In this document: positions 1-64,000 of the stretch, piece by piece
Position numbering within the stretch: position 1 is the first letter of the stretch
Layout: each line of letters starts with the position of its first letter
From: a virus
DNA length: 64,000 nucleotides
Reading direction: 5' to 3' (one strand)
IMG/VR virus record: IMGVR_UViG_3300037010_002253
Coordinates: 1-64,000 of that record
The notes under the pieces: generated by a model
Told to the model about the DNA's origin: nothing
What the model saw: only the letters and a program-made list of their open reading frames with translations
The model's database searches: none
Program-made: the position numbers and the translations under genes

Positions 1-1149
1 CGCCGGGTTGCGCTCCCTGAACCACAGCGGGTCCGTGTGGTACGCAAGCCACGACTCCGCGAAGAACTCATGTGGGTCCTTCGCAGCGTACTTGGAGATG
101 AGGCCCGTCTTCTTGTAGAGAGACTCTCTCACTTCTGGCGACTCGTACCCAGGGTGTCCCGAGACAGCCTGGGTCGCCATCCTGTGCTTCTCGTGTTCCT
201 CTTCGATCCTACGAAGCAAGTCTTTCGTCTTCTCATCGGAAGCGTCCTTGTGCTTCATCCCGAGAAGTGTGAAGTGAACGTGGTGTCCGTACTCGTGGAT
301 GAGCGTGTGTGCGTCGAGGATGTCGCCGTTCGTCGCGCTGTCAGGCAGAAACTGCGTGGCTACTCTGTACGAAAATAGAGTAACCCCATCTCCAGGTACG
401 TGGTTAGACGGCGGCGGCACCCAGGAATCCGCGGGTGCTTTGGTGACGAATACCAAGTGTTTCCCCGCCGATGCGGCTTCGATCTTAGCGCTCTCCGCTT
501 CTGTCCGATCATAAGAGTTAGGCGTCGGTTGGGGCCCTCGCCCACTCTTCTCGAAAGCAAGAGCACTGTCTAGTCGATGCCCGAGGATACTGGGGGTGAG
601 GTACTGGCCACCCAGTCCGTTGAGGTCGCGCGTTGCGATGATCTCAACTGGATGCTTTTGCGCGAACTCACCGAGTCGCATCGCGCGCGCTGCCGCCTCG
701 TAGACACCGTGGTCCAGCTTCTCGCTCGCGACGATGGGCGCAGAGTTGAACGTCTGGGGGATGATCACCTCCCCCTGGCGCTTGGTCTCTTGGGACATCA
801 GCACCGCGGTATGCTGGCCCACCATGTCCCTCGGCTGGCGAGAGGTCGTCAGCTTCTTCTCGACTTTTGGTTCGAGCGCCTTCTCGATCCGCTTCACCGC
901 CTCGGCCCTCGCGGTCTCTGGGAGGGAAGGCGACTTCTTCGCTTCGGGGGTGGGCGGCGCCTTCCTCACCCCTGTCGTTCGCCCACTCTCCACGGATGTT
1001 GGGGTCGCCTTGGAGGGCGAGAGCTTCGCGTGCTCGGTGACGATGTGCGGAACCTCTCCGTAGACCTTGGTCCCCGTCCTGGTGATGTAGAACTTCCCCC
1101 CACGGGGACCGATCTGTTGGCCACCGGCTGCCTCACCTCGCCTCGCCAT
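1..1149 (-). CDS. Zinc metalloprotease (HExxH zincin, lethal-factor/MuF-associated type); runs off the window edge
   Basis: Missing from the ORF track because it has no stop in the window. Hand translation from ATG 1149 (GGAGG upstream) is open to base 1: MARRGEAAGGQQIGPRGGKFY...TLIHEYGHHVH...ISKYAAKDPHEFFAESW. Confidence 0.8.
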   Translation of the reverse strand, partial: MARRGEAAGGQQIGPRGGKFYITRTGTKVYGEVPHIVTEHAKLSPSKATPTSVESGRTTGVRKAPPTPEAKKSPSLPETARAEAVKRIEKALEPKVEKKLTTSRQPRDMVGQHTAVLMSQETKRQGEVIIPQTFNSAPIVASEKLDHGVYEAAARAMRLGEFAQKHPVEIIATRDLNGLGGQYLTPSILGHRLDSALAFEKSGRGPQPTPNSYDRTEAESAKIEAASAGKHLVFVTKAPADSWVPPPSNHVPGDGVTLFSYRVATQFLPDSATNGDILDAHTLIHEYGHHVHFTLLGMKHKDASDEKTKDLLRRIEEEHEKHRMATQAVSGHPGYESPEVRESLYKKTGLISKYAAKDPHEFFAESWLAYHTDPLWFRERNPA

Positions 1150-1161
1150 CGCCGACCTCCG

Positions 1162-1557
1162 CTACTTGCGCTGCTTCTTGGGGCGCGCGGTCTTCGCCCG
1201 CCCGCTGCGCGCACGATAGTAGCTCGGGTAGTCCTTCGGGGACATTTTCCCGCTAAGCACGTCCAGGGTCGTTTGGCAAAAATCGCGCAACGCCTCTTCG
1301 CACCGCGGGGAGCAGCAGATCGCGACCTGGTCGACCCTCAACTTGAGGTTGCAGCCGTAGTTCCGACACCGCATCGGGATCCCGTCTGCGGTCGTCATCG
1401 CGTAATAAGTACGCTTTCCTTGTGCGTCGACCTTCTTGGGTCGTCCGCGGCCTCTCTTCGGGACGATGACCCGCGCACCGGGTGCGATCTCGATCTTCGG
1501 CCTCTTCCCAGCCGCCGCCGCTCGAGCCACTTCGTCCCAAAGAGAGTTGTTCGCCAC
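1162..1557 (-). CDS. Basic putative DNA-binding protein with AT-hook-like motif and Cys cluster
   Basis: KRGRGRPKK; CRNYGC...CCSPRC; fits the minus-strand gene chain. Confidence 0.6.
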   Translation of the reverse strand: MANNSLWDEVARAAAAGKRPKIEIAPGARVIVPKRGRGRPKKVDAQGKRTYYAMTTADGIPMRCRNYGCNLKLRVDQVAICCSPRCEEALRDFCQTTLDVLSGKMSPKDYPSYYRARSGRAKTARPKKQRK

Positions 1558-1570
1558 GTCCGATGCCCTC

Positions 1571-1960
1571 CTAGTTGATGATCCGGAGGTGGGAACCCTT
1601 GGGCTTCGTCACCCGCGCCCCTTCGACCGCCGGCCCCCCGTCCTCGCCACGCACCATCGCCACGATCTTCGCGCACAGCTCCCGCTCCTCCTTCCCGAGG
1701 TCGAGGCTGTGCGCGAGGAAGTCGGCGAAGGAAATCCAGACGCGGAAGAGAACGCGACTGCTCAACGCCTCCCCCGTCTCGCCGTCGCTCGTGGCCATGC
1801 TCACGGACATGCCACCGTCCTCCTCGTGACGGACGCTCGCGATGGCGACCATGTCCGCCGCCTGGTGACCGAACCTCATGGCCTCCTCCTCCGTGAGGGG
1901 GGACGCCTGGTGCCGGCGCACGGTCCAGGAGAGAGGGAACTTGCGCCCCACGGTCAGCAC
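1571..1960 (-). CDS. Hypothetical protein
   Basis: 129-aa ORF overlapping the upstream stop; globular composition. Confidence 0.65.
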   Translation of the reverse strand: MLTVGRKFPLSWTVRRHQASPLTEEEAMRFGHQAADMVAIASVRHEEDGGMSVSMATSDGETGEALSSRVLFRVWISFADFLAHSLDLGKEERELCAKIVAMVRGEDGGPAVEGARVTKPKGSHLRIIN

Positions 1961-2385
1961 GCCTTCCCGCCGTGCCTGTATGGTCTCGTCTCGTTGAACA
2001 GCATCTTCTCCTCGATGTCCTTCTGGAGGTCGATGCCGTGTCGCTCCGCGAGGTCCATCACGCGGATGACGATGTCGGCGAGCTCGCTTCGGAACCCGAG
2101 GGGCTTCATGGGTTTCCCACTCCCGCCCTTCCGGAACTCGAAGACGAGGCCGGTCTTCCCCTTCTGGTACCGCTGGCCGAGGAAGTGGAAGCCGTCGGGG
2201 AGCTTGTCCTTCATCCGATACTCCTCGAGCGCCTCAGAGACCTCTGAGACGATCAGCATCAGTTTCTCGGGGATGGACTTCGTGGAGCCGGCCTCCTCAT
2301 CCGCCCACCACCCGTGCCTCACCGAGGTCACATGGACCCTCTTCTGCATCTCGCGGAAGGTTTCACCGAAAGGAAGGTGGCTCAC
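1954..2385 (-). CDS. MazG-like nucleotide pyrophosphohydrolase
   Basis: LIVSEVSEALEE...SELADIVIRVMDLA...EEKMLFNETRPYRHG; GTG start in a GTGA overlap at 2382-2385. Confidence 0.8.
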   Translation of the reverse strand: MSHLPFGETFREMQKRVHVTSVRHGWWADEEAGSTKSIPEKLMLIVSEVSEALEEYRMKDKLPDGFHFLGQRYQKGKTGLVFEFRKGGSGKPMKPLGFRSELADIVIRVMDLAERHGIDLQKDIEEKMLFNETRPYRHGGKAC

Positions 2386-2696
2386 TCCTCTTCCTCCTTG
2401 GCCTCGACGCCCATCACGACACCACGGATCGCGTAGCCGGCCTTGTCCTTCCACGGGTCCTCGCCGAAGGCGTCCTTGTCCGTGGCGATCCGCACCGACT
2501 TGTCGAAGTCGCGCACGAGGAGGCCGACGTCACCGTACCGCTCGACAGGGATCCCATCGGGGAACAGCAGCTCGAGGTACGCCGCCGTCTTCCCCGTGCT
2601 GTCCCCGTACGCCTCGTTCTTCTCCGTCACGAGCACGCCGATCTCCTCGGCCACCTTCTCGAACGGGCTCTGCTCCACCTTGGTCGTCTTCGCCAT
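2382..2696 (-). CDS. DUF1599/Nmad1-like nucleotide-modification-associated alpha-helical protein
   Basis: KNEAYGDS...RDFDKSVRI...EDPWKDKAGYA pattern. Confidence 0.65.
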   Translation of the reverse strand: MAKTTKVEQSPFEKVAEEIGVLVTEKNEAYGDSTGKTAAYLELLFPDGIPVERYGDVGLLVRDFDKSVRIATDKDAFGEDPWKDKAGYAIRGVVMGVEAKEEEE

Positions 2697-2717
2697 CTGC
2701 TAGTCCTCCGACTTCTT

Positions 2718-2910
2718 TCACTTCGGTTGCTTGTAAGAGACGCACCGGATCGTCCCACGGTCCGCATCCGGTCCGAAGATCATTAGCATGGAAGGGAACG
2801 TCGCGCCTTGCTGCGCCCCCCAGGAACTTGATTCTCCCGCCGCGCCAGCGAAGTGGTGGAACCACTTCATACCCGCGCGCGCCAGGTTCTTGATGATGAG
2901 CACGATCAGT
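2718..2910 (-). pseudogene. Degenerate C-terminal remnant of a phage Dam-type methyltransferase
   Basis: ARAGMKWFHH, then GRIKFLG in a second frame, then GATFPSMLMIFGP; resembles the phage Dam C-terminus but is broken by a deletion and a G6 run. Confidence 0.5.
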
Positions 2911-3409
2911 TCTTGTAGATGACCGCCCCATGAACGGGGCGGAGGATGGTCCGGAAGGTCGTGGTCGTGAGGTCCTTCGGCTCCTTCCAAGGACCGAGCT
3001 TCACATCTTCGTCACCGTCGAGCCCGAGAACCTGCGCGAACCACACCCGAGGGTGCTGAGTATCGCGGTGCTCAAGAACGAGAGAGAGGAGGGGGTACTT
3101 CTCACCGATGCGCGTGTGACCCATCGAGATGACAGCGACCGCGTCGAGATCCGCGGCGAGGGTACGCAAAGCGTTGGCGAACGCTTCGTCCCCCTCCTGA
3201 CGCTCCGCCATCGCGTCCTTGAGCGGGGTCATGTCGATGACCTGAGGAGAAGCGTACCGCTCTCCTTTCGCGTCCTTGCGGATGACCATGTGGATGTACG
3301 ACTCGAAGACCCCCTCGTCGATGTCAGACGTGGCTTCGCGCATCATCTCCTCACACAGCTCCTCGACGTCCCGCAGGCTTCCATCCATCCGCCCACGGTA
3401 CCGCTGCAT
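2906..3409 (-). CDS. Hypothetical protein
   Basis: Globular-looking ORF; start placed downstream of the palindrome (ATG 3409 or 3388). Confidence 0.65.
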   Translation of the reverse strand: MQRYRGRMDGSLRDVEELCEEMMREATSDIDEGVFESYIHMVIRKDAKGERYASPQVIDMTPLKDAMAERQEGDEAFANALRTLAADLDAVAVISMGHTRIGEKYPLLSLVLEHRDTQHPRVWFAQVLGLDGDEDVKLGPWKEPKDLTTTTFRTILRPVHGAVIYKN

Positions 3410-3452
3410 CACCCTCGAAGTCACCGGGATTGTGTTATGCATCGCCAAGCTC

Positions 3453-3522
3453 CTCGCGCGCGTCAGAGTCTCAGATCCGGATCCGGATCCGGAGAGATCA
3501 GACGCGCGTGCGTACGCGCGAG
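3453..3522. repeat. Imperfect ~70-bp palindrome with central (TCCGGA)n, copy A
   Basis: ctcgcgcgcgtcagagtctcagatccggatccggatccggagagatcagacgcgcgtgcgtacgcgcgag; related to 40421-40492. Confidence 0.85.
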
Positions 3523-3747
3523 CAATCCCTCCCACTCACTTTCCGCAACCTTAGTCGGTCGGGACGCAAAAAGGAAGAGGTAAAGAAAGCGGCCTTGTAC
3601 TTTTCTCGGGAGATGGTGTACGGGTTTGCTTACCACTTCCGGGATGGCTGCCAGCGGTTATCACACCCCCCACCCGAGGGGACGCGCTGGACGGTTCGCC
3701 ACCCCGGAGAGGGTTTTCTTTGGTCGATTGCTCCGCCGGGAAGGGGT

Positions 3748-3987
3748 CTAGGCGACGTCTTCCGACGATGGATGGACGATGACCGCCCTCGCCTTCGCGG
3801 ACGCCTCCAGCTCCGCATCGGTGACGCCGATGGAATGCAAAGCGCGGTAGTACGCTTGTCGGCTGACGCCGAACTCCCTCGCCATCCACGACACGCTTAC
3901 GCCGTGGGGGCGGCTGAGTTTGAGAGCCACCATCTTCGCTACGCGCGGATGGGTATCCATCAGCTTGAGAAACTGATCGTTTGTCAT
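3748..3987 (-). CDS. Small helix-turn-helix protein
   Basis: VSVSWMAREFGVSRQAYYRAL. Confidence 0.7.
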   Translation of the reverse strand: MTNDQFLKLMDTHPRVAKMVALKLSRPHGVSVSWMAREFGVSRQAYYRALHSIGVTDAELEASAKARAVIVHPSSEDVA

Positions 3988-4472
3988 CGTTCCTTGTCCA
4001 TTCCTTTCTCGTCCAGCTCGTGTCCGTCCAGGTACCAGACCAGCGCCGGGTACCGCCTCGCCATCGACCTCGTCAAGCCCCGGCCGCCTCTACTCGCCGA
4101 CGCGACGCTGACTTCCCGGACCTCCGGGTGTCGCCTCAGGGCGACCCTCCAGAGGCGCAGCGCGACCCCTTTCCCGCGCTGGGAATGGTCGACCCACGTC
4201 CCCGCCGCGTACAGGACGGGGACCAGGCTGGTGCGGTCGACGTTGAAGCGGAACGCTCCGACGATCTCCTTCCCCACGTAGGCCACCGTCGCTCCGTCTG
4301 TCGGAGTGTCCCCCGCCCCACAAGCGTCGAGGAAGTAACGCAAGAAGGCGGGGATGGTCTTGTCGTACGCGCTGCGCAGCTCGTCGTGAAGATCACGACG
4401 CGCGCAGGTGACGAGGTGGCCGGGCTCGTATCTGACTCGGACCACTTTGTCGGGGAAAGCCTGCTCAGTCAC
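3984..4472 (-). CDS. GNAT-family acetyltransferase
   Basis: TWVDHSQRGKGVALRLW acetyl-CoA motif A; GTG start with AAGGAGG upstream. Confidence 0.75.
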   Translation of the reverse strand: MTEQAFPDKVVRVRYEPGHLVTCARRDLHDELRSAYDKTIPAFLRYFLDACGAGDTPTDGATVAYVGKEIVGAFRFNVDRTSLVPVLYAAGTWVDHSQRGKGVALRLWRVALRRHPEVREVSVASASRGGRGLTRSMARRYPALVWYLDGHELDEKGMDKER

Positions 4473-4681
4473 AGACCGACGACCTCCTTGAGGCGCAGAC
4501 CCGCGCCCTCGAACGCGCCCATGGTCCAGGCCGTCGTGAGGATGTACCGGAGGCGGTACTCGCTGACGCCCTCCTTCGAGAACCGCTTCGTCAGCGCCGG
4601 CAGACGGTAGACGGCAAACGGTCGCCACCGCATCCGGCGTGTCGGTGATGGGGGTCTCGGTGATGTTCTGGGTAGCGAGGT

Positions 4682-4942
4682 TCATGTCGTTTCCTTGTGG
4701 GCGAGCTTCTCGTTGAGATCGTCGATGATCATGTCCATCTCCAGGATGTCCTTGGCCGTCCACGACTCGTGGGGGTCGAAGCGGCACGTCTCGAGGATGT
4801 CCAGCGCCGCCTTGATGACGGCGAGGTCCAGGTACTCAACACCGGCGAGGTAGTAGGACCCAACCACGTAGATCGGATCCCCCATCGACGAGTGCCAGCG
4901 CTGCATCGCCTCGCCAAGGTCTCGTAGGGTCTCGAAGTGCAT
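4682..4942 (-). CDS. Hypothetical protein
   Basis: ATG 4942 with AGGAG RBS; 86 aa. Confidence 0.6.
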   Translation of the reverse strand: MHFETLRDLGEAMQRWHSSMGDPIYVVGSYYLAGVEYLDLAVIKAALDILETCRFDPHESWTAKDILEMDMIIDDLNEKLAHKETT

Positions 4943-5023
4943 TGTTTCTCCTCTCCACGACGTCGGTCGCATGGCGAAGGTGTTCACCGCCACGCGTGAA
5001 CACCTCCAACTTGGTAGCCGTCC

Positions 5024-5488
5024 TCAGTCTTCCATCATCCCGAGGTCCATCATCGACGCGTACTTCTCCCAGCCGGCGATGATGACGTGGTCAACCAGGG
5101 GGACCCCGACCGCCTCTGCGGCCTTCACGACCGTCTTCGTCATTCGGACGTCCTCCACCGATGGCGACGGGTCGCCCGACGGGTGGTTGTGGACGAGCAC
5201 GAACGCCGATGCGTGCGCCATCAGGACGACCCGCAAGATGTCCCCCGCCGAGACCGCGCACCCGTGCAACCCCCCGCGCGAGACCTCGTGGCAGTACGTC
5301 GCCTGGTTCCGCCCGTTCAAGCAGACGATGTACATCCGCTCGACCCCCTCCGACAGCGCCCGCTCCCGGAGCAGCTCGTGAACATCCCGTGAGGTCCGGG
5401 TGTACCCGGCCACCGACTTCTCGTACTCCGACGGCTTCTCCTTCACGATGAGGATCCACCCAGCGAAAGCGTTCTTTTTCGTCGTCAC
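5024..5488 (-). CDS. RadC-like JAB/MPN domain protein
   Basis: E...HNHPSGDPSPSVED...LVDHVII; GTG start after the last AGGGAG of the tandem repeat. Confidence 0.9.
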   Translation of the reverse strand: MTTKKNAFAGWILIVKEKPSEYEKSVAGYTRTSRDVHELLRERALSEGVERMYIVCLNGRNQATYCHEVSRGGLHGCAVSAGDILRVVLMAHASAFVLVHNHPSGDPSPSVEDVRMTKTVVKAAEAVGVPLVDHVIIAGWEKYASMMDLGMMED

Positions 5489-5568
5489 TTGTCTCACTCC
5501 CTATTGTCTCGCTCCCTATTGTCTCGCTCCCTATTGTCTCACTCCCTATTGTCTCACTCCCTATTGTC
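5489..5568. repeat. Tandem repeat of 15 bp, 5.3 copies (TTGTCTCRCTCCCTA)
   Basis: Five contiguous units plus ttgtc; on the minus strand each unit contains AGGGAG. Confidence 0.95.
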
Positions 5569-5850
5569 GAAACCTGATCCGCCGTGTGTCTTGTCCGCGC
5601 CGGGTCCGTACCATCGGTCATGACTAGACGTCGTGAAACCGCGGACGCGCCTCTCCGGTTCCCGTGGGACGAACCTCAATCCGATCTTCGCCAACAACGC
5701 CCGCAACTCCCGCACGGGGACGTGTGTGTGTTCGTTCAGACAGAGGAGTTCCGCTGTCGTGAACGTCAGGTCGTCGTCGTCCAGTTTGTAGGTCACGAAG
5801 GAAACAACGGAAGTCATTTCCGGTGGTGCAGCGGGTCGCTTCTTCTTCAT
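5554..5850 (-). CDS. Hypothetical protein
   Basis: 98-aa ORF directly downstream of a sigma70-like promoter; GAGGG RBS. Confidence 0.65.
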   Translation of the reverse strand: MKKKRPAAPPEMTSVVSFVTYKLDDDDLTFTTAELLCLNEHTHVPVRELRALLAKIGLRFVPREPERRVRGFTTSSHDRWYGPGADKTHGGSGFDNRE

Positions 5851-5876
5851 CCCGTGTCCCTCACTCTGTACTAGAC

Positions 5877-5905
5877 AGAATACTACGTCGGGTGGGGATG
5901 GTCAA
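5877..5905 (-). promoter_or_regulatory. Sigma70-type promoter
   Basis: TTGACC-N17-TATTCT on the minus strand, 26 nt before ATG 5850. Confidence 0.75.
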
Positions 5906-6071
5906 GTGAATCGGAACACTTCCCGTCGTTTCCTCCCCTCCATCGAGTACGGTCCGCCCCCGCTGTGTCCGAGGACCCAAACCCCATTGTCAAACCGTCC
6001 GCCTCGCCCCCTGATGGATACCAGGAAACCAGACCGCCTGCTTCGCGCACGATGGCCGACAGACCCCTCCC

Positions 6072-6162
6072 AAGTTCATGTGCGGAACATTTTTCAACGG
6101 CCGCCAGACTGTTACTAAGCTCATGTGCGGAACATTTTTCAACGGCCGCCAGACTGTTACTA
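6072..6162. repeat. Tandem direct repeat, 2 x 45 bp
   Basis: aagYtcatgtgcggaacatttttcaacggccgccagactgttact twice with 1 mismatch; intergenic. Confidence 0.9.
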
Positions 6163-6374
6163 CCCCCATCTGCTCACGCAGGAACGAGCCTAACCCCCTG
6201 GGGGTCCCCCCCGGGGGGTCTCGTCGGGCTCGCGCCACCAGCGCGTCGCGGGAGACGTTCGTGGGTCGCCGCCGTCCGCAGCACGGTCTCGGGGTGCTTG
6301 TGGATGTTCGCCGCTTTTGACTCCTGTTGCTTGTCGACTTCGTCGTGTGCAGCAATGTCCTCCGTTTCGTTTCC

Positions 6375-6821
6375 TCACTTGGGGTGGGGCACCTCCTCCT
6401 GGGGGTAGTACCGGGCCGGGTAGTCCTCCACGACCACGGTGTACCCAGACCGGCGCGCCACCCTGGCCTCCTCCCAGGGGATGTAGCCAGTGTCCTCCGC
6501 CCACTTCGCCCAGCGGGCCTTCTCCGCCTCGATCGCCGCGTCATCGGTGTCGATGACGGGGATGCTCGCGATGGGGCTTCTACTCTCCCACCACCATCCG
6601 CCCCCCTCGGGGCCACCCCAGTTCTGGGCGCAGGAGTAGACGTTGATGTATTGGATCAGCTCCTCGACGTCGTGGACCCGAACGGTCTCGCAGAGCTTCT
6701 CGCTCACGAACTCGCTCGTGACCTCTTCCCAGCTATTCGCCGAGACCTCGGTCACGGAGAGCGAGTCGCTCTCCCCCGAGATCGTCTGCGACGACAAATA
6801 CGCCACCTCGAATCGCTTCAT
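6375..6821 (-). CDS. Hypothetical acidic protein
   Basis: ATG 6821 preceded by GGAGGAC; GGPEGGGWWW motif. Confidence 0.7.
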   Translation of the reverse strand: MKRFEVAYLSSQTISGESDSLSVTEVSANSWEEVTSEFVSEKLCETVRVHDVEELIQYINVYSCAQNWGGPEGGGWWWESRSPIASIPVIDTDDAAIEAEKARWAKWAEDTGYIPWEEARVARRSGYTVVVEDYPARYYPQEEVPHPK

Positions 6822-6893
6822 AGCAACGTCCTCCGCTTCCGCGCCCACTTGCGCGTCGCTACCCACCACGATGTCGTGATGGGCAGCAGCTCG

Positions 6894-7157
6894 CTAGTGA
6901 ACCATCGCGCTATGTTCCGCCCACTTGGCCGCCTCGCTCTCGACCTTGTCGTCCCTGTGCGCGTTGAACACCCTCACTTCGCGGTAGAGGCCCCGCTTCC
7001 GCAGACGCCGCGCCGTGCGGCTCGCGACGTCCTGGGTCGCGTAGGAGCCCCAGGGTCGAAACCCGAGGTGCTCGAGACCTGGGAGGATGACTCCCACGAT
7101 GAACGGCCTCTTCCCTTCCGCGGGCTTGCGACCCGAGGAACTTTTGGTCAATCCCAC
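6894..7157 (-). CDS. Hypothetical protein
   Basis: 87-aa ORF in the gene chain. Confidence 0.5.
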   Translation of the reverse strand: MGLTKSSSGRKPAEGKRPFIVGVILPGLEHLGFRPWGSYATQDVASRTARRLRKRGLYREVRVFNAHRDDKVESEAAKWAEHSAMVH

Positions 7158-7327
7158 TGCTTCACCGCGCCTTTCATGGCAGCCTCGACGAACAGGTCCT
7201 CATTGAACCGGGGGCTATCCGCCTCGAAGAACGCCACGAACACCCTGACGACGAGCATCTTGTCCGCGTACGACGCCTTCGTTCGCTGCAAGAGATTCGC
7301 CGCCGCTACGTAATCCTTCTTGGTCAT
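7148..7327 (-). CDS. Small phage protein, 59 aa (MTKKDYVAAA...DSPRFNEDLFVEA)
   Basis: Below the ORF-track cutoff; strong GGAGGAGG RBS; hand translated. Confidence 0.7.
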   Translation of the reverse strand: MTKKDYVAAANLLQRTKASYADKMLVVRVFVAFFEADSPRFNEDLFVEAAMKGAVKQWD

Positions 7328-7351
7328 TTGCTTGTCCTCCTCCGATTGACT

Positions 7352-7387
7352 TCAACGAAGAACATTGCAGGCACGTCCACCGCCAGG
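7352..7387. repeat. 3' arm of a 36-bp long-range inverted repeat (partner 8772-8807)
   Basis: 30/36 match to the reverse complement of 8772-8807. Confidence 0.85.
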
Positions 7388-7392
7388 AGTCG

Positions 7393-8688
7393 CTACTGCT
7401 TCGTGATGATCTTCACGACGTCGCGCACGGCCTTTTTCGCCGTGTGGACCGTCGTCGCCGCCGCCTGGAGGTCGGTCTTCTTGAGCGCCGCCTCCGCCCT
7501 CTTCGCGTCCGCCGCCGCGACCAACGCGCGCATCTCGTCGATGGTGGGGATCTTCGCACCCTCCGCCGCCTTGACCGCCTTCGATTTCGTAGCGGCGAGT
7601 TTCTCCGCCGCCTTCGCCGCGGCGCGCTTCCGGTTGGACTGCTCGGTCGCGGTCTCGCTGTCGCCCAGATGGCGACCCTCGGGGACGTTCCAGACCTTGT
7701 CCAGCTCGTTTCGCTCCGCGACCGCCGCCAAGTGGAGATCCTTCGCCTTCGCATTGTAGGCGACTCGGTTCTCCTCCTTGATGAGCTGCCGCAGACCGAG
7801 GAGTTGGTCAACCATCCCCTTCCTGTCCAACCCCTTGGGGAACCTGACGGACTTGTGACCCGCGTTGGTTTCCCCGGCGAGACCGTCGAACACGGTCTTC
7901 GCCCGCCAGATCGAACCGATGTCCGCGCTCATCAGGTACTCAGTGACCTTCTCCGCGTTGCTGCTGGAGAGGATCGCATCGCGCTTGAGCTGCGCGATGT
8001 ACGCGTTGAGAAAGAGCCCCTTCCCCCGCGCATTGAGGAACTTGGCAGCCGCCTCCGCCGCCGCCTTGCCAGCGTCGTCGAAAGTGAAGACCAGGTTCCC
8101 CGTAATGTCGGGGTCAACGGCCTCGCCACACACGAACATCTCCTCGCGACCGTCGCCAAGAAGGAGACCGTCGAACTTCCCGAGCGGCTCGATGATCTTT
8201 CCGTCCTTGTCCGTTCGGGCCAGGATGGGGAGACCAAAAGCCTCCGAAAAGTCCATCTCGTCGTCGTTCGGGAAGAGGGTACCCGTGAGGGTGAGCACCG
8301 TCATTTTCATGACGTGGAACGCCCGCTCGAGTTTCGGGAACACCAAGGGCGACTCGCGGGTGAGGTTCTTGATCCCCCACACCACCATACCGACCTTGAG
8401 GTCCTCGAAGGAGAGCCCGGTCGGGAGACCGGGGTACTCCCACTCCCTCTCGACGACCGGCGGCTTCTCCGCCTTCTTCGCCTCGATGACGACGGCAGGC
8501 TTCTCGTCCGCCTCCGCGGGGGTGATCGGCTTGACCTCAGTGGGGACCTTCGTCTCCACCTTGGTCTCACCGACCATTTCCGCGAGGACGTCCTTGGCTT
8601 CCGCGGGGGTGATGGGGGCCCTAACCTCCATCGCCTTCGCCGCCTTCGCCGCCTTCGCCGCCGCCTTCATCATCTTGATCTTACTCAT
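7393..8688 (-). CDS. Hypothetical protein with Ala/Lys-rich termini (431 aa)
   Basis: ATG 8688 with AGGAG; MSKIKMMKAAAKAAKAAKA; PITPAEA occurs twice. Confidence 0.8.
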   Translation of the reverse strand: MSKIKMMKAAAKAAKAAKAMEVRAPITPAEAKDVLAEMVGETKVETKVPTEVKPITPAEADEKPAVVIEAKKAEKPPVVEREWEYPGLPTGLSFEDLKVGMVVWGIKNLTRESPLVFPKLERAFHVMKMTVLTLTGTLFPNDDEMDFSEAFGLPILARTDKDGKIIEPLGKFDGLLLGDGREEMFVCGEAVDPDITGNLVFTFDDAGKAAAEAAAKFLNARGKGLFLNAYIAQLKRDAILSSSNAEKVTEYLMSADIGSIWRAKTVFDGLAGETNAGHKSVRFPKGLDRKGMVDQLLGLRQLIKEENRVAYNAKAKDLHLAAVAERNELDKVWNVPEGRHLGDSETATEQSNRKRAAAKAAEKLAATKSKAVKAAEGAKIPTIDEMRALVAAADAKRAEAALKKTDLQAAATTVHTAKKAVRDVVKIITKQ

Positions 8689-8711
8689 ATCTCGACTCCT
8701 GTGTGTTTCCG

Positions 8712-8910
8712 ACGTCCACCGTCGGGTTCCAGGAAGCAACCTTGGTTATTTACCATCTTTGCCTCCCAGAACCCGACGGTGGACGTGCCTGCAACGTCCT
8801 CCGCTGACTTCTCTCCCCGCCGGTGTATTTTCCGCAGTTGGGAATCATACACACTGACTTCTCACCCTCCGCGGGGAGAGAAGTCAACGGAGGACATTGC
8901 TACACACGAC
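8712..8910 (-). promoter_or_regulatory. Structured leader built from overlapping inverted repeats
   Basis: 8712-8729 with 8769-8786 is a perfect 18-bp IR; 8791-8820 with 8871-8900 is 28/30; 8886-8910 with 6342-6366 is 24/25. Confidence 0.7.
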
Positions 8911-9782
8911 TTTCCCACCCAACCAGGGGGGAAAGTTTATAGTTGGTTCTCCCTATTCCCTTCGCTCTCACCGGAGCCGCACCTTCGCCGCGCTTAGTAA
9001 TCCGTTTCACTTTTCGCCAACGTTTAGAGCAGGTCCAAGTGACTGGAACCACTCAGAGTTTCCGCTTCCGCGCTGAAACCCGCTAGGTACTCTGATTCAC
9101 TTCTTTGTCGCGTCCGATCGTCGGTTGGATCCTGGTGTCACCCTTGGGGACTAGAGAACCATCGCCCCTACACGCCGCGCTGTCCCCTCACAGGGGACGC
9201 GGTCATGAGAGACCTCGCGTCGCCCGTCGCACAGGACGGGTCGCGCGCCGGGACGCTTCCTAGTACCGCCCGTGGTCACTCCGCGGAACGGTTCTAGGGG
9301 ACGCCACGCCCTCTCCTGGTGTCCCAGGACGGGAAGTGACGTCGCGTCAATGTCAAACACCCGTGGGGGTGTCCCGGTTTCGTGACCCGATCCCGCGCTC
9401 CTCCGGAGGTTGGGGGGGTGTCCGCCGAGTCCTTCCCGCGCCTGTCGCGCGTCCGCTCCCCTGTCCTCGGTAGGGGTCCCCGTCGGTCCGTTGACCGGAC
9501 CCCAACCGTAGTCACTCCCCGGACAACTCGCAATAGGTTCCGTTCATTTTTTCCGACCCCCGCGACACTCCTAGAGGGGGTCTAGGATCCGGGGGTGCCC
9601 TCGCGAGGAATCGTCAGAGATTACGCCACGTTAGGGTGGGAAAGGTATGACAAGTGAGTCCGTTCACTTCCCTATCCTCGCCCCCGCTACTTTGGGGGGT
9701 GACGTAAGGAAGTGAATGAACACACTTACGGTGTACGCTTTTTCCAGACTGGGCACCCCGCGGGTACCATCTGCGCCCGGTT

Positions 9783-10073
9783 TCAGGGGGCTGGAGGACG
9801 CTTGCTCGTCTGGGTGGTCGGAGGACGACCACCGGCGGCGAGACGCGCCTTCTGCGACGTGGTCAGCCGGGAGACCCTCGGCTGGACTTTCCACTGCGAT
9901 TCCCGAAAGTTAGCCTGCTCGGGTGGGTGCTTAGGGGAGTAAGCAAGCAGGATCTTTTCACAGGCTCGAAACCTCAAGATGCCCCCACGGTCGGCGATGG
10001 TGTCGAGGACCGTGGTGGCCTCCTTGGTGGGGGTCAGGGTGGCGGTCGGCCGGGTACGTTTTGGCGTCGTCAT
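9783..10073 (-). CDS. Hypothetical basic protein
   Basis: ATG 10073 with AAGGAG RBS. Confidence 0.45.
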   Translation of the reverse strand: MTTPKRTRPTATLTPTKEATTVLDTIADRGGILRFRACEKILLAYSPKHPPEQANFRESQWKVQPRVSRLTTSQKARLAAGGRPPTTQTSKRPPAP

Positions 10074-10140
10074 TGTGTAGCTCCTTACCAGAAAACAGCG
10101 CAAGGCACGGGGGGGCGCAAGACACTTTTTGGGGGGCGGC

Positions 10141-10197
10141 ACAAAACGATGCAAGATATTTTTTGTGGGGCAGAACAAAACGATGCAAGATATTTTT
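10141..10197. repeat. Direct repeat, 2 x 23 bp, AT-rich
   Basis: acaaaacgatgcaagatattttt at 10141-10163 and 10175-10197; degenerate third copy near 10115-10130. Confidence 0.85.
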
Positions 10198-10457
10198 GGC
10201 CACATCCGCCCGTCGCAACGCGGAGGGGTTTTCCGCTGTAAAATAGCGCACTTACAGCAGCCGGCCAAGTGAGTTGGGTGTACTACCGCCTCCCCCACCT
10301 ATCTCCTCCCCTCCCTCCAGACGTGGGAACATCCTGCACCCCTCCTATCCTCTTCGCACCTCTCTACACTAAACAAAGAGCTTCCCTCGTCCCGATTATT
10401 CCTTCCGCTCCCGCAAACTTGCCATCGCCCCGCGAACCCGTTTCGGGCCCCTGAACG

Positions 10458-10492
10458 CAAAGAACCCACCTCGCTTGTGGCAAGGTGGGTTC
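10458..10492 (-). terminator. Probable intrinsic terminator
   Basis: gaacccacct/aggtgggttc stem with short T run on the minus strand, after the last gene of the chain. Confidence 0.6.
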
Positions 10493-10528
10493 CTGCTCCC
10501 TCTGGGGGTCTGTGGGGTCTCTCTGCTG

Positions 10529-10738
10529 CTACTGGTCCTCGTACGTGATGGTGAGGGTGATGGTCTTGGTGCGCTTCGTTCCCCCCTCGGCCAATGCCTC
10601 CCCGCTCCCGCGAACTTCGCGCAGGTCGAGGTCCGTGATCACGCCTTCCGCCGCGACCCCCATTTCGAGCTCCTGCGCCTTGTCACGCAGGACGTCAGCC
10701 ACTTCGACCCGCTTCCCGTGCTCTACGCCGTCTCGCAT
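10529..10738 (-). CDS. Hypothetical protein
   Basis: 69 aa; AGGAG RBS. Confidence 0.6.
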   Translation of the reverse strand: MRDGVEHGKRVEVADVLRDKAQELEMGVAAEGVITDLDLREVRGSGEALAEGGTKRTKTITLTITYEDQ

Positions 10739-10747
10739 GGTGTCCTC

Positions 10748-10939
10748 CTACCAGAGCGTCTCGTGGATCTCTTCCGAGATTTTCCCGCAGAACTTGGCCA
10801 CGGGAACATCCCCTCGCTCCGCCGCCATCCGCGACTCCGAGACCCAATGCATGTAGGTCTGGAGGGTCATCGCCCACCGGATCGGCTCCTTCCGCCGGTC
10901 GATGAGCTTGGTGAAGTCGGTGTTGACGATGATGCCCAC
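10748..10939 (-). CDS. Hypothetical protein
   Basis: GTG start after GAGGAGGGAG; 63 aa. Confidence 0.5.
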   Translation of the reverse strand: MGIIVNTDFTKLIDRRKEPIRWAMTLQTYMHWVSESRMAAERGDVPVAKFCGKISEEIHETLW

Positions 10940-10941
10940 GA

Positions 10942-11142
10942 TTAGACTCCCTCCTCTTCCACGAACCTGGCTTTCACCCCTCGCCGCTTCGCGTCTTCCA
11001 TGGCCTCGCGCTTCGTCATCCACGGGTACAGGACGCGGCCCGTCCACGCCGTCTCCGAGTACCCGCGGTGCCACTTGAACCCGCCTTTTGCGACCCTCTC
11101 CACGTCCCCGCGATAGTAAAAAATGATCGTCTCTTCCATCAC
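10942..11142 (-). CDS. Hypothetical protein
   Basis: 66 aa, overlaps the upstream stop. Confidence 0.55.
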   Translation of the reverse strand: MMEETIIFYYRGDVERVAKGGFKWHRGYSETAWTGRVLYPWMTKREAMEDAKRRGVKARFVEEEGV

Positions 11143-11354
11143 TCACGGGCCTCGATCACCCGAACTCGCGCATCTGGGCCAACGCTCTTGATCCCGGGGT
11201 AGTAGACGCCCATGCACCGCTCCGCTTCCTCCTTGTCCGCCCACTCGTAGGGCCGCGGGGACTTGGTCGGATGGACGTCCTGCCAGACCTCCACGCCCTT
11301 CTTCTGCTCCGGGTCGTAGACCACGGAGAGGATCTGCATCTTCCAGGAGATCAT
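11139..11354 (-). CDS. Hypothetical protein
   Basis: 71 aa, ATGA coupling. Confidence 0.6.
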   Translation of the reverse strand: MISWKMQILSVVYDPEQKKGVEVWQDVHPTKSPRPYEWADKEEAERCMGVYYPGIKSVGPDARVRVIEARE

Positions 11355-11980
11355 CGCGACCTCCTGCTGAGCGCGCCGCTCATCGCGTCGTACGCATCAC
11401 GAGAGATCATCGGTGGGCCGTAGGACATCTCGTCCAGACGCACGGGTTCACCTGTGGCCCGCCCGTATTGATCTACCGACTTGCGCTTCGCGGTGTACGC
11501 CTCGTCCTGCTCCCGTCGCGACATCAAGAGCCACTTCTCTACTTCCGTGACCGTTGGGCGTGCCCCTTCTGGGGACAGCCCCATGATCTGTTCGCACGCG
11601 CGGAGCAGCTCGTTCGCAAACTCCGCTCGGCTCGCTTCGGTGTGCCTCGCGTACTCTTCCTTGGAAGTGACGGCTTTTCGTTCCTCATCGAAGACGGATA
11701 CGTCATCGTACGGAGCGCGTCGGATCACGCTTTGTAGGTCGAGAAAATCCTCCCGCGCCTTAGAGTGCGCGCTCGCTTCGATGAGGAAACGGAAGACTGC
11801 GCCCAGGTCCTTCGCCCCACACCAGTGAGTGATGAGGCGCTCGAGCGTGCTAGAAACCATCAGCCACATCCACGCCTCGTCCGCCCGCGTCTGACTGATG
11901 AAGTCTTCCTTTGAGGCCGTCGTCTTGGCCTTCTCCACCGCGCTCCCCACGACCACGCGCTTTTTGCCGTCGTTCCTCAC
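11351..11980 (-). CDS. Hypothetical protein
   Basis: GTGA-coupled start at 11980; 209 aa. Confidence 0.65.
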   Translation of the reverse strand: MRNDGKKRVVVGSAVEKAKTTASKEDFISQTRADEAWMWLMVSSTLERLITHWCGAKDLGAVFRFLIEASAHSKAREDFLDLQSVIRRAPYDDVSVFDEERKAVTSKEEYARHTEASRAEFANELLRACEQIMGLSPEGARPTVTEVEKWLLMSRREQDEAYTAKRKSVDQYGRATGEPVRLDEMSYGPPMISRDAYDAMSGALSRRSR

Positions 11981-12063
11981 GCACCCCTCCTGTTGTTCAG
12001 CAGCTTCCAGAGCGCGGCGATGACCACCGCTTCGGTGACGCACGCGATGATGAACGGGGTCAC
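11977..12063 (-). CDS. Small single-TM membrane peptide (28 aa)
   Basis: MTPFIIACVTEAVVIAALWKLLNNRRGA; GTGA overlaps at both ends. Confidence 0.45.
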   Translation of the reverse strand: MTPFIIACVTEAVVIAALWKLLNNRRGA

Positions 12064-12206
12064 AGCCTCTGCTCCGCGCACAGGGGGAGCATCGAGTCGA
12101 TCTTCACTTCGATCCGCGTGAGGCGCTCCCTTGTCGCCATGGACGACGCGTAGAAAGCCACCGCGAAGAAAATGGGGCTGATCGACGCATAAACCCGCCG
12201 TTTCAT
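12060..12206 (-). CDS. Small membrane protein (48 aa)
   Basis: MKRRVYASISPIFFAVAFYASS...; ATGA and GTGA coupling. Confidence 0.5.
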   Translation of the reverse strand: MKRRVYASISPIFFAVAFYASSMATRERLTRIEVKIDSMLPLCAEQRL

Positions 12207-13009
12207 GTCTTCTGCTCCGTCTCCGCGACAACCGTCGCGGGTTCCTTGTCCTCGTGCTCCGGATGGAGCGTCAACATCTCCTGGGGGTTGAGCTGCGCCG
12301 GGTTGGACCCGAACAACTGGGACAGGATGCCCGGCGCCTTCGGTCCTCCATCCCCCACGACCTGCACGCTCACCCGCTGGGTTTCGCGCTGGAGGGCCAA
12401 CAACTCCTGGAGTTGACCAAGAACGATTTGGCTCTGCCGCGTGACGTTCATGTCGAGCTGCCCGCCCGCCATGATCTCCTCCGAAAAGAAAGCGCGGTTC
12501 ATTCGCGCCGAGTTCTTGAGGACAATCCTGCGCATCGACTCCATCACCGAGTCTACGTCCGTTGGTGGCAACGCCTCGAACGTGTCGATGAACTTGCAGA
12601 TGTGCCCCTCCTTGAACTCGGAACAGTCCGGCCCGATCGAACACGTCGAACACCCAAGGCGCGGGACCTTGTCGAGCTTCTTCTTCTCCGCCGCGATGTC
12701 GACGATCCCCTGCCCGAGGATGGGAAGTGAGTGCCTTCGCTCCAGGGAGACCGTGGTGGAGTTGGCCGGCGGGGAGGTGCTCGGCTCGACGATCTGGATG
12801 GGGGTCGGGGTCGGTTCCGCCGGAAGGGGGTCCGCCGGGACCGCCTTTGCTGCCGCCAGAACGCCACCTAGGCGCATCTTGTACCGCTGGGATAGGGTAG
12901 GGGTACCCTCCGCGCCCAAAACGCCGCCTTGACCCTCTTCCGCGTCTTCCCGGGCCCGCTCGCCCAGGTGGTCGATCTTCGCGCCCTTCCCGGGCTTCAT
13001 CTTCGGCAC
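12203..13009 (-). CDS. Cys-cluster protein (CxxCx5Cx8C) with helical C-terminus
   Basis: CSTCSIGPDCSEFKEGHIC...RAFFSEEIMAGGQLD...GILSQLFG; GTG start with GGAGGA. Confidence 0.7.
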   Translation of the reverse strand: MPKMKPGKGAKIDHLGERAREDAEEGQGGVLGAEGTPTLSQRYKMRLGGVLAAAKAVPADPLPAEPTPTPIQIVEPSTSPPANSTTVSLERRHSLPILGQGIVDIAAEKKKLDKVPRLGCSTCSIGPDCSEFKEGHICKFIDTFEALPPTDVDSVMESMRRIVLKNSARMNRAFFSEEIMAGGQLDMNVTRQSQIVLGQLQELLALQRETQRVSVQVVGDGGPKAPGILSQLFGSNPAQLNPQEMLTLHPEHEDKEPATVVAETEQKT

Positions 13010-13028
13010 TTCGTCCTCCGTCCGGGGG

Positions 13029-13295
13029 TCAACCCCGCAGCAGCTCGTCCATGGTGACGCTCCGCACCGCCGCGTTGGGGTGCAGCCGCCCAGAGATGAC
13101 GTAGAGCGCCTTCGCCGCCGCGAGGTACGCTTCGTGCAGCTCGAAGTCGTCACCGACGATCCTGGTCGACCCGACGAGCGTGCCCCCCACGAGGACGACC
13201 CGACCTTTCGTGGCCTCGGCAGGCTCGATGACCAGGGTCACCGTCCGGGTGGGTGCCTTCCCTTCCATCACCACGCCCCACTTGTTTTCTGCCAT
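13029..13295 (-). CDS. Hypothetical protein
   Basis: 88-aa ORF in the gene chain. Confidence 0.55.
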   Translation of the reverse strand: MAENKWGVVMEGKAPTRTVTLVIEPAEATKGRVVLVGGTLVGSTRIVGDDFELHEAYLAAAKALYVISGRLHPNAAVRSVTMDELLRG

Positions 13296-13435
13296 TGTAT
13301 CGCGTGCGCTTTCTGTCTCGATGAGTTGCGGGAAGAGATAGGTCCCGCTTCGCTACCCGTGCCAATGAGAGACCGAGTCTTTCACAATACAGATAGCGAA
13401 GACAAGACCGAGGAGGTAGAAGGCCCCCTCCGCCA

Positions 13436-13966
13436 CTACCGCCCGAACCTGGTCACGGCCGCGCCGTACTCGTCGACCTTCTGGAGCAGCTCGATGTCCT
13501 CCGCCATGTGGCTTCCGCTGGGGATGAACTTCTTCCGCCACGCGACGGCCGCCTGGATGACGCCCTGCTCCGCCGCCTCGAGTGTCGCGACCACGCTCGG
13601 GGCCTCCACGTCGGGGTGCTTGATGAGCCGCCAGAACCATCCCCGCCCGCCGTCCGTCGGCGGCACGACCCGGTAGAGGGACGCCCCGCACCCGGGGCAG
13701 GCGAACTCCCCCAGCTCGGTCCCCCGATCCGGGTCGAGGGTCAGATCAGCCGGCCCCGCCTGGACCGCGTTCACGGTCTGGAAGCACTGGGGGCAGGGGT
13801 GGGACTCGAGGAGGAGGGAAAGGTACTTGAGGGCCGCCGCGCCCTTCTGGTCTTTCGGAAGCCGGCCGTACTCCTGGTACCCATTGACCTGGTGGATGGC
13901 GAACGCCCACTCCTTCGGGGTCCACTCCCGCGGCTTGGAGTCGGTGAAGATTAGCGCATCGCTCAC
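13436..13966 (-). CDS. Zinc-ribbon protein
   Basis: CPQC...CPGC. Confidence 0.65.
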   Translation of the reverse strand: MSDALIFTDSKPREWTPKEWAFAIHQVNGYQEYGRLPKDQKGAAALKYLSLLLESHPCPQCFQTVNAVQAGPADLTLDPDRGTELGEFACPGCGASLYRVVPPTDGGRGWFWRLIKHPDVEAPSVVATLEAAEQGVIQAAVAWRKKFIPSGSHMAEDIELLQKVDEYGAAVTRFGR

Positions 13967-14148
13967 GACCGCCTCGCCCGCCGACCCTGCTGGGCCTTGA
14001 GGAGGCGGAGGGGGTTGGGGCTCACGTACTGGTACGTCCCCGCCTCGACCTGCTCCCGCACGCGCTGGAGCTGCCTCTTCTCCTCCTCCATCCGCACCTC
14101 GCGCCGCGACGGATTCCGGACCTTGACCCGCTTGGTGGTATCGAACAT
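13963..14148 (-). CDS. Hypothetical protein
   Basis: 61 aa; GAGG RBS; coupled to the next gene. Confidence 0.55.
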   Translation of the reverse strand: MFDTTKRVKVRNPSRREVRMEEEKRQLQRVREQVEAGTYQYVSPNPLRLLKAQQGRRARRS

Positions 14149-14192
14149 ATCAGCCTCTTCTCTTGTGGTAGTTCAGCCGCGCATCGTCCGCT

Positions 14193-14774
14193 CTACGTGT
14201 GGACCGACCAGCCGGTGTACTTCGGATCGCTACTCTTGCGGTACACCATCCCGCCGACGATCTCGGTCCGCCACTCGATGCCGCGGTACCACTGGAAATA
14301 GAGGTCGGCGTAGCCGGTATCCTCGCCGTGGGGAGGGGTGATGCGGGCGATGACGCGAACGCTGTCGCTATGCCCGTACGAGTCGAGGTACTCGAGCACC
14401 TCGCGCAGGTACATCGCCTCACGGTCGTGGGCGTGGTCGTGCACCTGGATCGTGATCGCGTCGGACGTCAGCTTGAGGTAGTCGACGTCGGACTCCGCGA
14501 TCTTCCCTGCCAGCTTGATCATCTGGAGCGCGACCCGCGGGTCGATGGGAACGGTCCGGTCGCCGATGTTGTAAGTCAACGGGTGCGCCTTCGACGAGTG
14601 CATCGCCGCGTAGACCGCCTCGCGCCCCGTCAGGATCGTGAGCGGCTGATCCCAGTCTCCATCCGCCTTTGCCTTCTCGATCATCGGCTGGAGGTCGAGG
14701 TGGGCGAACTCGCCCTCCGTGTTCTTCGCGCAGAGGTCGAAGGGCTGGTCTGGGTTCCGGATGTAGAGGGACAT
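14193..14774 (-). CDS. Hypothetical protein
   Basis: 193 aa, globular composition. Confidence 0.7.
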   Translation of the reverse strand: MSLYIRNPDQPFDLCAKNTEGEFAHLDLQPMIEKAKADGDWDQPLTILTGREAVYAAMHSSKAHPLTYNIGDRTVPIDPRVALQMIKLAGKIAESDVDYLKLTSDAITIQVHDHAHDREAMYLREVLEYLDSYGHSDSVRVIARITPPHGEDTGYADLYFQWYRGIEWRTEIVGGMVYRKSSDPKYTGWSVHT

Positions 14775-14775
14775 G

Positions 14776-15144
14776 TCACTCGCCTTCCTTCCCGAAGCAG
14801 CGGTAGTCGACGGGGGTGCTCGAGGGGTCCTTCACCATCGCCTCGCAGTACGCCAGGGCGTCGTAGAAGACGCGCTCGCTACCATGGGCCGCCATGCCCC
14901 AGTAGATGTCCGTCAGACTCGCGCATTTCGCCGCGAACAGGACGTTGATAGGGTGCGGGTTCACCCAGTGGGTCCCGCCGGTCAGGGGCACGACCACGTT
15001 GTTGACCCTCCAGAGGAGAGAGACCGCGGCGCTCCAGGAGTGGACAACGCCGGAGAGGTTACAGGCGCCCTGTATCTGAAGCGCGTCCTTCGCCGCCTTC
15101 GTGAGGTCCCTGCGCAGCTCCTCGGTCATTTTCTCGTTCTTCAC
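14776..15144 (-). CDS. Hypothetical protein
   Basis: 122 aa; ALQIQGACNLSGVVHS...VNPHPINVLF. Confidence 0.65.
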   Translation of the reverse strand: MKNEKMTEELRRDLTKAAKDALQIQGACNLSGVVHSWSAAVSLLWRVNNVVVPLTGGTHWVNPHPINVLFAAKCASLTDIYWGMAAHGSERVFYDALAYCEAMVKDPSSTPVDYRCFGKEGE

Positions 15145-15427
15145 TCGCTGGCTCCTTCGCTTGTCCGCCGACGGCCACTCCGCCCGCGACGTTGTTGATT
15201 ACCTCTGAGATATTACCAAATCCCGCGACGACGTCAAGAGAAGACTTTCGCATCATCGCCTCCAGCGACCCCACATTCCCGTCCAGTGAGATGAAGGCGC
15301 CGTGGATTGCTTCAATCTCGTTCCATAGGTCCGGGTCAGTCGTCCTCAGGTTCTCGAGGCAGGGGTGCACGAGACGGTTCTTCGGAAGTGAGGGGGCGCT
15401 CTTTCGGGGGTTGTGCTCGTTCGACAT
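15059..15427 (-). CDS. Hypothetical protein
   Basis: ATG with GGAG; overlaps both neighbours. Confidence 0.4.
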   Translation of the reverse strand: MSNEHNPRKSAPSLPKNRLVHPCLENLRTTDPDLWNEIEAIHGAFISLDGNVGSLEAMMRKSSLDVVAGFGNISEVINNVAGGVAVGGQAKEPASEERENDRGAAQGPHEGGEGRASDTGRL

Positions 15428-16484
15428 CGTGTTCTCTCCAGGCGTTGATGGTACTGACCCGACCAGGTGTCCCGAAGGAAGCCGAGATGATTCCTTCCGA
15501 CGCCGGCCTCACGAGGGGTTCGGGGACTGGAACCCCAGGCTTGAACCCCTCCGGCCAACCTGTGTGGAGAGTCTGTCCCATCCGCTTCCGCATCTCAACG
15601 AAGCGCGCGGAGAGGTTTCGCCAAGCGATGATGTTCGCTTTCCGCACCTCCGCCACGTCATCGGCTATGACCTTGTCGGGGTCGCAGCCGATCGCCTTGT
15701 AGTACCCCCTGTAGAGCCTGCGCTTCGCCTTTCCGCCGTTGTCCTTCGAGAGCACGAGGAACTTGTTCCCACGGAAGATGTACGTGGTGCCGTACTTCTG
15801 GCCCATGACCCAGGACGTCGAGTCCACGGAGTCCATCGGCACCTCCTTCAACTCGGTGTTGATCCTGGTCATTGCGAACCCGTGGACGGGCTTCCCCCAC
15901 CGCCGCGCCTCCATGAGGAGCCTGCGGTGGATGCCGGAACCGCCCGAACTGCGCCCGATGGCAAGAGTCTTGATTCGCTTATCGCGGCAATAGTGGGTCC
16001 ACCGCTCCAACGTTCGCCAGGAGTGCCACACGGGGGTGATGTTCAGGTCAGGCCACCGCGTCAACATCTCCTCCCGCCAATCGTCGATCAGCTCCATCGT
16101 GCATTCGGGCAGCTCGAACTCGATGTCCAACTCCGTGATCCGGTCGTACGGGGAGCCGAACTCGTCGATGTAGTTGAAGTAGAGCCGCTTGTATTCGTGG
16201 ACAGGCATCAGTCTCTCAGGCTGCGCCCTCGCGAACACTGCGTACGTGAAGGCGCCGGAGTCGAGAAACCAGGAGACGTCAGGGTACGCAGCCTGCATCC
16301 GCGCGATGAAGCGTTCCTTCTTCATCTGGTGGATGTAGTAGAAAGAGTAGAGGATTGATTTCACCCCGTTGTCGAGCAGTGCCTTCGTGAGGGTCTCCAC
16401 CTCGCCACCAGCCAAATAAATCGTGGTCCCCAGTAAACACAGGAAGCCGACACCCACAAAGTCAGAAGCTACGGGTAGCGCCAC
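15336..16484 (-). CDS. dpdA: DpdA-like TGT-family 7-deazaguanine DNA transglycosylase
   Basis: FLDSGAFT, ELD, PVWH, HGFA and DSVDSTSW motifs; same region as folE/queD/queE; probable GTG start at 16484 after GAGGAGG. Confidence 0.8.
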   Translation of the reverse strand: MALPVASDFVGVGFLCLLGTTIYLAGGEVETLTKALLDNGVKSILYSFYYIHQMKKERFIARMQAAYPDVSWFLDSGAFTYAVFARAQPERLMPVHEYKRLYFNYIDEFGSPYDRITELDIEFELPECTMELIDDWREEMLTRWPDLNITPVWHSWRTLERWTHYCRDKRIKTLAIGRSSGGSGIHRRLLMEARRWGKPVHGFAMTRINTELKEVPMDSVDSTSWVMGQKYGTTYIFRGNKFLVLSKDNGGKAKRRLYRGYYKAIGCDPDKVIADDVAEVRKANIIAWRNLSARFVEMRKRMGQTLHTGWPEGFKPGVPVPEPLVRPASEGIISASFGTPGRVSTINAWREHDVERAQPPKERPLTSEEPSRAPLPREPEDD

Positions 16485-17184
16485 GTTCCGTCCTCCTCTT
16501 CCCATTCACAATGAGGCTCACCATCGGCTGGCTCAGTCCTACTGATTTCGCGACGCTAACTTGCGCCTCCCCGTCCGCCACGCGCTTACGGATGGCGTCA
16601 ACAATAACGTCGCTCACCTTCGCGGAGGGGTGGGTCTCTCCTCGCATGTGGCGAAGTCGACCCTTTGCCAGCGCGTCATCCATATTTTCCTTCTGCGTGC
16701 CGGGACGGAGATGCCACGGGTTCACGCATCGGGGTGTGTCGCACTTGTGCAGCAAGTACCCCTCGAAAGGACCAAACACCAGCTCGTACGCGAACCTGTG
16801 TGCGTACACGAAGCGAGTTCGGTCCCTTCCTGAAAGTCCCGTCGGAAGACTGAACTGTCCGTACCCTGCGGATGTTGTGCTCCCTACCCATAGCCAGCAC
16901 GCCTCCGCATCGAGGGTCTGGTCGACCTTCTCCCAGAAGCGTTCCTCCACGTCGCGCCGTGCGTGCTCAAGACATCCGCAGGACTTGGACCGCGTTCGCA
17001 GCCTGTGCCCTGGGAGCACTACCTCTTGACCACAGTCGCAAAGACAACGCCACCACTTCTCTTGGCGTTTGTCTCCCACATGGTCGAACGCGAGAACGGT
17101 GAGCTTGTGGAACCGCTGCCCAACCAAGTCGATCACCCGCATGTCTACTTCCTGCCAGGCATCGTACTTCTCGTCAACGGTCAT
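16462..17184 (-). mobile_element. Free-standing HNH homing endonuclease gene
   Basis: CLCDCG...SCGC N-domain; CWLW...GYG; AHRFAY...LHKCDTPRCVNPWHL...N HNH motif; C-terminal HTH; alternative start 17142. Confidence 0.85.
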
Positions 17185-17202
17185 TTGCAGATCATACCGC
17201 AG

Positions 17203-17249
17203 AAAAGGCAAAGTCCCCACCCCGGGGAGTCAAGCCGGGGTGGGGACTT
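17203..17249 (-). terminator. Terminator after the tRNA-like cluster
   Basis: 15-bp stem aagtccccaccccgg/ccggggtggggactt followed by TGCCTTTT on the minus strand. Confidence 0.7.
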
Positions 17250-17263
17250 CTGTGGACGAACTT

Positions 17264-17341
17264 TGGGAAGCGGGGAGGACTCGAACCTCCGACCGATGCG
17301 TGTCGAGAGACGCTCGCTCTACCGTCTGAGCTACCGCTTCC
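17264..17341 (-). tRNA. tRNA-like RNA with 8-nt anticodon loop (CUCUCGAC); identity undetermined
   Basis: GAAGCGG/CCGCTTC acceptor, GCTC-AGACGGTA-GAGC D arm, GGAGG-TTCGAGT-CCTCC T arm, ends CCA. Confidence 0.75.
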
Positions 17342-17342
17342 A

Positions 17343-17420
17343 GGTGGGCGCCGACCTGGTTGAAACCGACGCCCTTGAGCACACGCCGAAGCGTTTACCA
17401 GTTCTTGCTTCGCCTCCACC
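17343..17420 (-). ncRNA. Degenerate tRNA-sized structured RNA
   Basis: Paired ends GGTG(GA)GGCG/CGCCCACC; D-loop-like AACTGGTAAAC; stem around GTGCTCAAGG; no canonical T arm. Confidence 0.35.
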
Positions 17421-17491
17421 GATCCGCCCGCCAAGGTGAGCCGGCCGCGTGATTGGTAGGGGCTACGCCATAAGAATCACCTCGCTTTCTT

Positions 17492-17566
17492 TGGGCGAGG
17501 GGGGTGGACTTGAACCACCATCCCGGGCGATTCCCTCCCGGTGTCCTGACTTGGACGACCCGTCGC
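17492..17566 (-). tRNA. tRNA-like RNA with 9-nt anticodon loop lacking U33
   Basis: GCGACGGG/CCCCTCGC plus CCA; GTCC/GGAC D stem; CCGGG-AGGGAATCG-CCCGG; GGTGG-TTCAAGT-CCACC. Confidence 0.7.
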
Positions 17567-17570
17567 AGAT

Positions 17571-17595
17571 GGGGAACGGGACCAGCCCGTTCCCC
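17571..17595. other. Perfect 10-bp hairpin between a CDS and the tRNA-like cluster
   Basis: ggggaacggg-accag-cccgttcccc. Confidence 0.6.
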
Positions 17596-17610
17596 GAGTC
17601 GCCGATGCGA

Positions 17611-18678
17611 CTACGACTTCTTGACGACGCGCTTCTTCGGCTCCGCCGACTTCACGCGCATCTCGCTCCACTCGGCCTCACACTCCTCGCCGTCGTCGAG
17701 CGTTACGTCGCACTTGCCCTCGACGTCGTCGATGGTCTGGATCGCGCCGGGCTGCCATCCGCCATCCTCGCCGAAGTTGACCTCGACCTTTGCGCCGAGG
17801 CGGAACCCCTCAGGGACCTCGAGCGTCTTCTTCTGGGGGATCTGGCCCGTCTTCTTCGACTTCGGGTCCTCGGTCGTGACGACCTCGGCGTTCTTGTTGA
17901 GGAAGTCGCGGATGGCGTCGCGCATGATGCGGGCCGACTTGACGATCTTGATCTCGCCCTTGCCGCTCTCGTTGATCGCCGTCGCGATCTCGGTGAGCCG
18001 CTCCACGGTTGCGCTCTCCAGCTCCTCCGAAGAGATGTCGAGGGTCTCCTCGTCCTCCTCCTCCTCCTCGTCGTCCTCGTCCTCTTCCTCGTCCTCCTCC
18101 TCCTCGTCCTTGGACTTGGCAGCCTTCTTCGCAGGAGGCGCCTCATCGGTCTCCTCCGCGCCGTCCGCGTCCGTGAGGTCGAGGAGCGGCTTGATCTCCT
18201 CCGGGACCTCCATCCCGATCTCGGAGGCCAGCGACGCCGCGAACTTCGCGAGGATGATGATGAAGGTGTCGTGTGCCTCGACCGTGTCGTTCAGCTCGAC
18301 GATCTTCTCGTTCGCCGCCGCGAGGGCAGCGACGATCTCAGAGGATACCGCGGAGGACTCTTCGTCGTCGCGCGGCTTCGCGGCGCTCCTCGCTACGCGC
18401 TTCTCCTTCGCGGGGGGCGCCTCCTCCTCCGCGGCCTCCTCCTCCTCCTCCTCGCGCGGCTTCGCTGGGGCCGACGCGACGCCCGTCTCGCTCCGCCGCA
18501 CACCGGCCTTCTTCCCCGCGTTCGGGTCCGCCGGGGTGCCCTTGCCCGCCTTGACCTTCTGCGCCCTCTCGATCTCGCGCACGAGGTTGTTGAGGTCCAG
18601 GCCGCTCGGGTTGATGCCGAGCGACTTCGCGAAAACACGGAGATCCTTGAAGCCCATCTTGGAGAGGTCGGTTGCCAT
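17611..18678 (-). CDS. Highly acidic multi-domain protein with C-terminal Tudor/SH3-like barrel
   Basis: Poly-E/D tracts; FRLGAKVEVNFGEDGGWQPGAIQTID...CDVTLDDGEE. Confidence 0.8.
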   Translation of the reverse strand: MATDLSKMGFKDLRVFAKSLGINPSGLDLNNLVREIERAQKVKAGKGTPADPNAGKKAGVRRSETGVASAPAKPREEEEEEAAEEEAPPAKEKRVARSAAKPRDDEESSAVSSEIVAALAAANEKIVELNDTVEAHDTFIIILAKFAASLASEIGMEVPEEIKPLLDLTDADGAEETDEAPPAKKAAKSKDEEEEDEEEDEDDEEEEEDEETLDISSEELESATVERLTEIATAINESGKGEIKIVKSARIMRDAIRDFLNKNAEVVTTEDPKSKKTGQIPQKKTLEVPEGFRLGAKVEVNFGEDGGWQPGAIQTIDDVEGKCDVTLDDGEECEAEWSEMRVKSAEPKKRVVKKS

Positions 18679-18719
18679 GACGATTCAGTTCCCTTTCATT
18701 TCCGTTTCGTGACTCCCCG

Positions 18720-18748
18720 AAACTACCGCGCCCCGGAGAAGAAGTAAA
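18720..18748 (-). promoter_or_regulatory. Sigma70-like promoter
   Basis: TTTACT-N17-TAGTTT upstream of ATG 18678. Confidence 0.5.
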
Positions 18749-18779
18749 GAGATTTCTTTCCGCTATTCCGCCGGCCACC

Positions 18780-19130
18780 CTACGCGATAGTGAGCCGGAA
18801 CTTCTTGAAGCCGCGGACCGTGTCCGCCTTGAGGGTGTGGGTCTGCTCCTCGCGGAAGCCCTCGTTGAGGGGGCAGCTCGCGCAGGACTCGAAAGAGAGC
18901 TCGCTCTCTTTGACGTGACACCATCCGCCGGGGTTGCTCTCAGTCGGAGGAGAGAACCTCTCCGCGCCTACGGGCTCGAGGCGGAGCCGCTCCCGCTCCT
19001 CAGGAGAAAGTCCCGTCACGCAGAAGACGATCCGGCGCGAGTACATCTGGACCCCCTGCTGGTTCGTCACCAGCCGTACGACCCGGTCTCGCGCCGTCGC
19101 CCAGCGCTGGCCCCGTGACCCTGTGGTCAC
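18780..19130 (-). CDS. Hypothetical protein
   Basis: 116 aa, CASC motif, GTGA coupling. Confidence 0.6.
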   Translation of the reverse strand: MTTGSRGQRWATARDRVVRLVTNQQGVQMYSRRIVFCVTGLSPEERERLRLEPVGAERFSPPTESNPGGWCHVKESELSFESCASCPLNEGFREEQTHTLKADTVRGFKKFRLTIA

Positions 19131-19612
19131 GCCGCCTTCGTCGAAGCCTTCTCCGCCGGCTTCGCCGCCTTCTTGTCACCGTTCCCCCTCCGACCGACCG
19201 GCTTGACGCGCCAGTACATGAGCTCGCCCCGCGTCATCACGGTCATCGGGCCGAGCTTCGGGTGAACGAAGGTCGTGGCGCCACCGAGGGACTCGAGCAG
19301 GTCGCTGAGGAACGCCTGGTTCTCCTCCTCCATCAGCTTGATCCCAGCGAAGTTCTTGTCGAGCTTCTCGATGAGCCTCGCCTGGGCCGAGGTGGGGTCC
19401 GTGACGACGCGCGGGCGCGCCTCGCCCTTCGGTGCGCGCGCCTTCTTCTCCTTCGGGGGCGCCGCCTTGGCCGCCGCGGCCGGCTTCTTGGTGGTCGAAG
19501 TGATGGGGACCTTCTTCTTGATGACGGGCATTTTCTTCCCAGTCTTGGGGGCGGCCTTCTTGGTCGACTTCACCGAGAGCTTGCCCACCTTCTTTTTGGT
19601 ATTGATCTTCAT
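19127..19612 (-). CDS. Histone H1-like Lys/Ala/Pro-rich protein
   Basis: KKAAPKTGKK...KKPAAAAKAAPPKEKK; basic tails flanking a small globular core. Confidence 0.75.
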   Translation of the reverse strand: MKINTKKKVGKLSVKSTKKAAPKTGKKMPVIKKKVPITSTTKKPAAAAKAAPPKEKKARAPKGEARPRVVTDPTSAQARLIEKLDKNFAGIKLMEEENQAFLSDLLESLGGATTFVHPKLGPMTVMTRGELMYWRVKPVGRRGNGDKKAAKPAEKASTKAA

Positions 19613-19627
19613 GCGAGCCTTCTTCTT

Positions 19628-20149
19628 TCAGTCCTCGAGTTCGAGAAGATGGCGGTCGAGGTCGAGGCCCTCAACCACCGCCGTGAGACACGCGACGACC
19701 TGTGCCCTCACTCCGGGATGCTCCGTCGCCTCCGGATTCGGACACGAGTAGCAGTTCCCCCGGCAGCCGAGGTTGTCGATCGACTGGTGGAGGGAACTGT
19801 AATGCGAGTCGATGACTTCCACAAGACGATCTTGCAAAACGAGGAGCTTTTTCTTCTCCTTCTCCTCCTCGTCACCACCGCCGGCAGCCACGGTAGGTGG
19901 AACGCTCCCCTTCCGCCCGAAAAGCTGGATGACCTGCGCCCCGCCCACCATGTCACTAGTCGTCGAGCTGGTCGTCGTCGTCTCGAACGACGAGATCGTA
20001 GGCCGGTTCCGGTTCACCACGTCCGCGAGAGCCTCGGCCAGCAGAAGAACGACCAGTTCGTCTGTCTTGACGTGCAGGCCGCGCGCTTCCGCGACCGCTA
20101 CCGCCGCCGCCAGCACTGTCTCGCGCTCGTTCTGTGTCCAGTCGAACAT
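19628..20149 (-). CDS. Hypothetical protein with Cys cluster
   Basis: GAGGA RBS; CRGNCYSC. Confidence 0.65.
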   Translation of the reverse strand: MFDWTQNERETVLAAAVAVAEARGLHVKTDELVVLLLAEALADVVNRNRPTISSFETTTTSSTTSDMVGGAQVIQLFGRKGSVPPTVAAGGGDEEEKEKKKLLVLQDRLVEVIDSHYSSLHQSIDNLGCRGNCYSCPNPEATEHPGVRAQVVACLTAVVEGLDLDRHLLELED

Positions 20150-20408
20150 TGTATAGCGTCCTCTTGATCTGGTTTGCTTGTCTGGTGGAAATCGAGAGCT
20201 TGTACTTGATCGCTCCTGGGATGTTGCACACCTTACACTCTCGGTATCGAGCGAGGGCGCACACCTCGCGGGACTTCTGGTGTTCGTACGCCCAGCACCA
20301 CAAGTACAGGGGCAGGCGGAACTCCTTCGCCTTTACCTCTTCGACCATGTCGCCTCCGTCGTCCGTAAGTGACTCCAAGATATTACCCCGGGACGGACCG
20401 ACAATCAA
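19956..20408 (-). CDS. Hypothetical protein; 3' part overlaps the next gene
   Basis: Coupled to the folE stop; Cys-containing N-terminal half. Confidence 0.4.
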   Translation of the reverse strand: MIVGPSRGNILESLTDDGGDMVEEVKAKEFRLPLYLWCWAYEHQKSREVCALARYRECKVCNIPGAIKYKLSISTRQANQIKRTLYNVRLDTERARDSAGGGGSGRGSARPARQDRRTGRSSAGRGSRGRGEPEPAYDLVVRDDDDQLDD

Positions 20409-21097
20409 GAGGTTTTCTTTACCCTCGCGAGGTGCTGGTTGAACTCAGACTTCACGTCGGGCCGTGTCGCGACGCCTCGGAGGGCGGCCGTGGAAGTGAT
20501 GGAACCCGCTTTCTGCACGCCGCGCATGATCATGCAGTAGTGGGACGCCTCCATCACCACAAAGACCCCCGCCGGATCCACGAGGTCAACGAAGAAGTCA
20601 GCGACCTCTAGCGTCAGCCGCTCCTGAGTCTGGAGCTTGTGTGAGAAGAAGTCGACGATCCGCGGGATCTTCGACAGCCCGACGATCCGCTTCCTGGGGA
20701 TGTACCCGACGTGTGCCACGCCGACGAAGGGGAGCATGTGGTGGGCGCAGAGAGACGCGAAGGGCACGTCCGCCACCATCACGATCTCGTTGTACCCGTC
20801 GGCGTCGAAGGTGGTCAGCTTCGCAAGGAACTCCGCTCGCTTATCGTCGCGGTACGACGAGAGCAGCTCGTCGTAGTACATACGAGCCACCCGCATCGGG
20901 GTGTTGGCGAGGTCGAGGTGAGCGGACTCTAGGATGGGAAGCCCATCGAGGACCTTCTCCAACGACTCTGATAGCCGGTTCAGTGTCTCGTCGCGGTCGT
21001 CGGAACCTGCATCTCGCGTCGAAGGCTGCTTCGCGCGTCGCCGAGTAGCTCGCATGTCGTCCCAGTCTCCTGGATACCCGCCGTGTGGATGTCGCAC
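20405..21097 (-). CDS. folE: GTP cyclohydrolase I
   Basis: TPMRVA; SLCAHHMLPF; GLSKIPR; QERLT; HYCMIMRG. Confidence 0.95.
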   Translation of the reverse strand: MRHPHGGYPGDWDDMRATRRRAKQPSTRDAGSDDRDETLNRLSESLEKVLDGLPILESAHLDLANTPMRVARMYYDELLSSYRDDKRAEFLAKLTTFDADGYNEIVMVADVPFASLCAHHMLPFVGVAHVGYIPRKRIVGLSKIPRIVDFFSHKLQTQERLTLEVADFFVDLVDPAGVFVVMEASHYCMIMRGVQKAGSITSTAALRGVATRPDVKSEFNQHLARVKKTS

Positions 21098-21210
21098 TCC
21101 GACCCATCGGCGTCGTCACGCTCGACGACGATGACGAGACGATGGCCCGTCAGGGTCTCAACCCTTCCCGTCCGCTCGTCCGTCACCATCACCGAGAACA
21201 TGGCGTTCAC
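20980..21210 (-). CDS. Small hypothetical protein
   Basis: GTGA-coupled to queE; overlaps the folE start. Confidence 0.35.
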   Translation of the reverse strand: MNAMFSVMVTDERTGRVETLTGHRLVIVVERDDADGSECDIHTAGIQETGTTCELLGDARSSLRREMQVPTTATRH

Positions 21211-21908
21211 CTCAAGGAGTAAAGGAGCTTGTGTGCTTGGGGGAGTACACGCACATCTGGTGCACTTGTCAACCCAACCCGCCGCAGGCTGACGAAGTAT
21301 TCGGTGACTTCTAGAAGAAACTCCCGCCCCTTGCTGTACTCGGGCTGCACGACGAAGTGAGGGGGGTTTCCTGCGCTACCCCACAAATCCTTCACGTCCT
21401 TGAACAGCTCGTTCGCATCGTGAACTTCCTCCCGAGTCGAGACGACGATCTTGATCTGCGTCTCCCGCTTCCGTCCGTGGTCCCGCTGGGTCACGAGAAA
21501 GCGGTACAGGTCCGCCACCATCCGCGGATGGTGCAGCTTCGGGGAGATGGAGAGGAGGTCCGCCGCGAAGCAAAGCTCCTGGTGGAAGAGGCTCCCCTGG
21601 GTTTCGACGGTGACGTGTCGCCCGGTGAGCCCGAGCCGGTACGCCAGCGTCGTGCACTCCTCGGCCTGTAGGAACGGGTTCCCTCCTGTGATGACGACGT
21701 GACGGATCCCGTAGGACTTCACGTCCTGCACGACTTCATCGACCGTCCTCTCGGCGCCGGCCTTCGCGTCCCACGACCCCTTGGTGTCGCACCAGGAGCA
21801 AGTGAACTCGCACCCTTGCAGGCGCACGAAGACGCTGGGCATCCCGACCAGGACGCCCTCGCCCTGGACCGTGGGCCAGCAGTACCCCTCGAAATCTACG
21901 ACGCGCAT
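21207..21908 (-). CDS. queE: 7-carboxy-7-deazaguanine synthase (radical SAM)
   Basis: TVQGEG...FVRLQGCEFTCSWCDT; ITGGNP; ISPK; PQAHK; start overlaps the queD stop. Confidence 0.93.
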   Translation of the reverse strand: MRVVDFEGYCWPTVQGEGVLVGMPSVFVRLQGCEFTCSWCDTKGSWDAKAGAERTVDEVVQDVKSYGIRHVVITGGNPFLQAEECTTLAYRLGLTGRHVTVETQGSLFHQELCFAADLLSISPKLHHPRMVADLYRFLVTQRDHGRKRETQIKIVVSTREEVHDANELFKDVKDLWGSAGNPPHFVVQPEYSKGREFLLEVTEYFVSLRRVGLTSAPDVRVLPQAHKLLYSLR

Positions 21909-22309
21909 CAGGCCAGCTCCTTCGTGGGAAGGACGATCTGCGCCCACGAGGTCTCCGTCTCGAAGACGGTGACGGATTCAAGGCCCACCTCCGCGTCCGC
22001 ATCCATCGCCAGGAGAAGGCCGCAGACCTTGTCCACGATCCACGCCGCGATGTTCTCGGCGCTGGGGTTCTTCGCCTTGAACTCCGGCAGGTCGTTCAGG
22101 GTCTTGTGGTCGAGGGCGTTCCGCACGGCCTTGAGCACGTTGAAATCGAGGAGGAACCCGGTCTCGTCGAGCTTCTCCCCGTACAGGACGATCTCCGCCT
22201 TGTAGCTGTGCCCATGTAGGTTTCCGCAGGGGTGGTCGTTGGGCAGGCCCTTGAGGACGTGGGCGGCTTCCCACCTGATCGTCTTCCCGATTCTGTAGAG
22301 AGCGTTCAC
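21908..22309 (-). CDS. queD: 6-carboxytetrahydropterin synthase
   Basis: EAAH...CGNLHGHSY; LDHKTLN; PSAENIA; VFET. Confidence 0.95.
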   Translation of the reverse strand: MNALYRIGKTIRWEAAHVLKGLPNDHPCGNLHGHSYKAEIVLYGEKLDETGFLLDFNVLKAVRNALDHKTLNDLPEFKAKNPSAENIAAWIVDKVCGLLLAMDADAEVGLESVTVFETETSWAQIVLPTKELA

Positions 22310-22899
22310 TTGTCTTGCTCCTGTTCCCCATCCGGGAACGGCAGCTTCTCGATGTTGACGATCTCCCGCACCATGCGGTGAATCGTCCCGTGTTCATCCC
22401 AGAGCACGCCGAAAGAATAGAACCAGCGGTGCTCGGATTCCAGGATGATCTCATTCCCTTCCGCGTCCCGCTGCCCGCCTTCGATGACGCGCACCTTCCA
22501 GCAGGCGGACTCCTTGTCCTTCGTGACCTCTTCGACGAGGAAAACGTGTTCATCCCCACCGCCATCCGAACCACCGCCGACGCGAACCCAATCACCAGGC
22601 TCCGGGAAGTCGTACCGCTCTCGAACCGCGTTGCTCGCTCGCGCGATGGTGGACAGGTTCGCCATCGCGAACCCCATGGTGTAGTAGCGGAGGACAGGGG
22701 ACTGGAGTCCCATGAGCCGCAGGAACCCCGCGATGACGAGGGCGCAGCCGGAGGTCTTCTTGCCGGCGTAGTAGTCACGCATCCTCGGAGGGTCTTCCGG
22801 GGCCATCAGGAGGTCGACGTACCTCTCGCGTTGCTCCGTGACCCCGCAACCGATGAACAGCCGTGCTACCTCGACGATTCTTTCCCTGATGGTCGGCAT
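22306..22899 (-). CDS. CHAP/NlpC-P60-like cysteine hydrolase, possible endolysin
   Basis: SGCALV...PEPGD...EHVFLV...VIEGG Cys/His/Glu pattern. Confidence 0.6.
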   Translation of the reverse strand: MPTIRERIVEVARLFIGCGVTEQRERYVDLLMAPEDPPRMRDYYAGKKTSGCALVIAGFLRLMGLQSPVLRYYTMGFAMANLSTIARASNAVRERYDFPEPGDWVRVGGGSDGGGDEHVFLVEEVTKDKESACWKVRVIEGGQRDAEGNEIILESEHRWFYSFGVLWDEHGTIHRMVREIVNIEKLPFPDGEQEQDK

Positions 22900-22950
22900 C
22901 TCGCTACCCTTTCCTCACCCCGGCACTCCGGTGGAACAGGAGACACTCTA

Positions 22951-23643
22951 ATGCAAATCGCCTTGCTCAGCACCTCGAAGAAGGTACCGCTCGCGCTTCT
23001 CAGCAAGATCGCTTACGCGACCACCAAGCAGCTCAAGGAGTTCTGCGCGGATTGGGATCTCGCCGCGTCGTCCGTCATCCCCTGGGATGCGTCCGACCGC
23101 GCCTCCGCGCCGCCCACCCGCATCTGGATCGTCGACAGCGCGGCGGACCTACAGAACGCCCTCGGCGCCCACTGGATCGACCCCGACACGGGTCTCCCGA
23201 CCGGCAAGGTCCTGGTGGACGTCATCCTCGCAAACGGGGGCACCCTCACCGATGGGCCCGTCTCCGTCTCCGCGATCGCGTCCCACGAGATCCTCGAGCT
23301 ACGCGCCGACCCTTCCGCGAATATCAACGTCGCGATGCCCGACGGGAGAATGGTCGCCTACGAGTCGGCCGACCCTGTCGAAGACGGGGGGTACCCAGTC
23401 ATCCTGCACGACCGCTCGCTCGTCTGGGTCTCGAACTACGTGCTCCCCGACTGGTTCAACGTGGGAAGCAAGACTCGTCGCTTCGACAAGATGGGGCTGC
23501 TCAAGGCGCCGTTCACAATGACCGACGGCGGCTACATGATCATCGACAACCAACCCGTCTTCGGCTTCGGGGTCCCAGAATGGAAGAAGGAGGCGAAGCT
23601 CACCCCCTTCTCCCGTACCGGACGCCGTCTCGTGACGGCCTAG
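22951..23643 (+). CDS. Putative zincin-like metallohydrolase (HExxE); the only credible plus-strand gene
   Basis: AGGAG RBS and ATG 22951; ALGAH...ASHEILELRADP...AYESADPVE...VSNYVLPDWF; no minus-strand gene occupies this interval. Confidence 0.8.
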   Translation: MQIALLSTSKKVPLALLSKIAYATTKQLKEFCADWDLAASSVIPWDASDRASAPPTRIWIVDSAADLQNALGAHWIDPDTGLPTGKVLVDVILANGGTLTDGPVSVSAIASHEILELRADPSANINVAMPDGRMVAYESADPVEDGGYPVILHDRSLVWVSNYVLPDWFNVGSKTRRFDKMGLLKAPFTMTDGGYMIIDNQPVFGFGVPEWKKEAKLTPFSRTGRRLVTA

Positions 23644-23879
23644 AAGAGCGACTCGTTCGCAACCTTGTAGGCGAACTGGGCGACCTGCCCAAGGCGATGC
23701 TGGATGATCGTCAACTCCTCCTGGGCGTCATGCAGGTCCTCGGACAGCTCCAGGTACGCCGCCTGGAGCTGTTTGAGGTCCAGGCCGGCGATCTCCGCCG
23801 CGGCCTTCGCCTTGTTGAACTTGTTGAACTTGATCTCGGGGGCCGTGAAGAACGCCTTCTTGCTTGCCACGTGAATCAC
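23640..23879 (-). CDS. Small coiled-coil protein
   Basis: 79 aa, GTGA coupling. Confidence 0.6.
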   Translation of the reverse strand: MIHVASKKAFFTAPEIKFNKFNKAKAAAEIAGLDLKQLQAAYLELSEDLHDAQEELTIIQHRLGQVAQFAYKVANESLF

Positions 23880-23968
23880 TTGCCTTTCTTTGTCTTCTTC
23901 TTCTTCTTCGCTTCGGGCTTGTCACAGCCCTTCTTCCCGCAGTTCGTCTTACCCTTGCAGCAACACAT
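23876..23968 (-). CDS. 30-aa Cys/Lys-rich micropeptide
   Basis: MCCCKGKTNCGKKGCDKPEAKKKKKTKKGK; GGAG RBS; stop overlaps the next GTG. Confidence 0.55.
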   Translation of the reverse strand: MCCCKGKTNCGKKGCDKPEAKKKKKTKKGK

Positions 23969-23980
23969 CGCGTTCTCCAC

Positions 23981-24421
23981 CTAGCCGGCGCTCATCGCGA
24001 TCGAGAGGCATCCGAGGTGGTAGACCCCGGGGCTCACCTTCGCGCCATCCGCCACGGGAACCGCCGACCCGTCCACCGGCAGCCCGCAGATCACGCACGT
24101 CTGTGGGGGAGGGCCCTGCTCCTCCTCGGGGACGTCGAGGGTCGTGACGAGGGCGCTGTCCGCCGCGAGCTGCTCCTGGTTCCTCGCCGCATCGAGGAAA
24201 GCGATCTTGTTCTCCTCTCGTGTCAGATCGTTCGCGATGCTCTGGTAGACCGACGCGAGACCCGCATGACCGTGGGAAAGCATCTTGCTCAGCTTCGCCA
24301 CGAGGGAGAGACGGTCCGTCACCGGACCACAGCAGCCCGGTTCCTTCTCATGAACGTGGAGGAGTGGGGGGGCCGGCTGGGTGTCCGGGGGATGGGGGAT
24401 GGTGCCGTCGAACGTCTTCAT
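23981..24421 (-). CDS. Hypothetical protein with C-terminal CxxC...HxxC zinc finger
   Basis: CVICG...YHLGC. Confidence 0.6.
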   Translation of the reverse strand: MKTFDGTIPHPPDTQPAPPLLHVHEKEPGCCGPVTDRLSLVAKLSKMLSHGHAGLASVYQSIANDLTREENKIAFLDAARNQEQLAADSALVTTLDVPEEEQGPPPQTCVICGLPVDGSAVPVADGAKVSPGVYHLGCLSIAMSAG

Positions 24422-24684
24422 CAGTTGCTCACCTCCGCGAGGACCGCGCTGGCCGCCCTCGCCTTCTTGTACGCCGTCTCCGCCGCGGCCTGCGCCGCTT
24501 CCTTGGTCGCCCCCTCCCCCTGCATCTGGATGACGCAGAGGTGGCTGCCGTTCTCACGCGTGGAGACGACGAGCCAACCGAACCCGCCATCGTCCGTCGC
24601 CTCGATGAAGCACTCGTCACTCGCTGGGATGCCTTCCATCTCGACGCGCGCGAACTTCTTTTCCTGCCACTCAGGCAAAGCCAT
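24421..24684 (-). CDS. Hypothetical protein
   Basis: 87 aa; AGGAG RBS. Confidence 0.6.
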   Translation of the reverse strand: MALPEWQEKKFARVEMEGIPASDECFIEATDDGGFGWLVVSTRENGSHLCVIQMQGEGATKEAAQAAAETAYKKARAASAVLAEVSN

Positions 24685-24693
24685 TCTCTTCTC

Positions 24694-25173
24694 CTAGGTG
24701 ATGGTGCCGGTGATGGTGACCGGGGACGCGGGGGGATCGGTCGGATTCCCCGCCGCCGTGGACTTCTGGAGACCCCCCAACGCCACCTGGACGGTCACCA
24801 GCGCGTTCGCGGTGAAGTAGTCGACCATCGCCGTCGCGAGGATGTTCGCCTCGTCGGCAGCCGCCTTGAGACGCGAGTAGTTCGACTTGTTGGCCGTCCA
24901 CCTCCACCTGTCAGCGGTCTGACCCCCGAGAGGGTGAAGGTGCAGCGGGTCCACCGGGGGGTGCCCCTGATCGTCGTACTCCGCCCAGTCGGGGGGCACC
25001 GTGAGGGGGTCCTTGAGAGGCGGGTCCATCGCCGCCTTCTTCGCGGTGTAGAGGGCCTGCGCGAGACCACCGCCGAGGACCTCCGCGTAGCTGGCGATGA
25101 CGGGGACCGGGGGCGTGGAGTCGTCGTCCTCCATCGCCTTCGTGACCGTGACGCTGCCGGCGAGGAGAGTCAC
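24694..25173 (-). CDS. Hypothetical protein, possibly structural
   Basis: Gly/Thr/Ala-rich; ends ...VTITGTIT. Confidence 0.6.
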   Translation of the reverse strand: MTLLAGSVTVTKAMEDDDSTPPVPVIASYAEVLGGGLAQALYTAKKAAMDPPLKDPLTVPPDWAEYDDQGHPPVDPLHLHPLGGQTADRWRWTANKSNYSRLKAAADEANILATAMVDYFTANALVTVQVALGGLQKSTAAGNPTDPPASPVTITGTIT

Positions 25174-25850
25174 GAGGCTTCCTCCGCGCTCGAGCGCGTG
25201 TCGGTGACGGTGTACCCGTCCTTCTGCTCCACCTTCGCGCCCTCGGGGACGCCCGCCGACTGCACGGTGTTCCCCTCGCCGTACCCCTTCTCTAGGCAGA
25301 CGATGGTCCCGTCCGGCCTCGTCCCGACCTCGCCCTTGAAGACCTGACGAAGCTGACGCCCTCCCTTCGTCACGAGCTTGTGTCCGTAGAGGGAGAACGG
25401 GATGAAGTCGAGCTGGCTCTGTGGGGTCCCCGACTGGACCGCCCTTTGCGCCGCCAGCATCAGCTCGGTCGCGACCTCGTCCTTCACGATCTCGAACTTG
25501 TAGCCGCCACCGCCAGGGGCAGCACGCTCCTCCGAGACAGCCAGCGCGAACTTCTGAGAGAGCTGGTCAACGCTCCGCATCCGCTGCCTCGCCTTCTGGG
25601 GGTCCATGTGGTCCGGGTCGAGACCGAAGAACGCCTTGTGGCTCGTCTCCTCACGCTGGCGCGCATACTCCGCGCGGTCGCGCACGGCGCGGTACCGCCC
25701 GGTCGCCATGCCATGCGCGTCCATCAGCGCGACGAACTCCTGGATCTCAGGGTCGGCGGGAATGTACTCGCAGGTGCCATCGGGTCCCTCCACCTCCAGG
25801 TAGAACTTCCCCTCGGCTCCGCGAACGTAGTCCGGTTCCTGCTTCGACAT
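25170..25850 (-). CDS. Hypothetical protein
   Basis: 226 aa; GAGGAG RBS. Confidence 0.7.
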   Translation of the reverse strand: MSKQEPDYVRGAEGKFYLEVEGPDGTCEYIPADPEIQEFVALMDAHGMATGRYRAVRDRAEYARQREETSHKAFFGLDPDHMDPQKARQRMRSVDQLSQKFALAVSEERAAPGGGGYKFEIVKDEVATELMLAAQRAVQSGTPQSQLDFIPFSLYGHKLVTKGGRQLRQVFKGEVGTRPDGTIVCLEKGYGEGNTVQSAGVPEGAKVEQKDGYTVTDTRSSAEEAS

Positions 25851-26181
25851 CTTTCACTCTCCTCAGTAGTTGCAACAGGTGTTTCCACGATATTACCGCG
25901 AACGGCCGCTTCCGGTCGTCGCGGATGACAGCAAAGGGAATCGTTCCCTTCTTCGCATCCCCCTCCGCTTGGAGGAGTGCAGCCCGGGGGTTGGGCTGCT
26001 TCCCGTGTTTCACCTCGACGTGGTACCCGACGAGGCCAACGACGTCAGGTTCGTCATCGCCACGCCGGGTCTGCCACCCGCGCCGAATGTCATCGGCCAG
26101 CTCGGGGAAGACCTCGCGGATCTCGGTCGCCGTGGCCCGCTCGCCCCTTTTGCCTTTGTTTCTACTCAGCCGGCCGCCCAC
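25747..26181 (-). CDS. Holliday junction resolvase (Hjc-like PD-(D/E)XK)
   Basis: SRNKGKRGER...PDV...VEVK. Confidence 0.8.
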   Translation of the reverse strand: MGGRLSRNKGKRGERATATEIREVFPELADDIRRGWQTRRGDDEPDVVGLVGYHVEVKHGKQPNPRAALLQAEGDAKKGTIPFAVIRDDRKRPFAVISWKHLLQLLRRVKDVEAGTGLRSRSRGEVLPGGGGTRWHLRVHSRRP

Positions 26182-26182
26182 G

Positions 26183-26491
26183 TCACGACCCTAGGGAGTA
26201 CTTGATGACCTGGAGCTTGAGGACCGTCCGCTCGACCATCTCCTGCGTCTGATTGTCGCGGAAGTGAGTCATGTCGAATGCGGGAAGGAGGAGGTAGATG
26301 AACCCCGCAGGGGCCACCTTCCCGTTCGCGATGGCCGTCGCCTTCACCCCCTGGGAGATCGAGTGGACGCCGATACAGGACAAGTGAACCTTGCTGCCTT
26401 CGTCGTTGTATCGCACGATCGCCGTCGCGAGGTGCTGAACGTCCGTATCCGCCGCTACACGCAGCTCCTTCGTGTCCTCAGAGTTGTCCAT
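26183..26491 (-). CDS. spoVS: SpoVS-family (Alba-like fold) protein
   Basis: LRVAA...IGVHSISQGVKATAIANGKVAPAG...PAF...ERTVLKL matches the SpoVS pattern. Confidence 0.85.
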   Translation of the reverse strand: MDNSEDTKELRVAADTDVQHLATAIVRYNDEGSKVHLSCIGVHSISQGVKATAIANGKVAPAGFIYLLLPAFDMTHFRDNQTQEMVERTVLKLQVIKYSLGS

Positions 26492-26502
26492 GGTCGTTTA
26501 CC

Positions 26503-27024
26503 TCAGACGTTGCGCTGTCGTTCGAGACCCATCCGCCGCGTCATCTCCCGGCTGATCGCGTCCCGCCCGATGAGGTACCCCTGGAGCGCCGCTTCCGTCA
26601 GAGTGCAGGTACTTTCGCCGACCAGAACATCGAAGCCGATGGTCCGAACACGAGGATCGACCTCGACCTTAGCCTCCTTGTCAGGGTTCGTTCCAGTTTT
26701 CTCCAGCCGAACCTTCGCCCGCGTGATCTTGTCGGCCTTCTTTGTCGCCGCCGCGACAACGCCCAGGATGGCGAGGTGGAGGGTCGCGTACTGGGCCATC
26801 AGCGCGAACTCGCCGTGGATCTTCCCGATGGCGATGTCCGAGAGGGCAGTCAGGTCTCGCGGAAGTTGGGGGTCCAGGGGCTCCCCCTTCTCGTTGAGGG
26901 GACGCCGAGGAGCGCGGAGTTGAAGCGACCTCATTCGCTCCTTCACCGCCGCCTGGGCTGCGTTGACGTCGAAGAGAGGTCCCTGTGCCTCCTCCCGCTT
27001 TGGGAGCCGGAACTTGAACCTCAC
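26503..27024 (-). CDS. Putative UvsY-like recombination mediator
   Basis: Helical; KEAKVEVDPRV...ISREMTRR; located in the recombination module. Confidence 0.45.
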   Translation of the reverse strand: MRFKFRLPKREEAQGPLFDVNAAQAAVKERMRSLQLRAPRRPLNEKGEPLDPQLPRDLTALSDIAIGKIHGEFALMAQYATLHLAILGVVAAATKKADKITRAKVRLEKTGTNPDKEAKVEVDPRVRTIGFDVLVGESTCTLTEAALQGYLIGRDAISREMTRRMGLERQRNV

Positions 27025-27404
27025 GGCTTCGCCACGCCGACCGCGACGATGACCTCGGCGCCCTGGTTGTCGGTGAGGGTCTTGAGGAGATCGGCGTAGA
27101 GGGTGGCCGCCTCGTCCTTGGTCTTGACGCGGAAGGGCAGGCTCGCCGCCACGAGGGTCTCCACATCGCCGAAGACGCGCAGCGAGGTCTCGTGCTCTTT
27201 CGCCGCCTGGACGTACTGCTTGGTCGATTGGAGGTCCACCATCATCGCCGCGAACTCGTGAAGCTGGAGTCCGGTGAGGTACTTCCGCTCGCGGCTGTTG
27301 TGGTGGAAGAAGAAGTCGAGCACTTCGAGAAACTCTCCCACGGACAAGCCGCTGAGGGGCTTGCCCATGGGAGAGGTGATGGTCGGCTGCTTGTCGGAAG
27401 ACAT
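27021..27404 (-). CDS. Hypothetical protein
   Basis: ATG 27404 with AAGGAG. Confidence 0.65.
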   Translation of the reverse strand: MSSDKQPTITSPMGKPLSGLSVGEFLEVLDFFFHHNSRERKYLTGLQLHEFAAMMVDLQSTKQYVQAAKEHETSLRVFGDVETLVAASLPFRVKTKDEAATLYADLLKTLTDNQGAEVIVAVGVAKP

Positions 27405-27427
27405 GTCGTTCTCCTTGTCAGTGGTGG

Positions 27428-27766
27428 CTACTTCGTGGTGTTGGTCTGAACCGGGGAGCAGGCGTAGACGACCGACGGTGCCGCAGAGGACCGCGCGCCG
27501 CCATCCGCCGACTGCGGCTTCGTCCGCATGACGACCTCGACGACCTTGGGAACCACGGGGGAGACGGCGTGCTCGATGTCGCAGACGAGGCGCACGTTGG
27601 GGTCGTTCTCGCTCAAGAGAGGGGCGAGAGCGCACGCGGCATCACCGAGACCAGTCGCAGCGGTGACGACCTTCTTGTTCGCTTCCGCAGAACACGAAGC
27701 GAGGATCGCCATCGTCACCATCCCGACCGTGAACGTGGCGGACAACTGGAGTGGCCTTGCATTCAT
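27428..27766 (-). CDS. Putative lipoprotein
   Basis: Hydrophobic N-terminus with LASC lipobox-like motif. Confidence 0.6.
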   Translation of the reverse strand: MNARPLQLSATFTVGMVTMAILASCSAEANKKVVTAATGLGDAACALAPLLSENDPNVRLVCDIEHAVSPVVPKVVEVVMRTKPQSADGGARSSAAPSVVYACSPVQTNTTK

Positions 27767-27778
27767 ATGGGTTTCCTT

Positions 27779-28711
27779 TCAGACGGGCGCGCCCTTCGCG
27801 CGACAGTAGACAACGTACCGGCAGAAGCTGGTGTCGCAGGTGTCCTGATCGTACGCCGGGAGCTTGTTCTGGTCGACGTACTGCTGGAGGTGGATGACGC
27901 GCCGGTTGACAGCGTTCTCCATCTCGCCCGCAACCTCGACCGGGTACTCGGCGAGCTTCTGGTTGTTCTTGTTCCAGTAGACGATCGTGACCCAGCCGAG
28001 CTTGTGTAGGAGTCCGTACACGCACGCCTGGAAGGCGTGCTTCTGGAAGGTCCGCAACCCGCGAAGCCGGTTCTCCGCCGCCGAGTTGGACTTGTGCGGG
28101 CCGTCGACTCGGTTGCCACGACTCGAGATCCAGAACCCATCGGGCGCCTTCTCGATGGTGTCGTCGAGCGTGTTGATCTCATTCATCGGAGGAAGCGGAC
28201 GCTCTGTGATGTTGCGGAAGCCGTCGTCGTTGATGGTTTTCAACTCGAGGCCCCACCTGTACCCGTCGCCCCTGCGGATGAGGACGCCATCGCATGACCC
28301 GCGGATGAGGCCCCCGCCGGGGACCTCGTGGTGGACCCTCGACTCCGGCGCGAAGTAGATCCCCGGGTGGTCCGCGAGGTAGTTCTGCACGACCTTGTGG
28401 ATCGCCGTCCCCTCGTCGAGGATGCGCTGCAACTGGTTCCCGATGTCTGGGAGGTTGGCGGGCGCATCGCACGCATGGAAAACGTTCGCCCTGTCACACC
28501 CGAAGAGGCCCGACGGTCGGAAGAACTTGTGCCGAACCTTCGCGCTGTCGAGGACCTGCTCGATGAGTCCGATGATGGAAGGAGGCGAAGGGATCTTCTT
28601 CTCCTCGCGGGGCGCTTCGCTCTCGTCCGGGGTCGCGGAGGGTGGCCGCGGCGCCTCGGTCCCCGCCATCTTAGCCGCCTTCGCGCGCTGCAACTTGTCG
28701 GTCAAACTCAT
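27779..28711 (-). CDS. Cas4-like PD-(D/E)XK exonuclease with Fe-S Cys
   Basis: PSGLFGC; GTAIH; GSCDG...LELKT; QACVY; C-terminal CDTSFCRYVVYC; ATGA-coupled start. Confidence 0.85.
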   Translation of the reverse strand: MSLTDKLQRAKAAKMAGTEAPRPPSATPDESEAPREEKKIPSPPSIIGLIEQVLDSAKVRHKFFRPSGLFGCDRANVFHACDAPANLPDIGNQLQRILDEGTAIHKVVQNYLADHPGIYFAPESRVHHEVPGGGLIRGSCDGVLIRRGDGYRWGLELKTINDDGFRNITERPLPPMNEINTLDDTIEKAPDGFWISSRGNRVDGPHKSNSAAENRLRGLRTFQKHAFQACVYGLLHKLGWVTIVYWNKNNQKLAEYPVEVAGEMENAVNRRVIHLQQYVDQNKLPAYDQDTCDTSFCRYVVYCRAKGAPV

Positions 28712-29049
28712 GTTGGTTCCTTGTCTGCGTGCGTCAACTGGAGGAAGAGATACCAAGGTATTACTGCCATGTCCATCTTCCCTATCTGGACATGCATCAC
28801 GGGTTCCCTACCCTCCGCCATCGCCTCGAACATGATCTTCGTCAGCTCGTCCGCCTTGAGGTGGTAGGACTTGGCGTCGGTCCGCTTCGCTTCGACGAGG
28901 TACTCGGGCGTCTTCCCATCCCCCTTCGCGTTCCAGCGGTTACCGCTACCTGGGGTCACCTTGCCGCCGAGGTCCCGCATCGCAGACACTTCCTGCGCGC
29001 GGGACCTTGTCAGGCGAGGCGACTTATTTGGTCGCCGGAGGAGGGGCAT
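28708..29049 (-). CDS. Second PD-(D/E)XK nuclease / resolvase-like protein
   Basis: QE...PGSGN...KGDG...LVEAKRT. Confidence 0.75.
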   Translation of the reverse strand: MPLLRRPNKSPRLTRSRAQEVSAMRDLGGKVTPGSGNRWNAKGDGKTPEYLVEAKRTDAKSYHLKADELTKIMFEAMAEGREPVMHVQIGKMDMAVIPWYLFLQLTHADKEPT

Positions 29050-29233
29050 TGAACGACTCGGGTGCGAGTTCGAGCTCGAGTGTGTTGATCATGGGGTACT
29101 CGGTGTGTGCTCTCGCCCTCGCCTCGAACCACGTCCGAGCGTAAATGTACGTCAAGTACGCGCGCTTCCCGGGCCGGTTGTCGTAGATGCACCACCGAAC
29201 GGGTTCAGAGGGCGGAGAAGAAAGCTCTTTCAT
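29024..29233 (-). CDS. Hypothetical protein
   Basis: 69 aa immediately after recA. Confidence 0.5.
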   Translation of the reverse strand: MKELSSPPSEPVRWCIYDNRPGKRAYLTYIYARTWFEARARAHTEYPMINTLELELAPESFNAPPPATK

Positions 29234-30349
29234 CTACCTCTCCACCAGCGCCTCACGGATGTCCGCGCGGATCGCCTCTTGGATGTCCTCGTGTTCGCGC
29301 AGAATCGCAAGAAACTGCGCGGCGCTCGACGCCTCGATGCCATACCCCTCTAGGTTCGCCCCCCGCTGCTCGAGGAGGTCGTACCCACGCGCGAGGTTGA
29401 ACAACATGTCGGGGACGTCGAGGCCGGGCTCGATCTCGCTCGACCACGCGCCCTTGCCGCTCCCGCCGCTCTCCGCCCACGGTAGGAAGTAGAACGAGAA
29501 CTTCCCCACCCGCTCCGGCGTCGCGGTCTTGTTCTTCACGCAGCGCACGTTGAAGGTCCGCGAGACGATCTTGCGGTGCTCGGACTTGTCCTTCTCGGTG
29601 TACCGCAACTCCCCTTTCTTGAACTGAAGGGCGATGCTTTTCCAGTGAAGGATGCTACGCGCCTGGATCGGTTCCGGTTCGGGGGTTCCAGTCGGGGACC
29701 ACTTCCCGATCGCGCTGCGCACCTGAGAGATCCCGAGGATGGCCGTGTTCGACCCGCCCTGGTTCATCGCCGCGTAGGCCCGCCGCATGACACGCCCCCA
29801 CATCTGCGAGGACCCGCCGCCGCCGTACGCCTGCTTCTCGATCCCCGCCGACGCCTCCGTCGCCGTGCCGAAGCTCTGGAACGAGTCGAGAGCCAGCAGG
29901 TCGATGAGACCAGACTCGAACATGGTCATGGCCACCTCCATCGAGGTGTCTCCCATCCCCACGTCGACCATGATGAGCTTGTCTACGTTCACACCGAGCT
30001 TCCTCGCCCAGGCTGCGTCGAACCCCTCGCGGAAGAACCCAGCGGCGAGGCCGCCGTTCCTCTGGGTCTCCGCAATCGCGAGAAGCATAGCGAGAGACTT
30101 CCCGCTCGACTCCTCGCCGTGCAACTCCGTGAGCATCCCCTTCGGGTACCCGCCGCCCGTCAGGACGTCGAGCGTGTCGATCCCCGTGGGGATTCGCTGG
30201 ACGGGCGGGTGGTCGGTCCCGAGGTAGACGTGACCGTCCTCGAGCTCCCTGTTGATGGTCCCCATCATCGCCTTGAGCTGCTCCATCCTCGAGGGGACCC
30301 TCTCGGTGGCGGCGACCTTCTTCGTCTTCGTGACCTTCTTCTTCGGCAT
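29234..30349 (-). CDS. recA: RecA/UvsX-like recombinase
   Basis: IPTGIDTLDVLTGGGYPKG; GEESSGKS; ARKLGVN; LDS; SQVR; VKNK. Confidence 0.92.
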   Translation of the reverse strand: MPKKKVTKTKKVAATERVPSRMEQLKAMMGTINRELEDGHVYLGTDHPPVQRIPTGIDTLDVLTGGGYPKGMLTELHGEESSGKSLAMLLAIAETQRNGGLAAGFFREGFDAAWARKLGVNVDKLIMVDVGMGDTSMEVAMTMFESGLIDLLALDSFQSFGTATEASAGIEKQAYGGGGSSQMWGRVMRRAYAAMNQGGSNTAILGISQVRSAIGKWSPTGTPEPEPIQARSILHWKSIALQFKKGELRYTEKDKSEHRKIVSRTFNVRCVKNKTATPERVGKFSFYFLPWAESGGSGKGAWSSEIEPGLDVPDMLFNLARGYDLLEQRGANLEGYGIEASSAAQFLAILREHEDIQEAIRADIREALVER

Positions 30350-30357
30350 GGTGACTC

Positions 30358-33231
30358 CTACTGCTTCGCCTTACCCCAGGACTCCCCGAACCCGATCTCC
30401 GCTGGCGTGTCGACGCGGAGGTCCTTGAAGCCGTACACGCGGTACGGGTGGCTGACGTACTCCTCGATGATCGGCCGGCACTCCTCCTCCGCGCCCTTCG
30501 GGACGTTGAACAGCAGCTCGTCGTGAATCTGAAGGGTCATCTCGACGCCCAGCTCCTCAAGTCGCTTGTCCGCGTCGATGAGCAGCATCGACATCTTCAA
30601 TAGGTCGGCTGCACTTCCCTGGATGACGTAGTTGAACGCCTGCCGCTCCGCCCGCCTGCGCAATCCCATCTCGTCGGAGTTGATGAAGGGGATGGCCACC
30701 CGACGCCGGAGGATGGTCCTCACGAACCCGTCCTGGCGAGCTCTGCGCTGGATCCGGTCGATGCCCGACCTCATCCCCGCGTAGAGGTTGAAGAAGCCCT
30801 GCACCGCTTCCTTCCCTGCCTGCTCGCTGACGCCCGCCATCTGCGCGTACGTGCTCGGACCCATCCCGTACAGGGTGTTCCCGACGACGCGACCCTCAAC
30901 CGTGAAGCGATGCCGAGGACCTGCGTTCACGATGTCGTAGACCCGGGCGACCTGTTTCGGTTGTTGATAGAATAAGTGGTCAGCCTCAGATTCTGCGGCG
31001 AGTAGTGTCCATCGTTGTCGATCCGATCGAACACCAAGCCTTTGAAGGTAGAGTCCGACCACTTCTTCAACGCCCAGCGTACGAAGTGCTCCCTCGACCG
31101 AAACAAGACCTTGATGCCCCTCCCCTTGTACCGGGGGGACGAGACATGCGTGTCCCTCTCGCACCTCTGTACCATCGCGGCGTACCGACGACCGAGCATC
31201 GCCGCCCGGGAATCGTGGTACTTCTGCCCGCGCTGGCATCGGCAGTTCGTAGTTTTCCTCGCGCGAACGTTGTCCACTAGAAGCCAATGCTTCTTTTCGC
31301 ACGCGGAGCACTCCGCCTCTACGTACCTTCTCGCCCTCGACCCCGGCCTCGCGCGCCGCTCGACCTCGCCGGTCAAACGCATCGTACCCAACGGCAGCTT
31401 CCCCAGCTCCGCCAACAGCAAGTCGTCCGAAACGAACCGTGGATGCTGCGAGCCCGAACGGAATCTTGTGTCCTTCATCGGTGTAGACCTCGTGGCCGAG
31501 AGTTGCGGTGAGACCATCGTAAGTGAGGACGGCCTTTTCACCCTTGAACACCACCCCCTCATGGTGGACCCACTCTACCCCGTCCCATAGAAGATCGGAA
31601 TCCTGAACTCGCTCGATTGGGACGAGGCCACGCTTCGTGAGAACCCGCTGGCCCTCCGCGATGCAGCCGAAGTTGATCGTCTTGCTGCGCCGTCGCGCCT
31701 CGGGGAACTTCGCCTTGACCTCGTGCAGCAGGTCCCCGTCCACAGTCCGCGCTCCGACCCAGCGACGGACCTCCGAATCGATCTCGGTCGCCGTCAGGGA
31801 GTGCAAGTCCCACCCCCGGTTGATGGCGTTCAGCATCACCGCGTCGTTCGTGAAATGCGCCGCAAGACGCAACTCGATCTGGCTCAGGTCGATGTCCCCG
31901 ACCACGCATCCATCGGGCGCGATGAACGCCTCGCGAATGTGGAAGGCGTCGTTCTCCATGGACGGGATGTTCTGGAGGTTGTGCGCGGAGGACGACAAGC
32001 GAAGGGTCGCAGTTCCCGTCTGCTTGAGGTTGGTGTGGACCTTCCCGCCGTACTCACCGGCCGAGTGGATGAACGGCTCCACGTACGTTCCGCGCAACTT
32101 GTCCAGCTCGCGGTACGCCAGGATGATGTCCGCGATCTGCTTCGCCACTGGGTCCTTGAAGCTGGTCAGGGAATCGTCATCTGTCGACGGGAGGCCCGTG
32201 GGGGTTCGCTTCGCGATGGGCGTTCGGAGGTGGACCTCGAAGAGGTTCGCTACCTGCTTGGACGACCCGAGGTTGAAGTCGGCGAGCACGTCATTAGAGA
32301 CGCCGTACTTCTGGCAGGTGCGGAGGAACTCACTGACCGTATCCTCGATCTTCGCGTCGACCTGAAGCTTCATCTCCTCGAGCCGCACCGTGTCCACCCG
32401 ACACCCGCGCCGCTCCATGCGGTAGAGGACCTGGGTGTAAGGTAGGTCGAACTGCTTGTAGTAGTCCCAGTAGGATTTGCCGTTGACCCACTCCTCCGCC
32501 TCCAGGGCGGCCCTAAGGACCTCGAACCCCATCAGGGAGAAGAGCGGGTCTTTGCAGGCGTACGTGATGAGACGGTGGACGCCCACAGGGTCCTGCACCA
32601 CCTCGTCGAGGTGGGGGACCTCAAACGTCTTGCTAGGTGTCCCGTCTCGCTTGAGCTTCGGCCGCTTGAACGTCTCGCTGTACTCGCGGATGGCACCCCA
32701 CGTCTCGCCGAAGAGGGTGATGAGCTTGTACCCGAAGTACCTCTCCATGATGTGTTTCAGGCCGTGGTACATCTCGCCGCTCGCGGACAGCGTGTCCATG
32801 ACCTGCGTGTCCCCCGCGAACCCATCGAGCGTGATCCCGTGGTTCCCGCAGACGTGCATGTCGTACTTGAGGTTCGACCCGACCTTGCCGATGTCGGGGT
32901 CCTCCAAGACGCCCTTGAAGTGGCGCAGGGTCCCTTCCCACGGCCCCCAGTTCGGGACGAAGATCCGCGAGCCAGGAGCGCCTGGGTCGTACCCGCACGA
33001 GAACTGTGCGCAGATCGCGCGCGCCTTTCCTTTCGCGTGCTCCTTCCTCGGGTCGCATCCGACCGTCTCGGTATCGAAGCCGACGACTTCCGCGTCCCGG
33101 ATCATCCGAAGGGCTTGCCCAACCTTCTCCGGGGTATCAGTGATGAACGCCCCATCGACCTCGGGCAGCGTCGGTCCGCTGTAGTCGCGCCGCTTCTTGC
33201 GGCCGAGGTTCAAGTGCCACTGGTTTCCCAC
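30358..33231 (-). CDS. polA: Family A DNA polymerase (3'-5' exonuclease plus polymerase) containing an intein
   Basis: FDTET; RLSSSAHNLQNIP; DLSQIELR; KTINFG|TLYG; IQGSAAD; QIHDEL. Confidence 0.95.
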   Translation of the reverse strand: MGNQWHLNLGRKKRRDYSGPTLPEVDGAFITDTPEKVGQALRMIRDAEVVGFDTETVGCDPRKEHAKGKARAICAQFSCGYDPGAPGSRIFVPNWGPWEGTLRHFKGVLEDPDIGKVGSNLKYDMHVCGNHGITLDGFAGDTQVMDTLSASGEMYHGLKHIMERYFGYKLITLFGETWGAIREYSETFKRPKLKRDGTPSKTFEVPHLDEVVQDPVGVHRLITYACKDPLFSLMGFEVLRAALEAEEWVNGKSYWDYYKQFDLPYTQVLYRMERRGCRVDTVRLEEMKLQVDAKIEDTVSEFLRTCQKYGVSNDVLADFNLGSSKQVANLFEVHLRTPIAKRTPTGLPSTDDDSLTSFKDPVAKQIADIILAYRELDKLRGTYVEPFIHSAGEYGGKVHTNLKQTGTATLRLSSSAHNLQNIPSMENDAFHIREAFIAPDGCVVGDIDLSQIELRLAAHFTNDAVMLNAINRGWDLHSLTATEIDSEVRRWVGARTVDGDLLHEVKAKFPEARRRSKTINFGCIAEGQRVLTKRGLVPIERVQDSDLLWDGVEWVHHEGVVFKGEKAVLTYDGLTATLGHEVYTDEGHKIPFGLAASTVRFGRLAVGGAGEAAVGYDAFDRRGRAAREAGVEGEKVRRGGVLRVRKEALASSGQRSREENYELPMPARAEVPRFPGGDARSSVRRDGTEVREGHACLVPPVQGEGHQGLVSVEGALRTLGVEEVVGLYLQRLGVRSDRQRWTLLAAESEADHLFYQQPKQVARVYDIVNAGPRHRFTVEGRVVGNTLYGMGPSTYAQMAGVSEQAGKEAVQGFFNLYAGMRSGIDRIQRRARQDGFVRTILRRRVAIPFINSDEMGLRRRAERQAFNYVIQGSAADLLKMSMLLIDADKRLEELGVEMTLQIHDELLFNVPKGAEEECRPIIEEYVSHPYRVYGFKDLRVDTPAEIGFGESWGKAKQ
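30877..31665 (-). mobile_element. Intein (263 aa) inserted in PolA motif B
   Basis: Starts CIAEGQRVLT; block B TATLGH; block F VYDIVNAGPRHRF; ends VVGN with +1 Thr; removal restores KTINFG-TLYGMG. Confidence 0.92.
30927..31478 (-). CDS. HNH-type homing endonuclease nested in the +1 frame of the intein
   Basis: CSAC...NCRC; YAAMVQRC...RYKGRGIKV...FDRIDNDGHYSPQNLRLTT...NNRN; ATG 31478 with GAGGT upstream. Confidence 0.85.
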   Translation of the reverse strand: MKDTRFRSGSQHPRFVSDDLLLAELGKLPLGTMRLTGEVERRARPGSRARRYVEAECSACEKKHWLLVDNVRARKTTNCRCQRGQKYHDSRAAMLGRRYAAMVQRCERDTHVSSPRYKGRGIKVLFRSREHFVRWALKKWSDSTFKGLVFDRIDNDGHYSPQNLRLTTYSINNRNRSPGSTTS

Positions 33232-33258
33232 GAAATGACTCCTTTTGCTTATCCGACG

Positions 33259-33287
33259 AAAAGAGGGGAACCCGTGGGTTCCCCTCT
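33259..33287 (-). terminator. Intrinsic terminator after ssb
   Basis: agaggggaaccc/gggttcccctct stem followed by TTTT on the minus strand. Confidence 0.75.
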
Positions 33288-33304
33288 CCTCACCGCGCTA
33301 CGTC

Positions 33305-34249
33305 TCAGCCCATGATCGTGTCGTCGTCCATGTCCTCCGTGTAGCTAGAGGTCGACGCGGCATCCGGTCCGCCCGCGAACGGGTTGTCGATGCCGAGCTT
33401 CTCCGCCTGGGTCTTCGCCGACATCGGCTTGCAGACCGCGGGAAGATCCCACGGTTCAAGGTCGTCGAGCCAGTCGGGCTGCTCGCCGAACTCGTCCATG
33501 ATGGGGTTGAAGGAGTAGGCCGTGGACTTCCCGCCGCCGGTCCGCTTCACGAGGATGGGCACGTCGAAGATCGACCCGCGCTCGGGGCTCTTGCAGCCCG
33601 AACACGCGAGGATCTCGGTCACGCCTTCCGGCAGGTCCGTGGGGTCGTCCACGTCGACCTCGCGGCCCTTCGCGTCCTTGTAGCCGAGGACCTTGATCTT
33701 CCCCTTCTTGCAGGAGCGGCACCGCTTCGCCGCGATGTCGTTCGCGCCGGAGAGGGCCTGCGCCCACATCATCGACATCGAGTACTTCTTCTGGCCACCG
33801 CGCGACCGCTCCAGCTTCTTCTTGCAGCCGTCGCAGGTGTTCTTCCCGCCGACCTCCTCGTCGTACGTGCAGGCGGTCCAGGAGGTCTTCTCCGAATCCT
33901 GGCCGCGGAACTTGACCGTGGTCGTCTCCTTGTGGAACCAGCGGGAGTCCGCGACGTTGAACGTCGCCTTCGGCGTCGGCTTCCCGACCCGCTTGTCGTT
34001 CCGCTGGTAGGCGAAGCAGGGAACGCACCCGAGATGACCCTCGTGGCCCTGTGCGCAGGTCAGGGTCAGGAACTTGTTCCCGCCGAGGCTGATGGTGTGA
34101 TCGTGGTTGAGGTACGGCTCGGACGCCGTACCGTTGAAGTACAGCTTCGCTTCCTCGCCGTCGTAGAGGAAGAAGTTCGGTGCGTATTGCATCCGGTCAC
34201 GCTTCATCTCGTCCGCGACCTTGGCTACCTGTCGAAAGTTGGGAGGCAT
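33305..34249 (-). CDS. Single-stranded DNA-binding protein (gp32-like, Cys-rich, acidic tail)
   Basis: Between primase and polA; VKRTGGGKSTAYSF; acidic C-terminus EDMDDD. Confidence 0.7.
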   Translation of the reverse strand: MPPNFRQVAKVADEMKRDRMQYAPNFFLYDGEEAKLYFNGTASEPYLNHDHTISLGGNKFLTLTCAQGHEGHLGCVPCFAYQRNDKRVGKPTPKATFNVADSRWFHKETTTVKFRGQDSEKTSWTACTYDEEVGGKNTCDGCKKKLERSRGGQKKYSMSMMWAQALSGANDIAAKRCRSCKKGKIKVLGYKDAKGREVDVDDPTDLPEGVTEILACSGCKSPERGSIFDVPILVKRTGGGKSTAYSFNPIMDEFGEQPDWLDDLEPWDLPAVCKPMSAKTQAEKLGIDNPFAGGPDAASTSSYTEDMDDDTIMG

Positions 34250-34334
34250 GTTGCTTTACTTTCTTTGTTCGCTGTCCGCTATTCGGACCAGTCGATTCCA
34301 CCACAGTTTTAGGGGAAACACTAGGGAAAAACAG

Positions 34335-35414
34335 TCACTTCTTTCGTCGGCCACCTCGTTCCATGACCATGTTGTCGATGCGCCACTCGTCGTACGGCAC
34401 GACCCCGTGGATCGCGTCACGGAGCTGCTTCGCTCCATCAGAGACCTCGACAAGCGAACCCATGTCCTTCACGCCCTCAGGGTACTTGAGCACGTAGACC
34501 GACCCCGGTCCCATTTTCTCAAGAAGCTGGTCCCCGACGAAGAACGTGGTGAGCTGCCCATCCCGGTCGCTGTCGAACGCGAGGAAGACAAGCGAGTAGG
34601 TTCGCATCACATCGATCTGGTGCGTCGTCACCCGCGATCCCATCGTCGACACCGGGAGGTACGGCGCGACCTGGGTCGGGTGGTCCCCGGGTCGACCGGC
34701 AAGGTGGACGTAGTTGGGGAGGTCGCCCAGGTCGAGCTGGTCGAACGCAATAGCGTCGAGCTGCCCCTCCGTGACGACCAAGGTCTTCACCCCGTGGGGG
34801 CGCCTGTGCTCCCCGTAGAGGTGTTGGCCCTTGGAGAACCCGAGATGGAGGTACTTGGGGTTCTGCTCCTCCCACACAGCGCGTTTCGAGAACCCAACCA
34901 GCAGCCCGCTCCCCGACCGAACGGGGATGGTGGCGCGCTGTGCTTCCGTGTCGAACCCGATCTCCCACTCCTTGAGCACGTCCTTCGTGAACCCACGGTC
35001 CAGCAAGTACTTCGGGCAGCGATCGTAGAGGGTCAGGAGACGGGGGTTCGGAGCAGCGTGGATCACGTCCCCTGACGCCTTCGCGCCATGCGTGCGCCTC
35101 GCATCGTAGTCGGGGAGGATGGTGTCAGCCTCCTCCTCGGGGTCAAGTCCGCGGGCGAACGACGCGGTCTCGCCGATCGCCTTCTGCGGGGACCATCCGC
35201 ACGCTTCCACAAGGAAGGTGTAGATATTACCCTGCGCGCCACACCGCGACGAGTAGCAGACGTACAGACCCGTCTCCGCGTGCATAGCGAACTGGGTCCC
35301 GTCCTTGACGGCGTGGTACGGACAAGTACTTGTAAAGTTCCCGCTCGCAGAGAGCCGGATGCGCTCGCACCCGGCCTCCTTCATCCACCTCTCGACCTTC
35401 GCCGCGTTGCTCAC
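34335..35414 (-). CDS. DNA primase (zinc finger plus TOPRIM)
   Basis: CPYH...CYSSRC; PKY; VTEGQLDA; FDSDRDG; KD. Confidence 0.9.
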   Translation of the reverse strand: MSNAAKVERWMKEAGCERIRLSASGNFTSTCPYHAVKDGTQFAMHAETGLYVCYSSRCGAQGNIYTFLVEACGWSPQKAIGETASFARGLDPEEEADTILPDYDARRTHGAKASGDVIHAAPNPRLLTLYDRCPKYLLDRGFTKDVLKEWEIGFDTEAQRATIPVRSGSGLLVGFSKRAVWEEQNPKYLHLGFSKGQHLYGEHRRPHGVKTLVVTEGQLDAIAFDQLDLGDLPNYVHLAGRPGDHPTQVAPYLPVSTMGSRVTTHQIDVMRTYSLVFLAFDSDRDGQLTTFFVGDQLLEKMGPGSVYVLKYPEGVKDMGSLVEVSDGAKQLRDAIHGVVPYDEWRIDNMVMERGGRRKK

Positions 35415-36667
35415 AGGATTCCTCCGTCCTCGTCGTCGATTCCTTCCGCCGCCGCGTCATCCCCCGTGATCTCGCGCTTCTGGGCGAAGCTGACGCCGGG
35501 TCTCGCGTCGATCACAATGCGGCACGGTCGCCCGTCGTTGATCTTCTTGGTCCAAAGGATCAGCTCGTTCTGCTCCCTGTGGACGGGTTCGCAGATCACC
35601 CGCGTCAGGACCGTGCAGGACTGCGCGTAGGACTTCCCGTACCCGACGTCTGACACCGGGCCGGCATTCCCCCGCGCAGGGGTGTTGTTCGTCTGGTTGC
35701 TCGTCACGATCCCGATGTCGAGATCCTTCGAGAGTTGCCTCACCCCCATCGACACGATGCCGAAGTTCCGCCACTCCAGGTCCTCGGCCAGGTAATAGAG
35801 GTTGTCGATGAAGGCTGCCTTCGCCTTGTACTGGATGCACTTCGCCCTCACTTCCGCGAGTGCATGGACGCCTTGGGACATGACCTCGACGATGTGAAAT
35901 GGCGGGTCCTCCTCGAAGGAGTCGATGATGGAGAAGAAGCGCTTCTCGTCGTCTGGAGGGAGAGCCCCAGACTGGACCTGCTCCCAGTCCGCCCCAGCGC
36001 GCTGTGCGGCGTACCTGTAGAGGATGTCGTCGGGGGGCGTCTCCTTCGTAAAGAAAACGGGAGTAATCCCCACGTTCTCGTGCAGATGGGTCGCGCACGC
36101 GATGAGCAGCCACGTCTTGTACGTCCCGGTATCGCCGTACAAGCCGACGTGTTGACCTCCGCGTAGGCCCTTCATCATCTGGGTGTACCGGGGCCACGGC
36201 ATCGGGTACCCAAGAAGTCCATCGTGGTCCTTCGCGTGTTGGTACCTCGCCCGCACGCTGGCGGCCGACTTCGAGGTGTCGAGGTCGTTGTCCTCGGAAT
36301 GCGCGAGGACGAGGGACATGGCGATCTTCTGGAACTCCTCCAGGCCCCCCTTCACGCTACCCCTGGTCGCTACTGTGACCTTCTTGAGGCCCGCCTGGAT
36401 GTCCGCGTATAGCTTGCGCTCCTTGAGACCATCGAGCAGGACGCCCAGATCGTCCGCGCTCTGCTCGAACGCGAACTCGGGGAACTCGGCCCGCGCCAGG
36501 CCCAGGGACGGCAACGCGCCTCGCTTGAGGTACCGCTGCTCCGCCCACAGGAAGACCTCTCGCGTCTCAGAATCCAGGAAGAAGCTTGAGTCGACCTTCG
36601 CCTTGATCGACCCGAGCATGTCCCCCGTCTCCAGGAGACGGGTAAGAGATGCCTTTTCGATGTCCAT
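35411..36667 (-). CDS. DnaB-like replicative helicase
   Basis: GDTGTYKT Walker A; FIDNLY; SNQ; ATG overlaps the methylase TAA. Confidence 0.85.
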   Translation of the reverse strand: MDIEKASLTRLLETGDMLGSIKAKVDSSFFLDSETREVFLWAEQRYLKRGALPSLGLARAEFPEFAFEQSADDLGVLLDGLKERKLYADIQAGLKKVTVATRGSVKGGLEEFQKIAMSLVLAHSEDNDLDTSKSAASVRARYQHAKDHDGLLGYPMPWPRYTQMMKGLRGGQHVGLYGDTGTYKTWLLIACATHLHENVGITPVFFTKETPPDDILYRYAAQRAGADWEQVQSGALPPDDEKRFFSIIDSFEEDPPFHIVEVMSQGVHALAEVRAKCIQYKAKAAFIDNLYYLAEDLEWRNFGIVSMGVRQLSKDLDIGIVTSNQTNNTPARGNAGPVSDVGYGKSYAQSCTVLTRVICEPVHREQNELILWTKKINDGRPCRIVIDARPGVSFAQKREITGDDAAAEGIDDEDGGIL

Positions 36668-37203
36668 TAGACGCTGCCTCTGGTCAAGGAAAGCTGCCAC
36701 CTACGCGGTAGCCCGCGCCGCCACACCACGACCACGCTAGCGAAAAATCCAGAAGCCCTGTAGGCACCTCCAGTTAGGAAGCGAACTCTGCCCCTTATGT
36801 ACCTAACCTCCGCCAGACCCACTACATCATCATGCCACCACGCGAGATCAGTGGACGCGGGAAGTAAACCGACGACTAACGCCCCAGCGCAAGAAGCTAT
36901 GCGCGCCTTACGGGTCCACGCGTACACTTCCCTCCCATACGGCGGGTTCATCCACACGGTCTCTGTACCCCAGTCCTGTACGAGCCCATCCGCGCGCTCG
37001 TCAAAGTACCTGGCGCACTTCGCCGAGTCAGCGCTAGCGCACGCATCCAGCGTAAAGTTGAACTCGGCGTTTAGTGGCTCGAATACCTCAGGGGGTGTCT
37101 CCCACAGCCGCCCGTTACCGTTATATCTTCCATTGTTCTTTGCTTGCAGCCCACGAAGTAAACCGGGGTTGTTCGACGCCCCAATCGTTCTACGGCCTTT
37201 CAT
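36667..37203 (-). CDS. Phage Dam-type N6-adenine DNA methyltransferase
   Basis: WETP...FTLDACAS...WMNPPYG...LLPASTDLAWWH...GRVRF. Confidence 0.9.
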   Translation of the reverse strand: MKGRRTIGASNNPGLLRGLQAKNNGRYNGNGRLWETPPEVFEPLNAEFNFTLDACASADSAKCARYFDERADGLVQDWGTETVWMNPPYGREVYAWTRKARIASCAGALVVGLLPASTDLAWWHDDVVGLAEVRYIRGRVRFLTGGAYRASGFFASVVVVWRRGLPRRWQLSLTRGSV

Positions 37204-37631
37204 CAGGACACCGTGATGATGACGGCCCGTGGGTCGCGCATGAGGGACCGGATGAGGCTCTCCAGGTCAACAGGCTGAACCAGCCGTGGTGTCTTGAGGT
37301 AGTGGGTCGCCACATTCGCCGCGAGGGAGTAGGTCGGCGCCTTGACGAGAACGAGGTGTCCTTCCGGGGTCCGCACGGTCTCGTCGTCCCCCCACGTCTC
37401 GTGGAGGGTCCAGAAGACCGGCAGCGGTTCCGGGTCGAACCGAACGCAGTTGACCAAGTCACCCGCGCCAGAATGACACCTGCCCGTCCTACCGCACCGG
37501 GAGCAGGTGTGAAACCAGTCCTCCGGGGTCGTCACCCCGCGCGCTTTCCGCACGAGGTCGCTGATGGCTACACTGAGAAGAGAACGAAGTCGATTGAGCA
37601 TGGTCATCTCCAAAGGCAAAGCCGCCCCCAT
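37203..37631 (-). CDS. Hypothetical protein
   Basis: CSRC motif; coupled to the methylase. Confidence 0.55.
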   Translation of the reverse strand: MGAALPLEMTMLNRLRSLLSVAISDLVRKARGVTTPEDWFHTCSRCGRTGRCHSGAGDLVNCVRFDPEPLPVFWTLHETWGDDETVRTPEGHLVLVKAPTYSLAANVATHYLKTPRLVQPVDLESLIRSLMRDPRAVIITVS

Positions 37632-37663
37632 CCCACGCGGGGACGAGGGCGGCTCGGGGGATA

Positions 37664-38770
37664 CTACGCCGCGAGGAGGAGCTTGCCCGCCGCCTCTTCC
37701 ATCTGGACACGCGCGTCCGTCGGGAGAGCCTGCGCCGCTCGCGTGATCGCCTGGATGATGCCGAAGCGCGTGTTATTGGGTTCCCGCTGGAACGCCTTCT
37801 CGGCCATCTCGAGGAACTCCTCAGTGGCGCGGTTCGCGGCGAGGAACTGACGCAGCTCCCGCTCGGGGTTCGCGATGGTGACGTCGCGAGCGAGCTGGAG
37901 ACGCCCGATGATCTCGTCATGGCGGTCGAGCACCGTGTCCCGCACCGACGCAACACTCATGCGGAGCTGGTGACGGTCGATGTTGATGTGGCGGATGTCG
38001 ATGAGGTGTTCGCGGTTGATCAGCGCGATCACCCCGTTGGTGCAGATCTGACGGAAGATGAGGAAGTCCTCTTGAAGATTGCACGCGCCGACCTCCGAGT
38101 TTCGGAGGTGCGTCCCGAACTGATGAAAGTCCGGAACCTCGTTCGTCCCCGCATTCACCACGTCGGGGAACAGCATACGAACGTGGAACATCTTGTCGGA
38201 AACGTAACCGACCTGGAGCTTGGGTTCGTACTGCCGGATGAAGTCGCGGTGGAGGTTGAGCAGCTCGAGGTTGTCGAGGACCGCGTACCGCGTGGTGAGG
38301 AACCCGCGCATGAACCCGGTGGCGCCTGTCTCCACGTCCTTCTGGTTCATGTGGCGGATCCGCACGAAGAACTCGTTGTCGGCCACCCGCTCCTTCCAGA
38401 AGTCGATGATCGCCTTCTTCGACGCCGGGGGGACCTTCCCCTCCCAATCCAGACCGCTAGGGGAGCGGCGGATGAAGTCCGCGGGGACCTTGAGCTTCGC
38501 GCAGAACTGCGAGAAGGACAAGTCGGTCCACGACAAGCGAGGCCCACTCGCGATGTCGAGAGTCCCATCTGGATTGAACGTGAGGTCACGGCCCTTGACC
38601 GTGAAGTCCTCGTTCCGCTGCGCGAAGAGACCGAGTCGGTTCGACAGCTCGTCGAATCCGATCGCCCGCATGGGCGCCGACCTCGCCAGCCGCGACGCGT
38701 TGTTCTGCTGCATCCCGACCCCAACCTGGGGGGTGGAGGTAACTGCGCTGGGGGTAACGCTGAGAGGCAT
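37664..38770 (-). CDS. DUF932-family protein
   Basis: FSQFC; RGFLTTRYAVLDN; RNSEVG; RQICTNG; AITRAAQ. Confidence 0.75.
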   Translation of the reverse strand: MPLSVTPSAVTSTPQVGVGMQQNNASRLARSAPMRAIGFDELSNRLGLFAQRNEDFTVKGRDLTFNPDGTLDIASGPRLSWTDLSFSQFCAKLKVPADFIRRSPSGLDWEGKVPPASKKAIIDFWKERVADNEFFVRIRHMNQKDVETGATGFMRGFLTTRYAVLDNLELLNLHRDFIRQYEPKLQVGYVSDKMFHVRMLFPDVVNAGTNEVPDFHQFGTHLRNSEVGACNLQEDFLIFRQICTNGVIALINREHLIDIRHINIDRHQLRMSVASVRDTVLDRHDEIIGRLQLARDVTIANPERELRQFLAANRATEEFLEMAEKAFQREPNNTRFGIIQAITRAAQALPTDARVQMEEAAGKLLLAA

Positions 38771-38800
38771 GTGACTTTCCTTGACTGTAGGAGGTGCTGT

Positions 38801-39373
38801 TCACCGACGCGCGGATTTCCGCTGGTCGGAGCCTTGAACCTCGAACAAACGCACCATCTCGCTCAGAAGCGACGTGATTGACGACCCGTACACGGTAGAT
38901 AGCGTCTCGTCTTCTCCGGTTCCTTTCAGCTTGAGGTTGGTGGTGATGTGGGTGAGAAGCTCTCGTTCACTTCTCGCCCGCAAGATCCTGCCGAGCTTGT
39001 ACGCCGCCTGTTCGTGCAGCTTCCCACCGCGGTACTCCTTCCCGAGATCGTTGATGACGAGCCAGGGGGTCGTCTCGAACGTCTTGTTGTAGGAGTAGCC
39101 GCGAAAGGGGTCGCGCAGGGGTGCAGCGCCGACCACGTACCTATCGAACATGTCCGGTGCCGTGATGAACTCGTAGTCCTGGCCGTGGTGTTCCTTCCAC
39201 CACCTAGTGAGCGCAGCCATCGCCCACGTCTTCCCGATCCCCGGTGGACCTGCGAGGAGGAGTCCCTTGTCTTGGGGGCTCCCCGCGAAGTCCACCACCA
39301 TCCTGAACTGGTCCTCGTCGAGGCCGTCCAGTTTCGCCCCGCGGAATCGCTGGGGCACGCGCAGGATCATCAC
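38801..39373 (-). CDS. DnaC/IstB-like AAA+ helicase loader
   Basis: LLLAGPPGIGKT; LVINDLGKE; THITTN. Confidence 0.85.
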   Translation of the reverse strand: MMILRVPQRFRGAKLDGLDEDQFRMVVDFAGSPQDKGLLLAGPPGIGKTWAMAALTRWWKEHHGQDYEFITAPDMFDRYVVGAAPLRDPFRGYSYNKTFETTPWLVINDLGKEYRGGKLHEQAAYKLGRILRARSERELLTHITTNLKLKGTGEDETLSTVYGSSITSLLSEMVRLFEVQGSDQRKSARR

Positions 39374-39867
39374 AGGATGATCTCCTCGTAAGCGCTGGTC
39401 TCGCTACGCGGACCAGACCACTCGGACTGCTCCCCCGCCTGCTTGCGCCGCGTCTCCTCAACGCGAGACATCGCGGGGATGACGAAGCGAACGTAGTTCG
39501 TTTCGTGCAGCAGGAACCCGAGAAGGTCGCCGTTCACCCACCGAAGGTGCTGCGAGAACACCGCGTCGATGGCTGCACACGCCGTCTCCGCCCCCTCGCG
39601 CTGTACCAGGGACGCGACCCCCCGCAACGCGCTTTGGAGGGCCACGGGTCCAGCAGGCCACGCCCGCTTGAACCTGTTCTCGTAGCCCCCGATGTACCGA
39701 CCGAGGACCGCCACCGTGGGCCAGTCCTTCGTCGGCGTCGCCGCCATCTCCGCCGCGATCCGCTTCGCGTTCCCCGCGGTGGGCTTGGAGAAGAAAACGT
39801 CCGACCAATCAGAGTCGGACGGCTTCACTTCCGCGGTCTGCTTGGGTCGCCGAAACTTCCACCTCAT
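39370..39867 (-). CDS. Hypothetical protein, possible initiator partner of the loader
   Basis: Coupled directly upstream of the DnaC-like gene. Confidence 0.6.
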   Translation of the reverse strand: MRWKFRRPKQTAEVKPSDSDWSDVFFSKPTAGNAKRIAAEMAATPTKDWPTVAVLGRYIGGYENRFKRAWPAGPVALQSALRGVASLVQREGAETACAAIDAVFSQHLRWVNGDLLGFLLHETNYVRFVIPAMSRVEETRRKQAGEQSEWSGPRSETSAYEEIIL

Positions 39868-39903
39868 GCGTGCCTCCGTCTCCCGGATTCTACACGCAGT
39901 AGG

Positions 39904-40272
39904 TCAGCTCTTGGTCGACGCCGCGAGGGTCTTGAGAAGCTCCTGCAACTCCACGGACTTGTCGACGAGCAGCGTCGTCGACATGTCGTAGACCTTCTCG
40001 AACTCGGCCTTGTTCGCCTCAGGATCGTTGAGCTTGCACACGACCGGGTACTCGCTGAACCCGATCTCGATGCCGACGCTCTGGAAGTTCTTGCTGAGTT
40101 TCACGCTGGGGATGCAGCGGATGGATCCGTACCGCTCACCCTCCTTGAGGTCGGGCAGCTCCACCGGGATCTGTGTCTCCTTTTCCTCCTCGTGGACGGG
40201 CACGGTCGCGCCATCCACCCGCTTCGTGATGGTCGCCTTGGTCGTCTGCGTCGCGATCTTCTTGACGGGCAT
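39904..40272 (-). CDS. Hypothetical protein
   Basis: ATG 40272 with AGGAG. Confidence 0.65.
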   Translation of the reverse strand: MPVKKIATQTTKATITKRVDGATVPVHEEEKETQIPVELPDLKEGERYGSIRCIPSVKLSKNFQSVGIEIGFSEYPVVCKLNDPEANKAEFEKVYDMSTTLLVDKSVELQELLKTLAASTKS

Positions 40273-40420
40273 CTTCTTCTCCTGCGAAGGGAACCGTTTC
40301 CCTTCCACTCAATCGTCCACCCTACTACAGGAAACGACCGACTAGAACAACAAAACGAAGAGGCTCACTTGTTCCATGTCGTTTTCATCCGCCGCAAATC
40401 GGGTGTTGAGCCCGGCCACC

Positions 40421-40492
40421 CTCGCGCGCGCGCGTCAGAGTCTCTCCGGATCCGGATCTGAGAACTCTGACGCCTGCGCGTCCGCGCGCGAG
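40421..40492. repeat. Imperfect ~70-bp palindrome with central (TCCGGA)n, copy B
   Basis: ctcgcgcgcgcgcgtcagagtctctccggatccggatctgagaactctgacgcctgcgcgtccgcgcgcgag. Confidence 0.85.
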
Positions 40493-40494
40493 GC

Positions 40495-40902
40495 TCACCC
40501 GTCCTTGTACTGGCGGGAGAGGACCTCGATGGGTGTGGGAATGAGATCGGCTTCCTTGACACGCTCCTGCTTGGCCGTCGCGTCCTTCACCGCTTGATGG
40601 TTCGCTTTCGCTTCGCGGGCCAGCTCCTCGCCCGCGCGCTTCACGTCCTCCTCGCTGAGCAGCCCCTTGTTTTGGAGCACGCGCACGACGACGTTCATGG
40701 TGTTCCAGGAGGCGATGATCTGGTGCTGCCACGCCACGAGGTCCGACTTGAACGAGTTGAGGTGGCGCTCGAGGCCGGTGTTGAGGTGGTTCCCGAAGGC
40801 CCACAGGTCCGAGACGAGGATGGCGGCGTGGGGGTTCTTGAACTTCGAGGGGAGGTTGTTGTGGGCTTCGGAGTCAGTCTTGTCGATCGTGTGCGGGGGC
40901 AT
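40495..40902 (-). CDS. Hypothetical protein
   Basis: 135 aa; AAGGAG RBS. Confidence 0.65.
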   Translation of the reverse strand: MPPHTIDKTDSEAHNNLPSKFKNPHAAILVSDLWAFGNHLNTGLERHLNSFKSDLVAWQHQIIASWNTMNVVVRVLQNKGLLSEEDVKRAGEELAREAKANHQAVKDATAKQERVKEADLIPTPIEVLSRQYKDG

Positions 40903-41320
40903 CGAACTCTCCTTGGTCGTTGATGACGATGGTGCTGGCGTACCAGACGGAGCGGATCTCTTCGCAATACTTCTCGAATACTTCTGTGTTCTGGAAGAAC
41001 TTCTGCCCCTTCCATCGGAGGAAAATGAGGCGATTGATGTTGACGATCTGAGTCCCGGAGTAGTGGCGCTTGTTGTTCCCGAGGTCGAAGAGGGGCGGAG
41101 GGATCTTCTTATCCCGCTCCAGCTCCCTCACCGTCACGACCGCGCGATCCATCGCCTCCGCGAGGACGCCGATCTTGAATAGCTCCACTTGTTTGTCCGC
41201 GACTTGGTACACCTTGCCGACCCGCTGGACGGAGACCAAGGGCACCTTCTTGTTGTGGTAGTACGCAGAGGGTGTGCCCTCCGCGAACTTGTTTCTGTCC
41301 TTTTTGATGAGCTGGATCAT
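40874..41320 (-). CDS. MerR-like winged HTH protein
   Basis: FKIGVLAEAMDRAVVTVRELERDKKIPPP...RHYS; ATGA-coupled start at 41320. Confidence 0.7.
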   Translation of the reverse strand: MIQLIKKDRNKFAEGTPSAYYHNKKVPLVSVQRVGKVYQVADKQVELFKIGVLAEAMDRAVVTVRELERDKKIPPPLFDLGNNKRHYSGTQIVNINRLIFLRWKGQKFFQNTEVFEKYCEEIRSVWYASTIVINDQGEFDAPAHDRQD

Positions 41321-42744
41321 CGCTGCGCTTGTCCTTTCCTGATCTCGTTGACCTCGAAGTTGTCCTGCCGAAGCAGGCGCCGCATCTTCCGCCCGAGTCC
41401 GCGGATGATGCCGATGTCGTCCTCGAACACGAAGACGAGAGGATCCTTCTTCCCTTCCGCCTCGCGGAGGATGCGGCCAAGCGACTGGCGAAGCCGCCCT
41501 TCCCCAGTGAACGGGACGAGGATGAACAGCGTGTCGAGCGCGACACGGTCCAGCCCTTCCTTCGCGAGGTGTTGGGTCGCGAAAACGACCTGCTTCTTGA
41601 GGGCGTTGCGCCGCTCGTCCTGGTCCATCGCCCCGACGTGCAGCGCCTTGGAGGCCGCGCGACAGTTGTCGTTCAACCAGTGAAGCTGTGTGAGCCGCTC
41701 GCCAAGGACGAGGATGGTGCGCCCCTTCGCAATCGCCCTGTCCAGCCACTCGAGGATCAGCTCGTTCCGCGCCTCCACGTCGCAAAGCCAGGTCGTCAAC
41801 TTCGCGAGGTTGACGTTCCCCCGGTAAGTGAACTTGCTCTGATCCACGCGGATGCCCGTCTCCACGAAGTAGACGGTGGGGACGAGGGCCTGCGACAGGT
41901 CCTCGAAGACGACCTCGCCAAGGTGCAGGCGGAACATCCGGTCGTTCCCATCCTCGCGCTTCACGGTGGCGCTGAGTCCCCACCGCTCCGCAGGGAAGAG
42001 GGGCGCGGCGCGGGAGAAGAGGTCAGACCCGAGGCGATGGGTCTCATCAAAGATGACGAGGCGCCAGTAGTTGTAGAACTCCTCGCTGTACTCCTTCATG
42101 CAGATGGAGTGCAGCATCCCGACCGCGATGGGGCAGCCTCGCCACTTCTCGGTCGCCGCCTGGACGTGCCCGATCTCGTCGTCGCGAAGTCCGTAGAACT
42201 GCTTGATCCGCTCCCGCCACTGGTCCATCAGCGCGTTCGTGTGGACGATGATGAGGATGGGGAAGCGATCTCCTTCGTGCGCAGCGCACAGGGAAACGAT
42301 CGTCTTTCCTTTCCCACAGGACAGCGCCAGAATCTTGTCTTCCTCGTCCTTGAGGAGCGCCGCGACCGCGTCGGCTTGGATCTGGTCGCGCAGGACGACG
42401 TGGTGGGGGAAGCGGGCTCGACGCTCCATCCGCCGGAGTCGACCCGTCCGGTCAACGAACGCGCCCGGGTGTGGGCGCGTGTCGTACACGGGAGGGGGCA
42501 GGTCAGTGGTGAGGGAGATCTTGTAGTGACGGGGGACCAGCAGCGCGCCGGGGACCTCGCGGTACATCTCGACGGCGGCCACCATCCCCGCCGACCCGTA
42601 CCCGGCGTGCTGACGCGCGAAGAACGCGCCGTTCGAGACCGTCAGCTCGGTCTTGGTCTGATGCGGGTCGATGTACTGGACCGGAACCCTCGTCAGGGCT
42701 CCGATCTGGATGCCAGCGTCACCTACACGGAATCGGAGTTTCAT
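41317..42744 (-). CDS. Superfamily 2 helicase (UvsW/XPB-like)
   Basis: CGKGKT; DETH; GLSAT; EGLD; QSLGRILR. Confidence 0.92.
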   Translation of the reverse strand: MKLRFRVGDAGIQIGALTRVPVQYIDPHQTKTELTVSNGAFFARQHAGYGSAGMVAAVEMYREVPGALLVPRHYKISLTTDLPPPVYDTRPHPGAFVDRTGRLRRMERRARFPHHVVLRDQIQADAVAALLKDEEDKILALSCGKGKTIVSLCAAHEGDRFPILIIVHTNALMDQWRERIKQFYGLRDDEIGHVQAATEKWRGCPIAVGMLHSICMKEYSEEFYNYWRLVIFDETHRLGSDLFSRAAPLFPAERWGLSATVKREDGNDRMFRLHLGEVVFEDLSQALVPTVYFVETGIRVDQSKFTYRGNVNLAKLTTWLCDVEARNELILEWLDRAIAKGRTILVLGERLTQLHWLNDNCRAASKALHVGAMDQDERRNALKKQVVFATQHLAKEGLDRVALDTLFILVPFTGEGRLRQSLGRILREAEGKKDPLVFVFEDDIGIIRGLGRKMRRLLRQDNFEVNEIRKGQAQR

Positions 42745-42835
42745 GGTCCCTTGTACTCCTCGGCCGCTTCGAGTAACCCCTATCGGTTACTCGAAACGTC
42801 GTCAAGGGTTACAGGGGACCACGGACGGAGTCAAT
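42743..42835 (-). promoter_or_regulatory. Promoter and hairpin region at the start of the replication module
   Basis: TTGACT-N17-TAACCC; perfect 11-bp IR ttcgagtaacc/ggttactcgaa inside a longer imperfect stem covering the RBS. Confidence 0.5.
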
Positions 42836-42854
42836 AGAAAAAGTTCACTTCTGC

Positions 42855-43070
42855 TCAGGTCTTCACGGGGGTCTCCGGCGCCTGGATCTGAGGGTCCTCG
42901 CGCTTCACCCCGGCGGCGAAGTACCCGGTCCCACCCGACCCGATCGCGGTGAGGAGGCCGGCGAGGGTGAGGAGCCACGCGGGTCCACCCGTCATCTGGG
43001 CGATGAGGGAGAGGATCGTGCCGAGGGCAGCGATCCCGCCGAAGAGGGTCGTCCTGTTGTCGTTCTTCAT
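42855..43070 (-). CDS. Small two-TM holin-like membrane protein
   Basis: MKNDNRTTLFGGIAALGTILSLIA...WLLTLAGLLTAIG; at the end of the structural operon. Confidence 0.55.
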   Translation of the reverse strand: MKNDNRTTLFGGIAALGTILSLIAQMTGGPAWLLTLAGLLTAIGSGGTGYFAAGVKREDPQIQAPETPVKT

Positions 43071-43083
43071 GGAAAAGAGACTC

Positions 43084-43686
43084 CTATTGCTTCTCCCCCA
43101 GCCAGCGCCGGAGGTCGGTGATGTTGAGGTTCGCCTGTGCAGGGACACGGAACCGCCGGTCCAGCATCACGCTGGGAAGGAAGATCCGCACCATCGCTCC
43201 TTGGGGTAGCTCGAGTTGCCAGGCCCCGGTGTCGGGGTCCACCTGAACCTGGCTCTTCTCGTTCCGCACCATCGCCCCGCCCAGGATCGCGGAGGACTCC
43301 TGGCCGATGGTCTCGACGATGATGGTGTCGGAGGTGGGCTGTCCACCCACGTCGCGCATGTACCCGCTGACCATGCAGGTCAGGATGGAGGGCCCGGCAG
43401 GACGCTCCAGGGGGGTCAGGACGGCCGTGCCGATCATGGGGGTGACGGGAGGGTCTCCGAGGTCTGCGACGACGTCCAGGGTGCCCCGGCGCTCCTGGTA
43501 GCCGGCCTTCGTCGCCAGGTACGCGACCACGCCCGCGGGAACGGTCCCCGTGAAGGTCGCGACCCCGTCGGAGCCGGTCATCTTCGCCCCGTACAGCGCC
43601 CCGTCGAGGGGGTCGTGTAGGGTGACGATCGCGCCACGCATGGGGTCGCCGTTCGGGTCCAGCACCGTCAAGACAACGGATTCCAT
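43084..43686 (-). CDS. Putative virion protein with prealbumin/carboxypeptidase-regulatory-like folds
   Basis: LTVLDPNGDPMRGAIVTL...TGSDGVATF...ATKAGY. Confidence 0.6.
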   Translation of the reverse strand: MESVVLTVLDPNGDPMRGAIVTLHDPLDGALYGAKMTGSDGVATFTGTVPAGVVAYLATKAGYQERRGTLDVVADLGDPPVTPMIGTAVLTPLERPAGPSILTCMVSGYMRDVGGQPTSDTIIVETIGQESSAILGGAMVRNEKSQVQVDPDTGAWQLELPQGAMVRIFLPSVMLDRRFRVPAQANLNITDLRRWLGEKQ

Positions 43687-43696
43687 TGCGGCCTCC

Positions 43697-46600
43697 TCAG
43701 ATGTCGAGCACGCCGACGTTGTGGATCATCTTCTCGGCGCTGGTGAACTCTCGGTTCGCCTGTCCGATGGTAGACGGAGGCGCGCCGGTGACGACGTACC
43801 CCGTCTCTGCCCCCCTCGGTCCGTTGACGCCCCAGGACGTGAGCGTGATGGACAGCTTCCCGCTGACCCCGAGGTCGTTGCCGTGGAAGACGCCCGTGTA
43901 CGCCTCCGCGCCCGCCTGGCCGAGCTGGACCTCGTACGTCCCGTTCCCCTTGCACACGTTTCCGATGAGGGTGGGGCCCTCCTCAGACGACGTCCATGTC
44001 GCCGGCTGGTAGTTGATCCCGACGCCGGTATTGCCCTCGCACACGTTCCCCTGAAGCAGAACGCTCCCCATCACCTTCGGGTGTGCTCCGCTGTGGTCCC
44101 CACGGATGTTGATCCCATTGCCCGCGTTGTCGCAGAAGCGGCTACCGCGGATGACGAGACGGTCGAGCGCCACGGTCCCGACATTCGCGCCACCATCATA
44201 GAAGTGGAAGCCGTCACCTCCCATGTCGCTCGCCTCGCACCTGTCGAGGGTGATGCCAGAGGTGAGGAAGGTGGGGGAGTCGGCGGTCGCGTCGAGAACG
44301 TAGAACCCGCGGTGCGTGGCGGTCGTGGTGAACCCGCGCGCGGTGCAGTCGACCAAGGTCAGTTTCCCGTTGGGTCGCAAGAGGAAGACACCCCAGTCAC
44401 AGGCCACGCCGCCAGCACCCGGGGTCTTCTCGAAGACGACATTACGGATGCTTCCCTTGTACGTCTTCGCGGCCGCCCACAGCGCCGATTGGAACGCGAC
44501 GCGGTAGTGGGGTGTGGCGATGTTCGTGGTGTAGACCCAGTCGAGGGCGTACACCCCGTTCACGTCAAACGTCTCCGCCGCGCAGAGCATCTCACCGGAC
44601 CGCCCGTTCATCACGCACGTCGGGAAGTGAACGTTTCGCATGACGAGGTGGGGCGTACTCAGGATGAACAGCGCGCCGCTCGTCCCGTTCCATCCGGTAA
44701 CCGCAGGCCCCTCGCCGTAGTCGACGGAGGAGGTCCCTTCGTACCCTAGGAGCACATCGTCGAGAACGATTTGGCGCACTCGGGGCGCCGCGGACGCCGC
44801 AGAGGGGAGGCCGAGCGTGAAGGGAGTGATCGACGACGAGGCCGTCACCTTCCACTGGCCACCACGGATGGCGAGCGTACCGATGTCGATATAGTCACCT
44901 GTGCCGTTCTGGGGGAGGAAGAGGAGCGTACCCACGCCGCCCATCGCATTCGCCGTCACGAAGCAGTGCGCGAACGTGATGTCGTGCAGGAGGGTGTTCC
45001 CAGCATGGCCGGTCCAGGGGTACAGACCGAGCACGCCGACGTTCGTCGTCGGGTTGCCCGCGGTCGCTGTCGTTGTCCCGAGGAGGAACTTGCACTGCTC
45101 GAACCTCACGCCGCGGAGGACCGCCGGATTCGTGGCGAGGACCGTCTCGCGCACCTCGACAGGAGCGCAGGACGCTCCAGACGTGTCGAAGAGACAGTCG
45201 CGGAAAACGTAGCCGAACGCTTCCGCATTCGCGTAGATGCAGTTGTTCTCTAGGCAGACGCACGCGCTACTCGAGGTCGCCACGAAGGACGACCGCCACG
45301 CCGACACGCGGCCGGAAGAGAAGTCCACCCCCACCACGGAGATAGATGGCATGACGGTCTGGTCGACGAAGATGCAGTCCTCCAGCACCACACGCCCGGA
45401 CGTGTACACCCCCACGGTGCCTGTGGAGCCCCTGGTGACGCGCACGCCCTTGAGGTGAATGCAGCACAGGTGGTCCGACGTGATGCCGGGGCCGCTCGTG
45501 TTGTTTCGCAGGGTCACGTCAAGCCCACCAGTCCCTTCAATGGTGAGCGTCGCCTCCCCAGCGAACCCGAGCCCCTGCACAGCTAGGTCGAGGTTGTAAG
45601 TACCCGCCTTCACTTGGATAACGCACGATGCCTGCGTAGCCACGGTCAGGTAGTTCTTCCACCACGCGACCGCAGCGATGAGCCCGTCCGCGCCGTTGAA
45701 GTCGCCGAACGTCTTGTTGCCATCACCGACGGTGATGCACCAGCGCCCGTTGATCATCTTGAAGATGGAAGGTGGGCGCGTCTCCGTCGTGTTCTTGATC
45801 CCGATACCACCGAGGCGAAGGTACTGGTCACCTTCCGCCATCCCTGGGCCAGTCAGAGGCACGTACGCTTCGCCGCTCACGCTCTCCGTGCCCGCGATCC
45901 CGTAGTCGCGAAACTGCATCGGGCTGAGGGGAGACTCCAGGCGCGTGTCGCCGTCACCCAGGTGGTTGACGGCGAGGGCAACTTCCGAGTGGTCGCCGTC
46001 TCGGTTGAAGCGCACCTGGAACACACCGTCGGGGCCGAGAGACCCGTCGGGGTCGACGTCTACGGTGAGCAGCTTCGCTTTCGGAAGCAGCACCCCATCC
46101 GGGGTTTCGAGGATGGTAGAGACGAGAGCCTTCACTTTGAAGTCGACCTGGCGGGTGACCTCCGCCATCAGGGACGCGGGGAGGAGCTTGCGCTCGTCCA
46201 CGATGTCACCATCCGCCACCACGTTGGAGGTGCGGGTGATGGTCGCGAGGAGGTAGGTCTTCGTGCCGCCCGCCCACAACTCATCCGAACTGCTCACCGG
46301 GATCGCCGCGTTGACCGTGTTCCCGATCGTCCACTGAAGCACACGCCTTCGCGTCGTCTCGCCCAACTGGGGGAGCTGCGCCGGGTCCGCGATCTCGGTT
46401 TCCTGGACGGCGAGGAAGACGCGCACGGTCTCGGTCCCCGCCACCCACGCAGGGCTCAGGGTGTACGCCGCCGAGGCGTCGGCCTGGCGGATGCTGTGAC
46501 CGTCCGCGAGGAGGAAGCCGGTACCGATCTGAACGACTTCACCACCGGCGGCCGTGATCTTGAACCCGTCGTCGCTCGAACCGGGGGACAGGTTCCCGGT

Positions 46601-46768
46601 CGCCGCCACGGTCTGCTGCGCCGCCGTGAAGATCGCGCGAACGGCGAGTACTCGCAGGACGTCTTGGAACTCGTTCAGCTCGAAGTCGCAGACATCCCGG
46701 CCACGCTGGAAGATGACCTTGACGTGGTTGGCTGCCTCATTGAAAGAGTCCTTGATCGTATCCGCCAT
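43697..46768 (-). CDS. Tail fibre/tailspike with parallel beta-helix
   Basis: N-terminal VIFQRGRDVCDFELNEFQD baseplate-binding type motif; repeated GNxCxGNxxxGI rungs. Confidence 0.8.
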   Translation of the reverse strand: MADTIKDSFNEAANHVKVIFQRGRDVCDFELNEFQDVLRVLAVRAIFTAAQQTVAATGNLSPGSSDDGFKITAAGGEVVQIGTGFLLADGHSIRQADASAAYTLSPAWVAGTETVRVFLAVQETEIADPAQLPQLGETTRRRVLQWTIGNTVNAAIPVSSSDELWAGGTKTYLLATITRTSNVVADGDIVDERKLLPASLMAEVTRQVDFKVKALVSTILETPDGVLLPKAKLLTVDVDPDGSLGPDGVFQVRFNRDGDHSEVALAVNHLGDGDTRLESPLSPMQFRDYGIAGTESVSGEAYVPLTGPGMAEGDQYLRLGGIGIKNTTETRPPSIFKMINGRWCITVGDGNKTFGDFNGADGLIAAVAWWKNYLTVATQASCVIQVKAGTYNLDLAVQGLGFAGEATLTIEGTGGLDVTLRNNTSGPGITSDHLCCIHLKGVRVTRGSTGTVGVYTSGRVVLEDCIFVDQTVMPSISVVGVDFSSGRVSAWRSSFVATSSSACVCLENNCIYANAEAFGYVFRDCLFDTSGASCAPVEVRETVLATNPAVLRGVRFEQCKFLLGTTTATAGNPTTNVGVLGLYPWTGHAGNTLLHDITFAHCFVTANAMGGVGTLLFLPQNGTGDYIDIGTLAIRGGQWKVTASSSITPFTLGLPSAASAAPRVRQIVLDDVLLGYEGTSSVDYGEGPAVTGWNGTSGALFILSTPHLVMRNVHFPTCVMNGRSGEMLCAAETFDVNGVYALDWVYTTNIATPHYRVAFQSALWAAAKTYKGSIRNVVFEKTPGAGGVACDWGVFLLRPNGKLTLVDCTARGFTTTATHRGFYVLDATADSPTFLTSGITLDRCEASDMGGDGFHFYDGGANVGTVALDRLVIRGSRFCDNAGNGINIRGDHSGAHPKVMGSVLLQGNVCEGNTGVGINYQPATWTSSEEGPTLIGNVCKGNGTYEVQLGQAGAEAYTGVFHGNDLGVSGKLSITLTSWGVNGPRGAETGYVVTGAPPSTIGQANREFTSAEKMIHNVGVLDI

Positions 46769-46780
46769 TTTGCTCTCCGT

Positions 46781-49036
46781 TCAGGTGAAGAAGATGTGAG
46801 GCTTCGCGTCCGCGTCAGTGAACTCCGTGCGGAGCCGCTTGTCGAGTCGCTGGTACCTCATGGCGTCCCGCTTCTTCAGGACGTAGTACCGCTGTCCCGG
46901 GATGCAGAGGCTCGTGATGTCCCCGGCGACGGTGACCGTCGTCGCCGTGTTCGCCACGATCCGAAAGAGCTGCTTTTGGTTCTGGTTCGGGTTCAGGTAC
47001 ATGCCGACCCAGCCGTCGACCCCAGGGGGATCCTGGTTCGGGTCGAGCTGGAAGACGTTCAGCACCACGCCCGCGGTCTCCCCCATCGTCACGGGGATGC
47101 CCTTGGTAGTGATGTAGACGCCGACGTCGTTCGGTCCCCAGGCGCCAACGAGGTTCGCCCCGGGACCGAAATACATGCGGCTGTAGAAGTCGTACCGCGA
47201 TCCGCGCGCCTGGAAGTCGAGCAACGGGTTGTAGATGGTCGAGTGGTACCCGCTGGACAGCTTGTACTTGTAGTGGGGGATCCGATGCTCGAAATCCACG
47301 CCCACCGTGTAGTCGAAGGCGATGCCGTACTTGATCGCCCCGATCGCGAAGCCACTTCCGAAGAAGAGTTCCGTTTTGCTATTCCCTGTGATGAGGTACT
47401 TCCCGTTCCCCTCGGGGCACAGGTAGTGGCCCTTCCATTGGTTCTCCTCCCACTCCGCAGTGGTATCGGTGATGGTCGTCTGTCCGCCGAGAGAGGTCAC
47501 GGCCACACCCGCCTCGGAGTAGTACTCCGCGCGGAGGAAGCTCTTGCCGACGCTTACTGTCGCGCCGGAGGGGAAGTTGTGGGTCGACGGCGACACGAGG
47601 ACGACGGTCTTGCCTGCGTAGTCGACGCTCGCCACCTCGGAGATGTGGCCGGCCGCGTTCGTACGGATCTCGATCGCGATCCCCTTTTTGATACCGAGCA
47701 CGCTGTTCAGGGACACATGCGTCCCACCGAACGCGAGGTCCGAGGTCAGCTCCAGGTCCTTCGGGGAAAGGTAGAGCTTCGCCTCCGTGAGGGTGTTGTC
47801 CTCCACGCAGGCGACGTCGCCGACCCAACCGAGCAGCTTCCCGCCCGCCCAATCGCTCGCCGCGCCGAGGCCGCTCGGGTCGGTCATCTTGGCGAAGGGG
47901 GAGGTGATGTCGCTTCCTTCCCCGTAGAGCAGGGCGCTGGTCCCATCGTAGGTCTTGAGGCCGACCGCGCCGCTGGGGCAGCCATCACCGTTCCCGAGAT
48001 CGACGCACGCCGAATCCCAGAGGGTCAGCATCTTCACCGCGTCCACGATGCCGGCGCACGATCCACGGATCTGGTACTGGGCCACGAGACCAAGAGCCAT
48101 CCGCCTCGTCGTCAGGAAATCGTACGAGTCTCCTTCCGGTAGCGCGCCGAGGGACCGGACGCGCGCGGCGGTGACGTGGAGGGGTGCGCGGTCGTCGTCC
48201 GTGTTGTTCTCGAGAGCCTTCGTCCACCCGCGCAGGGTGTCGAGCCAGCACCCCATGATGGTGAACCACCGCTCCAGGAAGCCTGCTCCGCCGCCCTCGG
48301 AGACGGGAAGGGCGTCGAGGTGTCGCTCGTCCCGGGTGGCCTGCCGCCAGAAGAACGTGTCCTTCGAGTTGAGCGACTCGATGGACAGACCCATGACACG
48401 GCTGTCCTTCGTGATCTTCACGAGGTCGACGCCAGTGGCGTACGACGGGTTGTTCGTGGCGACCACGAGGTAGTAGTAGAACGTGTTCCCTTCGAGGCCC
48501 GTGTCGAGGAACGTCTCGATCGAGGGGCCGTTGTAGACCTCGGTGGCCGCGTCCGTGAGGTCGAAGGGGTACCCCTTCGAGCGTCGGTGGATGGTGATCG
48601 CGATGGTCGAGGCAGGGTTCTTCCAGGTGAGGTGGATCTGGTTCCCTTCGCAGCGCGGTCGCGCCTTGAGGTTCTTCACCACGAACGGTGGGTACCCTAC
48701 CGACGCCGTGTAGGCGCCCCACCTGTTCGTGAGGGGGATGAACGCAACGGCGCCCCGCAGGTCGCCCACCACATTCAGTGTGTACTTCTTCCCCGAGGCT
48801 TGTGGGGACGTGCGAAGCCGCACGACCGTGTCGCTGATGGGAGCTGCGCCGTAGACCTTCACCCCGGGGATCGAGTAGCTCCCGAGGGAGAAGACCGCAG
48901 AGGAACGGAGCACCTTCTCGGAGAAAGTAAGGTCCACCGTTTCCGTATCGACCGGCGCGACGGAAACGAGATCGAAGGTAGGCCCCGACCCGCCGAACCC
49001 ATCGACGCCGTACTTGAGGAAACCGTAGCCGCTCAC
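46781..49036 (-). CDS. Baseplate wedge protein (gpI/gp7-like) with Ig/FN3 domains
   Basis: LTFSE...; FLDTGLEGNTFYYYLV FN3; FLERW...YQIRGSCAGI. Confidence 0.65.
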   Translation of the reverse strand: MSGYGFLKYGVDGFGGSGPTFDLVSVAPVDTETVDLTFSEKVLRSSAVFSLGSYSIPGVKVYGAAPISDTVVRLRTSPQASGKKYTLNVVGDLRGAVAFIPLTNRWGAYTASVGYPPFVVKNLKARPRCEGNQIHLTWKNPASTIAITIHRRSKGYPFDLTDAATEVYNGPSIETFLDTGLEGNTFYYYLVVATNNPSYATGVDLVKITKDSRVMGLSIESLNSKDTFFWRQATRDERHLDALPVSEGGGAGFLERWFTIMGCWLDTLRGWTKALENNTDDDRAPLHVTAARVRSLGALPEGDSYDFLTTRRMALGLVAQYQIRGSCAGIVDAVKMLTLWDSACVDLGNGDGCPSGAVGLKTYDGTSALLYGEGSDITSPFAKMTDPSGLGAASDWAGGKLLGWVGDVACVEDNTLTEAKLYLSPKDLELTSDLAFGGTHVSLNSVLGIKKGIAIEIRTNAAGHISEVASVDYAGKTVVLVSPSTHNFPSGATVSVGKSFLRAEYYSEAGVAVTSLGGQTTITDTTAEWEENQWKGHYLCPEGNGKYLITGNSKTELFFGSGFAIGAIKYGIAFDYTVGVDFEHRIPHYKYKLSSGYHSTIYNPLLDFQARGSRYDFYSRMYFGPGANLVGAWGPNDVGVYITTKGIPVTMGETAGVVLNVFQLDPNQDPPGVDGWVGMYLNPNQNQKQLFRIVANTATTVTVAGDITSLCIPGQRYYVLKKRDAMRYQRLDKRLRTEFTDADAKPHIFFT

Positions 49037-49037
49037 T

Positions 49038-49796
49038 TTACGGCACCGGGATCAGCTCGACGAGGACGCTGTCGCAGTCCGTCGCCACGCCGGCAGGGGT
49101 GAACACGTAGATGCGTGCGTGGGTCGCATCGACCCGGTACCCCATCCCCGCGAGGGCCTGCGGGGAGGCGACGGGGTTCGGGGTAACCCGCACGGCGAAA
49201 TCCTCGGGGAGGAGTCCCAAGGCCCAGGAGATGACCCCCTCCCCCGCGCCGCCGGCCGTGTAGGTGAAGTCCACGCCCGTCGGGAGGATGGTGCGGCTAC
49301 CACTCCGCGCCGCGCGGACCTGCTTGGGGATGTTCACCTGGTCCACGCGCAGGGACACGTAGCTGGCGCTCGCCTGGACGTACCGGGCGATGGCGTCCTC
49401 TAGGTACTTCCATCCGCGGTCCTGGCCGAGGAAGTTGCACTGGTCCGCCGTCGCCGCAAAGGGAGGCGTAGCCAGTCCCCTCTCGTCCCCGGACGCGAAA
49501 ACGCGCACGTCGGCGGCCTGGACCCCCGCCGCGTCCGTCGTGGTGAGCATGACCGTGTAGCAGCCGACCACGTCTTCCGTGAACGTGGACGACGCCGTGG
49601 TCCCGAAGACGCCGGGGGTCTGCGCACTCCCCTCCGGGACCGCGAGGAGCTTGTACTCCCACGCGACGACGCCCGCGTCGTTGACGTTCTGGCAGACGAC
49701 GACGCCCGCGTTGGTTCCGCGCTTCCCAAGAAGCGCCTGACCGTTCCCGCCGATGAAGGCACCCTGGGAGAACTTGAGCGAAGCCGAGATGGTCAC
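49038..49796 (-). CDS. Virion protein with PKD/Ig-like domain
   Basis: WEYKLLAVPEGS...TFTEDVVGCYTVMLTTTD. Confidence 0.6.
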   Translation of the reverse strand: MTISASLKFSQGAFIGGNGQALLGKRGTNAGVVVCQNVNDAGVVAWEYKLLAVPEGSAQTPGVFGTTASSTFTEDVVGCYTVMLTTTDAAGVQAADVRVFASGDERGLATPPFAATADQCNFLGQDRGWKYLEDAIARYVQASASYVSLRVDQVNIPKQVRAARSGSRTILPTGVDFTYTAGGAGEGVISWALGLLPEDFAVRVTPNPVASPQALAGMGYRVDATHARIYVFTPAGVATDCDSVLVELIPVP

Positions 49797-51994
49797 TTCA
49801 CACCTCCGACGGCGTTGACCGTGATGTCGTCCTTCGTGAACAGCATGAAGTCCTCCTTGCGGAGCGCGAGGTCGCCCGCGGTCGCGTACGTGTCCACGTA
49901 GGACTCGTCACCGATAGCCCAAGGGACCGTTCCGTCTGGCAGCGCGAACTCGACCATCCCGTCCTCCGACCGCCAGAGGTAGTGCAGCTTCGCGCCCGCG
50001 GAAAGCGTGACGGGGTCCGCGAGGGTGAGGGTGCCTGCGCCGACGTGAACGACCACGCTTCGCAGGATCTCCACCCCGCCCTGCATGACGAGTACGGGGT
50101 CGCCCGCAGCCCAGCTTGTCGAGGAGACCACGGGAACCGTGGCCGCGGATGCGACCGCGGACGCGACGCTCGCCATGAGCACCTTCCCGACTCGCGGCTC
50201 GAGACGCTCGATGACGTACGGGTCGTCGGGAGCGCCGATGGTGAGGAGGCCATGGACGCTCGTCGCAACCGACTGCTGCGACCACGCCACCACGGGGAAG
50301 GAGTTGGGGACGTCGAGCGGGCGCACGCGCAGGGTCCAGTTCCCGTTGGAGAACTGCTCGGCGGAGAAGTTCGCCCGCTCGTCCACGAGCGACGTGTCGG
50401 TCAGGTACGAGGCCACGCCAATGTGGCGTTTCCGCACCTCGAACCGCCGACACACGACCGGCGCGAGAGACGCGACGACGCGGATGTTCCACTCCTGCCG
50501 CTGTACGGTGTTCGGGTTGACTTTGAGGCCCAGCGTCGTGCCGTCGCCCGTCGTCGGGGTCGCCAGGTACCTCGAGTGGTGCGGCTCGATGGTGAACGTC
50601 TTCACGAAGACCCGCTTGAGACCCTCGATTTGGGCCGGGCTCAAGGACTTGTAGAGGTCCTGAAGGTCGGCCTGCTCCGCGAAATCCATCACGTCGAATC
50701 CGTACTTGCTCAGGACGACGTCGGAGACCGCCGCCGCTCCGAGGGCCGCGACGTAGTTGTCCTCAATGAAAGCGTCGACCGACACTTTCAGGGTGACGTA
50801 GTTCGCGGCGATGGGGATGACCCGCTTGTTCGCGGACTTCTTGCTGCGCAACGCGATGATGATCGCGTTGTAGAGGGAGGCCGTCATCGGTCCCCCGCCA
50901 CCAGGCACGGTCACGACGTAGACCGGGACGGTCCCTGCGCTGCTCCGCCCAGGGACGCCCTTCGCGCGGTAGACCGCCGCGACGTTCGCTTGGGCAAGCG
51001 CGCCGTAGTCCTCCAGGGTCAGACCGCGATCGTTGGCCTTGATCGCAAGGGGGAGGGACTGCTTCGCGCTGTCGAGGCTCTGCTCCGGTCCCGCGCCCGT
51101 GGTGGGGTCGGGGTTCACGCAGAACGCGCCACGCAATGCAGATGGGGTCTTGGACCCGTCCGTCGTCCCGAGGATGGCGTTGACCGCTCCCGCGGGGAGG
51201 ATGGCGTCCACCCCAGTCCCCGTCTTGTAGGAGCCGAGGACCTGTTGGTTCGAGGGAGGCAGCTTCCCGAAGATCCCATCGCCGAACTTGAGGGAGACGG
51301 TGCCGTCCTCCGCCACGTTCTTCACGTAGACGGCGTCGTTGGGACCGAACGGAAGGAAGCTTTGGACTTCGACGTACAGCTCCGCCGCGATCGTGGCCAC
51401 GAGGGTCCCGTCCAAGACCGGCCTCTTCGCCAGGGTCACCACTTGGCCGAGCGCGCCGCTCGTGACCCCAAGGACCTCCTGGTAGACCTCGGTGCCGCTC
51501 TCGACGTCCACGTCCACGTACGTGCCGTAGGTCCCGTCGATGGAGAGCCCTGCGGAGTCGATGAGGGTGTCCACCTTCGGCTGGAAGGTGACGCTCCCAT
51601 CGCTCACGCCGAACTGCTGGTGTCGCGAGAGGGTGAACGAGTACGCCCCGTCCGAGTGCAGGGGGAGGTTGTAGATCCGAAGCTTCGTCGTTCCCTGGGT
51701 CGCCGACTTGAGGCGGAACGTGTACGCCTTCGCGAGATTGATGAAGTTCTGCCTCCTTCTCGTGAGGACGGGGATGGTTTCCAGGAAGCGCGCGTTCTGG
51801 GAATAGAAGACCATCTCCCCAGCGATCGCCATCAGCTCGAGGAACCGCGTACCAGGGTTGGCCGGGCCGAAGTCGGTCCACTGTTCGCTAGCGTACGAGG
51901 TCCTCTTGGCGTACGCCTCCAGGTCCGCGCGAAGTGAAGCAAAGTCCTCCGACGTGAAGTCGACGACCGGGGTGTCGGGTCCGCCAGCGCTCAT
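49793..51994 (-). CDS. Baseplate J/gp6-like wedge subunit
   Basis: DFTSEDFASLR...WTDFGPANPG; FGDGIFGKLP; RGLTLEDY. Confidence 0.88.
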   Translation of the reverse strand: MSAGGPDTPVVDFTSEDFASLRADLEAYAKRTSYASEQWTDFGPANPGTRFLELMAIAGEMVFYSQNARFLETIPVLTRRRQNFINLAKAYTFRLKSATQGTTKLRIYNLPLHSDGAYSFTLSRHQQFGVSDGSVTFQPKVDTLIDSAGLSIDGTYGTYVDVDVESGTEVYQEVLGVTSGALGQVVTLAKRPVLDGTLVATIAAELYVEVQSFLPFGPNDAVYVKNVAEDGTVSLKFGDGIFGKLPPSNQQVLGSYKTGTGVDAILPAGAVNAILGTTDGSKTPSALRGAFCVNPDPTTGAGPEQSLDSAKQSLPLAIKANDRGLTLEDYGALAQANVAAVYRAKGVPGRSSAGTVPVYVVTVPGGGGPMTASLYNAIIIALRSKKSANKRVIPIAANYVTLKVSVDAFIEDNYVAALGAAAVSDVVLSKYGFDVMDFAEQADLQDLYKSLSPAQIEGLKRVFVKTFTIEPHHSRYLATPTTGDGTTLGLKVNPNTVQRQEWNIRVVASLAPVVCRRFEVRKRHIGVASYLTDTSLVDERANFSAEQFSNGNWTLRVRPLDVPNSFPVVAWSQQSVATSVHGLLTIGAPDDPYVIERLEPRVGKVLMASVASAVASAATVPVVSSTSWAAGDPVLVMQGGVEILRSVVVHVGAGTLTLADPVTLSAGAKLHYLWRSEDGMVEFALPDGTVPWAIGDESYVDTYATAGDLALRKEDFMLFTKDDITVNAVGGVK

Positions 51995-52419
51995 CAGGTC
52001 CTCCGAACAGTGAAAGGCTGCGTGTAGGTGTCCGCGAGCCCGGTCGAACGGTAGCGGAAGGGGATCCTCACGACCACCTTGAGCCCGGCCTCAGTCTCCA
52101 CGCTGGAGACGCTGATGTGCGGGGACACGACGATCCTCGGTTCCCACAGGTCGAGAGCGCGCTTCGCTTCGTACGGGATCATGTCCCGGGCCGTCTCCTC
52201 GCTCTGGAAGAGACCGTCTGACAGCATCGTCCCGAAGGGAATCCCGTTCCTTACCAGCTCCGGTCGTTCCCCGATCCGCGTCATCAGGATGCACCGGATG
52301 CTACGCTTCACGAGGTCCTCCTCGCTCGTCAGGACCGGGCCCCTCCCACTCACGTTCGCCTGGATCGGGTAGGCGTACCCGATCCCGTACATCGAAACGG
52401 GCTGCTTGTTGGTGATCAT
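51994..52419 (-). CDS. gp25-like baseplate protein
   Basis: SIRCILMTRIGERP...FG...WEPRI. Confidence 0.88.
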   Translation of the reverse strand: MITNKQPVSMYGIGYAYPIQANVSGRGPVLTSEEDLVKRSIRCILMTRIGERPELVRNGIPFGTMLSDGLFQSEETARDMIPYEAKRALDLWEPRIVVSPHISVSSVETEAGLKVVVRIPFRYRSTGLADTYTQPFTVRRT

Positions 52420-53279
52420 GTCACGTCTCCCATGCAGGGCCCCGTCTTGAGTAGGTCGGTGATGACGCCGACGACGGCGTCGATGGTGTCCTTCACGTCC
52501 TGGATCGGCTTGAGCATGTGACCGGGGTCCATGTCCGGTGCCGACAGGGTGGCGTGCAGGTTCGAGAAATCCCCGATCACGCCCGACAGATCAGGCATCC
52601 CAGGGAACGCGCTGACGATCTCGAGGATGGCGCCAAGGAGATCGAAGATGTTCTGTACGCTTCCCAGCTTGTCGAGGAGATGGTCCATCAGCGACACCCT
52701 GTAGTTGTCGAGGCACTTCCCTACCTCCTGGACCGACGGATTAGAGTCGCTGAGCTTGATGGAGACCTGGAGGCTCAGCGACAGGAGGTGGGTGACGAGA
52801 CTCAGGATGCAGCCGAGGAGAACCGACAGGATTCGCAGCACGTCGAGGACGGGGAGGATGAACTTGCAGAGCCCCAACGCGGGGATGAACAAGTCAAGGA
52901 GACACTTGCACTTGACCGGAACCATCGCGATGTCTTTTAGGAGCTTGACGACATCGGGGACCGGGAGGCTCTGCATCACGTCCTTGAGGTCCATCACGAC
53001 CTTGAGAACCTGGGCCAGACACCCAAGGGCGCAGAGGGGGATCCCCAACGCCTCCAAGGACGGCTGCAACGCCAGGAGCAGCTTCGCCGCGACGTCGCAC
53101 CCATCGCACCCGACCTTGAAGCTGAACTCAGGGACCGCCGAGATCCCTCCCCCACCGAGGGGCAGCCGGAACTTGAGGGGAGGGAGATCCGCGAAAACGG
53201 GAGGGCACGGGTTGACGCAGACCAACCTCGCGATGGGCTCTGTGGTGTGAGCGAAGGGGTCGATCTTGTTCTGCGCCAC
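52416..53279 (-). CDS. Hydrophobic Cys-rich helical protein in the baseplate cluster
   Basis: Leu/Cys-rich 287 aa between the spike and gp25 genes. Confidence 0.7.
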   Translation of the reverse strand: MAQNKIDPFAHTTEPIARLVCVNPCPPVFADLPPLKFRLPLGGGGISAVPEFSFKVGCDGCDVAAKLLLALQPSLEALGIPLCALGCLAQVLKVVMDLKDVMQSLPVPDVVKLLKDIAMVPVKCKCLLDLFIPALGLCKFILPVLDVLRILSVLLGCILSLVTHLLSLSLQVSIKLSDSNPSVQEVGKCLDNYRVSLMDHLLDKLGSVQNIFDLLGAILEIVSAFPGMPDLSGVIGDFSNLHATLSAPDMDPGHMLKPIQDVKDTIDAVVGVITDLLKTGPCMGDVT

Positions 53280-53285
53280 GCTGTC

Positions 53286-53906
53286 CTACCCGTTGATGAT
53301 GTTGAGGCTCGCGTCGATGGTCCGACCGTTCGCCCGCACGAACGGGCCGACCAGTTGTACCCCCGAGGGGCCGATCACGATAGCTCCGCCTTCCCTAGAC
53401 CCGATGATGATATCACGCCCTTTCTTTACCCAGATGGCCGTTTCCTTGACGCCTGGCCGCCCCTTGGGCGGGTTGATCGCGTCCACCGACGCGCCAGGTA
53501 CGTTCCCCGCGCCCGCGACCAGGCTGCCCCCAGGGGACGCCGCCTGGAGGTCCTGCGGAGAGAGTCGGTCGTGACGTCCGTCCTTCCTGGGGGCGACGGT
53601 GAAGCAGCCGGTCCAGATCGGATGGTCGACGTGGCCTGCCTCGAACTCGACCCACACCCCGATCTCCTCCCCCGCCTCCTTGGCCGTGGGAGGCACGCCG
53701 AAATCCATCGAGTTGATTCCGCCCATCCAAGGGAAGTTGGGCTCCGCCCACCCGAGCCAGCCGTCCTCGTGGTCGCTGTCGATCCCCATCACCTGCGGGC
53801 AGTACAGGCGAAGCCGCCCCCGTCCCTCGTCGTCGTTGTTGTCGCGAACGAAGCCCTTGTATTTCCCGTAGTACGTGGCCTGGTGGTCATTCTCTTCGTA
53901 AAGCAT
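53286..53906 (-). CDS. Baseplate spike (gp5/gpV OB-fold)
   Basis: YYGKYKGFVRDNNDDEGRGRLRL...WAEP...VWVEFEAGHVDHPIWTG. Confidence 0.88.
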   Translation of the reverse strand: MLYEENDHQATYYGKYKGFVRDNNDDEGRGRLRLYCPQVMGIDSDHEDGWLGWAEPNFPWMGGINSMDFGVPPTAKEAGEEIGVWVEFEAGHVDHPIWTGCFTVAPRKDGRHDRLSPQDLQAASPGGSLVAGAGNVPGASVDAINPPKGRPGVKETAIWVKKGRDIIIGSREGGAIVIGPSGVQLVGPFVRANGRTIDASLNIING

Positions 53907-53912
53907 AGTCCC

Positions 53913-55238
53913 TCACTTGATCTGGAACTTCGCAGGGAACGGCATAAACCCGCCGCCCGGTTCGATCGGAGGCTGCTTCGGAACGAAGACGGGTGACTCG
54001 CCGGGCTTGGCGAGGTCGAGGAAGTGCGTGCCCGCGTGCGGGTCATTTCCATCGCCGTTCTTGGGCTTGTCGTTCGTCTTGGCTTTGGTCTTCCCCTTGT
54101 CGAGGGCGTTCCTGGTGAGCTTCGCTGTCACGACGTACCCGGTCGTGTCGATGGCGTGCTTGGAGGACTTCACGCGCCACTCACCGGAGTACGTCTTCGA
54201 CACGTTCTCGAGCTTGATGATGGCCCTCGCCTTCACCTTCGGGCTCCCGATGACCTTGATGCTCGCCTCCACGCAGCTCATGTCGATCTTCTGGGTGACC
54301 GCGTCGGCGTGCTTCTGGATGATCGTAGTGTCCTTCTCCGGGGTCGGAGAAGTGAGCGCGCCTCCTTCGATGTAGAAGCCAAACTTCCCGAACGGGTTGT
54401 AGTGCTTGTCCGCAAAGAGGTCGTTCTTGGGGGCGACCCCAACCTGGCCATGCAGCACGTCCATGTTGGTAAAGAAGCGGCCCATCTTCCGCTCGGACTC
54501 CTTGTCGCCCTTCGCGTCCTTGCCCTTACCGTCCTTCGTGTCCGCGCCCGCCTTCTTGTTATTGTTGGGCTTCCCCATGCTCACCTCGGGGGTGAACTCG
54601 ATGAGAGTGCCGAGAGGGTCGTTGAAGTACGAGAACGTCAGGCTGGGCGCCGCGTCGAGACGCTTCTTGTGGAAGTGAAGCCGGTTCCCTTCGATGAAGC
54701 AGTCCCAGTTGAGGGGGGTGGCGAGCGAATAGAGGTACTGGATGTCGGAGACGCTCGCCGGCTGAACTCTCGCGGAGGACTCGCGGGCGTCGTTCGACTC
54801 CTCGATGTCCGCCTCTAGCGAGTACCTCTCCGCGATCTTCCTTGCGATGTCGCTCGAAGACACCTTCCCCCAATGCAGCGCGTGCGCCTCGCGGTTCATC
54901 GAGTACTGGATGTCCCAGGCCACCATCTCGATCGTAGGGACCTGGCCAGGCGCGGGGTACCTCGGCTTCGCCTTCGCGATGACAACGCCGTACACCGGGG
55001 ACAGGTCGTTGGCGTACCCCCACCGCACCCGGAACGTCACCCCCTGGATGAAGCGGGGGTCGTCCGTGTACTTCCCGCCCATGTTGTTGATGGTGAGCTT
55101 GATCTCGTTCGGCTTCTTCTCGTCGTCGTCGTACTCGAACTTGACGATGTCCTCGGCGATGTCTTCCGCCAGCTTCCCATCCGCCTCGACGAAGAACCGG
55201 GGGGCGTAGGTGTCGAGGTAGCTCGCGACGGTAGACAT
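53913..55238 (-). CDS. Baseplate hub (gp27/gpD-like)
   Basis: VRWGY; SDIARKIAERY; SDIQYL; IGSPKV...YSGEWRVKSSKH. Confidence 0.82.
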   Translation of the reverse strand: MSTVASYLDTYAPRFFVEADGKLAEDIAEDIVKFEYDDDEKKPNEIKLTINNMGGKYTDDPRFIQGVTFRVRWGYANDLSPVYGVVIAKAKPRYPAPGQVPTIEMVAWDIQYSMNREAHALHWGKVSSSDIARKIAERYSLEADIEESNDARESSARVQPASVSDIQYLYSLATPLNWDCFIEGNRLHFHKKRLDAAPSLTFSYFNDPLGTLIEFTPEVSMGKPNNNKKAGADTKDGKGKDAKGDKESERKMGRFFTNMDVLHGQVGVAPKNDLFADKHYNPFGKFGFYIEGGALTSPTPEKDTTIIQKHADAVTQKIDMSCVEASIKVIGSPKVKARAIIKLENVSKTYSGEWRVKSSKHAIDTTGYVVTAKLTRNALDKGKTKAKTNDKPKNGDGNDPHAGTHFLDLAKPGESPVFVPKQPPIEPGGGFMPFPAKFQIK

Positions 55239-55241
55239 GTC

Positions 55242-55574
55242 TCAGTAGTCCCCGGGCAGGATGTCGAAGAAGAACCGCGACTGGTTCGGGCAGCGGAGGG
55301 TGGTGTCCAGCTCGAGCTCCTCGAAGGGGTCCACCACGTCCGACAGATCCGCGATGACCCACCAGTAGCTCGCGCTCGTGAGGTACCGCAGTCCCAGCCG
55401 CCCCCACGTCTCGCCCCGCGAAGTGGTCCGGATGAAAACGTCGTTGCTTGCTGTCTCCGTGACCCGTGGACGCAGGTCGATGAACGGCGGCTGGGTCGCC
55501 CTACCGCGCGAGTCGATGGGAGCGATGACGTCGGTGAGACGGTACATGCTGTAGACGCCGAGGCTCATGTTCAC
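55242..55574 (-). CDS. LysM-like baseplate protein (gpX/gp53-like)
   Basis: GETWGRLGLRYLTSASYWWVIAD...DPF. Confidence 0.75.
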   Translation of the reverse strand: MNMSLGVYSMYRLTDVIAPIDSRGRATQPPFIDLRPRVTETASNDVFIRTTSRGETWGRLGLRYLTSASYWWVIADLSDVVDPFEELELDTTLRCPNQSRFFFDILPGDY

Positions 55575-56143
55575 CCCACGATGGCGGGCCCGAGGGCGGC
55601 CGGGGTCAGGAAGTCCGCGGGACCATCATCCACGAGGCCACCATCCTCGTCGGGGAAGATGTCGCGAGCCGTCTTCGATTTGTCAACGATCTCGGTCAGG
55701 TGCATCGAAATCTTCGCGATCTGGGGTTCGAGCTTGGGGGTCCACTGGATGACCTTGACGCCGGCCGTCCTGACGAGACATGGGACGCGCTGATACAGCT
55801 CACCGAAAGTGAACAGGACGAGATAGGGGAACACGGCCTGCATCCCCGCCTTGTGGTACTCGCCGGGGTACTCGAGGCTCTGGTAGAAATGGATCTCATT
55901 TGCGATGGAGAGGGTGCTGTGCCCTCTCGCCACCTTCCCGCGGTCCCCGTCCAAGTGCAGCTCGAACTTGATGTTCCGCTCCGACCCCGCGCCGAACTGC
56001 GCGACGGGGTGGGAGATGCCAGGTACCTCGTTCGACCCAGCCTTGATGCCCTTCGTGTCGTTGATCTCGTTCGGGTTGAACATGAAGGCACGAGTGATTC
56101 CACGCCCGACGATGGTCAGCCTGCCCCTGGTAATAGACGCCAT
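55571..56143 (-). CDS. Tube initiator (CIS tube/gpU-like)
   Basis: FMFNPNEI...PG...QF...LFTFG; directly after the tape measure gene. Confidence 0.75.
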   Translation of the reverse strand: MASITRGRLTIVGRGITRAFMFNPNEINDTKGIKAGSNEVPGISHPVAQFGAGSERNIKFELHLDGDRGKVARGHSTLSIANEIHFYQSLEYPGEYHKAGMQAVFPYLVLFTFGELYQRVPCLVRTAGVKVIQWTPKLEPQIAKISMHLTEIVDKSKTARDIFPDEDGGLVDDGPADFLTPAALGPAIVG

Positions 56144-56146
56144 GAC

Positions 56147-58732
56147 TTAGAACCTCCCCGGCATCATCGCGCGCGCGGACGGCTTGATCTCCAGGATCTT
56201 CGTGGCGACCGTCTCCCCATCGATGTCTAGGTGGACAATCGTGGGGGCCTGGCTGACCTGAGGCCCTCCGCTGACGTCCGGGTTGTTGAGGCGTGCCTCC
56301 GCCGCAGCCGCAGCCGCTTCCATCGCTCGCCGCTTCACCAGCTCGGGGTCCTCCTGGTACTCCCCGCCAGTGGCCGCGGACGTACCCGCAGGCGCCTCCA
56401 GTGGGGTGGGGATGACCGGACCGTAGTTGTGCTTCTCGACGCGAGGACCGGCCTTAGCGGTGTCGCCCCACATGTCGTCCTTGAACCCCCCGCCAATCCA
56501 AGAGTTGTCGACTACTTCTGGGGGTGCGTACCGCCCCTGGCTGGTCTTGTAAGCGTGCTCGATTGTCCTCCCCGCGCCGACGATCGTGTCGTGCCACGCC
56601 TTCTTCTGGGCCTCGAGGCCCTCCGTGTTCCAGAGGTCCTTTGCTGCCGTGTCTCCACTGTCCGCAATGCCCCGCAGGGACAGCGACCTCGCCCTGTCAT
56701 CGTCCACCGCCTTGCGGTGCTCGCCCATCTCGTACCTGACGCGGTCGCCGAAGGACATGTCACCCCAGAAACGTCCGTTCGACACGCGCTCGTCGTCTGC
56801 GTGAACCTGGCGCCCCGTGAGGATCCCGAGCAGCTTCAACGCCGTGTCGAGGGACGACACCATGAAGTGAATCATGCTATAGACGTTGTTGACGATCAGC
56901 CCAACAGAGGCAAACGCCGCTCCTACCTGGACCACGATCGCGAGGAGCTTGGACGTGGCGATGATCGTGGTGAAGATCGCGTCCGTGATGCCGGCGATAG
57001 TCTCGGCAGTCGCCTCGCCGCTCTCCGCGATCTCTCCGATCTTGTCCACGAAGCGGATCGCCCGGCTCACGGCGCCCTCGAGTGCCCACGCCATCGCGTA
57101 CCCGAATCGCTCCGCGCCCCCAGCAATCTCGTTGATGGCTTCTCCTCCTCCCTCGAAGATGTTGAAAACTGCCGTAAGCAACGCCCACAGCTTCTCCATC
57201 GCCCGCAGAAGGGAGTCCTTGAGGGGCTGTGTCACCTGGTCCAGGCCGTGCGTGAACCCGTGCCAGAACTGATCGAACATGATCTTGGCGTCGCGGATGA
57301 CGCCGATGATCTGGTAGAAGATTGGGAGAAGACCCTTGCTTTCGAGCTTGTCGTACGTCTCGTCACTCACACCGGCGGCGTAGTTGTTCCAGTTCTTGAG
57401 GGTCTCGTAGACGGCGGAGACGACAATCTGCACGTTCTCCCACGACCCGATGGAGTCGCTCACCCCGGTCGAGAACATCGACCACAGGCTGTACCCGATC
57501 ATGATCGCCGCCCCGAGGCCGGCGAACGCCGCTGTCAACGCGCCAACGGTGAGGACCGCGCCGAAGATCGCCATCGGGAGACCGACCATCATCACCCCGA
57601 CCACCGCGAGCAGCGCCGTCATGGCAGCGCCGACCACCGCGACCGCCAGGACACCGAATGCAACGGCGAGGACGCCCAGGTACGCTGCCACCTTCGGGAG
57701 CCAGGGGAACGCCTCCACGAGATTCGCAAGGAACTCGGATATCTTGGTCCCTGCCTTCACCCCGACCACGGCGATGTCGGTGAAGACCTTGAACCCGTCC
57801 GAGAGGCCCTTGATGACCGTGGCGGACTGCGGGATCTGGGAAGTGACGCCGACGAACTCCTTGAGGGCGATGGTGACATCGCGCAGGCCGTCCTTCGCCG
57901 CACCGCCCTTCAACTGCTGAACCATGTCCGGGATCTGTGCGTAGACCTTGTTGAAGTTCAGGTCCTTGAGCTGCCCCGCCCCACCGAAAAGTAGCGCGCT
58001 CTCCTTGAGGATGATGTTGTACTTCTCTTGCGCCGTCTTCGCCCCGTTGACGGCCTTCTTGATCCTGTCGAGCACCGCCGGGGTCTGGTCGATGGCGTCC
58101 TTGAATACCATCCACTGTCCGCCGACAGCGTTCTTGATGCCCAGGCTCATGTGGTTGACGTCGCGCCCCGTCGCGTCCGCCATGTCCTGCAAGACCTCAA
58201 GCGCGCGGATCTTCTTCCCAGTCTTCGCCATGAAAAGCTGGTCTTCCGCGTTCTCTCCTCCGAACGGGTTGACGCCCATGCGCCCCATCGAGTTCGTGAG
58301 CTGCGCCGTCTCCTGGAGGGTGAAGGTCAGGTTGAGGGCGTCCTTCTTTACTTCCTTGTAGACGTCCTGCCACTTGCTCTTGAACGCGAACTGAAGGCCG
58401 GACTCGATGTCCTCGAAGGTGGCGGCCTCCTTTGTGAAGTCCTTGAACGCGCCGACGAGCCCATCCTTTAGGTCCCCCGCCATCGCGGAGAGACGCCCCA
58501 AGGACTGCTCGGCAGACGAGAGACCTGTGTGGAGGTTCCCGAGGTTGATGCCCTCGACGATGTTCTTGAGCTGTTCCGCGGCCGTGGAGGTCTTCTCCAT
58601 CTCCGCGGACGCTCCACCCGCGCCGCCCTTCGCCGCGGCAGCCGCAATCGCCTCGAAGCCGGCCTGGATCTGCTTGAGCTGACCCTGGCCGGCTCCTTCG
58701 ATGCTGAAACCAACGACGAACTTCTCATCCAT
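56147..58732 (-). CDS. Tape measure protein
   Basis: 861 aa, helical, central hydrophobic segments, follows the chaperone. Confidence 0.85.
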   Translation of the reverse strand: MDEKFVVGFSIEGAGQGQLKQIQAGFEAIAAAAAKGGAGGASAEMEKTSTAAEQLKNIVEGINLGNLHTGLSSAEQSLGRLSAMAGDLKDGLVGAFKDFTKEAATFEDIESGLQFAFKSKWQDVYKEVKKDALNLTFTLQETAQLTNSMGRMGVNPFGGENAEDQLFMAKTGKKIRALEVLQDMADATGRDVNHMSLGIKNAVGGQWMVFKDAIDQTPAVLDRIKKAVNGAKTAQEKYNIILKESALLFGGAGQLKDLNFNKVYAQIPDMVQQLKGGAAKDGLRDVTIALKEFVGVTSQIPQSATVIKGLSDGFKVFTDIAVVGVKAGTKISEFLANLVEAFPWLPKVAAYLGVLAVAFGVLAVAVVGAAMTALLAVVGVMMVGLPMAIFGAVLTVGALTAAFAGLGAAIMIGYSLWSMFSTGVSDSIGSWENVQIVVSAVYETLKNWNNYAAGVSDETYDKLESKGLLPIFYQIIGVIRDAKIMFDQFWHGFTHGLDQVTQPLKDSLLRAMEKLWALLTAVFNIFEGGGEAINEIAGGAERFGYAMAWALEGAVSRAIRFVDKIGEIAESGEATAETIAGITDAIFTTIIATSKLLAIVVQVGAAFASVGLIVNNVYSMIHFMVSSLDTALKLLGILTGRQVHADDERVSNGRFWGDMSFGDRVRYEMGEHRKAVDDDRARSLSLRGIADSGDTAAKDLWNTEGLEAQKKAWHDTIVGAGRTIEHAYKTSQGRYAPPEVVDNSWIGGGFKDDMWGDTAKAGPRVEKHNYGPVIPTPLEAPAGTSAATGGEYQEDPELVKRRAMEAAAAAAEARLNNPDVSGGPQVSQAPTIVHLDIDGETVATKILEIKPSARAMMPGRF

Positions 58733-58738
58733 GGCGGC

Positions 58739-58993
58739 TCACTCCTCGGGGAATGGTACTGCGCCCCTCCCCCAGATGTAAGCGATGTCGTCCAGGGAGA
58801 AGCTAATAGAACTGTCGTCCTTGCTGCGCGCCCTCGCCGCTTGCAGTTCGGCGAGCCTTCCCTTGTACCTGACCGCCCGGAGTCTCCTCCCACACGGCAT
58901 CCGACTGACCTCGGAGGACCCCCACCCCCAGCATTCCGCCAGGTAGAAGAGGTCCCCTTCGAGACTCAGTGGGCTGCCGAGGGGAAGAAAAAA
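58739..58993 (-). CDS. -1 frameshift extension of the tail assembly chaperone
   Basis: Slippery T TTT TTC at 58993-58987; the -1 frame reads LPLGSPLSLEGDLFYLAECWGWGSSEVSRMP... to TGA 58739, 6 nt before the tape measure ATG. Confidence 0.8.
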   Translation of the reverse strand, partial: FFLPLGSPLSLEGDLFYLAECWGWGSSEVSRMPCGRRLRAVRYKGRLAELQAARARSKDDSSISFSLDDIAYIWGRGAVPFPEE

Positions 58994-59763
58994 CCACTGC
59001 TACCCACGTTCACGCGCGACGCGAACTGGCGCCCGCACGAGGGGTTGTCGCATGTGATGGGGCTCACGAGCGTGTCGATTCCGCCCTCGACCTCTTGGTA
59101 CGCCGCCGCGATGGCACGGCGGTCCTTCGTGGTCAGCCTGGCTAGGGACTGGACGGTCCGGGGTTCCCCGTCCAGGGAGACGACGCGGAGCTGCTGGAGG
59201 GCCGTCACGAGGTCCGCCTTCCGCTCTTCCATCACCTCTTCGAGCATGTCCTCGTCCACGCCGCGGAGCATCTTCCACACGCAGACCTTCCCGCTCGGGA
59301 GGGTAAGCGTGTGGGTCTCCTTCGAGACCAGCTCGACCGGCTTGCTCGTGACCTCGAGCGTACTCAGGTCGACGCTGACGCCCTCCACCTCCCGCGAGCA
59401 CGTCGGGCACACCGCCGTGAAGGTGTAGTCCGACCCGAGGGACATCTCGCGGAGGCGGATGACCGCGAACCCTCGGTCGTTCACGTACGCCTGCTTCCAC
59501 GACTGGAGAAAATGGTTCGGTGCCGAGAACCGATCCTTCCCATCCGGCCGTGTCGCAGTCCCGATCCGGACGGTGCAGCGCGAGAGGATCTCGCTCATCC
59601 GCATCGGTCCGGTCTTGAGCATCTTCCCCTTCCCGCCTGGGGCGGTGCGACGATCGGCGAGGATGTCTTCGTCCTCGCCGATCATCTCCTCCAGCTCGAT
59701 TTCCTTCGTCCACGTCCCATCGGGCTGCTGAATCGCGTTCGGAAGCTGGTGTACGGTCGTCAT
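58966..59763 (-). CDS. Tail assembly chaperone (T4 gp26-like Cys motifs)
   Basis: EDIL...DR...LREMSLGSDY...CPTC...C...CG; between tube and tape measure genes. Confidence 0.75.
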   Translation of the reverse strand: MTTVHQLPNAIQQPDGTWTKEIELEEMIGEDEDILADRRTAPGGKGKMLKTGPMRMSEILSRCTVRIGTATRPDGKDRFSAPNHFLQSWKQAYVNDRGFAVIRLREMSLGSDYTFTAVCPTCSREVEGVSVDLSTLEVTSKPVELVSKETHTLTLPSGKVCVWKMLRGVDEDMLEEVMEERKADLVTALQQLRVVSLDGEPRTVQSLARLTTKDRRAIAAAYQEVEGGIDTLVSPITCDNPSCGRQFASRVNVGSSGFFFPSAAH

Positions 59764-59803
59764 GGAAGTCGTGTCCTTTGCTTGTTAGATACGGGTGGTG
59801 CGG

Positions 59804-60274
59804 TCAGCCCTTGATCTTCTCGAAGCCCTCGTGGGAGAGGACGATCTCCTCGTACGAATCGGCCGACGAGTCACCCTTGAGGTCGCTCATGGGCTTGAAC
59901 TTCTTCGGCCACGCATCCGAGATGCGCCAGGTGCAGGCCACGGTGTTGAGGAAGTTGAGCTGCTGGATCTCGATGTCCTTCCGGTACTTGACGGCGTTGC
60001 CCTTCTGGATCGAGTGGACCTGCTCCACCCAGTTGATCATGTCGTCGCCACCGAGGCCGGGGAAAACCTGGCCACGCTTGAGGGTGATGTCGCCGAAGTG
60101 GGAGAGGCCGGCGGACTTCCGCTCGGTCTCGTTCATGCCGCCTTCGCGGTACTTGACCTCGTCGGTGTCCTTCTCGAGGCCCGTGACCTCGGAGAAGCCG
60201 GCGCGCTGGAAGCCGTCGATGACGACCTTGAAACGGAACGCCTTGAGGGGGTCCATCAGGGTGGGACGTGCCAT
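59804..60274 (-). CDS. Tail tube protein (T4 gp19-like)
   Basis: DPLKAFRFKVVIDG...GFSEVTGL...YREGG...ITLKRG...AWPKK. Confidence 0.93.
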   Translation of the reverse strand: MARPTLMDPLKAFRFKVVIDGFQRAGFSEVTGLEKDTDEVKYREGGMNETERKSAGLSHFGDITLKRGQVFPGLGGDDMINWVEQVHSIQKGNAVKYRKDIEIQQLNFLNTVACTWRISDAWPKKFKPMSDLKGDSSADSYEEIVLSHEGFEKIKG

Positions 60275-60313
60275 GGGAATCTATCTCCTTTCCTTGTAGC
60301 TACCGACCCACGG

Positions 60314-62704
60314 TCAGGTCGTCGAGGCGAGCGCCGCGTCGAGGGCGCGCGTGTCCGTCTCCAGGGAGTACTCTTGGAACTCGGCGGGCTTGGAGTCCGC
60401 GAGACCGATGCGGCAGACGAACCGACCCGCGTTCGTCACGAAGGGGCCGTTGTTCGTCTCGTCGCAGACGATGAAGAAGGCTTCATCGTCCACTGCGCCC
60501 GAGAGGATGGGTGGCTCCGCCTGGCGCCACTCGCGGAAGACCGCCGTCAGGTTGCGCACGACCGTCCCGCGCGTCGTCGGGTTGTTGCCCTTGAACGCCA
60601 CATCGCGCGACAGCTCGCGGATCTTCCGCTTCGCGGCATTGAAGATCGTCCGCTTCGTGCGGAGGCGGTACTCGCCGACCGGGTCGAGGGTGACGCACCC
60701 CCAAACCGCAATCCCCTCGCCAGGCGTGTTGAGGATGAAGTTGACGCCGTGCTTGTAGACGACGTCGTACTCCTCCTGCGTGAACTCGTACTGGAGGCCG
60801 AGCCATCCGTTGATCTTCCCCTCCGTCTTGCCGGCCGCCGCTGCTCCGATGTTGAGGTTGTTGTGCGTGCGCGCCGTTACGCCCTGGACCACGCCGCACG
60901 GGGGAACGAGCTTGAGTCCGCCCGTCACCTTGTCCCGCTTGTACCCGTGAGGCGCGAAGAGGGACCCGTGGGACGTCGCGATGTTGGCCGTCTCCGTGAC
61001 CCAGGTCTTGAGCGCGGCCTCGTCCATCGAGGGAGGGGCGTCGTAGATCATCTCGACGTCCTGGTCCCGACGGTCCTCGCCGTACAGCTCCATCCCCTTG
61101 ACGATGTCGACGTCCAGGTAGCAGCCCGGGATCGAGATCATGTTGACGTCCGCGGCCTTGTTGAACGTCCAGAGGCCGGTCTTCGACGCCTTGTCGCCGA
61201 CGTAGTCCGCCGCGACCGGCTCCGCGCCATCCGACCCGCCCGCGAGGTACGTGGCGGCCGTGGTGAGGGGACGCGGGTCCAGAGCGGCGCTGGACGCCAC
61301 CGTGACGGTGATGGGGCAGCGGCTCGTGTTGTTGACCCGGTTCGCGACGTACAGCTCGCCCGCGAGGCTCGACATCCGGAGGTCCGCGAAGGTCCCGCTC
61401 GGGACGAGCGCCCCGTCCTTGTCGTACGTGGTGAGCGAGAACGTTTCGCTAGTGACGTCGGTCGTCGTGTCCCAGCCCAGGCCCATCAGCGGGACCGTGA
61501 CCGAAGCGACGAAGGTGACGAGGTTTCCGTCGATCTGCTTCACGACCCCGCGCACGGTACCGTTGTTGAACGAGAGGGTGTCGCCGACGCGGATGCGGCT
61601 CACCGACGCGACCGTGATGGCCAGCAGGACCGTTCCCGCCGCGTAGGACAAAGCGAGCTTCGTCACCTTCGTGTCCACGCGCGTCGCAGCCACCTGGTAC
61701 TTGTTCGCCCACGCGCCGGGACTGGACGCCGTGACGGTGAGCGTCAGGACCGGGGTCGACCCGAGGCCGTAGTGAACATCCGTGTCCGCGCCGATCTTCG
61801 CGACGATGGAACCCGAAGCGAACTGGACGCTTCCGAGGGTGCCCGAGGTCGCCGTGGTGACCCGAACCTTGGTTGCGCTGACGGTCACGTTCGCCGACAG
61901 GCCGACCGACGTCGCGAGGAGGGAGCCGAGCTCCGCCCAGGTGACCTTCGAGGCGTCCGCCACATTCGAGAACCCGCCCGAGGAGAACGCCACGACGGAG
62001 AGGCCGAGGGTCGTGAGGACCTTGGCGGAACCAGACACGACCTCGCCCGACGACGAGGAACCGGCGACGTCGCACAGGATCTTGAGCTTGCCCGTCCCGT
62101 CGTCGAACGCGCGCGCGCCGGTGAGCTGGCTGTTGATCGTCGCGAGGAACGCCAGCTCCGAGTTGTCGACGTTGTTGAAGACGATGGTCTGTTGCACACC
62201 CTGGATGTCGAGGACGAGCGTGTCGCCATCGTCCACGGGGGTCGTCCACGCAGCGGCGCCACCGACGACGTACGCGCGCTTGGCGTGGATCACCACGGCC
62301 GCCTTCGTGCTGCCGTCGATCTTCGGGATGATGTTGTCGCCATCCGCGAGGGCCACGGTCGCCGTCGAAAGACCCGACTCCGCGTAGCCGCTCGTCGCGC
62401 CATCGACGGTGGACTTGAGGGCGAGCGACGACGCGAGATACCCCGCCCCGAGGACGCGCGACAGGTAGCAAGCCCCGCCGCCGTTGTTCCAGAAGTCCTC
62501 GAGCACGTCCTCCATCGGGGAGTCGCCGATCGGCGTGTCACCGAACAGCTCCTTCTTGTCCTCGGGGGACGTGACCAGGGTCGCCGTGAGCGGCCCCTTC
62601 TCCAGGCGCCCGCGGAACCCACCGATGGTGGTGGTGTTGCCGTTCAGGGTGTAGGCGCTCTTCCGCTTCTCCGTGATGGTGGTGTCAGGGCTCTGTCCGG
62701 ACAT
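60314..62704 (-). CDS. Contractile tail sheath protein
   Basis: FWNNGGGACYLSRV; SPGAWAN; LAGGSDG; VPPCG; FFIVCDETNN; KPAEF. Confidence 0.95.
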   Translation of the reverse strand: MSGQSPDTTITEKRKSAYTLNGNTTTIGGFRGRLEKGPLTATLVTSPEDKKELFGDTPIGDSPMEDVLEDFWNNGGGACYLSRVLGAGYLASSLALKSTVDGATSGYAESGLSTATVALADGDNIIPKIDGSTKAAVVIHAKRAYVVGGAAAWTTPVDDGDTLVLDIQGVQQTIVFNNVDNSELAFLATINSQLTGARAFDDGTGKLKILCDVAGSSSSGEVVSGSAKVLTTLGLSVVAFSSGGFSNVADASKVTWAELGSLLATSVGLSANVTVSATKVRVTTATSGTLGSVQFASGSIVAKIGADTDVHYGLGSTPVLTLTVTASSPGAWANKYQVAATRVDTKVTKLALSYAAGTVLLAITVASVSRIRVGDTLSFNNGTVRGVVKQIDGNLVTFVASVTVPLMGLGWDTTTDVTSETFSLTTYDKDGALVPSGTFADLRMSSLAGELYVANRVNNTSRCPITVTVASSAALDPRPLTTAATYLAGGSDGAEPVAADYVGDKASKTGLWTFNKAADVNMISIPGCYLDVDIVKGMELYGEDRRDQDVEMIYDAPPSMDEAALKTWVTETANIATSHGSLFAPHGYKRDKVTGGLKLVPPCGVVQGVTARTHNNLNIGAAAAGKTEGKINGWLGLQYEFTQEEYDVVYKHGVNFILNTPGEGIAVWGCVTLDPVGEYRLRTKRTIFNAAKRKIRELSRDVAFKGNNPTTRGTVVRNLTAVFREWRQAEPPILSGAVDDEAFFIVCDETNNGPFVTNAGRFVCRIGLADSKPAEFQEYSLETDTRALDAALASTT

Positions 62705-62743
62705 CTTGGTCTCCTTGCTTCCTCTTGGAAGTGAATAACTTCG

Positions 62744-63628
62744 TTAGACGGTAAGGGTGCTCCAGTCCAGAGTCCCTTGAATGTCTTCCAGCTCGAGGAT
62801 CTGCTGCACGATGGCAGTACGTGCCCGCAGAGTCCTCGACGTGTCCATCACGCCGAACTCGTTGCGCGAGTTGTCGGCGTACGCCTCCACGGTGTACTTG
62901 AAGGCCATCGCGAAGAACCTGTCCCCCTCCAGGGCCGGTAACTCGTCGGAACCGACCGAGGTGATCTCCCCGGGTAGCAAGTCGAACGTGCAGACCTCGC
63001 CGCTCATCTGCTCGACATCAATCCCGCCGCCGGTCTGGAGGATGAGGTGGATCTGCTCGCACATGAACCCGAGGTCGATCTTGTTCTTGGCGTAGCATGT
63101 GACGACATAAGTGACGTCGTACGGATCGGGATGCGCGCGCTCGAGGTACGAGGTCTTCCCGGTGTATGTGCTCCCATCCGGTTCCGTGATGGTGACCTCG
63201 GTGGCGCTGGAGTCCTCCTCCTGGATGACGCTGCCCGGCTCGTAGTTCGACGAACGGTATTTGAGGCCCGTCATCGACCGCACGACCACGCACGGCCAAA
63301 TGTCGGAGAAGTCTCTTCCGCTAAACCCGTCGAAGAAGACTGGCACCTGACGGAACGCATGGGGCTCGAACCCTCGGGAGTACAAACGCACCGTCTCCGG
63401 GGTCAGCGTGGACAGGTCCCCCTGACCCTTCTGCGGCGACTTGAGGAGTGGGATTCGGATCCCGTACGAAGGCAAGCGAACAACTTCGCCCTGATCGTTC
63501 GGTGCGCCGATGATCGACGTGTTCACAGGCTTCCCCGTCGCCGGGTCAATGACCGGGTTCCCCTTGTTGTCGAGGGGGGCACCCGTCAACCGACGGTAGA
63601 TCGCGAGGTCACAGGCCAAGAACAGCAT
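62744..63628 (-). CDS. Probable tail terminator/completion protein
   Basis: Directly upstream of the sheath; PDPYDVTYVVTCY; GGAGGAGG RBS. Confidence 0.6.
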   Translation of the reverse strand: MLFLACDLAIYRRLTGAPLDNKGNPVIDPATGKPVNTSIIGAPNDQGEVVRLPSYGIRIPLLKSPQKGQGDLSTLTPETVRLYSRGFEPHAFRQVPVFFDGFSGRDFSDIWPCVVVRSMTGLKYRSSNYEPGSVIQEEDSSATEVTITEPDGSTYTGKTSYLERAHPDPYDVTYVVTCYAKNKIDLGFMCEQIHLILQTGGGIDVEQMSGEVCTFDLLPGEITSVGSDELPALEGDRFFAMAFKYTVEAYADNSRNEFGVMDTSRTLRARTAIVQQILELEDIQGTLDWSTLTV

Positions 63629-64000
63629 GGAACGCCCTCCTCCCAACCTGGCTGCGCTTCACACCATCGCGCGCAGGTCCGACGTGGGGTCGGGCGGGCA
63701 TGTTCCTCGTCCCGAACTCGTGGAACTTGTAGAGACGAGCATCACTTTCCACAGTGAACTGGCCCGTCCCTACCTTCCGCACCGCGAAGCTCTGGAGGTA
63801 GTTTCCCGTCGCAATGAGCGTGCGAGAGTCGTACCCCATCCGCGCCTTCCGCGCCGACCACGCTGGGGTCAGAGGAGCCATGGGGAACATCTGCATCCGG
63901 ACCCCATCCGTCACCCGCGCGAGGTAATCATTCGCGATTGCTTCCGCCGCCGCGTCGGTCGCCGCAGGGTACTTGCGCACCGCGTTCCGCACACGCGCGA
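63609..64000 (-). CDS. Neck/virion morphogenesis protein (5' end probably outside the window)
   Basis: APLTPAW...LIATG...HEFGTRNMPARP. Confidence 0.75.
   Translation of the reverse strand, partial: ARVRNAVRKYPAATDAAAEAIANDYLARVTDGVRMQMFPMAPLTPAWSARKARMGYDSRTLIATGNYLQSFAVRKVGTGQFTVESDARLYKFHEFGTRNMPARPHVGPARDGVKRSQVGRRAFHAVLGL

Follow-up and report, generated by a model that had tools for sequence, protein, structure and literature searches.

Nested leader-trailer complementarities around a four-gene phage block: a possible strand-exchanging RNA clamp

Pairing between the two ends of an mRNA is documented in bacteria in a few single-gene cases, and long-range helices are documented targets of RNase III (PMC11780869, PMC3868564, PMC5737220). 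The 5'-UTR and 3'-UTR of the icaR mRNA of Staphylococcus aureus form a duplex that is an RNase III substrate (PMC3868564). [quoted passage not shown] Here we describe a locus of an uncultivated phage in which the end-pairing principle is unusually explicit: one predicted clamp (25 bp, spanning 2.5 kb) encloses another (36 bp, 1.4 kb), both compete with leader hairpins for the same bases, and a further distal arm coincides with a ribosome-binding site. Positions are those of the window, the whole 64,000-nucleotide stretch of DNA that was analysed, and genome-wide counts refer to the complete 81,362-bp phage genome.

The phage locus resembles icaR in pairing leader with trailer but differs in the length of its inner helix, I1, at 36 bp. 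The icaR pairing covers the working Shine-Dalgarno region, whereas the working ribosome site of the 431-amino-acid (aa) phage gene, AGGAG at 8697-8701, lies outside all four phage helices (I1-I4) and the one such site open to coverage is that of the 148-aa gene (6819-6837), through the leader arm c2. Unlike in icaR, a second phage clamp encloses four genes, both leader arms would first be locked in strong local hairpins, and the pairing itself is predicted. With hbs the locus shares a long-range leader-trailer helix within one mRNA; the hbs helix, however, closes a short monocistronic mRNA with 14 bp, whereas the phage helices reach 25-36 bp, are nested, bridge 1.4 and 2.5 kb and have local folds as competitors. 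Long duplexes from distant mRNA segments are likewise common to the B. subtilis RNase III targets and the phage, but the former, mapped by end sequencing, bridge hundreds of nucleotides, while the phage arms lie kilobases apart and their cleavage is putative.

Related principles operate outside ordinary mRNAs. The sequences flanking 16S and 23S rRNA pair as processing stems and loop out a long RNA segment, and the 5'-3' pairing of hok mRNA (fold-back inhibition, fbi) has local folds as rivals and is remodelled during RNA maturation. The phage flanks are predicted to pair in the same way; unlike in those RNAs, the segments that would be looped out are ordinary protein-coding genes, with no rRNA, small toxin ORF or antisense RNA. 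An analogy with type I toxin mRNAs, drawn in a first-pass annotation of this DNA, found no support: no small toxic (hydrophobic) ORF and no antisense partner were seen, and the genome has no confident plus-strand gene. The proteins of the four enclosed genes all look soluble.

The block consists of four minus-strand genes, in order the 431-aa gene (7393..8688, called from its open reading frame and GC3), the 59-aa gene (7148..7327), the 87-aa gene (6894..7157) and the 148-aa gene (6375..6821). Throughout the complete genome, confident genes of at least 150 aa lie on the minus strand (45/45) and none on the plus strand. The 431-aa protein has no match in Pfam, PHROG or PDB and belongs to a tiny family: its only homologues are P0002, P0003 and the distant P0007, and a search of 5.8 billion clusters yielded two homologues (54-56% identity), one of 1.84 billion representatives two matches. 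The 148-aa protein gives weak matches to PHROGs without an assigned function. A consensus scan of 8690-8950 returned no promoter-like site and no minus-strand terminator-like site, which together with the uniform gene orientation gives indirect support to a single transcript that carries both arms. No match to the RNase III domain PF14622 was found in the complete phage genome (0/1). The sequence of the locus is identical in four DNA runs, and no relatives were found in IMG/VR, JGI metagenomes, GTDB genomes or GenBank phages.

All four inverted repeats reported by the first-pass annotation proved to be present where it had placed them. I1 joins 7352-7387 to 8772-8807 (36 nt, six differences) and in minus-strand RNA forms 30 Watson-Crick and six G-U pairs with no mismatch; I4 joins 6342-6366 to 8886-8910 (25 nt, one difference; 24 Watson-Crick pairs, one G-U, no mismatch); and I3 joins 8791-8820 to 8871-8900 (30 nt, two differences; 28 Watson-Crick pairs, two G-U, no mismatch). 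The match of 8712-8729 with 8769-8786, earlier called perfect, does exist but is the core of a longer repeat, I2 (8712-8746 with 8752-8786, 35 nt), which on the minus strand has 29 Watson-Crick pairs, three G-U pairs and three true mismatches. The gene geometry agreed with the annotation, I1 enclosing the 431-aa gene with its 3' arm 5 nt past the TAG stop and I4 enclosing the whole block. A fifth minus-strand helix (19 bp, four of them G-U) connects the leader at 8904-8886 with the ribosome-binding site of the 148-aa gene at 6837-6819.

In the MFE fold of the leader, a small minus-strand hairpin (8909..8936) lies at the 5' edge, directly upstream of the first arm. This arm, c2 (8886..8910, minus strand), is the 5' arm of I4 and in RNA reads as an anti-Shine-Dalgarno sequence (UCCUCC) with a 10-nt tail; its alternative partners are 8805-8791, locally, and 6837-6819. 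The 5' arm of I3 (8871..8900, minus strand) overlaps the I4 arm by 15 nt, I3 being a 30-bp helix with a 50-nt loop, and its 3' arm (8791..8820, minus strand) carries a GGAGGA core and overlaps the I1 arm by 17 nt. That I1 arm, c1 (8772..8807, minus strand), is the 5' arm of I1, lies 84 nt upstream of the 431-aa start codon and shares 15 nt with the 5' arm of I2, a local minus-strand hairpin (8712..8786) built of a 28-bp unbroken helix, a 3x3 internal loop, four more base pairs and a 5-nt loop. The 431-aa gene does not use the GGAGGA of c1 as its ribosome site, so a simple on/off control of gene 1 is not expected. Because the local and long-range pairings draw on the same bases they are mutually exclusive, and on this point the coordinates bear out the earlier reading.

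The distal arms, also on the minus strand, sit at gene borders. The 3' arm of I1, c3 (7352..7387), lies in the 65 nt that separate the stop codon of the 431-aa gene from the start of the 59-aa gene; c5 (6819..6837) covers the ribosome-binding site and start of the 148-aa gene, is complementary to leader positions 8904-8886 and has a 15-nt core in common with c1; and the 3' arm of I4, c4 (6342..6366), heads a non-coding stretch. The repeat arms all occupy non-coding positions: the leader, two sites just past stop codons (5 nt for the 431-aa gene and 8 nt for the 148-aa gene) and the ribosome site of the 148-aa gene. Neither c3 nor c4 has a strong local partner (local fold z of -0.28 and +0.25, respectively). 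The locus as a whole is flanked by two repeat-rich non-coding stretches.

These helices stand out from the rest of the genome. In a genome-wide scan for unbroken Watson-Crick plus G-U helices with spans of up to 5 kb, the four longest on the minus strand (36, 30, 28 and 25 bp) all fall at this locus; the next longest on that strand has 20 bp, and no plus-strand helix exceeds 21 bp. On the plus strand the same type of scan breaks I1-I4 into pieces of at most 18 bp. A self-blastn of the whole 81-kb genome returned three inverted matches, two of which are I3 and I4. A small set of short modules, confined to this locus, recurs in mosaic fashion among the repeats; a 13-nt core has four exact copies in 81,362 bp, none of them outside this region, and the likeness among copies extends beyond any one site boundary.

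Such a layout raises the question of a role at the DNA level, with the repeats serving as sites for a regulator protein or as crossover sites for inversion of the intervening 2.5 kb (or 1.4 kb). Gin/Hin-type systems invert few-kb segments flanked by inverted repeats of about 25 bp in phage genomes, and the phage repeats of 25-36 bp around 1.4-2.5 kb resemble them; the four exact core copies found here only, and the position between two repeat-rich stretches, would suit this explanation too. Unlike Gin/Hin, however, the locus has no recombinase gene, neither Resolvase (PF00239) nor Phage_integrase (PF00589) having a match in the complete 81,362-bp genome (0/1 each). No inverted form was seen among contigs of the four DNA runs: those from three runs that span the arm 6342-6366, and those from one run that span 8886-8910, have the reference orientation with no strand-changing joint listed, although contigs can hide rare forms. 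The mosaic similarity that passes any single site boundary also speaks against it, as does the strand asymmetry of the repeat differences (below), which is unexpected for double-stranded sites, and we regard a DNA-level role as improbable. A nested IS- or MITE-like mobile cassette, with the arms as terminal inverted repeats carrying the 431-aa gene, would explain why imperfect 36-bp repeats, a leader, one large ORF and a repeat right past its stop recall the layout of an insertion sequence. Against this, the 431-aa family is tiny and matches no known family, the genome holds a single full unit and no further copies, and the arm patterns had no matches elsewhere (28-nt pattern, 0 in genomes of 185,579 species; 23-nt pattern, 0 in the metagenome collection), which makes a cassette very improbable.

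The differences within the repeats are strongly polarized between strands. As claimed at first, all nine differences then known give G-U pairs on the minus strand and A-C mismatches on the plus strand, and with I2 added pair typing extends this to 12/12 transition differences; each minus-strand G-U pair of I1-I4 is an A-C or C-A mismatch on the plus strand. Predicted duplex energies for the minus versus plus strand follow suit, at -70.8 vs -46.0 kcal/mol for I1, -60.2 vs -51.1 for I2, -63.1 vs -54.8 for I3 and -47.4 vs -42.7 for I4. Two sites are common to I1 and I3, leaving about ten independent G-U sites, for which a one-strand outcome has a probability of 2 x 0.5^10 = 0.002; counted among all substitutions, G-U in 10/13 gives P = 0.0016 at p = 1/3. 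At four-fold sites the sense strand has more T than A (861 vs 522), so that a C>T mutational bias could push differences towards G-U without selection and explain part of the asymmetry, although by our own arithmetic, allowing p = 0.62 per site for this bias, 10/10 G-U still has P ~0.01. The inference of selection on single-stranded pairing therefore stands in that the asymmetry favours the minus (sense) strand, but the argument is weaker than first put, given the partly shared sites and the possible mutational bias. Taken at this weight, the asymmetry points to the minus strand pairing as a single strand. Four changes are private to c3 among the copies (in plus-strand letters, three G>A and one T>C), and all four keep its pairing with c1, its only strong partner, 1.4 kb away.

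Folding models show how local and distal pairings would compete. For the leader by itself the folding energy is -159.4 kcal/mol (z -14.4), a value matched by 0/200 shuffles. This very stable local fold forms 1.4-2.5 kb before the rival arms are made. When both strands were folded at full length with a nearest-neighbour model, the minus-strand ground state formed 25/25 pairs of I4 and 21/36 of I1, against 0/25 and 0/36 on the plus strand. Pair probabilities in the full-length model are 0.96 for I4 and ~1.0 for the first 21 bp of I1, and the outer half of I3 opens. Along a series of increasing lengths, the leader with c3 only keeps I3 at 0.88 and I1 at a mean of 0.34, so the local fold persists; adding c5 brings its pairing with c2 to 0.93, and adding c4 lowers that pairing to 0.00. 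Consistent with this, c5 is masked with probability 0.93 when the modelled RNA ends at 6800 and becomes free once that RNA has its full length. All of these values leave aside kinetics, ribosomes and the entropic cost of kilobase-scale loops. Among 82 genes compared for the best gapped duplex between a gene's 5' region and its own 3' region, the 431-aa gene ranks first (-83.7, z -3.8), its score being equalled or exceeded by 3/6,642 mismatched gene pairs, and no second gene has a comparable clamp.

The main competitor to long-range pairing confines the function to the two local leader hairpins, I3 and I2, which would stabilise the 5' end, serve as an RNase III site or tune translation of the 431-aa gene. 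The distal copies would then be by-products, c5 merely a strong ribosome site plus spacer, and c3 and c4 recombination relics that never pair with the leader in vivo. An extremely stable leader fold that forms first, the persistence of I3 at 0.88 against c3 alone, the T > A bias of the sense strand and the lack of a comparable clamp at any other gene of the genome are all in keeping with this explanation. It accounts poorly, however, for c3 and c4, which have no local partner despite lengths of 36 and 25 nt, are inverted copies set just past two stop codons and, in the case of c3, have retained c1 pairing through 4/4 derived changes; inverted copies 1.4-2.5 kb apart should moreover be hard to gain and keep without selection. 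On balance we find the local-only explanation rather doubtful.

Our preferred reading, to which we give somewhat less than even confidence, is that leader and trailer of the minus-strand (sense) RNA form a clamp by strand exchange, one that probably serves RNase III processing or mRNA stability. I1 and I4 each combine complementary arms in the 5' leader and just past a stop codon of the same gene or operon, the arrangement that defines such a clamp, and according to the models the mRNA can probably re-pair its leader strands with distal copies over 1.4 and 2.5 kb. The leader of the four-gene block (~8910 to 8700) would fold into I3 (30 bp) and I2 (28 bp plus), both long and near-perfect, and inverted copies of single hairpin strands would follow as c3 after the gene 1 stop, c5 at the gene 4 ribosome site and c4 after the gene 4 stop. 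As the RNA grows, these downstream arms may invade the leader hairpins by strand exchange: c3 would capture c1 (21-36 bp) and loop out the 431-aa gene, and c5 would initially capture c2 (19 bp) and mask the ribosome site of the 148-aa gene, until c4 took c2 over (25 bp) and the entire four-gene block was looped out. The sequences, their restriction to this locus, strand asymmetry and gene-border positions, and the model energies are established here; co-transcription of the block, strand exchange, RNase III cleavage and any effect on expression are inferred.

Long perfect RNA helices are plausible RNase III cleavage sites, and the minus-strand helices of 36, 30, 28 and 25 bp without mismatch reach the length at issue, about two helical turns or more. 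The earlier idea of RNase III processing stems holds to the extent that unbroken double-stranded RNA of sufficient length is present. Since every state of the proposed clamp contains helices of at least two turns, a substrate for host RNase III, its likeliest function would be to set mRNA processing and stability, which would be coupled to the progress of transcription, with the transient masking of the 148-aa ribosome site as a secondary consequence. The same complementarities could instead act in trans, if a nuclease (RNase III or other) cut I3, itself a plausible cleavage site as a 30-bp perfect helix, and freed a c2 leader piece as a small RNA acting on c5 and c4, with c3 acting on c1 of other mRNA copies. 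Intermolecular pairing was also considered for icaR, and mRNA dimers are listed in the methods of that study (PMC3868564). A trans-acting RNA nevertheless appears decidedly improbable here, as local concentration should favour pairing in cis and no Rfam family match was found beyond chance hairpin matches below threshold.

A more elaborate version of the cis clamp, which we think unlikely but worth stating, is that the mRNA senses its own length. Arms after successive stop codons would invade the two leader hairpins in a set order, the anti-Shine-Dalgarno strand being passed from c1 to the 148-aa ribosome site and on to a decoy just past that gene, so that defined points reached by transcription would govern when gene 4 is translated and when RNase III processes the block. 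Our literature search found no description of a multi-gene co-transcriptional strand-exchange cascade in bacterial or phage operons.

Should function be limited to the local hairpins, the locus is a structured leader of an ordinary kind, though an extreme one. If the clamp works as modelled, the phage would time the processing and translation of an operon through RNA strand exchange alone, and the locus would offer a clean natural test case of kilobase-range RNA folding in bacteria.

An earlier first-pass annotation described four inverted repeat pairs in which every difference is a G-U pair on the minus strand and an A-C mismatch on the plus strand. A repeat search recovered all four pairs at the annotated coordinates, and base-by-base typing agreed that each G-U pair becomes A-C on the plus strand. 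The inner long-range helix, I1 (8807-8772 with 7387-7352), comprises 30 Watson-Crick pairs, 6 G-U pairs and no mismatch on the minus strand, with a duplex energy of -70.8 kcal/mol versus -46.0 kcal/mol on the plus strand, and the outer helix, I4 (8910-8886 with 6366-6342), has 24 Watson-Crick pairs, 1 G-U pair and no mismatch (-47.4 versus -42.7 kcal/mol). The two local leader hairpins are I3 (8900-8871 with 8820-8791; 28 Watson-Crick, 2 G-U, no mismatch; -63.1 versus -54.8 kcal/mol) and I2 (8786-8752 with 8746-8712; 29 Watson-Crick, 3 G-U, 3 mismatches; -60.2 versus -51.1 kcal/mol). When both strands of the whole genome were scanned for unbroken helices of Watson-Crick and G-U pairs spanning at most 5 kb, the top four minus-strand places went to I1, I3, I2 and I4, in that order (36, 30, 28 and 25 bp), ahead of a helix of 20 bp; the plus strand reached 21 bp at most. 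Self-blastn of the 81 kb returned three inverted repeats, two of which are I3 and I4. Chance is excluded, and we take it as established that they form a real, strongly non-random and strand-specific RNA architecture.

The arms are a mosaic of four short modules copied in varying combination: I3 derives from a 15-nt upstream module common to arms c1 and c2, I1 from a 19-nt downstream tail common to c1 and c3, I4 from a 10-nt tail common to c2 and c4, and I2 from an antisense repeat of the c1 tail at 8712-8746. All arms have in common a 15-nt core, with the sense side A(A/G)CGGAGGAC(A/G)TTGC. Its 13-nt centre has four exact copies in the genome, all within 6352-8900, which rules out a genome-wide start-associated motif; a fifth copy carries two G>A changes. 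On minus-strand RNA the core is sense at three places (c1 at 8805, c5 at 6837 and c4 at 6366) and antisense at two (c2 at 8886-8900 and c3 at 7354-7368).

Every arm is non-coding and sits by a gene border in the minus-strand block of 431-, 59-, 87- and 148-aa genes. Arms c1 and c2 and hairpin I2 are in the leader, between 24 and 222 nt before the 431-aa start (8688); c3 begins 5 nt past the 431-aa stop and occupies 36 of the 65 nt before the 59-aa start. Arm c5 provides the ribosome site for the 148-aa gene (GGAGGA, 7 nt ahead of the ATG) and is complementary to c2 over 19 bp, and c4 starts 8 nt past the stop of the same gene. Other readings of the arms were rejected. Both c2 and c4 can be read as TTG-Leu-His-Thr-Thr, as if they were paralogous small-gene starts, but the gap from Shine-Dalgarno to TTG is 2 nt, and their frames are without the third-position G+C signal of this genome (codons judged by reading). 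A 14-codon upstream ORF from the c1 TTG is unlikely on the same spacing objection, and I2 and I3 have no U tract that would make either an intrinsic terminator.

For the leader RNA on its own (8950-8680) the predicted folding energy is -159.4 kcal/mol (z = -14.4), which none of 200 shuffles equalled. The leader is also the most structured 150-nt stretch on either strand between 5.3 and 10.6 kb. The modelled fold consists of a small 5' hairpin with I3 and I2 beneath a closing stem of 6 bp; the 431-aa gene keeps its AGGAG unpaired. That this local leader works alone is a less probable but by no means fanciful explanation. Following a check proposed in the first-pass annotation, both strands were folded from 8950 to 6300: the predicted minus-strand minimum free energy structure forms the long-range pairs (25 of 25 in I4 and 21 of 36 in I1, with 30 of 35 in I2 and 15 of 30 in I3), and the plus-strand structure does not (0 of 25 in I4, 0 of 36 in I1). 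Pair probabilities in the full-length model reach 0.96 for I4 and about 1.0 for the first 21 bp of I1, with at most 0.4 for its remainder; the outer half of I3 falls to about 0 and its inner half stays at about 1.0. These values were unchanged whether coding regions were blocked or free.

A series of increasing RNA lengths suggests how the arms could exchange partners. In an RNA ending after c3, I3 is retained (0.88) and I1 is limited to a 10-bp foothold; in one ending after c5, c2 pairs with c5 (0.93) and c3 with c1; and with c4 added, c2 shifts to c4 and c5 is released (0.00). The models describe equilibrium and ignore kinetics, ribosomes and loop entropy, and therefore show possible rather than actual events. 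The long-range arms may well pair in cis and matter, a reading we hold tentatively, the whole case being one genome and models; that they act in trans instead is highly improbable. A gene-by-gene gapped-duplex scan was too noisy to rank clamps in this G+C-rich genome. Only tRNA exceeded the Rfam threshold, and two miRNA-precursor matches at E up to 1, far under their gathering scores, were dismissed as generic hairpins.

The substitutions within the arms bear on whether this pairing has been selected, as the first-pass annotation claimed. With two variable sites common to I1 and I3, there are about 10 independent transitions, every one of them in favour of minus-strand pairing (2 x 0.5^10 = 0.002); if the three transversions of I2 are included, 10 of 13 substitutions give G-U (P = 0.0016, assuming one in three). 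At four sites arm c3 carries a base that no other copy has, and each of these changes preserves pairing with c1, its sole strong partner (local fold of c3, z = -0.28). Against this, four-fold sites on the sense strand across the genome hold T 861 versus A 522 (G 3696 versus C 3709), so some C>T bias is possible; at 0.62 per site, 10 of 10 has P ~0.01 by our own arithmetic. We conclude that the minus strand has likely been selected for its pairing as a single strand, though this is short of proof. The same trace would come from G-T wobble in single-stranded DNA, but the placement of the arms at stop codons and a ribosome site argues for mRNA.

A function at the DNA level is improbable: the genome contains no Resolvase or Phage_integrase family member, and no strand-changing (inversion) joint occurs among the contigs of four DNA runs, although contigs hide rare forms. 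Those contigs are identical to the window wherever they cover it, with no variants; in the reference orientation, arm 6342-6366 lies inside contigs of three runs and arm 8886-8910 inside one, the latter being a segment that the contigs of one run leave uncovered. We give hardly any credence to a mobile cassette. The arm patterns had no match in genome contigs or in metagenome contigs, and protein searches found only three other members of the 431-aa family (P0002 at 56% identity, on an 84-kb contig, P0003 at 54%, and the distant P0007); on these searches the repeats belong to neither a host nor a mobile repeat family. Two IMG/VR loci matching an 18-nt arm pattern (L005 and L006) were attributed to chance, blastn finding nothing in the former and 25 shared nt only in the latter.

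Co-transcription of the arms would call for a start upstream of the leader. A consensus scan found one sigma-70-like site within 5000-11500 (5905-5877, minus strand) and, at 8690-8950, neither a promoter-like site nor, on the minus strand, a terminator-like one; terminator-like sites were no commoner than in shuffles (5 versus 5.4). The approximately 1.1 kb upstream of the leader (8690-9785) shows no coding signal in third-position G+C, although genes are tightly packed elsewhere in the genome; it has no Rfam match, is followed by a 96-codon gene (9786-10073), and is possibly a long non-coding RNA or an origin region. Two parts of it, 9150-9400 and 9600-9850, are locally structured, with z as low as -5.5. 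AGTG-N7-9-CACTT palindromes give 10 strand-matches versus 1.9 expected, a count reached in 0 of 100 shuffles. Five places, all non-coding and in the first 10 kb, are 2851-2867, 5904-5921 (adjoining the -35 of the sole predicted sigma-70-like promoter), 9037-9053, 9652-9669 and 9710-9727; a sixth, 6489-6506 within the 148-aa gene, matches on the plus strand only. By sequence the set looks like operators for an early-region regulator, and the copies at 9037, 9652 and 9710, upstream of the leader, could be operators or promoters, which fits co-transcription of the arms without showing it.

Further repeats flank the locus. A short way upstream of the 96-codon gene, which starts at 10073, the minus strand at 10100-10200 carries two direct 23-nt AT-rich units ending CTTGCATCGTTTTGT and two shorter CTTGC copies; these may be promoter or iteron repeats. 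Downstream of c4, the non-coding stretch contains five tandem 15-bp units (5500-5574) and two tandem 45-bp units (6054-6143), the latter a break point in sequencing-run assemblies. Assemblies also break at a GCC-rich low-complexity run (8632-8666) encoding the Ala/Lys-rich N-terminus of the 431-aa protein, which draws many unrelated metagenome contigs, so the depth peaks at 8478-8819 do not reflect this phage.

None of the four enclosed proteins matches a family with known function. The 431-aa protein has no Pfam, PHROG or PDB sequence match and no Atlas lead; its AlphaFold model is poor (mean pLDDT 52.5), and a fold search returned only generic helical hairpins (Z at most 8.2), which we discarded. 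The genes around them code, among others, for a DpdA-like transglycosylase, a DNA repair protein and a pyrophosphatase, and therefore mark a region of nucleic-acid metabolism. The 81,362-bp virus record, of which the window is the first 64 kb, has 127-bp terminal repeats, is rated complete and has a G+C content of 61-67%. Its genes include those for a family A DNA polymerase, RecA, a DnaB-like helicase and a tail sheath; with coding regions filtered strictly, the 45 genes that reach 150 aa are all minus-strand genes, and the plus strand has none. The virus is present in DNA runs from microbial mat and sediment, and the four runs listed as containing it include no RNA run. Its polymerase has a best identity of 31.4% to GenBank phages, and thus there are no near cultured kin. 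GenBank phages gave no match by megablast with 6000-9300 or by tblastn with the 431-aa protein, and IMG/VR gave no relative when searched with that protein or with the tail sheath. Searches with A1, the query alignment, yielded 153 pattern matches in IMG/VR, 271 in JGI metagenomes and 36 in GTDB genomes, none of them confirmed.

By sequence and models, the locus resembles several known cases of long-range mRNA pairing. In icaR, a 3'-UTR anti-Shine-Dalgarno motif pairs with the 5'-UTR, creating an RNase III substrate (PMC3868564); in hbs, an end-to-end helix of 14 bp tunes how readily nucleases reach a structured leader (PMC5737220); and B. subtilis RNase III cuts in long-range intramolecular mRNA structures "across hundreds of nucleotides" (PMC11780869). 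The icaR clamp, as reported there, covers the ribosome site from which the clamped gene is translated, whereas here the corresponding site is left uncovered. A literature search of limited coverage found no description of a comparable multi-gene phage arrangement. Beyond the icaR, hbs and B. subtilis cases, this locus would add nesting across four genes, leader hairpins that compete base for base with the long-range helices, and a third target in an internal ribosome site, a design that is explicit and directly testable.

What the first reader, a model, noticed from the sequence alone, without database searches (positions are those of the whole stretch)
17264..17595. Head-to-tail tRNA-like RNAs that all have enlarged, non-canonical anticodon loops
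Seen: two cloverleafs with good acceptor, D and T arms but loops of 8 nt (CUCUCGAC) and 9 nt (AGGGAAUCG, no U33). Both can form an extra G-1:C73 pair as in tRNA-His. A third degenerate 78-nt unit lies between them, and the cluster is bracketed by a hairpin and a terminator. Intact stems with altered loops suggest selection for shape and not for decoding. Known: 8-nt loops cause +1 frameshift suppression, and several defence nucleases target anticodon loops. Inference: tRNA mimics or decoys, or a frameshifting tRNA.
Basis: partly seen in the sequence, partly recalled or inferred. Interest (0 to 1): 0.7.

Follow-up and report, generated by a model that had tools for sequence, protein, structure and literature searches.

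The report
Phage tRNA pair with oversized anticodon loops
An uncultivated phage carries, as its only tRNA-type genes, two neighbouring tRNA-shaped RNAs with histidine-type ends but 8- and 9-base anticodon loops, so one might read four-base codons and the other cannot read codons at all; what they do is untested.

Summary
Partly confirmed. On the minus strand lie two real tRNA-derived units.

- Unit 1 (17341..17266) is the only tRNA of this 81-kb phage. It scores 48.3 bits on Rfam tRNA. All acceptor, D and T pairs are Watson-Crick. The anticodon loop has 8 nt, CU-CUCG-AC, which ARAGORN reads as the 4-base anticodon CUCG.
- Unit 2 (17566..17492) is weaker. It has a 9-nt loop without U33, a short D-loop without GG, one C-C mismatch and an encoded CCA. 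ARAGORN calls it only at a relaxed threshold, but its position beside unit 1 is far beyond chance.
- Both units carry G-1:C73. In my control set 5 of 5 tRNA-His had this and 0 of 133 other tRNAs had C73.
- Both share flank motifs. An upstream hairpin and a downstream terminator bracket the cluster.
- The claimed third unit is not supported.

No relative of either unit was found. The related phage records searched hold nothing like it, whole or at the syntenic site, so conservation cannot be judged. No gene needs a +1 shift at CGAG, and in-frame CGAG is not avoided. That argues against an efficient frameshifter.

My odds: structure-selected live RNAs with unit 1 an expanded-loop decoder 0.4, decaying remnants 0.3, non-decoding mimics 0.2.

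The scan has noted tRNA-shaped non-decoding RNAs before on other DNA.

The parts
17266..17341 (-). Unit 1. A tRNA with an 8-nt anticodon loop CUCUCGAC (loop at 17307..17300), G-1 at 17341 and C73 at 17266. It is followed by CAAAG, so CCA is not fully encoded.
   Evidence: ARAGORN; Rfam tRNA 48.3 bits; only tRNA in the genome; cloverleaf -30.3 against an MFE of -31.6 kcal/mol.
17492..17566 (-). Unit 2. A tRNA-like cloverleaf with a 9-nt loop AGGGAAUCG (17536..17528), G-1 at 17566, C73 at 17495 and an encoded CCA at 17494..17492. It has a C-C mismatch in the acceptor and a D-loop without GG.
   Evidence: Sequence; ARAGORN at -ps95/-ps90; false-positive rate 0.55 per genome; its MFE structure is the cloverleaf; weak tRNA-clan matches only.
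17571..17595 (-). Perfect 10-bp hairpin just after the stop codon of the upstream gene and 4 nt before the CCCAUCUG leader of unit 2. It has no U tail.
   Evidence: I8.
17600..17623 (-). 24-nt leader motif, copy A. It overlaps the last codons and the stop of the upstream gene.
   Evidence: (D2).
17384..17407 (-). 24-nt leader motif, copy B, with 18 of 24 bases identical to copy A. It is followed by an 11-12-bp hairpin (about 17345-17375) and by CCCACCUG directly before unit 1.
   Evidence: (local score 23; 6 of 500 shuffles reach it).
17205..17250 (-). Intrinsic terminator: a 15-bp perfect stem followed by a U-rich tail, downstream of unit 1.
   Evidence: z -5.2; I1.
16462..17184 (-). HNH homing-endonuclease gene immediately downstream. 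It is context only; no link to the tRNAs was shown.
   Evidence: PHROGs; Pfam HNH_3. None of its 43 viral homologue loci has a tRNA nearby.
17611..18678 (-). Upstream gene for a 355-aa acidic protein of unknown family. The tRNA units probably lie on its transcript.
   Evidence: no sigma-70-like promoter in 16900-18000.

Best explanation
The cluster is a lineage-specific pair of tRNA-derived genes kept for their tRNA fold. It lies at the 3' end of the transcript of the upstream gene and ends at a strong terminator. No promoter of its own was found, so co-transcription with the upstream gene is an inference.

Inferred processing: each unit is cut out like a tRNA, with RNase P at the 5' side and 3' trimming or CCA addition at the other. 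The G-1:C73 pair would shift RNase P cleavage by one base, as in tRNA-His, leaving an 8-bp acceptor stem.

Inferred role of unit 1: it still has everything a ribosome-active tRNA needs except a 7-nt loop. Its loop C32-U33-CUCG-A37-C38 presents either a 4-base anticodon to CGAG, or the triplet UCG with a pyrimidine inserted after U33. The second layout is that of yeast mitochondrial tRNA-Thr1, which reads triplets in frame. I expect it to read CGA mostly in frame, with at most a low level of +1 shifting at CGA-G. The amino acid it carries, His (from G-1:C73) or Arg (from C35/G36), is unresolved.

Inferred role of unit 2: with a 9-nt loop, no U33 and no GG in the D-loop it cannot decode. It is a co-processed tRNA-shaped RNA whose role is unknown.

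Shown: the sequences, the folds, the uniqueness, the flank motifs, and the absence of frameshift targets.

Inferred: expression, processing, charging, and any action on the ribosome.
For: - Unit 1 is a high-scoring tRNA (48.3 bits) with 16 of 16 Watson-Crick pairs in the acceptor, D and T stems.
- Its loop has exactly the U33 ... purine-37 frame around four bases.
- Unit 2 keeps 20 of 21 stem pairs, a canonical T-loop and an encoded CCA, despite several length changes. Its MFE structure is the cloverleaf.
- Several indels with almost no broken pairs is not what neutral decay gives. This step is an inference from the usual excess of substitutions over indels.
- Both units share the rare G-1:C73 signature. 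In the control tRNAs from 80 genome loci, 0 of 133 non-His tRNAs had C73 and 5 of 5 tRNA-His had G-1 plus C73.
- Both units share a 24-nt leader motif, CCCAYCUG directly 5' of the tRNA, and CCAAAG 3' of it. These are found nowhere else in the window.
- A strong terminator follows the cluster.
- Assembly error is unlikely. Open reading frames cover about 86% of the genome, and frames of 957, 1023 and 861 aa are intact.
- The CGA share of Arg codons is higher here (162 of 1550) than in the closest long relative G001 (88 of 1242), although that relative has lower G+C. This is weak evidence.
- A natural 8-nt-loop tRNA that reads triplets in frame exists, and it arose from tRNA-His (PMC4267643, passages read).
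Against: - This is a singleton. No relative of either unit was found in viral contigs, metagenome contigs or genome contigs. The pattern searches were exact, so diverged copies could be missed.
- Related phages lack it. Whole-record tRNA searches found nothing in 6 longer records (G001, G006-G010) and nothing in 4 of 5 short fragments. The fifth fragment, G014, has one canonical tRNA elsewhere.
- The syntenic stretches of G001, G008 and G009 hold no tRNA-like fold, even at ARAGORN -ps90.
- Purifying selection therefore cannot be shown.
- Unit 1 has an A-A mismatch or bulge in the anticodon stem and a 6-nt variable region.
- Its body is closest to Asn, Lys, Val and Met tRNAs, not to His or Arg. 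Its amino-acid identity is therefore contradictory.
- No gene pair or extension requires a +1 shift at CGAG.
- No aminoacyl-tRNA synthetase or tRNA-repair enzyme appeared among the 81 phage proteins scanned against PHROGs (60, 21). Some short frames were not scanned.
- No promoter was found.
Confidence: 0.4

Rival explanations
1. Decaying remnants. A small foreign tRNA array was picked up at a variable spot of the genome and is being lost. Unit 1 was inactivated recently by indels in its anticodon arm. Unit 2 is further gone. Neither has a function.
For: - The cluster is absent from every related phage record examined, so it is young or transient.
- The site is variable: relative L001 has four small ORFs there instead.
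- Unit 2 fails Rfam tRNA and lacks U33 and the D-loop GG.
- Unit 1 has two length changes in one arm, which could be a single mutational event.
- In-frame CGAG is not avoided, and there are no frameshift targets.
- A strong SD-AUG-GCG-UAG stub at 17483..17463 could be the remains of a deleted gene.
Against: - Between them the two units keep 40 of 42 stem pairs plus G-1:C73, despite several indels. Both cloverleaves are near-optimal folds.
- The shared flank motifs are retained.
- Unit 2 differs from a canonical tRNA by too many length changes to be young, yet its stems are intact.
Confidence: 0.3
2. Non-decoding tRNA mimics. Both units work through their shape and their His-type acceptor end, not on the ribosome. 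They could be ligands, competitors or decoys for a tRNA-binding protein such as HisRS, the CCA-adding enzyme, a tRNA-end-modifying toxin or another tRNA-targeting defence. They would then resemble the stable tRNA-like RNAs of T4 and T5.
For: - One explanation covers both units.
- The acceptor/T-arm half, G-1:C73 and the flank motifs are shared, while the anticodon loops differ freely at 8 and 9 nt.
- Unit 2 cannot decode.
- Phage tRNA operons are known to hold tRNA-framed RNAs of unknown function. T4 RNA C/D and T5 RNA1 are recalled from my own knowledge and also named in earlier notes of this scan.
Against: - No defence or counter-defence gene was recognised nearby. I did not scan the PADLOC library.
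- The loops resemble no canonical anticodon loop, so they would not bait an anticodon nuclease.
- Unit 1's loop keeps U33 and A37, as a decoder would.
- There is no conservation data.
Confidence: 0.2
3. An efficient, programmed quadruplet decoder. Unit 1 reads CGAG as one codon in order to make a specific +1-frame phage product.
For: - ARAGORN reports a 4-base anticodon CUCG in a canonical 8-nt frame.
- Two in-frame CGAG sites in the DNA-polymerase intein (31368, 31362) would shift ribosomes into the frame of the overlapping HNH-like ORF 31562..30927.
Against: - That ORF has its own ATG. A shift at the upstream CGAG (31611) meets a stop after 10 codons.
- The only +1 gene pair with a CGAG in its overlap (73412) was rejected. 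The upstream frame stays coding to its own stop, and the downstream gene has its own ATG.
- There are 59 in-frame CGAG sites spread over many genes, including the polymerase and the portal. An efficient shifter would damage these.
Confidence: 0.05
4. Assembly or sequencing indels created the oversized loops in what are really ordinary tRNAs.
For: The record is a metagenome assembly, and I could not see its reads.
Against: - At least four length differences from a canonical tRNA fall within 300 nt, none in a homopolymer run.
- Protein genes across 81 kb are not broken.
- Restoring 7-nt loops would still not give unit 2 a U33 or a recognisable anticodon frame.
Confidence: 0.03

Closest known systems
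Laboratory-isolated +1 frameshift suppressor tRNAs with an extra base in the anticodon loop, such as SufB2, the tRNA-Gly CCCC type and SufJ (PMC7803779 / 10.1101/2020.12.31.424971 and PMC4238358: abstracts seen in the listing; PMC9094753: passages read)
   Same: Unit 1 has an 8-nt anticodon loop on an otherwise normal tRNA body. U33 and a purine frame four bases.
   Different: Those tRNAs are mutants of known isoacceptors, selected to rescue a frameshift mutation. Here the gene is wild-type in a phage. Its isotype is undefined, no target site was found, and frameshifting is untested.
Yeast mitochondrial tRNA-Thr1, a natural tRNA with an 8-nt loop (PMC4267643, passages read)
   Same: It is a natural tRNA with an 8-nt loop caused by a pyrimidine inserted after U33. 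It derives from tRNA-His and reads triplets in frame. Unit 1 can be written the same way (C after U33, then UCG) and carries a His-type acceptor end.
   Different: tRNA-Thr1 has a dedicated synthetase and a reassigned codon family. No synthetase was found among the 81 phage proteins scanned. The body of unit 1 is not His-like by sequence.
tRNA-His
   Same: G-1 paired with C73 occurs in both units. In the control set this signature was exclusive to tRNA-His.
   Different: Neither unit has a GUG anticodon. Unit 1 lacks a full encoded CCA. The bodies of both units resemble other isotypes as much as or more than His.
Non-decoding tRNA-like stable RNAs in phage tRNA operons: T4 RNA C/D and T5 RNA1
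   Same: They are tRNA-framed RNAs beside phage tRNA genes, with acceptor and T parts kept and the anticodon region unusable. Their function is unknown. Unit 2 fits this description.
   Different: There is no sequence similarity to any record of the phage collection. Those RNAs are much longer (119-157 nt), whereas unit 2 has normal tRNA length.
Natural tRNAs with non-standard anticodon-loop size listed in the review PMC5009743 (passage read), including 'tRNAs in a phage'
   Same: They are wild-type tRNAs with enlarged loops, one set being phage-borne. None is known to mediate frameshifting.
   Different: I could not see which phage is meant, because the reference list lies beyond the text held. 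My guess of mycobacteriophage D29 was not borne out: its 5 tRNAs are canonical by ARAGORN.

Membership tests
Canonical elongator tRNA (Rfam RF00005) | Score above the Rfam gathering cut-off of 29 bits | tested here: met
   Unit 1 scores 48.3 bits. Unit 2 does NOT meet it: it has no RF00005 row at E<=10, and its best clan matches are 20.2 bits (tRNA-Sec) and 12.6 bits.
Canonical elongator tRNA (Rfam RF00005) | 7-nt anticodon loop with U33 and a purine at position 37 | tested here: not met
   Unit 1 has an 8-nt loop, CUCUCGAC. Unit 2 has a 9-nt loop, AGGGAAUCG, without U33.
Canonical elongator tRNA (Rfam RF00005) | Conserved tertiary nucleotides: U8, A14, G18-G19 and the T-loop UUCRANY | tested here: met
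   Unit 1 has all of them (alignment). Unit 2 has U8 and the T-loop, but its D-loop AAGUCA lacks GG.
+1 frameshift suppressor / quadruplet-decoding tRNA | Extra base next to the anticodon, giving an 8-nt loop | tested here: met
   Unit 1 only.
+1 frameshift suppressor / quadruplet-decoding tRNA | A gene whose product requires a +1 shift at the cognate four-base codon | tested here: not met
   I scanned all 856 minus-strand CGAG sites and all overlapping +1 frame pairs. The only candidate (73412) was rejected.
+1 frameshift suppressor / quadruplet-decoding tRNA | Measured +1 frameshifting | not testable with these tools
   This needs a reporter assay or proteomics.
tRNA-His | G-1 paired with C73 | tested here: met
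   Both units have it. Controls: 5 of 5 tRNA-His have it, and 0 of 133 other tRNAs have C73.
tRNA-His | GUG anticodon | tested here: not met
   Neither loop contains it in an anticodon position.
tRNA-His | Charging by HisRS | not testable with these tools
   This needs an aminoacylation assay.
In-frame 8-nt-loop decoder of the yeast mitochondrial tRNA-Thr1 type | Pyrimidine inserted after U33, followed by a triplet anticodon and a purine at 37 | tested here: met
   Unit 1 can be read as C-U-[C]-UCG-A-C. The requirement for a pyrimidine at 33a comes from PMC4267643.
In-frame 8-nt-loop decoder of the yeast mitochondrial tRNA-Thr1 type | A dedicated or adapted synthetase | tested here: not met
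   No synthetase-like hit appeared among the 81 phage proteins scanned against PHROGs. Host enzymes were not examined.
Phage non-decoding tRNA-like stable RNAs (T4 RNA C/D, T5 RNA1) | Sequence or model similarity to the described members | tested here: not met
   blastn of 17150-17650 against 50,697 phage records found no match. No Rfam family was hit.
Anticodon-nuclease decoy tRNA | An anticodon stem-loop that imitates the nuclease's natural target | tested here: inconclusive
   The loops resemble no canonical anticodon loop. However, the host and its nucleases are unknown.

The most novel reading that the evidence does not exclude
Unit 1 is a natural, phage-borne four-base-anticodon tRNA that is charged with histidine through its G-1:C73 end. 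It would insert His with a +1 shift at CGA-G, or His at CGA in frame. That would give the phage a way to reprogram translation. It could make trans-frame products such as a polymerase-intein/HNH fusion from the CGAG pair at 31368/31362, or it could corrupt host proteins. Unit 2 would be a companion RNA that occupies HisRS or a host tRNA-directed defence.
Probability: 0.08. Interest if true: 0.85.

Novelty: new variant of a known kind. Interest (0 to 1): 0.45.

Why it matters
Wild-type tRNAs with enlarged anticodon loops are very rare. According to the review passage I read (PMC5009743), none is known to mediate frameshifting.

Here a phage's only tRNA has a clean 4-base anticodon frame and an acceptor end that normally specifies histidine. 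That makes it a ready natural test case for three questions:
- whether 8-nt loops shift the reading frame or read triplets in a bacterial system;
- which synthetase wins when the acceptor and anticodon signals disagree;
- whether phages keep tRNA-shaped RNAs for purposes other than decoding.

If it proves to be a relic, it is an ordinary case of tRNA gain and loss in phages.

Tried and rejected
- **Arg origin of unit 1.** I guessed this from a recalled T-arm resemblance. It was rejected. Of 79 genomic tRNAs sharing its D-arm end, variable loop and T arm, 43 were Lys, 24 Asn, 9 Val, 3 Met and 0 Arg. The best BLAST matches in 5 bacterial genomes were Asn, Asn, Val, Asn, Lys, Met, Thr and Trp.
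- **Searches for relatives of the units.** Three viral contigs patterns, one metagenome pattern, one exact genome contigs pattern and blastn against the phage collection gave no relatives. One search returned 6 unrelated tRNAs.
- **TGT protein against metagenome contigs.** It gave 68 pattern matches, none confirmed by tblastn.
- **A link between the HNH gene and tRNAs.** None of 43 viral loci with an HNH homologue has a tRNA within 2.5 kb.
- **Other records reached through the HNH search.** G002-G005, of 83-88 kb, are not relatives of this phage. The capsid protein matched only G001 strongly and G005 weakly.
- **Frameshift site at 73412.** Rejected.
- **A shift at polymerase CGAG 31611 into the intein HNH frame.** Rejected, because a stop follows after 10 codons.
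- **The 24-nt leader motif as a genome-wide promoter.** Rejected, because it occurs only at the two units in the window.
- **The SD-AUG stub as a copy of the upstream gene's start.** No resemblance.
- **A third ARAGORN -ps95 hit at 21103-21178.** It has a poor cloverleaf and no T-loop, and I treat it as noise.
- **Mukai et al. 2017 (PMC5389517).** I recalled it as describing 8/9-nt loops. A term search of its text found no mention of anticodon loops or frameshifting.
- **Mycobacteriophage D29 as the 'phage with odd tRNAs'.** Not borne out.
- **Literature searches for phage tRNAs with 8-nt loops**. They found no description of a phage tRNA like this one. The searched library lacks most subscription journals.
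Full report
**Setting**

The window is the first 64 kb of an 81,362-bp virus record with direct terminal repeats, rated complete. It has about 63% G+C, and nearly all genes are on the minus strand.

PHROGs and Pfam scans show a contractile-tailed phage. They find sheath, tube, baseplate, portal, terminase and major head proteins. The phage has its own DNA polymerase, primase and helicases. It also has a 7-deazaguanine pathway: GTP cyclohydrolase I, QueD, QueE, QueC-like proteins and two TGT/DpdA-like proteins.

No cultured phage is close. The best sheath match is 29% identity, and there is no DNA match.

**What is at 17264-17595**

Everything lies on the minus strand. In transcript order the region reads as follows:
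- the stop codon of a 355-aa acidic protein gene (18678..17611);
- a perfect 10-bp hairpin (17595..17571);
- the leader CCCAUCUG;
- unit 2 (17565..17492, including CCA);
- a spacer of about 150 nt;
- the leader CCCACCUG;
- unit 1 (17340..17266);
- a 15-bp perfect hairpin with a U-rich tail (17250..17205);
- an HNH endonuclease gene whose likely ATG is at 17184.

**Unit 1**

ARAGORN at default settings calls a tRNA with the 4-base anticodon CUCG. Rfam tRNA scores 48.3 bits against a cut-off of 29. It is the only RF00005 match in the whole genome.

- All 16 pairs of the acceptor, D and T stems are Watson-Crick, and the usual tertiary nucleotides are present.
- The anticodon arm has 19 nt instead of 17.
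- It consists of four pairs plus an A-A mismatch (or a bulged A) and an 8-nt loop C-U-C-U-C-G-A-C.
- The cloverleaf costs -30.3 kcal/mol against an MFE of -31.6.

**Unit 2**

Default ARAGORN and Rfam tRNA do not call it. ARAGORN at 95% and 90% thresholds forces a 7-nt 'Phe gaa' reading through an A-G pair. Rfam gives only a 20.2-bit tRNA-Sec-type match, or a 12.6-bit T-arm/acceptor match when the stretch is scanned alone.

Read directly from the sequence:
- 20 of 21 stem pairs are intact, with one C-C mismatch in the acceptor.
- The T-loop is canonical, and C73-CCA is encoded.
- The D-loop has 6 nt without GG, and the variable region has 3 nt.
- The loop is the 9-nt AGGGAAUCG, without U33.

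Its MFE structure is the cloverleaf.

Simulated genomes give 0.55 ARAGORN -ps95 hits per 81 kb. A hit 150 nt from the only true tRNA, on the same strand, is therefore not chance.

**The third unit**

No tRNA-clan match at E<=10 falls between the two units. ARAGORN finds something there only at the 70% threshold. At such thresholds it reports hundreds of hits genome-wide: 146 at ps80 and 354 at ps75, compared with 107-135 at ps80 in simulated sequence. I do not accept it. That interval holds the leader elements of unit 1.

**Two features that tie the units together**

*1. Both have G at -1 opposite C73.* As a control I used the 139 tRNAs that ARAGORN finds in 80 loci from bacterial and archaeal genomes. 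One was dropped for a poor acceptor fit.
- 0 of 133 non-His tRNAs have C73.
- 5 of 5 tRNA-His have G-1 plus C73.

*2. The flanks match.*
- A 24-nt motif upstream has 18 identical bases. The local alignment score is 23, against a shuffle mean of 15.6 and sd of 2.5, and 6 of 500 shuffles reach it.
- A strong hairpin follows the motif in each unit.
- CCCAYCUG lies directly 5' of each tRNA, and CCAAAG lies 3' of it.
- These patterns occur nowhere else in the window. They were derived from these two sites, so that count is descriptive only.

The tRNA bodies themselves are only about half identical. Nine stem pairs are changed on both sides between the units, by my count. That is what any two tRNAs show, so it is evidence of selection only if the units are true duplicates.

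**Isotype**

My first guess, an Arg-like body, came from memory and was wrong.
- tRNAs in genomes that share unit 1's D-arm end, variable loop and T arm are Lys, Asn, Val and Met.
- The best matches in five bacterial genomes are mostly Asn.
- tRNA-His is not especially close.

The signals therefore conflict. The acceptor end says His. The loop offers C35/G36 if read as UCG (Arg box), or CUC (Glu) if read straight after U33. The body is generic.

**Relatives**

- The capsid protein finds 16 related viral contigs at 65-91% identity, and the TGT protein finds one.
- Whole-record tRNA searches found nothing in G001 and G006-G010. They also found nothing in 4 of 5 short fragments. The fifth, G014, has one canonical tRNA beside its capsid gene.
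- The DNA of 17190-17625 has only chance-level matches in G001 and G007-G010.
- The stretches downstream of the homologous acidic-protein gene in G001, G008 and G009 hold no tRNA-like fold, even at relaxed thresholds.
- In L001 four small ORFs occupy the site.

The cluster is thus private to this phage among the records held.

**Is unit 1 a frameshifter?**

Among 23,395 codons of 92 called genes, CGA occurs 173 times. In 59 cases it is followed by G. That share is like the share for other CGN codons, so in-frame CGAG is not avoided.

I scanned all 856 minus-strand CGAG sites, and all frame pairs whose open frames overlap, for a coding +1 continuation.
- The single +1 pair with a CGAG in its overlap (73412) fails. 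The upstream frame stays coding to its own stop and ends in a membrane-like helix, and the downstream gene has its own ATG.
I confirmed that ORF (31562..30927).
- It has its own ATG. A shift at CGAG 31611 runs into a stop after 10 codons.
- Shifts at 31368 or 31362 would enter its frame part-way. This remains an idea only.

An efficient quadruplet decoder is therefore unlikely. A weak one, or an in-frame reader, is not excluded.

One weak hint comes from codon use. CGA makes up 10.5% of Arg codons here, against 7.1% in G001, which has lower G+C. In G007 (57% G+C) it is 17%, and hosts may differ.

**Literature**

- A review passage states that almost all tRNAs have standard loop sizes. It names a yeast mitochondrial tRNA, 'tRNAs in a phage' and a sponge mitochondrial tRNA as exceptions. 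It says that the yeast tRNA and 'the other two' are not known to mediate frameshifting (PMC5009743, passage read). The reference list is beyond the text held.
- The yeast case, tRNA-Thr1, has an 8-nt loop with U inserted after U33. It derives from tRNA-His and reads CUN triplets as Thr (PMC4267643, passages read).
- All 20 E. coli isoacceptor classes can be turned into quadruplet decoders, mostly of low efficiency. ArgRS often charges foreign scaffolds that carry suitable anticodons (PMC9094753, passages read).
- I found no paper describing a phage tRNA like this one. The library lacks most subscription journals.

**Reading**

- Several length changes with almost no broken base pairs, a shared rare acceptor signature and retained flank motifs favour RNAs kept for their tRNA shape (0.6 in all).
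- Within that, I give 0.4 to unit 1 still acting on the ribosome as an expanded-loop tRNA, with unit 2 as a non-decoding sibling.
- I give 0.2 to both being non-decoding mimics.
- Decay of a recently acquired mini-array gets 0.3. The cluster is a singleton at a variable site, and unit 2 fails tRNA models.
- An efficient programmed frameshifter gets 0.05, and assembly error gets 0.03.

Nothing here shows expression, processing, charging or function.

Noticed in passing
window 20405-22309, 15336-16505 and 12203-13153; L128 12826-14670 (genome 76826-78670): The phage has a full 7-deazaguanine pathway: GTP cyclohydrolase I, QueD, QueE, QueC-like and Gat-QueC-like proteins. It also has two TGT/DpdA-like proteins. 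One matches the N-terminal part of PHROG 887 (positions 10-278 of 509) and the other matches the C-terminal part (351-482). The tRNA units lie 1.1 kb upstream of the first TGT-like gene. No link between them was shown.
   Followed up: partly
window 17463-17483 (minus strand): Between the two units lies a strong Shine-Dalgarno match (GAGGUGAU), followed by AUG GCG UAG. It is either a two-codon mini-ORF or the stub of a deleted gene. It sits inside a weak hairpin (17449-17480).
   Followed up: partly
window 31362-31371 and 30927-31562: Two in-frame CGAG quadruplets lie 6 nt apart in the DNA-polymerase intein region. A +1 shift there would enter the overlapping HNH-like ORF, which has its own ATG at 31562.
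   Followed up: partly
window 21103-21178 (minus strand): This is the third ARAGORN hit at the 95% threshold, called 'Asp atc'. It lies in the 109-nt gap between the GTP cyclohydrolase and QueE genes. The cloverleaf is poor and has no T-loop motif, so it is probably noise or a plain hairpin.
   Followed up: partly
L004 289-366 (a 371-kb viral contig): An unrelated jumbo-phage tRNA that ARAGORN also reads with a 4-base anticodon (ttag). It has A73 and no G-1. It is another natural 8-nt-loop call in a phage.
   Followed up: partly
L188 (G014 12671-12742): A more distant relative (capsid 65% identical) has one canonical tRNA (69.5 bits) beside its capsid gene. tRNA content therefore varies within this phage group.
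   Followed up: no
window 73344-73802 in genome coordinates (L128 9344-9802): A 152-aa protein between the portal and terminase genes ends in a membrane-like helix. It overlaps the open frame of the next gene by 194 nt.
   Followed up: partly
G007 (a 92,966-bp record): A related record is classed as a provirus by its source. Its flanks might name the host of this phage group.
   Followed up: no

Follow-up and report, generated by a model that had tools for sequence, protein, structure and literature searches.

A second reading frame inside a polymerase intein

Can one stretch of a phage polymerase gene encode an intein in one reading frame and a separate homing endonuclease in another? The question is raised by a family A DNA polymerase gene from an uncultured phage, found in a 64,000-nt window (the whole stretch of DNA that we analyzed) that comes from a metagenome assembly. 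The polymerase precursor is a single continuous ORF of 957 aa (30358–33231, minus strand) made up of a 522-aa N-extein, a 263-aa intein and a 172-aa C-extein, with matches to the Pfam families DNA_pol_A (3.7e-87) and DNA_pol_A_exo1 (5.2e-12). The intein (30877–31665, minus strand) splits polymerase motif B, leaving KTINFG on one side and TLYG on the other. Wholly within it, on the same strand but in the +1 frame, is an ORF of 183 codons plus TGA (30927–31478; P0061 in our ORF list) that starts with an ATG at 31478–31476, stops at 30929–30927, and encodes a putative HNH-like homing endonuclease (PacI-like His-Me finger) with an N-terminal four-Cys zinc ribbon. An initial annotation of this DNA had placed the polymerase, the intein and the +1 ORF at these positions, and each element is found there. 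The two-frame layout is real and under selection.

By its translation, its invariant blocks and its AlphaFold2 model the intein is of the class 1 type: it is inserted in frame at a conserved site, it has blocks A, B, F and G, and its lobes have a predicted HINT fold. The block A nucleophile, Cys1, is encoded at 31665–31663; block B contains T55 and H58 (His codon at 31494–31492) and block F contains D244; the terminal Asn263 (30879–30877) is followed by Thr+1 (30876–30874). C1, T55, H58, D244 and N263 are invariant among 39 aligned inteins, and the penultimate intein residue is Gly instead of His. The N-terminal splicing lobe (approximately residues 1–100, with blocks A and B; 31366–31665, minus strand) is conserved in the alignment and has block-mean pLDDT values of 82–98. 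The C-terminal lobe (blocks F and G, ending at Asn263; 30877–30960, minus strand) is similarly recognizable in the alignment, with block means of 95–97 for residues 241–263 and 73 for residues 231–240. A HINT-like fold is confidently predicted for these lobes, and the top Foldseek matches to the PDB that were listed are all inteins or HINT domains, with weak E-values (from 5.9e-3). The lobes are joined by a linker (approximately residues 105–235, about 130 residues; 30961–31353, minus strand) that is open, not conserved as protein and predicted to be unstructured: 10-residue block means of pLDDT are 42–59 over residues 101–230, and pLDDT is below 50 at residues 111–127, 157–212 and 224–230. 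Searches of Pfam and NCBIfam gave no match to this central part, which agrees with the initial annotation's remark that it lacks an endonuclease motif.

Selection on the two frames

Both frames had been described as open throughout, with the caveat that high G+C content makes an open second frame less costly. When the nuclease ORF was shuffled 1000 times among synonymous codons, only 2 shuffles (0.2%) left the intein frame open; the shuffles had a mean of 5.46 intein-frame stops, compared with 0 observed, so the intein frame is open far beyond chance. For the third frame the shuffles predict 6.15 stops, and 7 are present. With so few shuffles open, and a G+C content of only 60% in this stretch, the caveat loses its force. 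The same avoidance is seen across related loci: the intein frame has no stops in any of the 48 loci tested, where the shuffles predict between 1.6 and 12.4.

The pattern of substitution differs between the overlap and the lobes. Codon-position variability in the overlap is 0.51/0.457/0.638, the most variable position being position 3 of the +1 frame. In the splicing lobes variability peaks at the third position of intein-frame codons, giving the periodicity of that frame both in the C-terminal lobe (0.345/0.251/0.669) and in the N-terminal lobe (0.387/0.292/0.661), though the latter figure carries some noise because several of the N-boundaries set by our heuristic are wrong (for example, those of loci L008, L027, L040, L042 and L058). 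Over the same alignment columns, mean pairwise amino acid identity is 0.373 for the +1 frame, 0.206 for the intein frame and 0.213 for the third frame, and identity is higher for the +1 frame in 1127 of 1128 pairs. We also calculated dN/dS in each frame, as the initial annotation had suggested. By the Nei-Gojobori method, the 21 pairs with usable dS gave a median of 0.193 for the +1 frame, and 40 pairs gave a median of 1.424 for the intein frame; dS was saturated in 19 of 40 pairs, owing to the divergence of the sequences compared. These comparisons support the view that the +1 protein is under purifying selection and that the intein frame of the overlap is constrained, to judge from the sequences, by stop avoidance only. 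Sequence that is doubly constrained, by both proteins, amounts to about 110 nt.

Identity of the +1 product

Several results mark the +1 product as a real protein: 58 homologs were found (46–66% identity, E-values from 9e-69 to 5e-13), profiles match it, and its fold is confidently predicted, with a mean AlphaFold2 pLDDT of 92.1 as against the 42–59 obtained when the same DNA is read in the intein frame. Its matches in BFVD are phage HNH or homing endonucleases (E from 9e-10), and in the ESM Atlas the clusters closest to it are viral, with one bearing the name 'Homing endonuclease family protein' (0.94). We found no match by sequence to proteins of solved structure, and a Foldseek search of the PDB returned nothing at E ≤ 0.001. 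The best PDB match is the restriction enzyme PacI (3m7k_A), with a Z-score of 6.4, in a range that is common for the tool, and an rmsd of 2.6 over 81 residues.

In the initial annotation this product was a complete HNH-family endonuclease. The HNH assignment agrees with matches to PHROGs profiles that carry an HNH endonuclease annotation (phrog_374, 2.4e-23; phrog_3377, 4.2e-18), but no family in Pfam or NCBIfam was matched, including the Pfam HNH, Endonuclease_7 and LAGLIDADG models, and the active site departs from the canonical one. The predicted structure has a strand at residues 148–152, a second strand at 164–168 and a helix at 169–174. Where the first strand ends and the catalytic His would be expected, all 48 aligned sequences have Asp-Arg (D151, R152). 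The hairpin Asn and the helix Asn/His of HNH enzymes do have counterparts, in N163 (invariant) and in N172 and N175 (each at least 90% conserved), and Tyr159, in the loop between the strands, is invariant. PacI has a Tyr in place of the catalytic His, and His-Me finger groups without both His and Tyr are reported to have lost activity (PMC5714182). By analogy, Tyr159 could stand in for the catalytic His, and with Arg at the canonical position any activity would depend on a PacI-like tyrosine mechanism. The nuclease label, which draws on the PHROG profiles and the modest match to PacI, is thus a weak one.

Start site and signals of the +1 gene

Start and stop of the +1 gene are both built from codons of the splicing blocks. 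As the initial annotation had pointed out, a Shine-Dalgarno-like GAGGT (31487–31491, minus strand) lies right behind the block-B His, in the Glu59 and Val60 codons, and the gene ends inside block F, where the Val246 and Asn247 codons form its TGA. The GAGG is 9 nt ahead of ATG 31478 and may serve as a ribosome-binding site. It is found at the same spacing in three other loci (L003, L017 and L032) and at 12 nt in another (L064). Overall, 29 of 48 loci have a Shine-Dalgarno-like motif and 19 do not. Of these 48 loci, 46 have an ATG close to the aligned N-terminus; its position, by a rule that takes the nearest ATG, varies, with recurrent offsets of 0/+1, −5 and −14. Many of the homologs that have been called as stand-alone proteins share the same start Met. 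Separate translation of the nuclease from ATG 31478 is the most likely mode of expression suggested by these sequence signals.

Relatives of the element

Every one of 61 viral loci found with the nuclease as seed has it nested out of frame in a longer ORF (611–1794 aa), in the +1 frame in 51 loci and in the +2 frame in 10. A scan seeded instead with the intein gave 80 loci, comprising 55 with a full +1 gene, 3 with remnants, 16 mini-inteins and 6 cut matches. None of the 58 loci with nuclease sequence (full genes or remnants) has the nuclease in the intein frame, and we found no in-frame version among the longer proteins of a set of 5.8 billion proteins, which is weak evidence. At least 528 relatives were confirmed in a scan of IMG/VR. 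Within family A polymerases this pair of intein and nuclease turns up in no fewer than eight flanking contexts, and two SF2 helicases carry it too. The layout is shared by Salmonella phage f18SE, whose genome has a G+C content of about 50%; culturable carriers include Jersey-like phages of E. coli and Salmonella. In 37 of the 40 phage records listed, the feature that covers the match is labeled as DNA polymerase and nothing else (the frame was checked in one of them).

Nuclease relatives also occur free-standing, without an intein, in a Staphylococcus phage and in two loci of bacterial MAGs (L065 and L067). The Staphylococcus phage gene is located between two pieces of an amidase gene and has an intron-like look. 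We found no close relative of the polymerase in our window, so there is no intein-less allele with which to compare it.

A dual-coding mobile element and its alternatives

We put the probability at roughly 80% that the locus is a dual-coding mobile element, combining a splicing intein with a separately translated +1 homing endonuclease, as originally proposed. The analysis shows the architecture, its conservation, the selection on both frames and the predicted folds of both products, and the proposal is supported by the openness of both frames in 61 of 61 viral loci, the purifying selection on the +1 frame, the shared start Met, the intact junctions described below and the lack of any in-frame version. 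Frame 0 would encode N-extein, intein and C-extein, the intein having two intact splicing lobes and a linker whose reading need only be free of stop codons. The precursor would be expected to splice, restoring motif B. Read in the +1 frame, the linker DNA, together with about 38 codons of the N-terminal lobe and a few from block F, would yield a free-standing 183-aa nuclease with an N-terminal zinc ribbon and a C-terminal beta-beta-alpha module, most likely translated alone from ATG 31478 with the GAGG behind the block-B His as its ribosome-binding site. Its most likely role in homing would be to cut, near motif B, those polymerase alleles of co-infecting relatives that lack the intein, after which repair would copy the intein and the nuclease gene in together.

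Two other explanations would deny the layout itself, and we give each a negligible probability. Two compensating indels could have pushed an ordinary in-frame HNH domain out of frame, a possibility that had been raised from the start: the window is a metagenome assembly, and a real-looking protein changes frame near block B and again near block F. However, both frame junctions are spanned, without a single difference or gap, by Logan contigs from two independent samples and studies; in addition, the two-frame layout is common to all 61 viral loci and to isolated Jerseyvirus phages, and the lack of an in-frame version, both in the 58 intein-seeded loci and (more weakly) in the large protein set, speaks against such an error. 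The other pattern that would have told against overprinting, homologs with stops in the HNH frame and no translation from 31478, was not seen. The insert could also be a self-splicing intron with a free-standing endonuclease gene, as the appearance of the Staphylococcus phage relative might suggest, but here the polymerase frame runs unbroken through the insert, canonical intein blocks are present in lobes whose HINT-like fold is confidently predicted, and the lack of stops in the intein frame goes far beyond chance. An Rfam search for introns in 30300–33300 (E up to 1) found none, the sole match being a chance one to a snoRNA (E = 0.17).

The remaining two explanations accept the layout and concern the +1 protein. 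Ribosomes could reach the nuclease by programmed +1 frameshifting out of the intein frame, which would produce a fusion of N-extein, N-intein and nuclease with no independent translation. The nuclease gene lies on the intein's strand, mostly in the +1 frame, the upstream GAGG could stimulate a frameshift instead of initiation, and Shine-Dalgarno-like motifs are missing from 19 of 48 loci, all of which fit this idea. The ATG near the aligned N-terminus in nearly all loci, the homologs called as stand-alone proteins with the same start Met, and the intein-free relatives in the Staphylococcus phage and the bacterial MAGs do not, and the 10 loci in the +2 frame would not be served by a single +1 slippage mechanism, so we regard frameshifting as very improbable. 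Slightly less improbable, but still unlikely, is that the +1 protein, though conserved, has ceased to be a nuclease, acting instead in DNA binding or regulation or as a homing factor that needs another enzyme. The invariant Arg in place of the catalytic His and the lack of a Pfam HNH match are compatible with such a loss, as is the reported inactivity of His-Me groups lacking both His and Tyr; against it, the invariant loop Tyr is shared with PacI, the best structural match, the element is found at many insertion sites in two host gene families, and the remnants and mini-inteins form the pattern expected of a homing cycle.

If the locus is indeed a dual-coding element, its overprinted layout may be more than a passing accident. 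It is possible, if on balance doubtful, that the layout is ancestral and stable in a very large family of phage inteins, one undescribed in print as such (although the tables of a survey of actinobacteriophages may list members). The reasons for considering this are the number of IMG/VR relatives, the lack of an in-frame version in 58 loci, the spread across polymerase sites and helicases, a ribosome-binding site and start codon apparently made from block B codons, and some 38 codons that encode structured parts of both proteins. The selected advantage would then be that nuclease dosage is uncoupled from polymerase dosage. An intein linker could be a safe harbor for an independent gene, since the host frame need only avoid stops if splicing discards the nonsense peptide, and annotation routinely misses nuclease genes nested in this way. 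The family is large and easily sampled, which would make it suitable for testing the model in which inteins arose 'splicing first, endonuclease later' and for studying the translation of hidden ORFs and the accommodation of two proteins on about 110 nt of doubly constrained sequence.

Comparison with known systems

The initial annotation had allowed for precedents in the literature, and the layout is indeed known as a kind: out-of-frame intein endonucleases have been described in preprints of 2025–26. Both preprints credit Gorbalenya (1998, 'Non-canonical inteins') with first proposing intein endonucleases in alternative or antisense frames. Because the concept is already in the literature, what our locus adds is breadth and testability and not a principle. 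Gosselin, Arsenault and Gogarten (bioRxiv 10.1101/2025.01.02.630785), in a survey of PhagesDB, describe 'non-canonical' inteins of actinobacteriophages in which reading frame 3 encodes a homing endonuclease resembling endonuclease VII, and they trace these to the invasion of a mini-intein by a free-standing endonuclease gene, as a proposal. As in our locus, the endonuclease ORF is on the same strand between the splicing blocks but in another frame, and the intein-frame reading has no recognizable fold. The nuclease, however, is described as endonuclease VII-like (IPR004211, matching 1E7D over residues 1–67), whereas ours matches no Pfam family and has a PacI-like beta-beta-alpha module at its C-terminus, and the host DNA polymerase is the Pol III alpha subunit rather than family A.

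The second preprint (Phillips, DeSimone and Gogarten, bioRxiv 10.64898/2026.09.14.751524) reports an intein of cyanobacterial dnaX whose LAGLIDADG endonuclease is out of frame, an arrangement that the authors read as a secondary invasion. There too the endonuclease ORF overlaps the intein, dN/dS is low in that ORF and raised in the intein frame, and mini-intein relatives exist; the differences are that the endonuclease is a LAGLIDADG protein in the +2 frame of a cellular gene, where ours is HNH-like, in the +1 frame and in a phage polymerase. The cases attributed to Gorbalenya, in Synechocystis dnaX and a Chloroflexus gene, are likewise LAGLIDADG, in contrast to the HNH-like product in a phage family A polymerase.

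Two further phage systems are similar in part. The ShiLan domain, an HNH concealed in another frame of a phage methylase gene (Arsenault et al., Genes 2025, PMC11855218), is also an HNH gene overprinted in an open host ORF and raises the same question of how a hidden ORF is translated, but it is described as lacking splicing domains and is thought to persist as a loop in the host protein, whereas an intein should remove the peptide encoded by the junk frame. In fractured genes (Dassa et al. 2009, PMC2677866), split inteins flank a free-standing endonuclease gene in phage replication genes, so that a free-standing endonuclease gene is again tied to intein halves in genes of this class; there, however, the host gene is reported to be in two ORFs, and here it is a single one. 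PacI (PDB 3m7k/3ldy; His-Me finger group 20, PMC5714182) aligns with the C-terminal domain of our nuclease at 21% identity and, by the structural analogy, shares with it the replacement of the canonical His and the Tyr in the inter-strand loop, but it is a restriction enzyme and not a nuclease of mobile elements, its N-terminal domain is different, and a sequence relationship is not detectable. Our locus thus has the features by which out-of-frame intein endonucleases are recognized (a same-strand ORF between the blocks, a stop-free host frame, and contrasting selection in the two frames), with a PacI-like module in place of the endonuclease VII-like and LAGLIDADG families of the cases already described.

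Anatomy of the locus

The virus record of which the window is the first 64 kb comprises 81,362 bases with direct terminal repeats and is rated 100% complete. A 957-aa ORF on the minus strand (30358-33231) encodes a family A DNA polymerase (Pfam DNA_pol_A, 3.7e-87; 3'-5' exonuclease domain, 5.2e-12). Its neighbours on the same strand are a RecA-like ORF (29234-30349, 371 aa) and a primase-like ORF (34335-35414, 359 aa), both named by eye from their translations. Polymerase motif B is split between KTINFG and TLYG by a 263-aa intein (30877-31665, minus strand), whose first residue is Cys and whose last is Asn; the residue after it is Thr. Wholly inside the intein and on the same strand lies P0061, a 183-aa ORF that runs from ATG 31478 to TGA 30927 in the frame one base downstream of the intein frame (the +1 frame). 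Its ATG is built from the codons of intein Asp63 and Glu64, its TGA is built from those of Val246 and Asn247 in splicing block F, and a GAGGT motif at 31491-31487 constitutes the Glu-Val codons immediately 3' of the block-B His. The coordinates that the initial annotation gave for the intein, the +1 ORF, the GAGGT and the stop were every one correct on translation. The observation is confirmed, and the accompanying claim of a dual-coding intein with a separate +1 endonuclease gene is supported by comparative data.

Two frames, two predicted products

The +1 product is a real protein. A collection of 5.8 billion proteins contains 58 homologues that are 46-66% identical to it (E-values down to 9e-69); many of them are called as separate genes with an identical start Met, and several share its C-terminal residues, which are what block F encodes when read in the +1 frame. 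P0061 is matched by the PHROGs family phrog_374, annotated as HNH endonuclease, at 2.4e-23. Pfam and NCBIfam have no match for the insert in either the intein frame or the +1 frame, Pfam has none for five relatives of the nuclease, and an Rfam scan of the polymerase region gave no RNA family beyond a chance snoRNA match (E = 0.17).

In AlphaFold2 models, P0061 has a mean pLDDT of 92.1 (48-sequence alignment), and the intein (39 aligned inteins) has block means of 82-98 for residues 1-100, 42-59 for residues 101-230 and 95-97 for residues 241-263. In the PDB, every top match of the intein model is an intein or a HINT domain (gp41-1, Npu DnaE and DnaB mini-inteins), with weak E-values that start from 5.9e-3. 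Given the contrast in pLDDT between the frames, the DNA of the overlap is predicted to encode a folded protein when read in the +1 frame and, when read in frame 0, the frame of the intein and polymerase, a disordered linker. The first ~38 nuclease codons overlap intein residues 63-100 (31366-31478), and this stretch is truly doubly constrained, because both models are confident there (block-mean pLDDT 82-96 for the intein residues and 77-97 for nuclease residues 1-38) and both alignments are conserved.

Selection acts on the nuclease frame

For analyses of selection we used 48 non-identical +1-type loci, leaving out three in which the boundary heuristic failed (L019, L020 and L047) and two duplicates (L011 and L018); the heuristic placed a few N-boundaries wrongly. 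Mean pairwise differences at codon positions 1, 2 and 3 of the nuclease frame are 0.51, 0.457 and 0.638 in the overlap, where the least variable position is therefore position 2 of the nuclease frame, equivalent to position 3 of the intein frame. The corresponding values for the intein frame are 0.387, 0.292 and 0.661 in the first 60 aa of the intein, and 0.345, 0.251 and 0.669 in its last 22 aa. Mean amino acid identity, calculated over one set of columns for all frames, is 0.373 in the nuclease frame, 0.206 in the intein frame and 0.213 in the third frame, and identity is higher in the nuclease frame in 1127 of 1128 pairs.

Comparison of homologues frame by frame, as proposed in the initial annotation, gave a median Nei-Gojobori dN/dS that is low in the nuclease frame (0.193; 21 pairs with usable dS) and raised in the intein frame (1.424; 40 pairs), in a set of 40 pairs whose nucleases are at least 55% identical and whose sequences are divergent, with dS saturated in 19 of the 40 pairs and with estimates biased by the overlap of the frames. 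Between the window and the related locus L003, the pN/pS values are 0.239/0.623 for the nuclease frame; for the intein frame they are 0.362/0.258. The intein frame contains no stops in any of the 48 loci, as against the 1.6-12.4 obtained from shuffles.

Chance, base composition and assembly error

The layout does not result from chance, GC content or assembly error. The nuclease stretch has a G+C content of 60%, and high GC had been put forward as easing an open second frame. That caveat was not borne out by 1000 synonymous-codon shuffles within the nuclease ORF, in which stops were counted in the other frames: the intein frame was open in 0.2% of shuffles, with 0 stops observed against a mean of 5.46 expected. 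In the third frame, where the shuffles predict 6.15 stops, 7 are present. As regards assembly, we compared positions 30600-32000 with Logan contigs (assembled sequences, not raw reads) of three runs, each from a different study; two of the runs sampled microbial mats and the third sampled sediment. The first contig set is possibly the source of the window's DNA; the second covers 30600-31065, 31167-31473 and 31465-32000, with no cover at about 31070-31163; the third includes 31374-31525 among other parts. The contigs have 0 base differences and 0 gaps relative to the window in the parts that they cover, and the compensating indels suspected at the frame junctions are absent there.

Relatives of the nuclease and of the intein

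By a tblastn search of isolated phages with the nuclease we found matches in 593 records, and a feature annotated as DNA polymerase overlies the match in 37 of the 40 matches listed. In the one of these that was examined, the Jerseyvirus Salmonella phage f18SE (L001, NC_028698), there is an intein (Cys ... His-Asn, then Cys) inside a 1032-aa polymerase CDS (846-3944), and its nuclease homologue is a 247-aa ORF (2279-3022), unannotated in that RefSeq record, that lies in the +2 frame and not the +1 frame. An IMG/VR profile scan seeded with the nuclease yielded 61 loci. In every one of the 61, a stop-free frame of 611-1794 aa encloses the nuclease ORF, which is out of frame with it; the nuclease is in the +1 frame in 51 loci, as in the window, and in the +2 frame in 10. 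The +2 type of f18SE is common to these ten (L051-L056 and L060-L063) and to locus L068.

Two of the six loci from bacterial genome bins are nested and four are not. In two of these four, L065 (3094-4058) and L067 (16-3551), the nuclease gene is directly 3' of a family A polymerase ORF that breaks off at motif B. Neither an intein nor the C-terminal half of the polymerase is present nearby, and these two loci may be decayed prophage remnants. Their carriers are genome bins of Micavibrio and Chthoniobacteraceae, and an integrase-like ORF adjoins the nuclease gene in L067. Megablast against the phage collection found no close DNA relative of the polymerase gene, and pattern scans of IMG/VR found none of the nuclease or the N-extein, so these searches yielded no intein-less allele of the window polymerase.

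Seeding the IMG/VR scan with the intein alignment instead matched at least 578 stretches, at least 528 of which were confirmed. Among the best 80 of these, which we kept (at least 12 are contigs also present in the nuclease-seeded set), 55 have a full nuclease gene in the +1 frame, 3 have a nuclease remnant in the +1 frame, 16 are mini-inteins of 120-171 aa without a nuclease, and 6 are cut matches with the N-part only; none carries it in frame or on the opposite strand. The remnants (L073, L100 and L119) retain only the N-terminal part of the nuclease, and the mini-inteins include L092, L102 and L117. Both look like stages of endonuclease loss. Among longer proteins we found no fusion of the nuclease to an intein or polymerase; the only matches were two free-standing proteins, 400 and 359 aa long, and this is weak evidence.

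A start codon is present near the aligned nuclease N-terminus in 47 of the 48 loci (46 ATG and one TTG; none in L015). The positions follow a 'nearest ATG' rule and are candidates rather than mapped starts: the recurrent ones fall immediately 3' of block B in 11 loci, the window among them (offset 0 or +1), over the block-B Asp-His in 8 (offset -5), and over a Thr-Tyr-Asp-Gly motif farther upstream in 14 (offset -14). An SD-like motif occurs in 29 of the 48 loci; the window's arrangement of GAGG, 9 nt and ATG recurs in L003, L017 and L032, and L064 has GAGG at 12 nt.

The HNH-like nuclease and its mobile contexts

The N-terminal half of the nuclease has an invariant four-Cys pattern, and its C-terminal half has an invariant Asp-Arg ... 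Gly-x-Tyr ... Asn motif, whose residues are predicted to lie on a strand-loop-strand-helix unit (148-152, 164-168 and 169-174). The best solved match to the model is the PacI-DNA complex 3m7k_A (rmsd 2.6 Å over 81 residues, 21% identity, model residues 85-179), at a Z-score of 6.4 that is not decisive by the tool's own note. Foldseek against the PDB gave nothing at E ≤ 0.001 and PacI only at rank 47 (E = 2.1), and neither profile nor single-sequence searches found a relative of solved structure. According to passages of PMC5714182, PacI has no catalytic His and a loop Tyr takes its role; the invariant Tyr of our nuclease, presumably the equivalent residue, fits such a role. The initial annotation had called the protein a complete HNH-family endonuclease. 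The PHROGs profile agrees with that assignment, but the canonical catalytic His is absent and no Pfam HNH model matches, so we term the nuclease HNH-like and not a proven member.

In family A polymerases, inteins with the nuclease occur in at least eight different flanking contexts, which lie at motif A and at several motif B positions. Intein and +1 nuclease also occur in SF2 helicases (ResIII/DEAD plus Helicase_C) in loci L042 (2078-4687) and L058 (2072-4738), and therefore the element has switched host gene. In Staphylococcus phage IME1367_01 (L002), a 193-aa homologue (1414-1995) with the Asp-Arg ... Gly-Tyr ... Asn motif sits between two ORFs that are both annotated as N-acetylmuramoyl-L-alanine amidase, and looks like an intron-borne copy. 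The 1794-aa polymerase ORF of L016 (2-5383) appears to hold several inteins; it contains this intein together with Pfam matches to LAGLIDADG_2 (residues 161-318) and Intein_splicing (residues 713-947). Judged from the sequences, the mobile contexts, remnants and mini-inteins form the pattern that would be expected of an active homing cycle.

Precursor splicing, separate translation of the nuclease and homing are most likely, from the anatomy of the locus and the comparative data. Frame-0 translation of the polymerase mRNA would produce a precursor whose two splicing lobes come together and remove the intein, disordered linker included, so that motif B is restored. Other ribosomes would initiate at ATG 31478, and their product would be the 183-aa nuclease. 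The linker would tolerate any stop-free sequence, so that another of its frames could accommodate a foreign gene. During mixed infection, the nuclease would cleave a polymerase gene that lacks the intein close to motif B, and the intein with its passenger nuclease gene would be copied in on repair.

Comparison with known systems

In openly readable articles and the main texts of preprints, we found no description of the family A polymerase/HNH-like family. The accessible text of a Jerseyvirus paper (PMC8425127) deals with an intein in a capsid protein and, more generally, with homing endonucleases, and does not mention a polymerase intein with a shifted nuclease, and that of a Felix O1 paper (PMC3185647) holds nothing relevant to this layout.

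The layout itself is of a kind already in print. Work by Gorbalenya (1998) is cited by both of the preprints, of Gosselin et al. and Phillips et al., that bear out an earlier caveat about possible precedents. In its available text, the preprint of Gosselin et al. (2025; bioRxiv 10.1101/2025.01.02.630785) describes inteins of actinophages that carry an endonuclease VII-like gene in frame 3, as well as LAGLIDADG and VSR-like genes in antisense orientation. The accessible part of Arsenault et al. (2025) describes a methylase, without an intein, in which an HNH is hidden out of frame. The preprint of Phillips et al. (2026), as far as its available text goes, describes cyanobacterial dnaX inteins that contain a LAGLIDADG gene in the +2 frame and have the same dN/dS contrast between frames as the family in the window.
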